63,857 nt of DNA, filler included, from Reticulomyxa filosa (GCA_000512085.1; 17 parts of 17 records of this genome joined end to end with filler, not necessarily neighbours in it); one strand, 5' to 3'; shown: positions 1 to 63,857, counted from the first letter of the whole stretch. Notes: a model not told the origin generated them from the letters alone. A program made the numbers and translations.

Positions 1-674
1 CAACATATATTTTTTATTTTTATTTTTATTTTATATATTCGGCACATCGAGTTCTCGAGGTCCGAATCTTGTTTTGTTGTGTGTTAATGAAAAGTTTTAG
101 GATTGCAGCGATGAAATAAAACGACGATGGCCATAATCAAATCTTTGACGGGGACCAGTAATTATTTGAGATCTTGGAGAAGCCAGAAATGGACTTTGAG
201 TTGGAAAAATGTTGAATATCGAAAACACGTCATTGCAGACCAAGTGGATATCCAAGAGTTTTCGAATGGCTTGTGTGAAAGAATGTGATTGATTTCAAAT
301 TTATTTCTATTGTGTGCCAACATTGAAACTATTTTTGTTGTGTTGTCAAGATTATTTAAAATTATAATGAAAAATACAAATATTTTCTAAGCTAATAAAT
401 CAGTAAAATGTTTTTTTTTTTATAGAAAAATCTCCAGTATTCAGGACTGTTCTATTATATGAAACAATCTTTAACGACATAAAATACTTTTGAAAAAATA
501 CTAATAGTGATTGAATGTTGATAATCCCTTTTGTTTTTTTTTTAAAAAAGCAGTTTATGCAATTGCAAAAAAACATAAATATGACCACTAAAAACACTAA
601 ATCATTCAAATATAAAGTTAGACAAAATAAACATCAATTCAAATATTAATGAATATTAAAAAAAAAACTTGAAT

Positions 675-1869
675 TTAAATTCGATGTTCAGTTTTTACAT
701 TTTGCACACATCGAATGGAATCAACCCAATCTTGCACTTGAGATTGAGTATCACAAACGAATCTCCACTGTCGATTAATTGTCGACAATTGAAATCTGTT
801 GTTCAATGTACGATAAAAAAAAATGACAATGTAGGAAAAAAAAGATTGAAAAACGAAAAGCATACACATACACACCCATGGGATTTTTTGGATGAAAAGC
901 GAACAATTTTGATATCAATAACGTGACCAATGTTAAGTTGACCAATGACACGATCAAGACGTTTATGATTGTGATGATAAATGAGAGAGCCATCATCCAT
1001 CAAAATAAAAAAGCGTTTGCGCCAAGTGCGAAACTTATGTCCTTGCTTTTCCAGATAGCCTTGTTTTACCACTTTGCATTTGTTTTGAATATCCTCCTTG
1101 CAAGTTTCGCATTCGACAGAAGCATCAGTTTCAATATCCAATTCAGGACCACTGCTATTATAATCTTTGATTTTCTCATCGGCTTTCAAAATGGTGCTTT
1201 CTTTATCGCTTGTCAAGTTGGTGCTATTTTCGGTGGACACAACAACATCTTTGTGTTCCGCGCCAGTGTCTAAGCTATTCATTGCAGCACTAGTCAGCGT
1301 TTGAATTTGGTCGTGGGAGATAATCGGCGTGAGAGTATGTTGTTTTGTGGATATTTTCAATTGCATGTACAATCCCTTCAATTCATTATACTTTGTCTCC
1401 AATGCCTCAATGTCATGAGATAATGTGTTTTTATGACTTTGCAAATCGCTTTGCACTTGTCGTAGTGCATGTGCGATCGATGCACGTTTGCGTTTGGTGC
1501 GTCGTTTGCTTCTTTCTAAAGCGATGATACGCGAGTGTTGTTTGATATTAATTTTGTCACTTTGCTTTTTCAAGTCGTTTAGCATTTCCTCGTTTTTGCG
1601 ATCCAAAAAGTCCATTCGAAGATTTAAGTGCTCGGACATGTTTAGTTCCTCGTGTCTTTGCATTTCTGCAGGGATTAGAAGCTCCTGCGTACATCCGTAT
1701 TTCAAATACGAACATTCCACTAGTCGATACGCACACTCATGGGATACATGATTCGATGCGTTTTTGCGAGCGATTTTTTGATTGCACCGACGGTTTGGGC
1801 ACGGCACAGATCCATTCATACATTCTGTTTCCATATGTTGTTTCATTGCTTGGCGTGTCCCAATCGCTC
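675..1869 (-). CDS. TRAF-type zinc finger + coiled coil + C-terminal PH-domain protein (2 exons seen)
   Basis: Two TRAF-like Zn fingers (HMETECMNGSVPCPNRRC...HVSHECAYRLVECSYLKYGC...H), a heptad-rich coiled coil, then a PH domain: KQGYLEKQGHKFRTWRKRFFIL in ORF 803-1888, completed by a spliced exon at ~675-800 (FQLSTINRQWRFVCDTQSQVQDWVDSIR*). Confidence 0.8.
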
Positions 1870-1888
1870 CTATATCACAAGTAAACAA

Positions 1889-1889
<1 letters not shown>

Positions 1890-1950
<61 letters not shown>
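1890..1950. repeat. (TA)n microsatellite inside a putative intron
   Basis: Long, nearly pure TA dinucleotide run. Confidence 0.95.
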
Positions 1951-1952
<2 letters not shown>

Positions 1953-1990
1953 AATTATTTATTTATATTAATTTTATGCCAAATACAAAC

Positions 1991-2834
1991 CTGAAAGAGC
2001 ATCCAAAAGTAATTCCGCTTGTCTTTCTTTTTCTTCTTCCATTTTTCTATTCTGAATAATCTTTTGTCTCATTTCTTCCAACTCTTGCTGAGCTGTTTTT
2101 GCTTGATTCCACACTTGCTCGCCGCCTTTTCTTGCACCCAATCCTTCCGTTCCTCTTCGACGAGGTGCCGCCTTGATGGGGTTGGCTATGCCCTGCTCCA
2201 ATTTGCCCAAACGGTCGCGGAAACCCATTTTCAACATCAGCTTTAAACCATACCCGCTTGTATGCTTTTGCCAGCTTCCATAGTCTGTGTCGAGTTGGGC
2301 TGGAATGTACGAGAGTTTGTCCTTGTCATTTTCTTTGCTATTGCCATTGCTGTTGCTATTGCCATTGCTGTTGCTATTGGCCATGTCCTTCTCGAGCCAT
2401 TGTTTCAATGCTTCTTTTTCATTGACTTGTCTCTTTCCATTCATCTTTGATTTGCTGCCAAATTCTGCTGGCAGGCCTTCTTTGCCTAATTTCGCTTTTC
2501 TCAAATCCTTTTCATTTGTCTTTGCATTCTGGCTTTTATTATTATTGATATTATTATCTTCCGTTGTTACATTCATCTCTTCAGACTTCGCTTCAGTTGC
2601 TTCTGCTTTTGGTGACTGTGGTGGCTGTGGTGGCTCTTCGTCCACTCTTTGTATCCCTCCAGACACAAAGTTAAATTGTAGTGAGCTCATTGTATTCAAG
2701 GTCTTTTTTTTTTCTCTTTCATTTGTTCGCTGTTTTTGACGAGGAGGATCTGATGAATATGAATCTGCCCATATCCCATACACTCTTTGCTCTTCTGATA
2801 ATCGAGTCGGCTTCGAGTCAAATTCTTTGCTCGT

Positions 2835-2868
<34 letters not shown>

Positions 2869-3008
2869 ATCCACGTCCTAAAAAATATTTTCAGAAATCA
2901 GACACAAAGAAAGATAATCACAAAATGACGTTCACACTTACTATGCCATTGACCATCTTCACCCCAAAAACCGGGTTCTTCATCATTTTCCTCGCTGCTG
3001 TCGGTCAT
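1991..3008 (-). CDS. TFIP11: TFIP11/Ntr1/STIP-like spliceosome-disassembly G-patch protein, N-terminal half
   Basis: Short first exon MTDSSEENDEEPGFWGEDGQWH followed by GTAAGT. TIP_N-like motifs RLSEEQRVYGIWAD, FNFVSGG and LPAEFG. G-patch YGSWQKHTSGYGLKLMLKMGFRDRLGKLEQGIANPIK...GLGA. The expected C-terminal GCFC region is not seen. Confidence 0.75.
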
Positions 3009-4132
3009 TATATTTTGTTAATTTTTTTATAAATACCTCTCCTTGTTCTGGGCACTCAACAGCAAGTTTAAAACAAGGACCGTTGTGCTGCAAAGCAATG
3101 ATAAAACAATAAATAACTTAATTTATTTGGCATAATAAAAGGCTGTATACTGCTGATATTATGCACTGTAAAAGTCTTTGTTCATTAAAAAATGTGAGCA
3201 AATAAAGAAAAATAAGAAATAGGATGATCGAGAAAAATAGAATTTTGGCAACAACTGGGTGTCTTTTAAAAATGTAAACACACCAAAACTAACCGTGTTT
3301 TGGTTTTTATACGTGTTTAGGAAAAAAACCTTTTTTGTCAAACTTGTGAAAACAGTGTAGCTAAATGGACGCAATAAAATCAGGTGATAAAAAACAAAAC
3401 ACAGTAGAGGATATGATAATTCATGAAAATATGCGCAAAAAATACATGTACACAATATAGTGCCCGACTTGTTCCGTCACGAACTGCTGAAAAAGCACGG
3501 TTAAGCATAAACAAAGCACACAGTTGAGTATATGGAACGAAGTTTAAAACAAAACAAAACAGTGATCAATGGATTGGAGAGTACAAAACATAACGGTGCA
3601 AAAGAAAGCGAAACGAATGGAGGGGGAGCAAATCATAAGTTTTACCCGCTGGGAACACCAGAGACTCGAATTTTGCAGGCTTTATATGTTGAGTTGGGAA
3701 GTTTGGAGTGAGGGAAAAAAAAGCGAACAAGGAAAAAAAACAAGGAGTGATTGATATTGGTTTGCGAAAATGTGAAAAAAAAAGAAGAACATAACTACTT
3801 TTTTTTTTTATATTTTTTATGTGTGAAAATCAACCTAGGAGGACGTAAATGCATATCGTAACAAACTGATATCCAGTCTCGACTTAGTGTCTCGTGAGTG
3901 GAGCCGACACATGCCAGTGGATGACACATCTTTAAAGCACGCCCACAAATGCGCGTTGAAAACAGTAAAAATGCATCAAGTTTCACCGGCCAATGTGGAT
4001 AACTTTTTGCTGGTTATTATAAAAGAATTTTAGATGAGGAGGGAGGAGAGGAGGCAAAATTTTTTGGACAAAATTCAAAATTATGATAATTTTTTTTTTT
4101 TTAATAAAAAAAAAAAAAAAAAAAAAAAAAAA

Positions 4133-4232
4133 NNNNNNNNNNNNNNNNNNNNNNNNNNNNNNNNNNNNNNNNNNNNTTAATTAATTAANNNNNNNNNNNN
4201 NNNNNNNNNNNNNNNNNNNNNNNNNNNNNNNN
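4133..4232. other. Artificial contig linker (44 N + TTAATTAATTAA + 44 N); first of 16 identical copies
   Basis: Identical 100-bp spacer with stops in all six frames at 4133-4232, 10061-10160, 16249-16348, 21146-21245, 22814-22913, 24038-24137, 26343-26442, 30132-30231, 35189-35288, 36636-36735, 38327-38426, 39822-39921, 41274-41373, 51852-51951, 53554-53653 and 55393-55492. Genes are cut mid-sequence at many of them. Confidence 0.97.
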
Positions 4233-4269
4233 CAAGTAACTCAAGGCTAACAAAAAAATCTCACTTCAA

Positions 4270-5438
4270 AATGATATTTCTATGGTATCTTTGGTGGTAT
4301 TTGCCATTGGAATTAACATGGGCCCTATATGTGTACAACCCAAATAACAGCAGTTATGTGTATGACAGCGGTGAATTGTATGCAACAGATTACTGTGTTT
4401 CCGAACAGACCAATCATAATCTGAGTATAGTGACATATCAATGTGTAAATTCAACACATCTGCGCAAGCATCATTGGTATGGGAATGCTACTGATTGTAA
4501 CATGAAAAGTTCCTCTTTGGACTACTATTCCCATATAGCATATCCAAATTTTAGTTTCAGCTGTCTCGGATACCAATACGTTGAAATAGCGTGGATTAAC
4601 TATACATACAATTATGTGTGGGGCTCTTATACGTGTGCATATGGAGAAAACTTTAAAGTAAACAATAGCAACATCACGACAAAAAAGAGAGTATATATTT
4701 TTTGTTATTTTGATCATTTCTGATCCATCGAATATCAACTAATAAAACAAAACAAAAAAAGGCAAGGACTGCAGTTGCCGATGTATGCGTACCAACAAAA
4801 TCGGGAAATGCGTTAGTGCACGTATATACCAAACAACAACTACACAGCAATAAATACACGCAAATATAATTAAAAAAAAAAAAAATAGATATTACAAATG
4901 GTCTTGTAATGCGTATTATCTTTTTTACACAGAGTATTATGATCAATATTGCCAGAATGTCTTATACAGTGTAGCCACGTTAGGCGAGTGCAATATCACC
5001 TTGCATTGTGGTTATATAGATCAAGATATATATTCCTGTGATTGCACAGAATACTCTTCCAGTACTACTAGTATCATTATTATTGGGGTTATTGGAGGTG
5101 TTGTGTTTATATTAGTTTCATTTGCTTTGTGTCGTTATTGCAAAAGATATTTAGACGACTATTATCACCGTTACTACATTCAGTTTTGTTTTGTTTTTTT
5201 TTTTTTGTTTCATTTATTGGAGAAGGATTTTTTTTATAATGGTATAACGATATACGTAATCTTAATAAAAACAAACAAATGTAAGTCCAACTTCTGTAAT
5301 GATCGCCGATCAAAAGAACCCATTAATCGCAACCAAAATTGCTCGAAGCGTGGACATCAATTGAACGTTAGTTCTTACCTTTTACCTTCAATCCTATCAA
5401 TGCTAATTGCGCTAGTGATCTCCCATGGAGCTTTTTGA
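4270..5438 (+). CDS. Hypothetical Cys/Tyr-rich secreted or single-pass membrane glycoprotein (multi-exon)
   Basis: Hydrophobic N-terminus, Cys-rich segment with several NxS/T sites, later TM helix (IIIIGVIGGVVFILVSFALC) followed by basic residues. Exon structure is approximate. Confidence 0.45.
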
Positions 5439-5822
5439 CAGTCTGTGATTGTTTTATATACTTTTTTTTGTTTTGTTTTATTTTTTACTGTAGGATGCAA
5501 ACTGTAAATTAAATCATAAGTATCTTCAATATGTTACACTTATCCGTTTTTCCAAAATTTTAGACTTTTTTTCTTATATCCTTTCGTAACTGATCTGACT
5601 CAAAAAAACTCACTCTGAAAGCAGCTAAAAATATTATTGCAGAGAATTTACTATTATAGTTTTTTACTATTTATTGTACCCAAATTAATGAAAACATCTT
5701 TTTTTGCATTGTTTCAATTTTCACACAATTGTGCTTTGTCTCCTTGGATAAGGGTATGTACGTATTGATTTTATTTCGGCTGAATTTTTTTTAAAAAAAT
5801 TAGGGGAAAAAGAAATACTGCA

Positions 5823-7342
5823 ATGCCGTCGCTTCCGATTAATCTTTCTCTGGAGAATAAGTCACTTCATTCCCAAGACCCACAAAGTTGTAATTGCAAC
5901 TTTCATGCTTTCTTGGGGAACGCTCAGACAGCTGGAACGTCACGAATAGAGAATTGGTTGAATTTTGCAGAAATTTTGGGATTATTATTATTTTTCTCTT
6001 TTTTTGTACTTGGTCCTCCAATTATATTGTGGGACGTCGCCTTGATCAACCAAAGTAGAATATATCAACATGCAAAATTAGAGTATTTGGACAACGTGGT
6101 AATAAGTGCATTCTATGGTGTGGTTTGTTATGTACTATTAAAATGTATACTAATTGAAATGTCGACACATCAATTACAAACGTCTAACTCAAAACAAAAG
6201 CTATTGCGGTTGTTGGTTGTCATATCATCACTTCTCATAATCGGAATGGCAGAAGTGGATGAGTACATGCAGTATGGATATTATTCACACTATAGGGGTT
6301 TTTTATTTCAATGTTTAATAACGCTGTTGTTATATGGAATCGTTGAGCACAGCTCAAAGCATCGAAAGCAGAATCAGCATATGCTCCGATGGAATGATGT
6401 ACGCCTTTCTTGGAAGAATATTGAAGGTATATCCAATCAACGCACTTCAAAATTTTATTTGCTGCTGTGTGGCTTGTTTTGGATTGGTATTTTTGGTATT
6501 ACCTGTTTTGGAGTGACTTATTTTTTGGGTAACTTTCTTCTCTTTTTTTCAATCATATCCACTGAAAAATGGGTACTCAAAAAAACTGCACGACAAGTGG
6601 ATGTCATTCGGTTGGAATATTGCGCTAGCCTTAAAGGACCTTCTTTTGAAATTGTGACCGAGTTTGTCATATCAATCGTGTATGGAAGTGCTTCTGTGTC
6701 ATTATTCCTGTTTTGTGGAGAAATTTGTTTCATCATCTTCAAGACTATGCATGTAATATCCGAATTGTTTGAGACTGGGTAAAACTAATACAATAACTAT
6801 AATAGCAATAAACAAAAAAGATAATTTTTCGTGAACATGTTTTTTTCTATATTTTAAAAAAACAACAAAGATTTCGCTCTTCACACGTATATTTTATGGG
6901 CGCAAAACAATTTGAAGAAACTGCGTTTTGCAAAATGTTGAGTTCATTTGAAATTATTCAAGACAGAGATACATCATACGAGGAATGGAAAATGCGCTAT
7001 TGTGTGGACATTACGTTACATTTTATTGCATATATCATGTGCGATATTGGGAGCATTGCTATTTTAAATATGTATTACTCGCCCTTTGAGTTTCCCACTA
7101 GCATAAACCAGTTATCCGAATTGGTCATTATAAATGTGTTGATTGACTGTTTTATTTTTGTCGCCCTCTATCTTTGGTTTTGGTGTGGCTATTCCGTTGA
7201 CTTACTTCAAGTATCATCTGTTCTTTTTGTTTCACCGGACCGAAGTAAATTTCATTGGCAATTTTTGTGGACACAAGCCTTTTTGTTTGTTGGATTTGCG
7301 TACTGGATTTTTTTGAAAATCCTAAAAAAAACTTTTTATTGA
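5823..7342 (+). CDS. Hypothetical multi-pass membrane protein (at least 2 exons)
   Basis: ORFs of 319 aa and 148 aa with many hydrophobic helices, separated by an AT-rich intron-like stretch. Confidence 0.55.
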
Positions 7343-7952
7343 ATAAACAATCAGATCAAGGTGAAACAAAGTGATAATATTTTCGTGTATATGAGAAAGA
7401 GTTTGTAATATTTTGTAAAGGAACAAATTTTAAGATTGCGTTCAAATTTAAAAATTTGTTTTTTATAGAGAAAATCAGTTATCTTTTGATCCATAACATT
7501 TTCTATTCTACAGTAGAGTGCAAAAGAAAATTGACCTAATATTGATTTTTGAAAATTTGTGGGGGAAATTTGACAATCGTGCCTATTGCAACAATGAAAT
7601 TTGCTAACTTTTTTTAAACATTTTCATTATTTTTGTTATTATAACCATTTTCAAGAATAAAAAATATAAACAATAATTTTAATAAAAGCTGCAAATGCAA
7701 AAAAAGCTAAAAAAAAATAACGAAAGCAGCAAACAACAAAAATAGCAAAAATTCGAAAACTTAAAAGACGAAAATTTAGTTTTAAATTTTTCAAACAATT
7801 GTGAAAGAATCAAATCTATATTATAAAATAGTATATAATTTTTTTTAATATGAAAAAAATTTGTGTTTCTTCATGTAGAAAATCGATTATCTATAATGTG
7901 CCGTTTATGTCAACTTTATGTCTTTTAAATTTCAAGAATATTTTTACAATTA

Positions 7953-10060
7953 TTAAACAATACTTAAAACAAGCTTTACTAAATGTTCAATATTCTGACC
8001 TAAGTCAAGTTTGGTGATATTACATCCAATCACTACAATTAATTTGTTACAATCATATTGTGCTTTTCTACGGATGACAGTGTTGCAATCACTTCCAGCC
8101 ACGGTATTCTTGATATTTTGAATTGTTTTCTGGGGTATCTCCAAACGACACAATAACCGACTTGGGAGGGAAAGTAAATTCTGCTGTTGAGTAATTGTCA
8201 TAAAATATGCCAAAGTTTCAACAGTTGAATATTGTTGCATTGAATCTGCAGACGATATTGTCAAAACATTGCTTGCATCTTTAACCTCCATGTGATCAGC
8301 TTCTTTTGTAATAAAGTTTTGCATTGGCAACATTGAGTCTACCCTTTCACAATGTACTCCATGCATATTAAAAAATACATTGTTTAATGTTGCAACAACA
8401 GCATTATAATAATCGCATAGTATTTCATTTTTTTCAATTGTTTTTAACTCTTGTTTTTTCTCGTCACTGACAACATTCAGTGAAGAAACGTTATCCTCAT
8501 TTTTTTTTTCGTCATTGTTCACAGAGTCATTTGTCGATTCATTAACATCACTCCATAACACAGCATTTCTCGGCAATGTGGTATGTTCAATTTGCATTTC
8601 TTTTATTACTTTTTCTTCCAAAGGAATTTGGTTAGATTCAACTTTTTTCTCTTCTGTTTCGTCAATTAACTCGTTTGTTTGAAGGGACTCTATCTTCCAA
8701 TTTTTGCAAAATTCTCTGATTAAATTTTCAATATCAATAATCTCCTGGCATTTCCAAATATCCTCTTTTTTTGCACTTTTCATCTTTGCATTTATATTTG
8801 CCGTGTCCGATGCAATAACTAATGAAGACAAAACTGAAAGATTTTCCAAAGGATTTTCTCTCGACTTATGAACAGACAAATTTTCATTCTCTCTAGAAGC
8901 ATCTAATTGATCCAAGGTGCTCTCTGTCGGTGCAAATAAAGCATTCAATGCAAGATCTTCGTCGCTAGAATCAACTCCCAACCGGTCTCTTATCTTTTTT
9001 ATGGCTGCAGATGAGCCCATTAAATATAATGATTTTGCTGCCTCCATGTAAATGTATCTTTCTTCATCATTTAACACAACAGCAATTAGTGCATCCAATA
9101 CCTTTTCAGTTGCTGCAGCAGGTCCCATTAGGCTTAAAGCTTTAATCGCATTCCAACGAACACCTTCATTTTTGTCCTTCAAAGTGATTGTTAATTGATG
9201 TAATACATTTTCCAATGCGGCAGCTTGACCTATCAATCCCAATTTCTGTGCAGCGTCTCTGCGAACAGTCCAATTATCACTTTTCAAGTCTATTATCAAT
9301 CGATTTGTCACATTTTCCATGGCTGATGCTCCCATCAAACCCAATGACTTGGATGCCCTCTTAGCAACATTTGAATCTGTATCATGCAAAGCAACAACTA
9401 ATCGATGTAACACTTTTTCTGTTGCCGCCGCTGGACCAAATAAGCCAAGAGTGTTTGCTGTTTCCAAGCGAATGTCTACATCTGTATCCTTTAAAGTTTC
9501 GGCCAATTGATATAAAATTGCGTGTGTGGCTGCAGCTGACCCGAATGAGCCAAGAGCTCTTATCACTTCCAATCGAACATCTTTGTTCATATCCTTCAAA
9601 GCAACAGTCAATTCATCCAACACACGTTCGATAGCTGCTGCTGCTGCTGCTGATCCAATCCTTTGCAATTTTTTTGCCGCTTTTTTACGTATTTTCGAAT
9701 TTGCATCTCTCAAAGCGGCTGCCAATATAATCGGTTTTAATGAACTTGATATCTTTGCTATTTCCACGCGGGTATCCCAATCGCAATCCTTTAAAGATAG
9801 AATCAACTGATCTACAATGTCCTTTGTATGTGATTCGGGCCCCAAATAACTTACTGCATGTGCTGCTTTCACACGAATTACAGAACTGTCATGTTTCAAA
9901 GCGATTTTCAATTGGTTGAGTATGCATTGATTTGCATCATCATCTTCTCCGGAGCTATTAATCTCTGTCAGATATTGCACAATAATTGGTGGGTCTTCAT
10001 TAAGGAAGATATCCTCAACACTTTTTGCAAACTTGTCTAAAAATGTGAATATCTTATCAC
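7953..10060 (-). CDS. HEAT (PBS-lyase-type) repeat protein, 5'-truncated at linker
   Basis: Tandem ~35-aa repeats of the type LxxALKDxxxxVRxxAAxxLGxxGxAAAxExVLxxL, intronless. The reading frame stays open up to the linker. Confidence 0.85.
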
Positions 10061-10206
10061 NNNNNNNNNNNNNNNNNNNNNNNNNNNNNNNNNNNNNNNN
10101 NNNNTTAATTAATTAANNNNNNNNNNNNNNNNNNNNNNNNNNNNNNNNNNNNNNNNNNNNAAAAAAAAAAAACATCAAAAACAAAAAAACAAAAAAAAAT
10201 AAAAAG

Positions 10207-11096
10207 GCAAACACGTACATGTTCATGAAATTGGCTTTCCAAATTTTGCTCGGTCGACTGTATTTCGAGGTGACGTACCTGAAGACAAATGGAAGACTCA
10301 TATGACAATAGAACGTTTCAAGCAATTGTTAGAAATCAATCCTCAAGACGAACAAAGCATTTTAAAGTACTTCCAACCATTGGAAACCATTGAACAAAAG
10401 TTCAGCGAAGTGTTGGAAGATATCAGTATAGACAAATGGCGTCCTTTGGACAGAGATCATCGTCCGGACCGATCCACTGGTGTTGCTGTGCTTATTGGAG
10501 TAAGTTTACTCAGCGCTGCTTTCCAAGGATATCCAGCACGTTTGATGATCTTTTCAGGAGGGGCCCCCACCATAGGTAAAACTTTTTTTTGTAAAGTTCG
10601 TTCAATCATCAAACAACAACAACAACACATTTTCTATCTATATTCATGCATATACATACATACATATATGTATATAAATGTTATGATTTACTTATGTATA
10701 AAAGGCCCGGGCAAGGTTGTGGAATTAAAATATGCAAATCATATTCGCCAATACCGTGATTTGGAAAAAGGCTCAGCGCCATTGTTTGATAATGCAGTAA
10801 AGTATTACACCGATCTGGGCAACCACGCCGTGTCCAACAAACACGTGATCGACTTATTCGCGTGTTGCTTGGACCAAACGGGTGTGGCCGAGCAACGAAC
10901 TTTGGTGGACCACACTGGCGGAGTGTTGGTGCTGAGTGACACATTTCGTACGTCTGTGTTTCAAGAATCATTCAGCTCTTTATTCATGTGCAACGCCACG
11001 GAGGAATTGAGCATGTGTTTTGACGCTGAAATTAAAGTGAGAACATCTCGACAAATCAAAGTTGCGTTGCTTGTGATATCATCATACACATATACA

Positions 11097-11128
<32 letters not shown>

Positions 11129-12447
11129 AATATCTATTAATCCAATGACAATACATACAAAAGGTAAATGCGTGCTTGGGACCAGTCACTCGTATAACTG
11201 AAAAAGTAAAATCCAACTCGGTTTCCAATAATACGAATGAAATTGGCATTGGTGGCACATCGAAGTGGAGCATCGGCGGCATATTTCCGAGCACTACGTT
11301 TTGCTTCGTGTTTGACATAGCGAGCAATATGACAGCAGATGACACTACGGATGCGGCGTATATCCAATTTCAAACCACGTACAAGACGAGCTACGGCACC
11401 AATGTAACTCGTGTAACTACTATTGGCGTGGCCTTGGCAAATATCAACAAAACCGATGGGTTCAATAAGGTGTGCGAAAACATGGATAACGATGCTGTGA
11501 CAGTCGTCATGGCGCGCTGGGCTATTCACAAAGCGGATACCGAATTTATGTGTCCATTGATGAACTGGTTGGATCGAGAAATCATCAAATTTTGTCGAAA
11601 AGTATCTACGTCTCAAAAAAATAATGTCGAATCTTTTCGAATGCCAAACTCGTTAGTCAAATTCCCAGAAGCAATGTATTACTTGAGAAGAAGTCAATTT
11701 ATTCATCCCAATGACTACAGCTTAGATGAAAGCGCTTTCTTCAAGTGCAGTTTAATGCGAGAAAATATAGTCAATACAATGGCGATGGTCCAACCACTGC
11801 TTTATTGCTATACTCTTGAAGACGAAACTATGACCCCTGTCAATGTGGAATTGGAATATTCGAGTAGACATTCCGACGTTATTTTGTTGCTGGACAGTTT
11901 CTTTCACTTAGTTATTTGGTGAGACTTTATTTAATTTTTTTTCCTCTTTAGTATGTTTACAACTTTTTAAATTATATATATATATATATATACATATATG
12001 TATATGTATGTGTGTATGTTATCAAAAAAATAATGATGATAAAGGTATGGTGCTAATATTGCGTCATGGAGAAATGACAATGTGCAAAATGATCCAGAAT
12101 ATGCTTGGTTTGGAGAATTATTACAAGCACCCAAAAATGAGTGTAGCAATCGGGCACCCAATCGATTTCCTTATCCTAACATCATTGAGTGTGACGAAGG
12201 TTCAGGCCAGGAACGATTCTTAGTGGCAAAGATGAATCCTAATATTGTCTATGACGAAGAAAAGGTATTGCCTATTTGGTTTTTTTTTCTTTTCAGTGTC
12301 TTTCTTATTTCTTCAATCATCAAAATCATTCGGCCACCTTTTTCATTACAGAATGATCCAGAAGATGAAGGAATTCATACACAAGACGCAAGTTTGAAAA
12401 CTTTTATAAAGAGCTTGATTAAAGCTGCGGTCGCTATGCAAACATGA
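10207..12447 (+). CDS. SEC23: COPII coat subunit Sec23 (5'-truncated, multi-exon)
   Basis: VHEIGF..STVFRG, RSTGVA, ARLMIFSGGAPTIG/PGKVV, HVIDLFACCLDQTG, YIQFQTTY, WLDREII, MYYLRRSQF, LLLDSFFHLVIW, RFPYP, GSGQERFLVAKMNP. GT-AG introns at 10576-10704 and 11061-11163 join in frame. Confidence 0.95.
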
Positions 12448-12739
12448 CACATGTCAATCCTTTTCTTTATAACAAAAAACTCTTATAATTTTTTTGGGTT
12501 AACGATTTCGTTTTTCTGCAATCCCTTTTGCATGACTGAATCACTCATCTTCTGGCATAATTCTTAAGCATTAACTCCATTCATTTATTTATGCAGTCAC
12601 TTTTTTTATTTTGCATAATTTTGAATTTTTGGTATTTTTTAAAAAGTGTAAGAATGACATAGACCATTTGTCAACACAATGCAAAGCCGTGTTTTGGAAC
12701 TGTTCTCTTCCCCCTTCCTGTTCCATCCGCAAAACGATT

Positions 12740-15053
12740 ATGGCGAAAACCTTGTTTTCAGGAAAAGATTATGAATCATTTCGTAAGAAAATCTTGGAAG
12801 ATGAGCGTGAGCAAAATGGACTAGTGGATGAGGCAGTAGCCTGGGCACTGTCGAACGGGCTAGTAATGGGACATCCGCAATATGAAGCGTTTATGCATGC
12901 CCCAGTGACTCTTTTGCCCAAAACAGTTGACAGAAGAAAAAAAAAAAAAAAGGAATACATTGGACAATGATCAAAATAGTTTGACGTGAGTAGAGCAGTA
13001 ACTTATAATTTGTTTTGTGTGGGAACAAAAAAGGTGAATGCGACCGAGTTCAAAGAGTTGTGTGAAATCTCTCCAATTTTCAACACATTGGTGGATCGAC
13101 TGTCTCGTGACAGTGCGTTTTTGATCAAGTGTTTGGAAGGAGCAGCAGCGGGGGACGAAGATTTTACTGGTCGGTTGTTATCGTTGTACAAAAAATGGAT
13201 AAATTTGAGCGGAACAAAACAACAGCAATATCAATTGGGAATTTTCCGAAGCGATTACATGAGATGCTCAAAACGACAAAAATGGTCACAAATTGAACTG
13301 AACACCATCTCCGTTTCATTTGTTGCCTTATCGGATCGAGTCATTCAATTGCACAAGTTGCCATTTATTTATTTAAAAAAAAAAAAAAAAGTACCCCTTT
13401 TTTTTTTTCCTCTCCTTTAGTCAAATCTTTGAGAACACAATTTAAAAAAAAAAAAGCTTTTTATTGGAACGCTACAACAACATGAAATTTGAAGAACTCG
13501 ATGTGATCAACATCCCAAAGTTACGAAGACAAGAAAAGAGTGAGGAAAAAGAACAAAAAGAAAAGCCAAGTCGGGGATATCGTCCTCGTCCTTATTCTCA
13601 CGAACAGATTGCCAAATCTTTAGCTCAGGCTGCAAGACTAGTCCATCCTGACAAGTTTTTTCCTCTCTTTTCACTCTTCTTCTTTCATCTTACTCTTTCA
13701 TTTTGTTTTGGTGCTGTCATCTGTCATCTGTAATTCAAAGTCCGATAGTTATCATGGTCGTCCAACCCAATGAGAAAAACACTTGCGATCAAAGGATGAT
13801 CGAATACGCTTTGTGGGATCAGTTTCTTTACAACAATAAAACAACAAACAACAACAACAACAACAACAACAATAAAGCAAAGTAAAAATAAAACAAACCA
13901 AAAAAAGATTCAAAGTTAAATTGATCCGACGCTCACTTGTTGATATTTATGAAACAGCTGCTATTGATAATGAAACCAATGAACTGGTTTTGTTAAGTAG
14001 TTGTGTTTTTTTTTTCTTGAATTGCTTTGAAGAGCAGAGTTGGCAATATCTTAAATTCTACCAACTCGCTTCATCTTTGTCTTTTCATTGCACATTTTAA
14101 GGACGTCTTTTTTTTCTCCTCCTTTCTTTGACTCTTTTTTTCTTCCTTTCTCTCTTGCAATCTTTAGGAACAAAGAAGTTAGAGCCTCTGTTGTTTACTT
14201 TCGCTCTGGTTATACCCCCAAAGATTATCCATCCGACAAAGAATGGATCGCTCGCGAGCGAATTGAGTTATCAAGTGCCATCAAGTGCCCAAGCGTTGGA
14301 TATCATTTGTTAGGATGCAAATTGATGCAAGTGATATTTGCAATGCCAAATGTTTTGGAAAAGTTAACAAGTTGTTCATTTTGCTTGCTACTGTTACGGT
14401 GAGCGATCAATTAAAATACAATACACGAAACAAAGATATTTAACAGAGGATGACAGCAACCTTTTACGAAAGTGCTTTGTTGGTTTATGGTCTTTAGATA
14501 ACTTATTAGTGGTATGTTTTTTTGTTCCTTTTTGACGTCCACTATTGTTTGCAGCGCGGTCAATTTCATTTTTAAAAAAAACATAGAGTGATAAAGAAGT
14601 GGAGGAAACATTATCAAAAATTAAAAAAAATTACAATGATTATGTTATAAAACCTCAACGAGAGGGTGGTGGCAATAACTTTTTTGGTGAGGAAATCCCC
14701 AAACTGATTGAAAGCTTGGGAAAAAAAGAAAAAAAAAAGAATTAAGTAGCTATATTGTTATGGAAAAAATACAACCAGATGAAGATGAAACTATTCAGGT
14801 TCGCCTTATGAAAAAAAATAAAGTTGTGGCGATTTCGGAACTTGGGGTGTATTCTTGCATCATCAGGTATTTTTTTTATTGTTTGACAAATATCTTGTTT
14901 ATCATTTTGTTTGATGTCTTACATAGTGACGGAAAAACAGAAGTTGTCAATGATGTGGTTGGATCACTGTTGAGAACAAAACAAAAAGATGTAACTGAAG
15001 GAGGTGTTGCAACAGGATATGCGGTTTTGGACTCGTTTGTCCTTTTAGACTGA
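12740..15053 (+). CDS. GSS: Glutathione synthetase (eukaryotic type), multi-exon
   Basis: [78 protein letters not shown]. Probable homopolymer indel near 14720-14740. Confidence 0.95.
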
Positions 15054-15240
15054 TATTTTAGGTTCAACTTTTTGTGACTTTTTGCTTCTCTTACAACGAT
15101 TGAAAGGGTGCTTAAAAAATTTTGAGTATTACAACTTCATTTTTTATTCCCTAGTACATACTTATGACAACCAAAAAAGAAAAGATGGACTCAACAAAAA
15201 TAAACTCACTTGTCTAAAGTAAGTTTATGCTTGTCAGCAA

Positions 15241-16170
15241 TCAACTGTCATATTCATAGACTCTGATATAATCGATTTTCAAAGCCGCACCTTCACCATT
15301 GTTTACATTGGGAGTCCATGAAGGATACCAGTAATCTCTTGCATTCCAGAACGACAAGAAAGCAGTGCTGGAGGCATCTGTCCAGGGTTTTATGTAACAT
15401 GGAACTGAAGACCCTGGGCAAGATTGACTGTTATCAGGGAAGTATCTGTTCAATTGTTACACAAAAAAATTAAAGTGGATAACATATCAATAAATATAAA
15501 ACAAAAATTCACAACAACTTACCCACTGACACCACCAACAGCCAAATTGATGATAATAAAGAACTCCTATATTATTATTATTTTTTTGAGAACAACAGAT
15601 CTTTCCTTTGATAAATTTGTACACCAGACATATAGCAAAACTTTATCAAAAGGAGCATCAATATTTCCATACATCCAAGGGTTAAAACTTCCTGGTTGGT
15701 TCATGTCGTAGTTTCCTTTACTCCAATATCCATCTTTTGTTGAGACATTGAAATACACGGCATTATCGACAGAAGCGGCAAATCCTTGTGGAGTCCATTC
15801 TAACACCCACGTATGGAAAGCATCTGAAAAATCTCCATTTGCCAATGTATACTGATCATGGGTTAATGCCCAATTGTCCGCACCAAAATAGGGACCTTTT
15901 TTATTCGTTTATTATTTGCGTTTGCATTTGTGTTGTGTTTCTATAAAAAGTGAAAGCGTGTTTATATTGCACGAGCATGAACAAACCCCAATGAAGAGTT
16001 GTCGTCATTTGAGAAATGCCGATCTGTGCCCCATCCACAAAAGAAGAGGACGTGGTAAGCTGCTTGTTCGCACGGGCTTCAATGATATCAATTTCTCCAC
16101 TTGCAGGCCAGTCACCATATTCGTTTCTCACAGGAAGTAGCCATATTGCAGGCCACAACCAATCACCTTT
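15241..16170 (-). CDS. GH16 beta-1,3-glucanase / beta-glucan-recognition-type protein (5'-truncated)
   Basis: GDWLWPAIWLLP..YGDWPASGEIDIIE (intact ExDxxE catalytic motif), TLHWG, FHTWVLEWT, APFDK, NLAVGG, YFPD, LKIDYIRVY. Confidence 0.92.
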
Positions 16171-16348
16171 GTTTAACATTTGTATGTGCGTAGCACCAAG
16201 TGCGTAAGGGCAATGAATACATACAACATAACATTAAAAAAAAAAAAANNNNNNNNNNNNNNNNNNNNNNNNNNNNNNNNNNNNNNNNNNNNTTAATTAA
16301 TTAANNNNNNNNNNNNNNNNNNNNNNNNNNNNNNNNNNNNNNNNNNNN

Positions 16349-16387
<39 letters not shown>

Positions 16388-17748
16388 GATGTCAATCATT
16401 AAAAAAAAAAAAGAAATGAAATGGACGTTACAAAACTGATAAATTGAACACAAGCGTCCAAGGCACCATTGAGGAACAAATGACGACAGGTGATATTTGT
16501 AACGAGAGACGGCGAGACAACGGTAGAGTTGATAACGGAACTGTTGATATCGTAAAGTGTGACACTAAAGGGTTCACAGCGTTCTTCGGAGTGCTGCGTA
16601 TATTCGTTACTTGATATTGTCATGTTGACCAAGTAAGTGGTTTCAATGCGAGGCACGGTGTAATAGGTCAGCTCCACACACCACTCCAACACATGAACAG
16701 AGGCATACACTTCCGTGGTCTCCACCACGAACTCGTACGTTCCGGACACAAACATTGACACAAACTGCGATAGGTTTTGATACGACGTGTACACGAAATT
16801 GTTATTGCTGCCGCTGATCGACTTCAACACGGAAGTGCCATCGACATTGTCACCGCTTTCAAATTGCATTGCGTAAATCGTATTTCTCAAGTCCGTGTAG
16901 TTCTTGGCCAATAGCACCATGGTGTTGCTTTTTCGCAAATATATCGACTTTTTACCGCACCCATCCGATTCCATTTCCACCATCACCTTCACCTCTTTGA
17001 TTCGATAGTCGTTTGTGTAATTCGCGACATCCATTGTACTCGACACACGTCCGTTCACACTATTACTTACTTTTCCACAGAATTGTGCTGTTTCTTTTTT
17101 TTTTTTTTTTTTTTTTTTGAAAGGGTTATTTTTGAATGTTTTATTGTAATGCCTATGATATGTTCTTTTACATATATATTATATATATATATGTAAAAAA
17201 AAATGTATATATTGATGTGCATATGTATATGCATATGTTTGTGTTGATATGTCTCATGCGAACCCATTCGCGTAACTGGTACATGTATCCTGGACCCACA
17301 CCCTCATATTTTGGTGGTCACAACATAAACCACTATTTAGGTCTTTCATGTTACACACGCGATACCCACTTTGTTCACACCATTGCTCTGCTGATTGGTA
17401 TTGATCAAACGTCAGTGTGTCGTTCCCTATACATTCTCTGTTTGTTTCATCTGTGCAACATAACACTGACAACGATCTCTCGTCTTCTATACATTGCGAT
17501 GAGTAGAATATTCCTTTTGATGGGCACGAGTCATATGACATTGCTTGACGTTTTTTTTTTTCCCCCCCCCCCCCAATTCATCATTTGTTCCACAAGAACC
17601 ACATATATACACACAAAGTTAAAGCTCTGCTCTCAAATCTTTCTTTTATCAAAAACAAACAAGTGAAGACACAGAGACGGCACTAACAAGACCCATTGAC
17701 TGAATAGACCGCCCACAATTGTAAAATCAACACAATCCATTGCCACAT
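16349..17748 (-). CDS. Secreted protein: signal peptide + Cys-rich lectin-like module + proprotein-convertase P-domain-like module (3'-truncated)
   Basis: Signal-like exon MWQWIVLILQLWAVYSVNG. Cys module VLCC...AEQWCEQSGYRVC...CC..VW. Beta-rich segment IKEVKVMVEM...LSQFVSMFVSGTYEFVVE...VLEWCVEL resembles P_proprotein domains. Confidence 0.5.
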
Positions 17749-18015
17749 TTTTGATGTTTTCCTTTCAACAGATCCGGAGTTTTAAAAAAAATCACCGCAC
17801 TTAGAAGAGTCACTCTTTCGGAAAGCCGAACCTTCACCAACTCACCAATAGATTTTAAAACATTTCCAAAATTACACATATCGAAATAAATAGAAAAAAT
17901 AAAAATAAAAATTATAAAGTGAATTTAGGACAGGTTCCTCAAGGGACAAAATAATAAAAAAAATTGTGAAAAAGTACTTGATTCTCATCAAGACTGATTT
18001 AACAACGTTTGCAAA

Positions 18016-19333
18016 ATGACGTTGGTATACTGGCTGCGGTGGGTGGTATTTGTGTGTTATGCCTTGCTGATGTTTGGCGTGCATTACGTGTTGAACTTGA
18101 GTTCAATGATAAAATATTGTATGGGAAAAGAATGGGATAAGAAAGAAGGATTTTCAAGTAGAACAAGAATAGAAGAAATAGGAGAAAGATATGAAAAAGA
18201 AATGAAAGAAAAAATAATAATGATAACAGGAGGAACAGATGGAATAGGAAAAGAAGTAATAAAAGAAATGATAAAAAGAAAAGTAAAAAAGATAATAATG
18301 ATATATAGAAAAGAAGTAAAAAAAAGATGGAAAAAATAATAAAAGAATATGATAAAAATAAAGATATTATAATAGATATAGAATGTGATTTATCATGTTT
18401 AGAATCAATAGAAGAATGTATTAATAAAATAAAAAAAATGAAAGAAATAAATAAGATAGATATTTTAATTAATAATGCTGGAATATTACAAGATTTATTT
18501 TTATTTAAGCAAAGTAATCAAGGTTTTGAATATATGTTTGGTGTAAATTATATAGCACCATTTTATATTAATATTTTATTACATTCATTATTTAAGAAGA
18601 ATTTTAATGAAAGTAATAAAGATAAAGATGATGATGATGATGATGATGATAATGATAATGATAATGATAATGATAATGATGATGATAATGATAATGACAA
18701 TAATAATATTAATAATATCAATAATAATAATGATAATGACAATAATAATATTAATAATATCAATAATAATAAACATATTCGTATTATCAATGTTGGCTCA
18801 ATTGCTCATATATTTTCTCCATTCTATCCCAAAAAGGTGTTAGAATAAATTCTAATGATGATTTATTTTCTCCTTGTAATGTAAATTATAAAAATTATAT
18901 TGGACCTGAATCTTATGCAGAATCAAAATTTGCTTTATTATTACATTCATTTGAATTAAATATTCGTTATAAAAAAGAATCTATTCCTATTTATTCTCAT
19001 TATGTAAATCCTGGATTTGTTTTACAAACTAATCTTTATCATTTTTTATCTTTTCTTTTTTATTTTTTACCTTTTCATAAAACTCCTTCACAAGCTGCTT
19101 CTTCTATTCTTTATGCTGCTTTTCATCCTTCTTTATCTCGTCCTCTTTCTCATCATTGGATTTCTGATTGTCATATTCATTCTCTTCCTTTTTTTACACT
19201 TCCTTATTTACCTAAACATGATCAAGGTAATAACAATCATCTTATTACCACTAACAACAACTCTTTCTCACACTCTCTCTGGAAATACACTCTACGCCAA
19301 ATTAGAATGCGCCATCGTCCCATCCCTGGATAA
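18016..19333 (+). CDS. Short-chain dehydrogenase/reductase (retinol-dehydrogenase-like), intronless, with homopolymer frameshifts
   Basis: N-terminal TM helix, IMITGGTDGIG, IDILINNAG, MFGVNY, IINVGSIAH, catalytic YAESK, VNPG, KTPSQAASSILYAA, LWKY. Frame changes occur in A/T runs near 18320, 18833 and 19192. Confidence 0.85.
18620..18772 (+). repeat. (GAT)/(GATAAT)/(AAT) coding microsatellite encoding an Asp/Asn insert in the SDR
   Basis: DDDDDDDNDNDND...NNNINNINNN, including a ~42-bp direct duplication. Confidence 0.9.
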
Positions 19334-19702
19334 CTTCGGGCTCTCTTCCCTTTTTTGGTTATTCTGTTAAATTTTGAGTATGTCCCACGTTTGTTTGTAT
19401 TCAAAAAGTATCCACATTTTTTTACTGGACTTGTTGTGTTTGGAATGGGAGATCATTTATGAAGTGCATGTGGTTGCAAGTTTGTGGATAATTATAATTT
19501 TTCATATGATAAGGACATTTTTCACACTTTGATTTTCAATGCACAGTAATATTGTATCTGGGATGCACACTTGAAAAAAATAGTTAACATTTAGATTTTT
19601 CAAATTGAAGTTGCGCTTCCACACGAAAAAACGTAGAAGTGGACCAAACTCTTTTGAACTGCAGAAGGGTACATTTTTTACAACATTATTCGCTCAAGAG
19701 GA

Positions 19703-21145
19703 ATGGCGTCGAAAATTTTACAAAATCGCATCAATGTATCAGCAAACCGCTCACAAACATCAACACATCCAGTAATTGAACAAAAAATTTGTTTGGCGTC
19801 AACGCAACTTTACATTCGAATAAACTGTTTTTTTTTTTTTTTGTGTGTGTCTTTTTGTGTCCCTGGGAAACACAAAATGAACAAAACAACATAGAATCGA
19901 AAACAGCCAAACACAAGGCCAATAGGAGAAAAAAGCCCGGAGACAAGAAAGAGTGACAACAGCATTTCACACGCGAAAAAAAAAAGAATAAAGCCATCAA
20001 GGATAGGCTTTGATAGTGGGACTCACTCAAAATATCTGAGATCAAACCACCCGAACAGCAAAATGAAGCCCACCGAGTCCAAAGACTTGGGTAGTCAATT
20101 GCCATACTCTCAATCCTCTTGCAATGGCACGAGGGTAGCAACCATACATACTCGTGTCAATGACCCCGCCAAAAATAATTTTAAAATTACAATCACTGAT
20201 GGTTGAGTTTGTATATTGTGTGTCAATTTTTTTAAATGCATACGCAATAACATCATATACATAAATATATATATATATATATACATACATATTTGTAAAA
20301 GTGCATGGAGCAATGAACTCCGTAGACAACGAGAGAGAAACAAAGACATCGACAATACATAAGCCACGAAATGGCAATGACACGAACTCAAGTCCGAGAG
20401 TAGTCGAAGATGACGACGTAGAGTGGAATAGCCAAGATATAGTCGAGCCAACGGAGACGGAAACAGAGACTGATGGAGAGCCTCTGCTGGCTCTGGACAT
20501 TAGTGATGACACTGAGTCAATAGGAGAAAAACGGTTTTCCCCAGGGAAATCGCCTGCGCCGTCTCCTCCTAGTCTGGAAGTCGCTCACAATATTGCAAAG
20601 TCGTTTTCAATGGCAATGAAGGCAGAGGAAAGAAAAGCTTCTAATGGGGAAATGGACAACCGTAAGCACGTCAATGGACATTCCTTTCCAACTGCGACGT
20701 ATTCTCATTCGCATCAAATTAATGCTGTTGCAAATACCAATCCTACAAAGCATGATGACGATATCTTGTCAATCAAAGACATGACCGCTAATAATAATGA
20801 TATCCATTTTAATCCTACTACTACTACTACTAATAATAATAATAATAATAATAATAGTAATCATCAGCATCATAATAATACAGGCCATGAAAATAATAGC
20901 AATGGCGACAGTATACCTAATCTCGGCAAAATGTATAAGTCCCTGGATTCTGCTTTTATCAATACGTCTGTGTCCGTCGATGCAGATTCGAAAAACGAAC
21001 AAAGGCTGTCGGGATCGTTGTCGCTCGCAAATGAGACAAGCACAAACGCCCTTTCGAAAGTTTGCATTCTTTTTTTTTTTTGTACTCACAAAAAAAAAAA
21101 AAGAGAGTATATGCAAAGTACAACATGTGTGTATGTGTGTGTGTG
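19703..21145 (+). CDS. Hypothetical low-complexity (Ser/Asn/Thr-rich) protein, multi-exon, 3'-truncated
   Basis: 298-aa coding-like ORF 20301-21060 flanked by AT-rich introns. No recognisable domain. Confidence 0.45.
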
Positions 21146-21257
21146 NNNNNNNNNNNNNNNNNNNNNNNNNNNNNNNNNNNNNNNNNNNNTTAATTAATTA
21201 ANNNNNNNNNNNNNNNNNNNNNNNNNNNNNNNNNNNNNNNNNNNNAAAAAAAAAAAA

Positions 21258-22760
21258 GGACGCAGCCGATACAAGTGGTAAACAGCCAGGCGTCAATCTA
21301 TGCCTTGCAAGGCAACCAATGGCAAGAGCGCGGACAAGGTGGGCAGTTGATGATATACTATTACCCAAGCACTCCAAATGACGTGTTGATGCGTTGGTCA
21401 AAGTCTGGGCACACGTCCTTGGCTTACAAATTGAACCAAGGAAAATTGAAGCCAAAGGGTGAAAGGTCTTGGGTTTCAAGAGCACTTGTTATGTTATTAG
21501 CCTTTTTTTTTTTTTTTTGTCTATGATTATGTGTACGTATACGTAATTATATCTATCCTTTATGTATGTCCATACATACATATATGCATATATATATATA
21601 TATATATATATGTATAAATATATAAATGAAACAAAATTAGAATATGACAGCAGATCCTCCTCATGAAGAGATATTAGCATTGCGATTTCAATCAGACGAC
21701 GCGAGCGACGCATTTTATAAACACATGAACGAGATGAGCAGTGGATTGCAGAGACCATCGACAAGCGACGGGAAAGAGACGGACACGAGAAGCGTATCCA
21801 CAAAGCAGCGTATGAATGAGAACAATAGAACATCTACAATGCAGCCATTGCGATTTACGTCGCAGTCGTCTAATGTTTCGGCGACGACGACGACGACATC
21901 AACGTCAGTGCCAACACTTGGGTCACGATCACTGCCACATTCACTACCACTTCCTCCTCCTCCTCCTCCTCCGCCACCACCACCACCACCTCCGTCATCG
22001 TCATTGCCTGTTCGCCAACAGCATACGTATTCGCTGGCGTCGTCGTCCGTCGCCTCGTCAGGCTCGACGCCCTTGTCCATCTCCGTCAGTGGGCCACCTT
22101 TGTCACCATCGTCTTCCTTCACATCGTCGTCGCCTTCGTCGACGTCAGCATCGCCGGCACCCAAGTTGCCCTTGGCCAATCATATCACCAGCGCCACCAA
22201 ACGTCCTCATGACTTGCATTCCATTTCCTATGGCAATAGCAATAGCAATAGCAATGGCAATAATGGAAACACGGCCAATATGCTGAGTCCCAGCGTTAGC
22301 CTCGCTGTCAAAGAGATCCCTTCCAAACGATCGCCACTGCCACCATTGAGACCCAGTCACGTGCAATCACAATCACAGTCGTCACAATCGCAATCGCAAG
22401 TGCAAACGTCGTGGGTATGTCCCACCTGTTCCTACCAAAACACGTCCGAACTCTCCCACTGCGAAATATGCAGCGAGGGCAGGTCCAATGTGGAACCAGT
22501 TTCGCTATACACTTTACACAGATGAAGGCAGAAGAGAGAGGGGGGGGGGGGGGGGGAAAAAAATCACAAACAACACTTGATATGCATACTAAACAGAAGA
22601 AAGAAAAAGAACCCAACGCAAACGAGTCAACAGATCACGCAAATGACTGGTGGACGTGTCCAACATGCACTTTGCACAACAGCTTTGATTCCATCACATG
22701 CACCTTGTGCAACGCCCCAAGGCATGCGGAGCCCACTTCCGAAGTGTTGCAAATTGAAGG
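21258..22760 (+). CDS. RanBD/PH-fold domain + polyproline + two RanBP2-type zinc fingers (partial)
   Basis: WQERGQGG...GERSWVSRA/..PHEEILALRFQSDDASDAF resembles the Ran_BP1 domain. A P13 tract follows, then WVCPTCSYQN...CEIC and WTCPTCTLHN...CTLC (zf-RanBP consensus). Confidence 0.7.
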
Positions 22761-22913
22761 TTGCTTTTACAAACATGTATATACATATATATACATATAT
22801 ATACATATATATANNNNNNNNNNNNNNNNNNNNNNNNNNNNNNNNNNNNNNNNNNNNTTAATTAATTAANNNNNNNNNNNNNNNNNNNNNNNNNNNNNNN
22901 NNNNNNNNNNNNN

Positions 22914-24037
22914 GAAAAGCAGAAAAATTAGAAGAGAATATTTCTGCAACAAGCTTCCCACATTGGTTATTACACCAGTCAATGGAATATTATTTAAATC
23001 ACAAACATCAGTATTGAAATTATTTGGACAATATGGAAAGAACATCAAAGCACATATTTTCTCAACAACTTGGAGAACAATGTATCGGTTGAAATGCTCC
23101 AAGAGATTACTGTGGCATTCAATCAAAAACAACAATCAATTATGGAAAACTCAAAAAGTTCAGAGCTAGAATCGGAAAAAAAGAAACAACATAGAATCAT
23201 GTTATGTTCGGTTTTCAGCTCAAATTACGTAAAATCTCAAAAAGAAAAAAGATTACATGATGTCAAAAATCCAGATGTCAATATATATGTATTATTGAAA
23301 AACGTATCTATTCGATAAAGTGAAAAAGAAATTTTGGATACACTGAAAGATCTAAATCTAAGCGTGGGAAAAGTATAGCGTTCAAAGATTTGCCAATGGT
23401 AAAGGTATTATTTGCAAATTCACAAGATGTTCGTCAATTGTTGCAGACAGGATCAATTCAAATTGGCTTTGAACATGCATCATGCGAACCATTCGATTAC
23501 AATCGCAATCGTCCAAAGTCGCATTTTCGTCAGTGCAGAAAATGCTTTGGATTAAACCATTACGCCAATGAATGCACAAGGAAACAGAAGTGCAAGTATT
23601 GTGGAAAAGCAAATCATAAATCAGAGAATTGCTCCATAAACGCAAGCAAAGCAAATATAAATGCATATTGTGTCATGGTAAACATACAAGTGACTCTGTA
23701 TTATGTCATGTGATTCAAAAAGTACGAAAGGACATTGGAGTCAATTTATCAAGAAAAGAAAAACTTTTCATCTTGAAGAAAGAACAAAAAGGGAATCCGA
23801 CTGAAAATAAAACTGGACAAAAAACAAACAATATTCAAATATTATCAAAAAATAAGGAGTCAGAGTCAACAAGAAAAGTTGATGCTCCAAAGTTTATTAA
23901 TTCAAAGTCCAATGGCGCTGGAACAAATAATAAAAAAGATTTGATCAACAGGATAAGCAAAAACCAAAATCAGAGTCAAAACAAACAGAAAGACAATAAT
24001 CAAAACAACAACGATATCAACGAAATTTCCCAATTAC
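22914..24037 (+). mobile_element. Degenerate non-LTR retrotransposon (LINE) ORF1/gag-like region with three CCHC zinc knuckles
   Basis: QCRKCFGLNHYANEC, CKYCGKANHKSENC and CILCHGKHTSDSVLC occur in tandem, as in I/Jockey-type LINE ORF1. Intronless and frameshifted. Confidence 0.75.
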
Positions 24038-24137
24038 NNNNNNNNNNNNNNNNNNNNNNNNNNNNNNNNNNNNNNNNNNNNTTAATTAATTAANNNNNNN
24101 NNNNNNNNNNNNNNNNNNNNNNNNNNNNNNNNNNNNN

Positions 24138-25227
24138 GACCAGATCGAATATCCCACAAACGAACACTTGTATCTCCTGATCCAGATAAAATTGTATTTG
24201 CACCACAAATATTTCCTATTTCATTTGACCCATATTTTACACTACATACTGTATTTTTATGTCCTTTGAATGCAATGAGTTGTCTGGTTGTTTCAACATC
24301 CCATATTCGAATGGTTTTATCGTATGATCCAGAACAAATGGTATATCCATTACCACCAATCACACCAATGCTATTATCATTCTTGTTATTGTTGCTACTT
24401 TGCAACAGTGAAATATCAACACAACAAACACCATCTTCATGTCCATTGAAAATATGCAATGATTTGAATGTCTCAATATCCCATAAGCGGATTGTTTTGT
24501 CAAGTGATCCGGAACACAGATATCGACCACTATTAAATGGTGAGAATTTAATATCGTAAATACTGCCAGTATGTCCATTGAACAATTGCAATTGTCGATT
24601 ATGTTTGAAATCCCAAAAACGAATGGTTTTATCAGCCGATGAAGAACAAATGACATTACAACGATAATTTCGATAATAATATAATGAAAATTTCACACAA
24701 AATGTATTCTTTGAATGTCCATTGAATAATCGAATTTGTTTATTGTCCTCAATGTTCCATACACGGACTGTATTGTCATTTGATCCAGAACAAATCAATT
24801 GTCCACAATCGAATGTTGAATAATCAATGCTATTAACGCCATGTGTGTGCCCAGTAAATGTTGTGGATAATTTAGATGATGAACTAAATATTTCAAATAT
24901 GAAGACGATAGTTGCCTACATCAGATTATGATTATGAATGATGAAACAAATAATTATTTAAACATATTAATTGTTATTTGAATGAAAAACAAATTAACAA
25001 AACACATAACATAATTAACAACAAGTTTGTCAAACTCATGTATCCATCCTAATTTAATGTTTAATATTCGGATCCAATATTTAACAATGATCTGGATATC
25101 TTCTTTTTCTAACTTATTCAGTCACACAATAATTTAATAAACACAATACTCAAAGAGAGCTAACATCCTGAAAGCTTACCAACGCCAGATGTATTGGTAT
25201 TTGTTTTTCATTGCTTAGGGTTATCAT
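24138..25227 (-). CDS. WD40-repeat protein of a lineage-expanded family (3'-truncated)
   Basis: Leader exon EDIQIIVKYWIRILNIKLGWIHEFDKLVVNY, then WD repeats GHxxxVxxVxFS...ICSGSxDKTIRxWD and the insert [24 protein letters not shown]. Confidence 0.9.
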
Positions 25228-25434
25228 TCCTTCGACTTTTTTTTGTTTATTCTCCCGAGATTGTTTTCATGATATAAAATAGAAAATTTTGAACTTTTTT
25301 CTAAACAACGAAGTTACCAAAAATACTTTGATGATATACAAGATAAAGTTAACAATATTGGTAGAGGAACAATTTGTTCAAAACTGAGTAAAGTTAGGTT
25401 TTTATTTCAAAAAGTATTTAATAAACAAAATAAT

Positions 25435-26115
25435 TTGTTGAAATTGTCAAAAGATCCACCAAAAGATAATAAAGTGATTTGGCAAATCCTTCAAAATTTG
25501 AAAGGAAGTTGTATTTTGATTAGCCATGTTAATGCATCCCAAATATCTTGCAACAAACGAAGATATTCTCAACGCATATATACGTACTATAGGTGTACAT
25601 ATATATTTATATATATATTTTTTTTTTACCTTACAAAAAAAAAAAAAAAAATTTGAAATCATATATATACATACATATTTTATATACACGATATTAATTT
25701 GTGTGTTATATTTGGCACAGAAGTGGAAACGCTCTCTTTCACGAAAGACGACGACATAATTGAAATAACAGATATTGGCGGTGCAAAATATGGACAGAAA
25801 AAATGGGTCAGTTATATAAAGGACAAACCATATATAATATTTGTAGTGGCTTTGGATCATTACAATGCAGTTTTGTCCGAATGCAATACTAGCAATGCGA
25901 TGCATGAAGCGTTAGACGTATTTTCAGAGTATGTAAATGCGTCGGAATTTCAAAACTCTGGTTTACAAAAAAAAACAAACAAATAAACAAACTGGCCACA
26001 TCCCATATTGATGTTGTTTTCTTTAGACATAATCCTGTTTTTTACCAATGCCTTGTTTTTCAGAATCCTTTTTAATAAGATAGCGAGTGTTCTGGATAGA
26101 TTTGAAATGTTTTGA
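25435..26115 (+). pseudogene. Degenerate heterotrimeric G-protein alpha subunit fragment
   Basis: EDILNAYIRTIG (switch I-like), ITDIGGAKYGQKKW (switch II-like), IIFVVALDHYN, NAMHEALDVF, DIILFF. No P-loop is found, the catalytic Arg and Gln and the NKxD motif are missing, and the 5' part is frameshifted. Confidence 0.65.
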
Positions 26116-26519
26116 AATGAGTTTGATCACAATAAAGCGATAAAAAAATATATATAAATATGACCATACTAAACAGATTGAATGAAACAACAAAAAAATT
26201 GATGTACTCTCTTGACTGTGAAGATAAATGTACATGTCAATCTGAATGTTACCAATGTCAGGAGAGACCACAATAGGAAAGCAAATTTGTTTTGGCCGCG
26301 ATGACAACATCTTTTTTTCGAATAGTATTGTTTTGGGTGTATNNNNNNNNNNNNNNNNNNNNNNNNNNNNNNNNNNNNNNNNNNNNTTAATTAATTAANN
26401 NNNNNNNNNNNNNNNNNNNNNNNNNNNNNNNNNNNNNNNNNNATATATATGTATATATAATAATGTCAATAACAACCACACACACATACACACGCTTAAG
26501 TTGAAATCAATTACCAATA

Positions 26520-28105
26520 ACAAATAAATAACGTACACATAGCAATGGAAAGAGACGGGTTCTTGTTTCGATTGACAACGGACAATCCAAATGATCTCTG
26601 GAATATAATGAACGAGGCGATTCACAAGATAAAAGATGAAAAGCTCTCCAATCAAAGTGCAGGATTGGTGGTGAACTCCGTCGCCGTGCAGGAAATAATG
26701 TCGAAGCCCACAAATCAAAACGTATTGCTGCCCAAATTTTTGGAGCTTTCCCAGCTATGCAAGTCCGTCATTGGCGTGAGGCTGCAGCCCAATCAGAAAT
26801 CACAAATCGTCGAGCTTGTCAAAATGGCCACGCAAAATATCACTTTGGCCGTTGGAGATGGAGCCAATGACGAGCCTATGATCCGAGCGGCCAATGTTGG
26901 AGTGGGCATTGCTGGTTTGGAAGGAACTACGGCTGTGCGTGCTGCTGATTATGCAATTGCCAAAGTTTACTATTTTTTTTTTATTCAGTCTTATTTTTTT
27001 TAAAAAAAAAAAAAAAAAAAAAAAGTTCAAATTTTTGGATCGATTGCTATTCGTTCATGGCAGACTGCATTATCGCCGTATCACCACGTTAATATGCTAC
27101 ATTTTTTATAAAAATGGGCTATTGTCGTTATCGTCATTTTGGTTTGGCTTTTTCAATGGATTTTCTGGTCAAGTTAAGAAGTCCTAATGTGTATTACATA
27201 TCTTTTTTTTTTTTTTTTTGCGACTTGAAGAAGAAGAAGAAGAAGAAGAAGAGGAAGGGATTGACACATGTCTTCCAACATTATGTTGTGTTACACTTGC
27301 AATACAAAAGATAATGTATTTGGAATGGGCTTATCAACTATATAATGTCGTATTCACGGCAGTACCGATATTGCTATTTGCGGTGATCGACAAGAACCAT
27401 ATAGAATTCCATGAACCTTTGGCATATGCTCGAAACATGGGCGGCAAACGGTTCACGTGGCTTATATTTTGTGGATGGATTTTAGATTCGTTATTTGAGT
27501 CATGCATTTTAACACTGCTCCCATTTTGGTGCTTTTCTTCTGTTACATCTCCAGATAATAGCGGCCAATCTTATGGCTTGTGGTCGTTTGGAGTTGTTGC
27601 CTACACTGCCATTGTATTTTGTGCAAATTTCAGACTAGCATTTATTACCGTTAAATTTTATATACATGCATTTATGTATATGTGTGCGTGTGTATATAAC
27701 ATATATGATATGTGTAATATTATAAACAAATTCGTGTTATTGAAATGTGTGACTTGTAAAAATATATCTATGAATATGTAGACGGTATGGACAGGTTGGA
27801 TGGTGTTCGTACTAGTAGGATCGATTGCTGCTTATTTTGGCTCAATGATTGTTCTCAACTTGACTTCGGCGTTCGCTGATGCCGGTGCTGATTATTATTG
27901 GGTTGTATTCAGGGTGCTGGCCACACGTTCGTTTTTTTTTTTTTGTTGTGTTTATTTTTATGTCACAAATGTATTCTTGTTTTGTTTTTTAGCACGCTAT
28001 TGGCTCACAACGCTGCTGACAGTGATTGTGGCACTGTTTATTCCGTTTTCGTGTGTGGCATTTAAGCAAGCCAGAAAAATCCGACACAGACCAAAACATA
28101 GCTAG
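26520..28105 (+). CDS. P4-type ATPase (phospholipid flippase), C-terminal part
   Basis: RLQPNQKSQIV, TLAVGDGANDEPMI, VGVGIAGLEG, ADYAIAK/FKFLDRLLFVHGR, YIFYKN, GFSGQ, YNVVFTAVP, followed by TM helices. Confidence 0.95.
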
Positions 28106-28765
28106 GATCATATAAAGTGAATTTGTGTTTATTCGTTTTCCTTCCACATCGGCATCTTCATAAATGCCAAAATCAAATTGAGGTGCCCCAGGGAACACTT
28201 TGGGTTGGCGAAAGAAGAAAGTAAGGATTTTAATGTGTTAATCCTTTTGGGTCGTTTCATAATCGGCCATATGTGTTGCTTCTTTTTTTTCCTTCGAGAC
28301 GACATTGGGTGTGATTTTTATGAAATCATGCTTCAATATAATGATCAATGTTCCTCTCAATCCAATTCTCTCGAGAAAATTTTTAAAAATATCTGGATTG
28401 CTCAAAAAAAATTCTTAACCTTGTTTTCACATCAAAGAATGAACACTTGAAATTTAATTGTTTGTTACATCCCTACACCACTATCGTAGCTACAACATAA
28501 ATTAATTTTTTAAGAACCAAAAACATCTATCTAGTTGCTAGCTCGGGAACGAAATTTGGTTTTTTTCTTACTATTTATTTAGTTGTTCTAATTGCGTTTA
28601 TAAAACAGAAACATAGCAAAAAGGAAAAATTTGTTAATCCCAATTTAAGATGCACACTATTTAAAATTTTCTTTTTTTGACCAAAGGATCAAAAATAATT
28701 AAGGTCAAAAAGGAAATTCTAAACACAAGCACCAATGCACCATTAGTTAATAGACACAGTCGTTT

Positions 28766-29990
28766 TTATTTAGTTTCATTATCTAAACCCTCTTTCAAAA
28801 TCATGATGAAGTTCCACACTTCTTCAAAAGTGTTGTATAAAGGATTTGGAGCAATTCGAATGACGTTGGGTTGGCGGATGTCACACACAACACCTTTCTT
28901 GGAAATGTATTCATGTACCTTTTTTTTTTTTTATTTGTTTGTATATTATTTTTTATTTGCAAAATAAATAAAAAAAACAAATTGATAAAAAGATCACAAC
29001 ATACTTTGGTGACACTTCGATCAAATACTAATGACAGTTGACAACCTCGTTGATTGGGATCAGAAGGAGTGATAATAGTGACATGTTTTGACAAATATTG
29101 GTGGATCAAAACTTCCAAATATCTTGTCAAACGCAGTGATTTGCACCTAAGGAAGTACAGCATATGAATGTATATGTACATACATATATGTATATATCAT
29201 ATTTACATAGGACATAATTAGAGATATATTGTGTCAAACAATCACAAGTACCCAAACACAAACCTCAAGTTATGTACTCCAGCTTCTCGGAAGATTTCCA
29301 AGGCTCCTTCCAAACAAATGACAGGAAAAATGGTGGATTGCTGAGCCTCCACGACTGAGCACCAGAAATGCAACATGAACCGAGCTATGCATGTTAATTT
29401 TATCTGATTCTTTTTGTCCCCACCAACCCTTCAGCTGTTTCAGTTTTGTATTGTGGTGTTTTTCATGAACAAATATTCCTGCCATGCCCCCGGCACCACC
29501 ATTCAAATACTTGTATCCGCACCACGTAGCAAAGTCCACTCCCCACTCATGCAATTTCATCGGGACATTGCCAATGGCATGAGCGCAGTCAAACCCCACC
29601 ATAATCTCGTATTCCTGCGTCACACACCAACAAGTAATTATATCAAGTAATCTTTTTATTTCAAAGCACACATATCGTACAAACAGGCTACAAAACATGG
29701 GCTTTTTTAGTAATTTTTTCCATTTCAAACCATTGGCCTGTATAATATTGAACCGCGCCCAGCCAGATGAGTGCGATGCTGTCCTTATGTTCATCGATCA
29801 ATTGGAGGATATCATCCGTTCGAATAATCTCCTCCTTGTCTCTGGGCGTCAACTCGATTAAACTCTTTTCGACGCTCAAATTGTGCAACTCGATCTGCGA
29901 TCGTACCACATGGTGGTCGCTGCAAAACGCTTGGCCTTCCATTACTATTTTATAGCGACTTGGCGTAGGTTGATAAAACGACACCTTTGG
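28766..29990 (-). CDS. KYNU: Kynureninase (PLP-dependent), 5'-truncated
   Basis: FYQPTPSRYKI, AFCSD, VQYYTGQ, GFDCAHAIGNVP, LHEWGVDFATWCGYKYLNGG, RGCQLSL, GVVCDIRQPNVIRIAPNPLYNTF. Confidence 0.95.
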
Positions 29991-32900
29991 CAATTGTGAC
30001 ACGAATTTTTTTTTAACACTTTTGATGCTCAAAAAAATTGTTAAACAATAATTGTTTACATGAAGGAGGGGCGGAAGGAGAGGGAACAAAAAAAAAAAAA
30101 AAAAAAAAAAAAGGGAAAATTTTTTTTTTTTNNNNNNNNNNNNNNNNNNNNNNNNNNNNNNNNNNNNNNNNNNNNTTAATTAATTAANNNNNNNNNNNNN
30201 NNNNNNNNNNNNNNNNNNNNNNNNNNNNNNNAAAAAAAAAAAAAAAAAGAAGAATATATTTCAAAGTATTCTCTTACACTTTACCAACTGCCTTCATTCA
30301 CCATGTGGTAAATCATTCTTCTATCAACAATTTGCCACTAATCTTGCTTTTCAACAACTTTCACACAATAAAATGAAAAGTTATTAGTTTCAAAGGCATC
30401 AAACATGAAGAAATGAAACTTTTAGTTTCACATTGCGATGTTTTTTCATTTTACTGAAATTTTGATAAATAAAATTAACAATTATCTCAAAAAAAAAATG
30501 TGACAACATTTAGTACGATTCTTTCACAAGCGTAATTAATTTCAATATTTATTTTCGTTCAGAACGCAAAAACTATGAAGAGGTCGTCAACGCAATCATT
30601 AAAACTTTATTAAAATGGATGAAAGAGAAAGAAATAGTATGATTTTATTGATGAAAGTTTTGCCATTGTTTTTGACTACGCTTGTGCATTTTCTTGTAAG
30701 GAATATCTTTCAAAACAAAAACCAACATTCGTATTGTTATATCAATCTAAAAATGTTTAAATTTTTAGAATGATCAAACTAAAAAAAAGACGAATGGCCA
30801 TGACAAAGTGAACATAAACAAATACAAAACAAAAATAGAAACCGTTTTTCAAGCATTGATACTTTGACGTTGAAAAAGGTGAGTTTGTGTTCGAAGAAAA
30901 AGTATAACATTAAGCTAAAAAGGAGAACACCCGAATTAGAAATAATATACTAGCAATATTATCTTTCATTCGAATTTCTCCAACACAAAACAATTTCTAA
31001 AAAAACAAAAGGCGTGTGTACGTATATGTTTAAATATATGAACAGACTCAATATTGTTTTAAAAAAAAGTTTAAAAGCATAGTGTGTACAAATGAATACA
31101 TTTGAAACACATATATCTTTTTTTTGTTTATTTGTAAAATATTGAGGAAAAAGAAGAAATGACACTAATAAACAAGCAACAAAGCAAATAAAAATTATTT
31201 AATATTTCTTTGTGTTGTTTCATGAATGCCATTTCCTTGGTTGCTCTTTGCTAGTTCAATCACTAAATAACAATTGTAATCGTAGTTTGATATGATCGGT
31301 TAGCGAACAATTGATGGATTGAACGAATAGACAAACAAATGGATAACTCTATGTATGAACGAATAAAAAAATGAGTAAATGAATGTGGAGTGCAAATTGT
31401 AGTGATCAGTCAATCTATTAATGTAATTGGAGCGTGTGCGGATGAACAGAGTGAGACAATTTGAGAATAGTTAATTATATTGAATATGTGCTTAGATAAT
31501 TGTCACTGTTGAAATGTAGTTAATGTCGAACATGTTCCAAAACGAGTCGAACTTGGTTTTTATGTGACTCCATGATAGCCGATTAATCAATATATTTGAT
31601 ATTGAGATATCTCGATTGGATGGACGAAATGACGCATTGCTACGAATTGTGTGTTTGACTGGATGACAATATAACAAACAATAATATCAGATGCAAGATT
31701 AACGTCATAAATATGCTTTTGTTGATTTCAATGGTATGTGCTCAATGGGAGCAAAGATAACATATGAACTATTGACGTTGACTTTAAATGATACATAACA
31801 TTAGTTAATATCAATGTTTGGTTTTGCATCTTGTTGTTTTAGAATAAACGACAACGTATTGCTATGCCAAATACATCCATGATATTTTGTGCAATGGAGT
31901 ACATCGACATGAATTAATTGTTATGGTGCTAATATGCATAATAAATAAGCGTACACCAATATTATTATACAAAAATGGGACAACTGTAGGTTAATATAAT
32001 ATACAGACTTGACTTCAGGAGAAGATCAAACGTTTACTTTTTTTTTTTTTGTCATTTGCTGGGCTTTTTTCTCAATTGAATGATCTTTTGGTTAACTATT
32101 TATCAGCACATCATATAAATATATACACACATTTATATGTACTTAAATATTGTTTACATTCTTATGTTCACTTGTAAATACACACACAAATAAATAAAGA
32201 CAGATTGATACCAATATGAAATGAACAATGTAAGATCAAGATTCAACAGCCAAATATCCATCAAATAATTACAAGTTATTTTACACCAAAGAAATAACAT
32301 TAACCATATCAAATAGCAATTCATATATCGATGTAGAAGTATGCAAATGAGTATGAATAAAACCATAATATACACCACATGATATCGATATTGTATATAG
32401 AATGGGACTTTGAATGATAATAATAAAATGAAATATAATGACGATGACAACGATAGATGAAACTTGTAACGAATAGTTTAGTCGCTTGTATAAATTGTTT
32501 ATCTTTATTTTATCATTTGCTTGATTTCAAATCTATTCATGCACATGCCCAAACATGTATATGTATACGTTTACTTGCACGTACAAATAATGATATATAC
32601 ATACCGTCATGAAAACAAAAAATGACAAAATTGCATGTTGTCTAATGTTTTCAATATCTTAATCATGTGTTCGATCAAGGGAATCTAAGATTACAATGAA
32701 TAATAATAATAATAATAATAAAACAAATGAATAATGCCACCATCTTGCATCGTCCAAATACTTTTGGCTCTATCTTTTTTTTTGACGTTGTCATTTTTTG
32801 TCTTGTTTTATTTGAATGGTGCAGTATATATGGGATCGATAAAAATGGGATAAGGATCTTGATGTCAATGAATGGATATCCAGACGCCATAATACAAATG

Positions 32901-35499
32901 GAATGGCAATAGCACTATGCATAGTAACATTTCGATTGATGGATTGAACTGAATTGAAGCAATGGAATTAGATCGAGTAGGTGATAAAGCGATTAAAATG
33001 GTTTTTGGAGTGAATCGGATTGCCAGTGATAATCAATTATATTAATATTGGAGGCCGAGTAGGATCGCATGGATTGGTATATTTTTAAATTTCAATTATC
33101 ATTTCTAGGACATTGAATTTCAAAAAATATCTTAGAATGAGAAGGCAAGAGGAGGAAGTGAACAGGAACACCTTGTCTGTAACAAAACACATAGTAGTAT
33201 CAGCGTGTTTATATATTCCATAACAACCTGATACAAACAATGACAAAGAAAGTTACTTAAATTTTGTGGCTCATCCTTTGTTCTGGTATTCTTGCACTAT
33301 GCTTTTTTTGCACTTTTATCCTATTCATATTACACAAAAGTTAACATGCAAATAGACACCAATACAAACAATAATATTTCATTTGATTTTTTTTTTTTTT
33401 TTTTTTTGAAAATAGATAAATAAAAGAAGATAATCGACTTAAATGGTTTGATGGATTCAAGCTGCACGTTTGACAAGGTATTCCACTGTTACTTTCTCCT
33501 CTAATATTCTCTTCTTTTTTTTCTAAATTCACTTCCTAGATTACTGTTATTGTTTTAATTATATTATTTTTTTAAAAAATATGGTGCTATCCAATGCAAT
33601 CGCAACCCGATCCCCCTTTATTTTTGTTTCTTCATTATCATCTTTCAATCCAACTCACTCAAATGTTATGTTATCTACACCTAATTCAATCTAATCCAGT
33701 TTAATTAATCTACTAATCAATCCAATCCAAAGTAATTCTCAACCATCAATGAAAGATACACAAATGTTCCAATGCCTTGTGGTCGAGTGCTTGTCGCTAC
33801 AGTTCCGTCTGGTATTCGATCCGACCATCCTTAATGTGCGTCCTTTTTTTTTTTTGTACAATCATATCCCAAAGCTATACAATTACAAAATTATTTCCCA
33901 AATTGCTTTATCTAGCAGGTAGCAAAATATCTTGATCGTTGCGATTCCCTTTCCACTTCATACTCATTTTGACTACATTGTTTTCAGCTATGATACATAC
34001 ACACCAAGTCATAAAGTTGTATTGTTTTATGTATTTTCTCCAACAAATAAAAAACATTAACGAAAATAGTGTCAAACTTACAATGTCATCCATTGCACAA
34101 TGTAGTATATATATCTTCGCACAACGACATGACTAGTGCCAGGACCAATGCTGGAGAAAGTGTGCGTAATGGATTCAAGACGATATTTATGATGCGTTTT
34201 TACACTGTTTCGAACATTGGTCCCTTTTCTCGTCTGCATCATGACTTCGTCGTCTTTAAATACCACAAAGTCCTCGATATATCTGCAAGCGAAACGATTT
34301 GTCTTGTCGTCGATATCTTGCTTTGTTGGATTTTGCTCCATTTGCAAACTATGCTTTGATGGCAAATATACAAATTATAACACAAGTAGGTATTTATATA
34401 TTATGTGTCCAAATAAAGCAAATATATTTGTGACATACCTTTTTTTCCCGTCACGAACTTAAAGATGAACAGCGAGCTTCGGACTCCAATTCAAATGGTA
34501 TTGTGTCCATCGTCGCCAATGTTCATTTGCATCGAAGCAAATCGAAAACGAAAAAAAAATATTGCAATCCAAGTCGCAGTTGTAATGTTTGGACTCGACA
34601 ATAGCTCTTAACACCACGAAATTGCTGAATATCACGTATCTTTGCATATATCAAATGCAATTCTCTATTCGCTCAACAATTGCAATATATCTTTGAATAC
34701 CATTATGCAAAGGCATTTATCATTTGCATTGCGCTCCATTTTTTTTTTTTTTGCAATCGTTGTAATTGTCGTGGATTTAGCCGATCTATTTTCTTGTGTC
34801 ACATGCAATAACGGCTAAACCAATGACCGCAGTTCAGTCAAATCGATTTGGCTTGTCCCATACCTTTCCACGACATGCAATAACAAAAAAAAGTGTAATG
34901 ATCTGTTGTCACATAGATAAGCCAACACAAATACATCTGATCAAATGAACAGTTCCAATCGTATTGAACATTGATCGAAATGATGATTTTGAAAGACTCA
35001 TTTTTGTCTCGCAAATGTGTCCTTCAACCTTCACACAGCTTTGCAATCTCTTTGACGTATACAATACACTCCATTATTTGCAATTGTCGAGATTTGCTAT
35101 CATACTCTGTGTCCGCATCCACGCTTTGATATATGTCCAAATACCAATCAGGTAAGTGTGAGTCTATTTATTTAACGAACAAAAGAAANNNNNNNNNNNN
35201 NNNNNNNNNNNNNNNNNNNNNNNNNNNNNNNNTTAATTAATTAANNNNNNNNNNNNNNNNNNNNNNNNNNNNNNNNNNNNNNNNNNNNTTATTCTTGTAA
35301 ATAATTTGTACTATTTTTACACTTTTTAACAATAAAGAAAAATTATTTATTTGTTTGTTGATTTAGATTTCAAGTAATTTTTGATTATTTATGAAAGCTT
35401 GTGTGAAAGTTGCAAGGAAAAATTATGTTAAGTACGATCAATTATTAACAATTATTTCATTTCAATCAAAAATAAATAAAGTAAAAAAAAAAATATATA

Positions 35500-36635
35500 T
35501 ACAAACGAACGAAATACTTCAACACAATCACATCACCATTAACTAATTGTTGGATGACACATGATGCATCGATCCACAAAAAATCAGAATCGAAGAATTT
35601 TTAATTAATTTCAACAGCATCGAAAGTTTTGTTTTTTTTTTTTTCAATTTGTTCAATATTTATATATATATATATATATATAATTTAATACAATGCTTAA
35701 TTCCTTTTCTCCAATGTCAGTCGACAAATAATCCATGTCATTGTATTTATTTGTCCTGATGCTCATTGGTTCTTTGTTTTTGTTTTTTGATATTTGTATT
35801 TTTATTAGTAGAAGGGGTCTCATTCTCATTGTCATCATCGCCATAGTCAAACCCGATTTCATTTGTCATTGTATTTAGCATTTGATTAGTCTCTTCCATT
35901 TCCAATTGCATTGCAATGATGAGATCAGTGTCTTTGTCTTGTTCTGTTTCTGCATTGTCATTACTATTATTGTTTGCCGCTGATTCCTTCATTACAATTC
36001 CAAACATTATCATCACACAAAGATATTTCAATTTTAATTTCAATAAAATAAAATAAAATAAATATATAAAAACATTACCATGACAATAGAGTATTCTTTG
36101 TTGACAGAAGTGTTGATTGTCTCATGAGGAAGAGAAGAAGCGTCGACCAAGGGCAAGTTTTCTCCAGCCAATTGTTGTGCCAGCAATTCATCCATATTCA
36201 GTTGATTGAATATGGCGACGATATCTTCAACTTTCTGTGGTTCCTTTGGACCAGTGTTGACGTCTTCCTCTTCATTACCATCATCATTATTGGTAGAGTG
36301 CATCTCTGTCTTTGTTTCCACTCCGCGAATGACATGCTTTATCATCACGTGTTCTTTTGTGTTACCACTGTCTTTGTTGATGTCATCATTTTCGCCGCTT
36401 CGCATTTGATTCAATTGCCCATCACCATCATTATTGTTATTATTATTGTTATTGCTGTTATCATTGCTATCACTAATATTCACACTATTCACGTGCTTTG
36501 TTTCGCTCCGCTGCTGCTCTGGACCTATCTCCATTTGAACTTGCTGTTCTACTCTTAGTCCTTCTTCTTTTGTTTCTTCCACTTTTTCTTCCTCTTCTAG
36601 CACTGGAGTTTGACACCTTTTCTTTTGCTTTTAAT
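35500..36635 (-). CDS. Acidic low-complexity protein fragment with UIM-like motifs
   Basis: Glu/Asn-rich exons containing DELLAQQLA and DTDLIIAMQLEMEE. Truncated at both linkers. Confidence 0.4.
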
Positions 36636-37538
36636 NNNNNNNNNNNNNNNNNNNNNNNNNNNNNNNNNNNNNNNNNNNNTTAATTAATTAANNNNNNNNN
36701 NNNNNNNNNNNNNNNNNNNNNNNNNNNNNNNNNNNTGTTTGTTAAGAAATTAATCGACTCTTGAACAGTAAACGGATAGACAGAAATAGAAAAAGAAAAC
36801 TAGTATCCGTGACTCGCTTGACTTTTTTGTACTGTCACGACTGACAAACATTAAACAATTTCTTTATAATTTTGTGCCAATTAATTTTTGATGAAATAAC
36901 AAAATAAAACAATTTTTCGTTTAATTGAGAGGCAAATAGATTGTATTTGCAGTAAATTTTATACGTCTATTGGATCGACAAATAATTTCGCATTGTCAGT
37001 TGTCAAACATGAGAATTACGTTTAGCTTTTATGACATCTTTATAAAACGGACAATCAACTGACAAAAACAAATTTTGAAATTCAAAATTTAATTTATTGT
37101 TATGTTTCGTGTCCAATTATTTTCTTTTAATTTCTTTTTTTAATATCTATTTTATAAAAAATATTATTGTAAATAAGAACTTCTGTAACACTTTTTTTTT
37201 GTGACATTGTCATTTTAAAAAAATGTTCATTAGAGTTTCTATGTTGATTTCAGCTAAATCTACTTTCTTTTTTGTAAAGTGACAAAATTAAACCAAACTT
37301 TGAAAGATTTACCAATCTTCATTTGTCCAATTTGTGTTCCACTTTTGTGTATTTTTTGTAAAAACAACAAAATTTGAAAATTTCAAAGATAGACTCGACT
37401 TGTCGCTCTTTCTTCTCTGTAATATTCGCATTGTTGTCAAATATATTGTGCTTCTGTTTTCCAAAAAGTTCGTTCAAAACAGTTTTTCAGAGCAATAATT
37501 TTAAAGAGATATTGTAAAAAAAACCAAAAAAGGCAACA

Positions 37539-38280
37539 ATGACCCGCATAGGCATCCCTGCGGCAATAGTATTGTTGATACTTGGCATTACTTTTTGCTG
37601 GACTCTCGCCTCTGTCGCTCTGTACTGGATATACGAAGCAAGCAAATTAGGATGGTTTCCGGTAATCAGAAACCGTTACTATATCATAGCTTTTTGGACA
37701 AACATCTGCCTACTACTGGGTTGCTACGTAGTTCATCCAGTGTGGTGTATATGGGGTTTTGTGGAACTGTTACGAGATAGCAATGACACACCTCAATTGA
37801 GACTTTTGTCCACAGTACTTTCTAATATCGCGAATACAGCATTTATTATCGCCTACTCTTGCAACGGTGTATTATTATGTTCCCGTTTGTGGTTACTGTA
37901 AGCTTTTACGTGTCAATCTTTTTTTTTTAACACAAAATATAATGATATGAAATTGGTTATACGTACCGTATAAAATCAACATTAGGTACTACAATACACA
38001 TTACAACATTGCCTTCTCTCAAGAGAGGTGGGTGGCTTGTTTAAACGAAAATGCATTGAAAGTGGGTGACTATGGACAGATGCAGTGGTTTGTGCAAGCG
38101 TTAAATAAAAACACGCTGGGTAACTCTGCATGGGTGTTCACACATATTTGCTTGCCATTGTTTGTCCTTGTGCTGATCTTGCTTGAGTCGGCTCCTTTCA
38201 TTTCTCATTTTGTGTCAAGAGTTTCCAGTGTTATACTTTTTTCTGCATTTATTGTCATCATCACAACTCTATGGTATTTT
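37539..38280 (+). CDS. Putative 7TM/GPCR-like membrane protein, N-terminal part
   Basis: Several consecutive TM helices (e.g. IVLLILGITFCWTLASVALYWI, YIIAFWTNICLLLGCYV, SRLWLL) across two exons. Truncated at linker. Confidence 0.55.
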
Positions 38281-38293
38281 TTTTTTGGAGTTC

Positions 38294-38326
<33 letters not shown>

Positions 38327-40025
38327 NNNNNNNNNNNNNNNNNNNNNNNNNNNNNNNNNNNNNNNNNNNNTTAATTAATTAANNNNNNNNNNNNNNNNNN
38401 NNNNNNNNNNNNNNNNNNNNNNNNNNACAAGGTCAAAGATGGCAAATGATAACGCAACAATATTTTTCATTTGAAAGGTCTTGTTCAAATGTTGATATGT
38501 TTAGACCTTTTTTCAAAAAAACTTTTTTTTCCCTGTTTGCCGTGAAAAGTTGTCTTAATTAAATGTATTAATTAAAAGCAATTTGTTTTGATGAAATATG
38601 TTAATTAAATTGCAAATTACAATTTATTTTTTATATAAAAGCGTGCACTTGGACAGTCGTAAAAACTCTTTTTTCCTTTTCTTGGCGAGGTCGGAGTTCT
38701 TGGGCTGGTGTTGCAGATATGTGCACGCTATTTCAATATTCGTTTCCAAATGATGCCCAGATAATCACTTTCAAATTTGGTCGTCACTATTCCACAAACG
38801 CAACATCCACGTCCAACGGGTGCCTCGACCACAACAACAACCCCACGCCAATTATCAATTAAATCAACAATTGCAATAACAATTTGCCAACATCCATCAC
38901 ACAAATCGCGACTACAAGGACTATCTACCAAATTTGTAGTTGCCCAATCACAGGCTTGGTAAAAATAAAAAATTATAGAGTCACTCGATATTATATGATA
39001 TTGCACTACAGTTACTTTCACTATACATTTCTTTCAATTAAAAATAAAAAAGATATAGAAAACTAGGGGGAAAAAATGTTGATATTGATAACAATATCAG
39101 TGTATTTTAATTTTCATATATTAAAAAAACAATGGACGACATATTAGAACTTCCGGCAATGGAGATTTGCTCAAGCCAAGCCCGCAGTGGCGACATGGGT
39201 AGCTACGACAACGCACGCACAAATAATATGATTATAGGTGCTGTTAGTGTTGTGGCAAGTGGCGAAAATTATAATGTGGATGTTTCTAAGGGCAATGCCA
39301 AAATATTTTCTCACGATATGACTGTCGTGAATGTTATATTGTTTTTGCATACGCAAATGCGACAAACGATTGGACATTCAAAACGAGTTATGTTGGTATC
39401 AAATGCGCCCAAGATGTTGTACAAAACCAAAAGTGCTTTATCAATGGTGGTTGTAATTGCACCCAGTTGGCAAAACTTGCAATTATTATTGGAAGAACGT
39501 CATTGTGTTTTGGATTATCTCTCTATAGCCATTGCGTCAATTTTATCACGTGGCTCAATGGGTCGAGAGTGTTGAACTCAGTGGCCACATACAATGGCCA
39601 ACACATGGCAAAGTACAAAAGGAAGACCCACCACGACGATGGCGACTTACGCAGCAACAACAAACGGCCAATCACAGCAATTCAAACAAGGCCAATTGGT
39701 ATGTCTCCAACAATTCTCTTGATATACGTATATTTATATGTACATACTTTTTGTCTTTTTGAACAAATACATAAAAGCAATGTATAGTTGTGTTATTGTA
39801 TACGTGGTACACATTACAGAANNNNNNNNNNNNNNNNNNNNNNNNNNNNNNNNNNNNNNNNNNNNTTAATTAATTAANNNNNNNNNNNNNNNNNNNNNNN
39901 NNNNNNNNNNNNNNNNNNNNNTGTGTGTGTGTGTGTGTGTGTGTATTTACTTGTTATTTTGCCTTGTCAGCAGAAACATGAGAAGGAACAAAGACTATTC
40001 TCGTATATGTATATATTAATGTACA

Positions 40026-41207
40026 GAGATTGTGACTGAAATGGGATTGTTGATATATGAACCCAGTCGGAAAGAACGTCGACGAATGCGCCAACAAGAA
40101 CAACAAAGACGTAAGAGAGACTCGAATATTCGGCTGTCCACAGACGCAGGATCCGACGGTGACGGCGAGAGGGACTCTGACATTGATTACTACGAGTCGG
40201 AAGAAGAGGAAGAGTCAATTAGCAACACTACACTGGGAGTAGAGTCGTTTGGCGACGGAACGACAGCATATTTCCGCAATCAACCTCCAAATACTTTAAA
40301 CATGAACAACCAAACTTTCATGGCACAAATCCCACCTTCGTATCGCAGCTTATTGCAATCTGTCATCGCCAGAGCTATTGCTGATTGCAAGACTTTGAAA
40401 TTTATCAAGATGTGCAATGCCTTGGTGGACGACGCTTTTTTAGAAAAAGTTCAGAATATATATGTGTATATATATATATATATGTATATATGTGTGTATG
40501 TGTAAAAAAAATAAATTTTAATCAAATATGATTTGCTTGATACGATGAATGTTGTTCATCTGATTGACATTGGATCGGAATACTGGATTCGCAAAAAGAT
40601 ATGCAATGAATTAATATCACAACGTGCCAAAGATAGCAGTATTACCGAGTTATGGTTGGATTTGAATTCGATTGGAGATGCAGGGATGATGAGTTTGTCA
40701 CAGTTTATTTTGAGTAACAACCGCATAACTATCATGAAATTACAACAAAATAAATGTGTGATTAGCAACAATGTCTGTGAAGGGTTGTTGAAAGCTTTGG
40801 AAATGAATCATTCCATAATCAAGTTTGAATTTGATTTTAAGCTTATCCAACACCGAGACAAGTTACAAAAAATAATGTGGAGGAATTGGGGACATTTACA
40901 TCAACAACGCATGCAACGTAAGAAACAACAAATGAGACCACAATCCTCTTCTGCAATTCTTGGTCCTCGTCACGACAGTTCTGTTACCGTGCAACATAAA
41001 AGTGCTGCTTCGTTTTCTACGATTGAAATCGACAATGCTACCCATTCTATTCATGCACTGCTTCCCAATCGATCACGAAGACAAAGCAAAAGTAACTTGG
41101 TCAACGCAATGACATCTGCACGTTCACAACAAGGCAATGCTGTCGGTTACTCTCGTAATAACACTGTCATCACTAACCAGAGTCCACTCACAAATTCCGA
41201 CTTGTAG
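40026..41207 (+). CDS. Tropomodulin/leiomodin-like LRR domain protein (5'-truncated)
   Basis: TLNMNN...IARAIADCKTLKFIKMCN..VDD, ITELWLDLNSIGDAGMMSL, NNRITIMKLQQN, ALEMNHSIIKFEFDF...RDKLQKIMWRN: RI-like LRRs ending in a Tmod-type capping helix. Confidence 0.65.
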
Positions 41208-42279
41208 AATTATTTATATGTCAGGGTCCTTTTTTTTTTTTTTTTTTTTTTTTTTTTGGGTTTTTTTTTTTTTNNNNNNNNNNNNNNNNNNNNNNNNNNN
41301 NNNNNNNNNNNNNNNNNTTAATTAATTAANNNNNNNNNNNNNNNNNNNNNNNNNNNNNNNNNNNNNNNNNNNNATTCCGGTGAAATAACTTTGATTTTTG
41401 ACAAAGTTAGACTGCGATCAGTATTTTTGCAATAAAAAATGTACTATAATGAAGCTTTTTGAGAAAATGACTTCTCATATGGCGCTATTGAGAATCCCAA
41501 GGAGTTACAAATAATTTTGAACAGCCTATCTATTGCTCTTTCCAAAACACCTTAAAAAAAAGTTGGATTGTAAATAATGAAACAGATATATTTTTTAGTC
41601 TGAAAAGCGTAGATTATTTTAGAATCAATTTCGGTCTTTCTACGACGATTTTACATCAATGAGAACAGCGAATAAGTTTAAAAAGTTGAAGTTTTTTCAG
41701 TTTTTCAAAGTGACATATGATTGAGTTTTTTCGCAAATAGAAAGGAGTTATTGAGTCGCGATTGCGTGGACCTGGTAGTACTCTCCGAGTTCTACAAAAG
41801 TGTGTTTTTGGTGTATCTTTTGAAATCTCAACTGTATCGAGTAAAGCTTTATTCTACGTATTTCCGGTAACAATCCACAGTTGCGTTAAAATGTTGCTCT
41901 AGTTAGAATGAAAAAAACAAATGATTTGCTACAAACTTTGAAAATAACATTAAATTCTGCAAAAAAAAATTTTTGATAACAAAAAATTGAGTTTTCTCAA
42001 AAACTATGCAACATAGAAAGCTAATTTTTTTAAAATATACTAATTGTAAAAAAAATTTTGCAAATTTCATGATTACGACAAAGTCACATTATCAACTTCT
42101 TCTCGGAAATTTTTAAAAATCAATAAAATATTTAAATTTTAAACAATTAGTAAATATATAATAAAAACTAAATTCAAAATTATATTTAAAAATTACAATA
42201 TTATTATATATATTTTTTAATAAATATAATGCAATTTTAGGTGTCAACTTTAATTTACATTTTACTGGATTTTCTGTCT

Positions 42280-42960
42280 TGATTTTACATTCAATAAACA
42301 TATTGTTTTATCATATTATAATGACGCAATAGTTTGACTAATATGTAGAATATTTCAATTCATTTACATTATCTTGATGGTCTTCAAATTTTTTCAGGCT
42401 CAATTTTATATCTAATATGATGATAGTCTTGTCATATGGACAAGATAAAGCAAAGTTGCAATTTGTGGAAAATTGTATTTGCATTAAATCTGAATATTGT
42501 TTAATTTTTTACCCATTAAATCACATATGATAATTGCTTTGTTAGCTGATGATGCACAATCATTTACTATCTATCAAAAAGTGTACTATAAATATATTAA
42601 TATCAATCATTTTTTTGATTTCTTTTCCAGAATTTATTTTCCATAATCACATGGCTTGTGAAATGAACACAATATAATATATTTACTATTAAATCGAAAT
42701 ACCATTATAACTTCTTAAATTCATTTCTTGATTTTATATTAGCAAGCGAATAGTATTGTCATCTGAGCACGAAGCAATGAGCTTTCTATTGGCGAAAATT
42801 CCGCAATATTGACACAATCAAAATGTTTATTTAAAATTTGTGTTTATTCTCCTGGTACAACATTCTATATTTGAATAGTACTATCATTTGCTAAAAATCT
42901 TATACTATTTATCCACATGTCGTGTCCTTAAAAACCTTCCACAATTTGACTATGTTGGAT
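42280..42960 (-). pseudogene. Decayed WD40-repeat pseudogene
   Basis: Minus-strand remnants GHDMWINSIRF, HFDCVNIAEFSP, LIASCSDDNTIRL, SCPYDKTIIILD, HQDNVNELKYS and YDKTICLLN, broken by stops and frameshifts. Confidence 0.7.
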
Positions 42961-43623
42961 ATAATAAAATTTTATAATTACAGTAGCTACTTTTACTAGT
43001 GTAAAAAAACGTTGAACAGCAATACTTAACTTATTTCAGAACCATTCAAAGCCACACTAGTTTTAAACTTAAAACTCGAATCCAATTTGAATAATTATCT
43101 TATTTTGTCGCAATTGATAAACCCAAGTATTAACAATAATTTAAATAAAATGCACTTTTGAATTTTACTCAATTCGACCACGCCACTTAGGATGTATTGC
43201 TTAAATATGAAATACATATAAAAAGATGAAAAGAGGAAATTACATCTTATTTGTTGTTTATTTTATTGAGGTAATGAATAAACAGAAATAAGCAAAATGT
43301 AGCAAGAGAGAATATTCGTAAGAAGTGAACAAGATGGAGAAAGCGCAGCTCTATTTCTTACGCCATTGTGTCTGCAGGATAGAAAAGCAGTCTGCAAAGT
43401 TTTATGAGAGTACAGTTTTATTTTAATTTGAAAATTGTTTAATTCATTTCAATTAAAACATATGACTTTTTTTTTTTTGGTAATATCACTTTTACTTAAT
43501 GATTGAAGTTTTTTTTAATTACAAAAAGATAAATAAAGACAGAGAAGAAATAAAGCAATTTTTTGGAGAAATCACATACCAAAAAAAACCCTCCCAAGGA
43601 TACAACAACAACAAGAAAAAGTG

Positions 43624-45272
43624 TTACCAATGAGAGTCAAACTCAACAAGAACAAAGGGTATCATCTCACTCCAATCGGGTCTGGTATTGGTGAGAGGAT
43701 TGATATAATTGCGATGAAAAGGGAACCACTTTCTGTCCATAGCGAGTTCTTGTTGAGTGATGCAAAAGTGTGGAATGCCATCGTCAAAGGAGTCGCAAAG
43801 GACATGACGCATGAAAGAGACAACGAACAATTTGTCCAAGATATCGGGATTGGTGATGACACTGGAGATATTGGGCGGGAAGTTCATGGCCGACTTGGCA
43901 TAAACATCGCCCATGTAGCACAAGTGATTGGCACGATAATACCTTTGTTCGCCGACGTTCCACCCAGCTTCTTGAAAATAGGGGACAATATTTTCCCACA
44001 TGTTAGTGCCGACAAGACTATGAGCGACGCCAATCATGAGGAAATACGACGAGTTGGTCATATAAAACACTTCAGGCGCAGTGACAAAGTACTGTGAGTC
44101 GCGATTGTCCGCCAAGCAACGCGTGTCATACTCCAAGCAGCCAAAGCCATAATCGAGCGTGCCATGATAGAACGGCGCACTCACAATCATCGTGCGATAC
44201 TCGAAGCCAAAGCCAGTGCGTACATAATTCACCACGCTGGATACAAGCGTTTGAAACGCGCTTTCGAGCTGTCCGCCGTACATCGTCTGCTCGCTTATCC
44301 CGGTCGTCGTGTTGCGAATCATCGCGTCGCATGCCTGTCTGGGCTTCTTGTTATCTCGTAAGCTTGCCGGCGGTGTGATCTTGTAAATGGTATAATTGCG
44401 CGACATGTAATCCATCCAATCGTCGTGGGTATATCCTTGTGTCGTTGCTACCATTCCTCCTCGATACATTAATGCAAAGTTATCCAATGTCTCTCCTGAC
44501 AATAACTGCTCTTCCCAATTGCTTGTTTGGAAGTATACGTGTCGTGTCTCTCCTTTGTATGTGTATTCGTATGGAATGCAGTCCAGGTTTGTCGTTGCCC
44601 CCAAACCACCTTTTCGAATGCGTTTTTTATGTCAGTATACGTCTCTATGTCACCCGTCGATACGTATGTGGCAATGTTGTCGAAGGTGCGATTGCCGTAC
44701 GGCTGCGTGGATATATTCATCACGCGCTGGTTTAACATGTCCCCCAACGAAGCGTAAGGGTCGATCACTAATTTGTTCTCGTCATTATTGCTGCTGCTGC
44801 TGTTGCCTGCGCGGAAACGCAAGTTCACATACGACCGATAACTTATGTACTCCGTTGGTGGGGTGCAGTCGTGCCATAAGATCGCCGAACTTGCGTAGAG
44901 CATATAATAATCGGTGTCGTATTGGTGGGGACGGAGGTGGCTTTTCGCACCTTTCAACGATATTATCAAGTCTTCTTCTTCTTCTTCTCCTCTTCTGGAA
45001 TGCTCTTGTGATAAATCCGATTCTCCTATCTCACGTTGAAATGAAAACAAACTGTAACCTAACATCGGATTCGCACCGTAACTTGACACGTTGTAACGCC
45101 AATATGCCCAACCCCTCTCCACTTCATATCCCAACGATTCTAGCTCGGATAACACTTGCTCTAACGCTGTATCATTCCTTTGGCACTCTAATACACTATT
45201 CACCAAGGTTATGCACAATCCGCATAGCAATAGTCCCCTTGTCAAATGGAAGGGTTTCCAAATTGCCATCAT
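43624..45272 (-). CDS. Intronless secreted protein of unknown function (~550 aa; one homopolymer frameshift at ~44611-44614)
   Basis: Signal peptide MMAIWKPFHLTRGLLLCGLCITLVNS. Motifs YGANP, CTPP..YISYRSY, YASLGDMLN, NLDCIP, CLADNRDSQY. ORFs 44469-45554 and 43624-44604 join if one base is added to the A4 run (EKGGLGATTN). Confidence 0.75.
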
Positions 45273-45882
45273 TGTGGGTTCAGCCCCCTCTTTTAAAAAT
45301 AAACCTAAACATCTCACTTTTTTTACTAGATTGCAGTGGATTTGTGCAAGTGTTTTGGGGCTATGCTTTACATTCACTTCCACTTTGTTAAAATACTTGT
45401 TTGCATTTGTTTCACTTTTTAAATGATTTTTAGATGTAACCATTTCACTTTCGGTTCTCTTTTTTTTTTTTGGAAAATGTTTGTGAACTAAAACTTTTTT
45501 CAAATTTTGAAGTCGATCTTTTTTGTTCTCTTCAATCCTGACGTTTTCGTTCAAGAGACAATCAGGTCAGAAACAATCATAAAATACATTTTTTTCGTGA
45601 TCCTCAAAGTAGGTTGAATGAAAACTAGCGTAACCTGTAGACGGCCCACAAAAGTACTCAAACAAAAGAGAAGGAGAGTACAGGTCCGCACGTTTGCGCA
45701 GACGTAAACTATGCCAAGACAGCCAAATATCAATGGTTTTAGACCCAACGATTGTAGCTCACTTGTAGAAACACAAAGCGATTCATTTATTAAAGTTTGG
45801 ATAAAATTACTGTCTTTTTGCAAAAAAAAAAAAAGGTTTTAATCAGTTGGTTGAAATATTATGTGACTAGACCCAAGAAATA

Positions 45883-48800
45883 ATGCGTGTGTTTACACAT
45901 GGTAATATAAATGAGTTCTACCATGTTTGTAAAGAACGCACCAAACTCATAGGAGGTATGCAGAATGGAGTAGAAGTTGGAAAGTATGAAGCGGAAATGA
46001 AAGCATTGATAAGATTGTACGGTGATGTAATTAAAGAAGAAGAATTGAAAAAACTACTTGAACAAAGCAATGGCAATGTATCAATAGTGATTGATCAGAT
46101 TACAGCTACACTGCTGAACCAGAATGTCATTCATATTTTCCACACATACAAAAAAAAAAAAAAAAAAAAATTTACATATATTTTTGCATAATAAAACAAA
46201 ACGATAAATAGACTGTTGTTCAAGATTCAATTGAAGAGCATAAAATGGAACAAGTTAAGACTAACGAAGTAGGACAAGAGCCAGAACAATTGAAAAAAGA
46301 AGAAGAAAAGGCAGAAATTGGAGAAACTAAACCAGGAATTAATTTGCAAGGTTATTGCATAAACATGGATTGTTTGGCTGCAAAGGCTCATTTACCAGTA
46401 TGGGTGAATCTTGGATTTGCTGATATTTCATTTCATTCAGATAAAACGTCCTATCACTGTCCAGACTGCGGACAATTGACTGTCACATCAGTTATAAAGA
46501 CAATGGTTTTTAATTCAGAACACTCAATCAGTGCAAGTGATAGCTCTATTCCTGTGAAGCATAATCACTATCAATGCTTTTATTCAATCAAATCAGGATT
46601 ATCTTATGAAGTGAAAGCAAAGAAAATAAGACAACATGCAATAAGTCTGGACGATTTAATTACTCGAAGTGAAAATGCGATGATAAGTAATGAAATACTC
46701 AATTTAGTAGCTGAATTACAAAAATATCTGATAACAGTTGTAAAGCCACCCAAAGTAAAAGACAGTGTAAGACTATTAGAAAAGATTAAATGTGATTACA
46801 ATGGAGATTATAATCAAGTATTTGATGTTGGAAGATTTACAATCTTATGTGACAATGCAACCAAATTGCAAACAGCAGTAGCGGTAATGAAAAAGGCAGA
46901 GAAATTTAATTTGATTGTATCTGAGGATAAAGATTTCTTTGAAAGACAATCGAAGACACATCACAGATTCCACAATATTAAATTATATGTCCCAAAACAT
47001 GATGTATATGTGGAGATGCAAGCAACATTAAAAAACTTTACAACATTGGAAGGATATACTGTAATAGAGAATCCAAAATTAAGTCATCTGTTTTATGAGC
47101 ATATCCGGGCATGGAAACCAAAGAATACAGAAGAAGAAGATTTAAAGCAAGCAAGTGATGAGGCTTTGACAAAAATTAACGATGTTATTTGTGAATGGAC
47201 TGATGACAAAGGAATACAAAAATTAGCAAATCGTTATAAATCTCACCTGGATATCGGAATATTGAAACCTTCACAATTGTTTAAAAGTGAATCAGATATT
47301 AATAATAATGTGTCATTGAAAATGGCACAATTTGTACATGAACAATTATGTAAATTCACTCCAGAGAAAATGAAAGGGAAAGCTATTTATGTAATCTTAT
47401 ATGAATATTATAAAAAGTTTATTATTGGAAATAAAAATCCAGCAAGTTGTTCTGATTTTGCATTATTATTGCAAGAATCAAGGAAACAAGAAATGGAAGA
47501 AGATATTGCAATATCACAAGCCCTTGAAATGTATATTTCATTACAAGCAAATAGTTATCCACATATAGACGGTGATGACAATGAAAAAAATGATACATTT
47601 GATTGTCATCAACATGTGATTGAATTTTTGGAAAAAGAGACAGTAGAAGAAAAGAAACGTGAGAAACAATATCAACAACAAAGAAAAGTAATTATAATTC
47701 AAGGAAAATCAGGGTCAGGAAAAAGTTTATTCTGCCGTCATTTAGAAACAATATTATGGAGTAATTATGCTTTTAATTCAAAACAGCCTATTCCTGTTTA
47801 TATTTCTTTTCCAAAGGTTTATAACAAAAATAATGAAAAAGATATTATTTTACAAGCTTTACAAGGTAAACATATCAGCAAAGAAATCATGGACGCAATT
47901 CGTGAAAAAGTACCATTTGTATTCATTATGGATGGTTTTGATGAAATATTCGATAAATATAATAAAAATGAAAACAATGATAAGTATTTTTATGATCGTT
48001 TTAATTTAAATCAATGGAATGCAAAAGTGATTGTCACTTGCAGAAGTAAAGTATTAAGTGATGAAGATATTAATATCGCTTTAGTTAATGTAAATCAAAC
48101 TCAAAATATAACAACATCAATGATGTATTTATGGCCATTCACAAAACAACAAATTCATAATTATATTGAAAAATTTGCAGTCATGAAATCAAAAAATAAA
48201 AAAAAAGTGATGATAGCAACGATTGGACACCAAAGAAATATGAAGAAACACTGAATAATTATCCAAATCTACAAAAAATGGTAGAAGAGCCTTTTCTCCT
48301 TCAGCTCATTTTAACAGTATTGCCATCACTGGTGAAACAATATGGTGCAGGAAGCAGAATTTCAAAAGCAAAAGTATATGAAGTATTCAATAATCAATGG
48401 ATAGATATCCACAGTGAAAATATTATTTCTAAATTAACAGAATTAAGAATTCAAATGAATATTAACAAAATCAAATATACATTGAAACAATATTGCCTCG
48501 ATTTAGGCTTTGATATGTTCCATCAAGGAAACCAAGTTGCAGTTGAACCAGAATCTCAACATGAAAACAATGACATTAACACCTGGAGTAAATTAGATCC
48601 AGAAATGGAAAGTGATAATAAAAATGGTGTTGTCGATGAAAAAATAGAAATAAAAACGATCAATGATACTTCAAATTCAAAAACACAAGATGTTTGGGAA
48701 AAATATTTCAATGGCGACAGTATTGCAAAATATGTATTGAGAAGAGTTGGCGATAACAAATATCAATTTTTACATAAGTCATGCCAAGAATATTATGCTG

Positions 48801-51415
48801 CACAAAAAATTATATTTGATATTATTTCGTGGAAACCAAATATTGTTACGATTGATAATCAACAATTTCAGCAACAATTTGAAACACATGTCCGACAATT
48901 GTCTATCAATCGCAAATTATTAAATGAAGAATTGGGAATTATTCAATTTATTGCAGAGAGAATTCATGATATAAGTCCAGTATATATTAATTTAAAATCA
49001 AGATTATTTCGAATTGTTGAATCATCAAAAAATAATGAAAATATTAGCATTGCGGCTGCAAATGCAATTACTATACTTAATTCAGCAAATGTAAATATGC
49101 ATTATAGAGATTTGAGCAATGTCAAAATTCCTTATGCAATACTGGATCATGCATTTCTTGAAGGAACCAATTTTACTAATGCTAATTTAAATAATGCTAG
49201 TTTTTATCAAACTTGTTTAAACAAAACTAATTTCACAAATGGATCGATGAATGATGTCTACTTTGGAGAATATGCATATTTGGAAGGACATTCAAATGGG
49301 GTAAACGGAATTAAATTTTCTCCAGATGGATTAAGAATCGTATCATGGTCAAATGATGAAACTTTACGAATATGGGATACAATATCAAGACAACAGCTTT
49401 ATGTATTGACAGGACATTCAAATTGGATAAGTGCAGCACAATTTTCATCCGATGGTTCTAAGATTGTATCATGTGCATGGGATGATCCAATTCGAATATG
49501 GGATGTACTATCAGGTAAACAGATTCAATTATTGGAAGGACATTCGGATAATATATGTATAGCACAATTTTCACCAGATGGTTCAAAGGTTGTATCATGT
49601 TCAGAGGATGAGACAATTCAAATATGGGATACATCATCTGGAAAACAAATTCACTTGATTGAAAAAAATGCAAATTGGGTGGAATTTTTTCCAGATGGCT
49701 CCAAAATTGCAGCGTGTTTAGAGAACGGTGCCATTCAAATATGTGATGTATCATCTGGTAAACGACTCCAAATATTGAAGGGACATCTAGGTCTTATAAC
49801 TGGAATACGATTTACTCTCGATGGATCAAAAATTATATCTCGCTCAGAGGACAATACTATCCGAATATGGGATGTATTATCAGGTAAACAAATTTTTTCA
49901 TTAGAAGGACATACTAAGGATATAAATGGAATACAATTATCATCAGACGGTTTAAAAATTTTATCATGTTCAAGTGATGGCACCATTCGAATGTGGGATT
50001 TATTTTCTGGACGACAACTTCAAGTATTTGAATATTCACAAGGAATAACAGAAGCAAGATTTTCACCTGACAGCTCTAGAATTGTATCTAGTTCTAGTGA
50101 TAAAACAATTCGAATATGGGATGTATCATCTGAAAAGCTACTTCAAGTATTAGAAGGACATTCAGATGAAATAAATGGAGTAGAATTTTTCCCAAAAGAC
50201 AATAAAATCTTATCATGTTCAAAAGACTGTACAATTCGAATATGGGATATAGCTTTAGAAAGAAAAATCCAGTTAACTGAAGAATATTTGGCTAACCTAA
50301 TGGATGTAAGATTATCACATGATGGTTCCAAAGTAATATCATTTTCCTCAGATAAGACAATTCGATTTTGGGATATACAATCAGGAAAACTAATTCAATC
50401 ATTTGAAATAAATGTAAGTGGTGAATATGGCATTCAATTTTCTTTAGATACTTCCAAACTTGTATCATATGAACGCAATAACGAAATTAAAATATGGGAT
50501 GTGTCATCTGGAAAACAGCTTCAAGTATTAGAAGGACATTCAATCGATGCACAGGGAGTACAATTTTCATCTGATAATTCTAAAATTTTATGTTATTTTC
50601 CAAACAAGACAATTGGAATATGGAATGTGATATCTGGCAAACGACTTCAAGTACTAGAAGAACGTTTAAACTATGTAAGTAAAATAAATTTTTCACCAGA
50701 TGGTTCTAAAGTTGTATTTTATTCTGAGGATAGAACACTTCTATTATGGGATTTGTTATCTGAAAAACAATTCAAATTAGCAAAATATGAACATTATACT
50801 TACGACATTAAATTTTCATCAGATGGATCGAAATTTGCATTTGATATATCGGGTACGCTTCATATCTGGGATATATTATCTAAAAAGCAGCTTTTATTAT
50901 TAAAAATGGATTCTCCTACAAAGGATTTGCAATTCTCTCCGAGTGGTACCAAAATATTATTACGTTCATATGATAAAAAAATAAGACTATTGGATGTGTT
51001 ATCTGGGAGCAAAATTCATATATTTGATGGGTTTTCAAATGTATTGGGAATGCAATTTTTGCCTGATGGTTCAAAATTTATCTCTTATTTAGAAGATAAC
51101 ACAATTCGAATATGGGATGTATCTTCAGGAAAACAAATCCAATTGTTAGAAGGACATACAGGAGGTATTGCTGGCATACAATTATCACCAGATGGATCGA
51201 AATTGGTGTCATATGCAAAAGATAAAACAATCCGATTATGGGGTAGTGACAGTGGTAAAATAATTGATGTGAATGAGAGTAGTAGAGTGGAATGTATTTG
51301 GAAAGTGGGCGTTCAAAGTTTTGGCTTATGTATGAAAGACAGTATTTGGAAAAATACAAATGGTTTAACTCAACAACAGAAATTGCTTGTAGAACAACGT
51401 GGTGGAAAATTTTAA
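45883..51415 (+). CDS. NLR-like STAND protein: helical N-terminus + Cys4 Zn-ribbon-like + RelA/SpoT-like nucleotidyltransferase + NACHT + pentapeptide repeats + 16 WD40 repeats
   Basis: Phase-0 GT-AG intron at 46126-46211. RSH-like motifs at 46755-47108. Walker A GKSGSGKS at 47703-47726, Walker B FIMDGFDE, sensor-1 VIVTCR, winged-helix [12 protein letters not shown], pentapeptides at ~49100-49265, WD40s at ~49275-51240. A one-base frameshift in the A9 run (48198-48206) links the 669-aa and 1045-aa ORFs. Confidence 0.9.
49275..51243 (+). repeat. Tandem array of 16 WD40 units (~126 bp each) with nucleotide-level similarity
   Basis: Recurrent TTAGAAGGACATTCA, TTTTCACCAGATGGTTC and ACAATTCGAATATGGGATGTATCATCTGG words at ~126-bp spacing. 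Confidence 0.9.
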
Positions 51416-51951
51416 TTATTAACATGAAAATAAAACTCGTTTTTTAGTTTTGTTTGTTAGATATGGTAAGATCAAAAGCATAAAGATTTAAAAATTAAAT
51501 TATATTTGCAGACTGGTTTACTTGTAATATATTAAAATAATAATCAAAAATAAAAGATTTTAATTGTCTATTTCTACAAATGTCGAAACAAATCAAAGTA
51601 CATCAAATAAATTATTTTATGTATGGCATCAATAGAAGCAAAAAAAAAAAAATATATGTACAACTGAGTAATAAAAAAAAATTATTCTGGCAAAAAGCGG
51701 ATTCCTTTTTGATTTATGATATCATGATTGCTGTTTTAAAATTAAAAATTAATTATATGTTCGTTTTATATGTTTTGCTTAAGATAAATGTTTATTTTGG
51801 CAATTACAAATTACAGTATGTTGCAAAAAAAACTGAACACCTAAAATGCCANNNNNNNNNNNNNNNNNNNNNNNNNNNNNNNNNNNNNNNNNNNNTTAAT
51901 TAATTAANNNNNNNNNNNNNNNNNNNNNNNNNNNNNNNNNNNNNNNNNNNN

Positions 51952-52006
<55 letters not shown>

Positions 52007-63857: not shown

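Follow-up and report, generated by a model that had tools for sequence, protein, structure and literature searches.

A predicted RelA/SpoT-homologue synthetase domain in a multicopy NLR-type gene of the foraminifer Reticulomyxa filosa

Three collinear ORFs occupy positions 45883 to 51415 (plus strand) of the window, the 63,857-nucleotide stretch of Reticulomyxa filosa DNA that was analyzed here and to whose full length all coordinates refer. The locus raises two questions: whether these ORFs belong to one NLR-type receptor gene, and whether the segment that precedes the NACHT is a RelA/SpoT-homologue (RSH) synthetase domain. R. filosa, the source organism of this NLR-type locus, belongs to the Foraminifera (Rhizaria), as a sequence-only reading had guessed in proposing a rhizarian-type protist.

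One gene across three ORFs

For this base composition, the mean random ORF is about 11 codons, and ORF2 and ORF3, with 669 and 1045 codons, are therefore not due to chance (Table 1). Alignment of paralogue proteins traced a single gene across ORF1 to ORF3 if an 86-nt intron was removed and a one-base frame break was allowed. That one intron and one homopolymer indel would reunite the gene had been proposed from the sequence alone, and the RSH motifs, NACHT, pentapeptide repeats, and 16 WD40 units were all found where that reading had placed them. On this alignment evidence, 45883 to 51415 is confirmed as a single NLR-type gene with a putative intron and an A9 frame break, and the domain order is CUE/UBA-like, Cys4 beta-domain, RSH synthetase-like, NACHT, pentapeptide repeats, and WD40 units.

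Table 1. Features of the R. filosa locus, in coordinates of the whole window
Feature	Position	Strand	Basis or remark
ORF1	45883-46191	+	collinear with ORF2 and ORF3
ORF2	46245-48254	+	669 aa
ORF3	48278-51415	+	1045 aa
Exon 1, CUE/UBA-like small helical domain	45883-46125	+	weak Pfam/profile matches, paralogue homology
Putative intron, 86 nt, GT..AG	46126-46211	+	A21 run inside at 46150-46170
Exon 2 start, K/E-rich linker	46212-46316	+	in frame with exon 1, without stop
Cys4 all-beta domain	46317-46604	+	Cys codons 46356, 46371, 46458, 46467
RSH synthetase-like domain, Tas1-like	46605-47234	+	profile, structure model, motifs
Motif of 10 residues	46755	+	RSH-type motif
RSH-like key residues	Lys 46758, catalytic Asp 46824, Arg 46833	+
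DYNGD	46794	+	RSH-type motif
VFDVGRFTI	46818	+	RSH-type motif
KDFF	46929	+	RSH-type motif
THHRFHN	46956	+	RSH-type motif
VEMQATL	47010	+	RSH-type motif
RSH-like key residues	catalytic Glu 47013, Gln 47019, His 47085, Tyr 47094	+
HLFYEHIR	47085	+	RSH-type motif
Helical linker, RSH-like domain to NACHT	47235-47687	+	paralogue conservation
NACHT NTPase	47688-48197	+	PF05729 and Walker motifs
Walker A GKSGSGKS	47703-47726	+	NACHT motif
Walker B FIMDGFDE	47922-47945	+	NACHT motif
VTCR	48033-48044	+	NACHT motif
A9 homopolymer, frame break	48198-48206	+	frame switch in paralogue alignments
NOD module, C-terminal part (helical and winged-helix arm)	48207-49117	+	collinear with paralogues
FLHKSCQEY	48767	+	NOD C-terminal arm motif
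Pentapeptide repeats	49118-49264	+	PF00805
16 WD40 units	49286-51244	+	PF00400 and many propeller models
Short C-terminal tail and stop codon	51245-51415	+	ORF3 end

Paralogue homology in the ORF1 frame stops at 46125 and picks up by 46218 in the ORF2 frame. The putative intron has GT at 46126 and AG at 46210-46211, its removal preserves the frame, and introns of this genome average 87 bp (PMC13746701). The ATG of ORF2 (46245) lies inside the K/E-rich linker of exon 2, and an equivalent acidic/basic linker is present in paralogue P0032.

Past the A9 run, the NACHT arm continues in the other frame. Among the 27 paralogue models with the YIEKF motif, 20 pass the break point in a single frame, 5 end at the matching K/N-rich stretch, and 2 end just before it; model P0080 has the same shifted reading at the break. 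Since most paralogues are continuous at this site and the assembly is of low contiguity (N50 of 3.6 kb; PMC13746701), the simplest reading of the break is that one base of the homopolymer was miscalled in this highly fragmented draft. A somewhat unlikely alternative is that this copy is a recently disabled pseudogene with a real one-base break, other members being intact, in which case its product would be limited to CUE-Cys4-RSH-NACHT and truncated in the NOD arm. The break does stand in the sole sequence of the locus, and the five models that stop at the same K/N-rich stretch could mean repeated A-run slippage; however, the ORFs that flank the break are clean and far longer than random expectation, one homopolymer base in a low-contiguity draft suffices to explain it, and the frame is continuous in most of the paralogue models.

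The tripartite single-polypeptide layout holds in this copy only if the A9 break is an error. The uninterrupted ORF2 encodes both the RSH-like domain and the NACHT, which are thus joined without any splicing, and the whole architecture is present in the single paralogue proteins P0057 (1734 aa), P0056 (1368 aa), and P0021. Both the pairing of these two domains in one protein and the tripartite NLR layout had been claimed earlier, and ORF2 and these full-length models, respectively, bear the claims out.

Exon 1 matched Pfam CUE weakly (E = 0.012), as did its family profile the UBA-like region of USP25 (E = 0.18). At least 29 paralogue proteins have a homologue of exon 1 ahead of their Cys4 domain, paralogue P0087 is labelled "CUE domain-containing" in UniRef, and a counterpart in L002 lies upstream of the annotated start of P0057. 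In the Cys4 domain, the four Cys are invariant or nearly so across 30 family members (alignment A5), and the AlphaFold pLDDT was ∼94 to 95. This domain had no Pfam match and no PDB sequence match, and its structural matches were generic beta-sandwiches only, with Z below 6.

Downstream, the NACHT (PF05729; E = 1.1e-9, 38.8 bits) and the pentapeptide repeats (PF00805; E = 2.3e-7, 30.7 bits) scored above their thresholds of 26.7 and 20.2 bits, respectively. The helical linker ahead of the NACHT had no Pfam match, and the NOD C-terminal arm is collinear with paralogues P0021, P0057, and P0005. The WD40 region (PF00400; E = 1.3e-100) was also matched by many propeller models, and its 16 units (ORF3 aa 337-989) probably form two propellers. 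Tandem periodicity in this region is 126 nt, and the best unit identity is 73 to 75%.

The domain ahead of the NACHT

The assignment of this domain to the RelA/SpoT synthetases was examined by profile. This copy matched PF04607 weakly (E = 3.4e-4; 21.3 bits, below the gathering threshold of 27). Precomputed PF04607 matches are present on paralogues P0001, P0025, and P0028, and 8 of 10 distant relatives matched the family, two of them above threshold (P0098, 30 bits; P0099, 40.6 bits). When compared with the PDB, family profile A1 matched Tas1 (E = 2.9e-18) and RelP (E = 1.3e-8), followed by RelQ, Rel, and RelA, and for an R. filosa-only profile Tas1 (E = 1.3e-3) was the only meaningful match. 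Comparison by hhalign with the Pfam-positive group gave 99.7% (E = 9.5e-26). The closest sequence relatives are toxin-type, namely, Tas1 and proteins with eCIS_core and MuF/SPP1 gp7-type N-termini.

AlphaFold models of the domain had pLDDT values of 85.3 and 87.1, and the best 50 Foldseek matches were all RSH synthetases (Tas1, E = 1.5e-8). VIA-align placed Tas1 first (Z = 13.7; rmsd of 3.2 Å over 172 residues), followed by RelP (13.1), RelQ (12.9), CapRel (10.9 over 179 residues), and FaRel (5.7). RSH synthetases scored Z of 8.5 to 13.7 versus at most 8.4 for generic nucleotidyltransferases (TUTases and CD-NTases), so the predicted structure separates the RSH fold from generic Pol-beta nucleotidyltransferases. 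Taken together, the profiles and structure models indicate that the domain truly belongs to the RSH synthetase fold, with Tas1 as its nearest solved relative.

The Lys/Arg (Syn1), Asp-x-x-Arg (Syn2), Glu-x-Gln (Syn4), and His-x-x-Tyr (Syn5) motifs are present, and K52, D74, and E137 are invariant in alignment A1. Among paralogues, the Asp is kept in 51 of 53 copies, the Glu in 46 of 48, the Lys in 51 of 53, and the Arg (R77) in 49 of 53; for the whole set of Asp, Glu, Lys, Arg, Gln, His, and Tyr motif residues the figure is ∼90 to 96% of the 53 copies, and among 19 distant relatives few if any lack them. The sequence-only reading thus held on each of these points: the profile matches to Tas1, RelP, and RelQ supported its RelA/SpoT assignment, the structural comparison that it had suggested was headed exclusively by RSH synthetases, and the Asp (46824) and Glu (47013) that it had singled out are conserved.

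The canonical acceptor-site Gly-Tyr of Syn3 is absent, and this copy has His-His instead. Across the 53 paralogues, the Gly position is His in 51, and at the Tyr position 41 copies have His and 8 have Tyr; in distant relatives the loop is Gly-Tyr. Because of this replacement, the substrate could differ or activity could be altered. The noncanonical loop bears on substrate choice and leaves fold membership untouched.

Selection and a proposed mechanism

The locus is one of at least 50 STAND/NLR-type genes of an R. filosa-specific family, a single-architecture expansion that contributed 53 copies to the residue survey. Within the gene, purifying selection is strongest on the RSH-like domain (dN/dS of 0.09 to 0.11). 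Values were 0.16 to 0.38 for the RSH-NACHT helical linker and 0.08 to 0.32 for the NOD C-terminal arm. For the WD40 region dN/dS was 0.79 to 0.86, with dS below that of the rest of the gene, and these values may be inflated by misregistered repeats.

We consider it fairly probable that the R. filosa RSH-NACHT-WD40 family is a ligand-triggered pyrophosphokinase switch for defense or allorecognition; the enzyme product, the trigger, activation by oligomerization, and the immune or allorecognition role are what we infer. By analogy with other NACHT-WD40 proteins, the protein would act as a ligand-triggered switch in which a ligand that signals non-self or danger docks on the WD40 propellers and the NACHT then exchanges nucleotide and oligomerizes. 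Clustering or release of the N-terminal RSH domains would activate them as ATP-dependent pyrophosphokinases. Rapid ATP consumption would be the likeliest outcome, along with accumulation of nucleotides of the (p)ppApp or (p)ppGpp type, and the affected cytoplasm would be arrested or killed. Such a switch would fit R. filosa, a fusing multinucleate amoeba that feeds on bacteria, as a means of defense or allorecognition.

An unlikely alternative to a direct toxin is a signaling enzyme, whose nucleotide second messenger would activate separate effectors or disturb engulfed or intracellular bacteria. The bacterial diet of R. filosa is consistent with this, as is the structural near-equality of the signaling enzymes RelP and RelQ with Tas1. 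Manipulation of prokaryotic signaling has also been suggested for fungal RelA_SpoT NLRs by Dyrka et al. (PMC4986451). On the other hand, the closest sequence relatives are of the toxin type, and no candidate messenger receptor or effector was recognized beside the gene.

More doubtful is a domain that pyrophosphorylates the tRNA 3'-CCA and blocks translation, like CapRel, FaRel2, and PhRel2, without making free alarmones. CapRel is a clear structural match, and the Tyr-to-His change at the acceptor site of most copies makes a non-guanine acceptor possible; however, Tas1, RelP, and RelQ surpass CapRel and FaRel in both sequence and structure. A catalytically dead adaptor or oligomerization module in a family of nonimmune role would accommodate the sub-threshold Pfam score and the noncanonical acceptor loop of this copy, but it is improbable given the retention of the catalytic residues in paralogues and distant relatives, a set that an adaptor does not need, and the lowest dN/dS of the gene.

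Returning to the pyrophosphokinase switch, we suggest only tentatively its most specific form, in which a foraminifer independently built an NLR of more than 50 copies whose effector is a Tas1-like pyrophosphokinase acquired from bacterial polymorphic toxins; upon non-self recognition, it would convert ATP to (p)ppApp-type nucleotides, and part of the syncytium would thereby be killed or quarantined. If so, alarmone-type nucleotide chemistry would be an effector of eukaryotic cell-autonomous immunity or allorecognition, and the R. filosa NLR and the fungal RelA_SpoT NLRs would have arisen by convergence.

Comparison with known systems

RelA_SpoT-NACHT-WD40 NOD-like receptors were described in fungi by Dyrka et al. 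in 2014, who interpreted fungal NLR domain order as an effector-NOD-sensor arrangement (PMC4986451). This supports the earlier remark that RelA_SpoT domains occur on some fungal NLRs, and it lowers the novelty of the present architecture. Compared by domain order, the fungal and R. filosa proteins share an N-terminal RelA_SpoT-type domain, a NACHT, and WD40s, in what is presumably a common effector-switch-sensor logic, with a constrained N-terminus and variable repeats. No fungal sequence turned up in the sequence searches. They differ in lineage, in the CUE-like and Cys4 beta-domains that R. filosa adds before the RSH domain, in its pentapeptide repeats before the WD40s, and in its expansion of a single architecture. 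To our knowledge, the fungal proteins are biochemically uncharacterized.

In Pseudomonas aeruginosa, Tas1/Apk1 (PDB 6ox6) is a type VI secretion toxin that synthesizes (p)ppApp. Sequence profile, Foldseek, and VIA-align all rank it first among solved relatives, and it shares all four catalytic motifs, although identity is only ∼19 to 20% and its acceptor loop is Gly-Tyr instead of His-His. Tas1 is delivered by secretion and paired with an immunity protein, whereas the R. filosa domain is built into a NACHT-WD40 protein; Pfam detected no secretion-associated domain in the gene, and the neighboring ORFs belong to no recognizable family. Neither a cognate immunity protein or partner hydrolase nor a ligand or downstream partner was recognized. 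Within the Tas1/Apk1-like group, the product is (p)ppApp, (p)ppGpp, or both (PMC12691689), and homology thus does not fix the R. filosa product.

RelP, RelQ, Rel, RelA, and SpoT share the fold and the catalytic motifs, but RelP, RelQ, and the long RSH enzymes make (p)ppGpp in bacterial or plastid stress signaling, and the R. filosa protein is without hydrolase, TGS, and ribosome-binding domains. The toxSAS, including CapRel, are fused or bipartite toxin-antitoxin systems with anti-phage function. Beyond its structural match, CapRel has an RSH toxin domain restrained in the same polypeptide and freed by a foreign-protein sensor, as we propose for R. filosa; unlike it, CapRel relies on a small sensor/antitoxin domain at its C-terminus and has tRNA as its target, whereas control in R. 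filosa would lie in a NACHT-WD40 STAND switch.

Like the fungal NACHT-WD40 allorecognition proteins of the HET-E, HET-D, and NWD type, the R. filosa family is multigenic, combines a NACHT with a WD40 sensor region that evolves differently from the remaining gene, and resides in a fusing syncytium. Those proteins carry a HET domain as N-terminal effector, and their very high internal repeat identity is missing from the R. filosa units. Thus, the RelA_SpoT-NACHT-WD40 kind of receptor is known already, described so far only among fungal immune-type receptors, and what R. filosa adds is a foraminiferal representative, the scale on which the family has expanded, a subtype that is Tas1-like, and additional domains at the N-terminus.

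Gene structure of the locus

The region has a G+C content of ~30%, and at this base composition a random ORF averages ~11 codons. Because the three plus-strand ORFs are far longer than this mean, they were judged to be coding. Searches were run on single ORFs or sub-ranges. All of the motifs quoted in the earlier sequence-only reading of this DNA were located at the positions assigned to them, and the pentapeptide repeats and 16 WD40 units that it described were recovered as well, so that the observation of the locus itself is confirmed. No Rfam family or tRNA was found in the piece searched (41374-51851).

Features of the locus and its upstream flank, with the basis of each call
Feature	Position	Strand	Basis
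Two overlapping ORFs, 326 and 361 aa	43624-45554	-	Different frames; G+C 42-52% versus ~30% around
ORF1, 102 aa	45883-46191	+	ORF call, collinear with ORF2 and ORF3
ORF2, 669 aa	46245-48254	+	ORF call
Cys4 domain	ORF2 aa 25-125	+	All-beta, four near-invariant Cys; modelled at pLDDT ~94-95
RelA/SpoT homologue (RSH) synthetase-like domain	46605-47234, ORF2 aa ~121-330	+	
NACHT	ORF2 aa 482-644	+	Pfam E 1.1e-9, above threshold
ORF3, 1045 aa	48278-51415	+	ORF call
Pentapeptide repeats	directly ahead of WD40s	+	PF00805 E 2.3e-7, above threshold
16 WD40 units	ORF3 aa 337-989	+	Strong WD40/propeller Pfam signal; 126-nt periodicity

The three ORFs had been proposed to form a single protein after one intron and one homopolymer indel. 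Paralogue alignments followed ORF1 to 46125 and picked up again by 46218 in the ORF2 frame; the putative intron begins with GT at 46126 and ends with AG at 46210-46211, and excision of these 86 nt preserves the reading frame. Introns of the R. filosa genome average 87 bp (PMC13746701). In at least 29 paralogue proteins, the Cys4 domain is preceded by ORF1-like sequence, and for the paralogue model P0057 a CUE-like exon was located ahead of the annotated start (1782-1903 of the paralogous locus L002). The frame switch between ORF2 and ORF3 was placed within an A9 run (48198-48206), past which a conserved NACHT arm carries on in the other frame. Among 27 paralogue models that hold the YIEKF motif, 20 run in one frame straight across the break point, 5 stop at or just past a K/N-rich stretch (including P0080, which has the same shifted reading as this locus), and 2 end no more than 2 residues from the motif. 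The whole architecture is present in single proteins in the paralogue models P0057 (1734 aa), P0056 (1368 aa), and P0021, and at this locus the RSH-like domain and the NACHT lie within one unbroken ORF. The comparison with paralogues thus leaves two readings of the frame break: a homopolymer miscall, in a draft assembly that is very fragmented (N50 of 3.6 kb; PMC13746701), or a recent lesion of this one copy. The collinear alignment and the frame-keeping GT..AG support the single-protein proposal, which holds for this copy if the first reading is right.

Two long A runs, A21 at 46150-46170 in the putative intron and A13 at 45822-45834 just upstream of the ORF1 ATG, are assembly-error-prone, and there may be further local miscalls at these sites. 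Public annotation also fragments the family: the paralogue at 3114-8933 of the second paralogous locus, L001, is annotated as two separate gene models (567 and 1239 aa). The minus-strand ORFs upstream may together represent one orphan gene, interrupted by a frame break or an intron; they gave no Pfam family, no homologue in a search of 5.8 billion proteins, and no atlas match, and a counterpart was not found next to the two paralogous loci.

The RSH-like domain

Searches with this copy alone gave weak signals. PF04607 (RelA_SpoT) matched the isolated segment at 21.3 bits versus a threshold of 27 (E 3.4e-4) and was absent from the Pfam matches of the whole of ORF2, and a single-sequence phmmer search of the PDB returned Tas1 only at E 0.23, alongside spurious Pin1 matches. 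When the 210-aa domain was searched exhaustively with HMMER, 63 cluster representatives were recovered at E ≤ 1e-3; about three-quarters of these (above ~39% identity) are members of the R. filosa family or environmental look-alikes, some of the closer of which come from soil or water metagenomes, and the remainder (26-35%) are distant relatives. PF04607 was matched by 8 of 10 distant relatives, 2 of them above threshold, and the N-termini of several are of bacterial toxin type (eCIS_core, or SPP1 gp7/MuF-type by protein name). A profile built from the family and the distant relatives matched Tas1 at 2.9e-18 and RelP at 1.3e-8, followed by RelQ, an exported alarmone synthetase, Rel, and RelA. 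With a profile of R. filosa sequences only, Tas1 was the sole meaningful match (E 1.3e-3), and hhalign paired this profile with the distant group at a probability of 99.7% (E 9.5e-26).

AlphaFold models of the domain reached pLDDT values of 85.3 and 87.1, with pTM values of 0.78 and 0.79, respectively. When the predicted structure was compared with the PDB by Foldseek, the top 50 matches were all RSH synthetases, with Tas1 first. VIA-align of the model against 48,161 representative chains likewise placed Tas1 at Z 13.7 (rmsd of 3.2 Å over 172 residues), RelP at 13.1, RelQ at 12.9, and CapRel at 10.9, with generic nucleotidyltransferases beginning at Z 8.4. RelA_SpoT clusters were also among the shape matches from the ESM Atlas. 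Unannotated atlas clusters from Nucleocytoviricota, tailed phages (fused to Peptidase_S78_2), and diatoms were matched at TM 0.66-0.70, and many viruses and other protists may carry Tas1-like domains.

Lys (46758), Asp (46824), and Glu (47013) were invariant in a 26-sequence alignment. Across 53 paralogue copies, Asp and Lys were each kept in 51 and Arg (46833) in 49, and Glu was kept in 46 of the 48 with a residue at that position; all four are retained in all or nearly all of 19 distant relatives. The dN/dS of the domain against two paralogues (0.09 to 0.11) was the lowest in the gene, with NACHT at 0.20 to 0.22. Five independent lines from sequence and modelling thus support, and in our view settle, the assignment of the segment as a RelA/SpoT-type synthetase. 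The sequence-only reading had made this call from motif order; the profile and structure matches, including those to Tas1, RelQ/RelP, and CapRel, and the retention of Asp and Glu among paralogues agree with it.

The acceptor site departs from the canonical RSH form. The usual Gly-Tyr is His-His in this copy, and distant relatives keep Gly-Tyr. His occupies the Gly position in 51 of 53 copies and the Tyr position in 41, with Tyr retained in 8. The Tas1/Apk1-like group includes makers of (p)ppApp, of (p)ppGpp, and of both (PMC12691689). Since product specificity varies in this group, homology cannot give the product for this domain.

The family and its other domains

The N-terminal 460 residues match 55 R. 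filosa proteins at 47-86% identity, and the NACHT part matches 41 proteins, all from R. filosa and largely of the same family. DNA similarity to the two paralogous loci ends at the gene borders, by which the family as part of a larger repeat or mobile unit was rejected: the expansion is that of a gene family. Some members vary in layout. P0001 (RFI_08856) has two tandem Cys4 and RSH-like modules ahead of a single NACHT, the module is partly repeated in P0023, and ~600 unrelated residues precede it in P0049 ("vcbs repeat-containing"). Five environmental metagenome proteins from outside the R. filosa assembly (P0079, P0058, P0061, P0065, and P0084) share 39-65% identity with the family; the module is probably shared by uncultured relatives among foraminifera or amoebae.

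Exon 1 encodes a small helical CUE/UBA-like module with weak matches, and one paralogue is named CUE domain-containing by UniRef. The Cys4 beta-domain gave no Pfam family and no PDB sequence match; its structural search returned generic beta-sandwiches only, and its atlas features matched only unnamed rotifer clusters. In the WD40 region (49286-51244), dN was the highest in the gene and dN/dS was ~0.8, a value that misregistered repeats may inflate, while dS against paralogues was 0.5 to 0.6, below that of the rest of the gene (0.8 to 1.7). The low dS and high dN in these alignments suggest that the units exchange repeats or evolve in concert, a pattern that fits the repeat homogenization and diversification reported for fungal NLR repeats.

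Proposed working and comparison with known systems

R. filosa is a bacterivorous, multinucleate, fusing amoeba. The family could plausibly serve in allorecognition or in defence. By analogy with STAND/NLR proteins, the WD40 propellers would sense a ligand, upon which the NACHT would switch and oligomerize; the N-terminal RSH domains would then, by analogy with RSH enzymes, turn into active pyrophosphokinases. We infer that the likeliest output would be ATP depletion with build-up of an alarmone-type nucleotide, leaving the affected cytoplasm arrested or dead, because the nearest relatives are toxin-type enzymes, Tas1 among them. The toxicity of Tas1 results from conversion of ATP to (p)ppApp. 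Less probably, the domain may have a second-messenger role or an anti-bacterial role, or may modify tRNA-CCA.

Receptors of the NLR type that carry enzymatic effectors recur across bacterial, fungal, plant, and animal immunity; to our knowledge, almost nothing is known of them in Rhizaria, and fungal RelA_SpoT-NACHT-WD40 proteins are still uncharacterized. The RSH-like domain is compact (~210 aa) and well modelled, and its activity is directly testable. If active, it would offer a first case in which to study alarmone-type pyrophosphokinase chemistry in a eukaryotic immune-type receptor and would aid in interpreting the fungal proteins.

A 2014 paper (PMC4986451) described RelA_SpoT-NACHT-WD40 NLRs in fungi, and they figure in later fungal surveys, in line with the remark in the sequence-only reading that some fungal NLRs carry RelA_SpoT. 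The same design occurs in R. filosa, a likeness of domain order, which shows that it is not confined to fungi. A full-text literature search found no paper pairing Reticulomyxa filosa with NACHT or Reticulomyxa with RelA_SpoT, and the genus is absent from the published survey of Tas1/Apk1 homologues, which was restricted to bacteria. Profile and model comparisons place the predicted effector with the toxin-type (Tas1-like) branch of the RSH enzymes, not with the housekeeping stringent-response enzymes. New here are the lineage, an expansion of this size and uniformity, the affinity of the putative effector to Tas1, and the addition of CUE-like, Cys4, and pentapeptide domains to the design.
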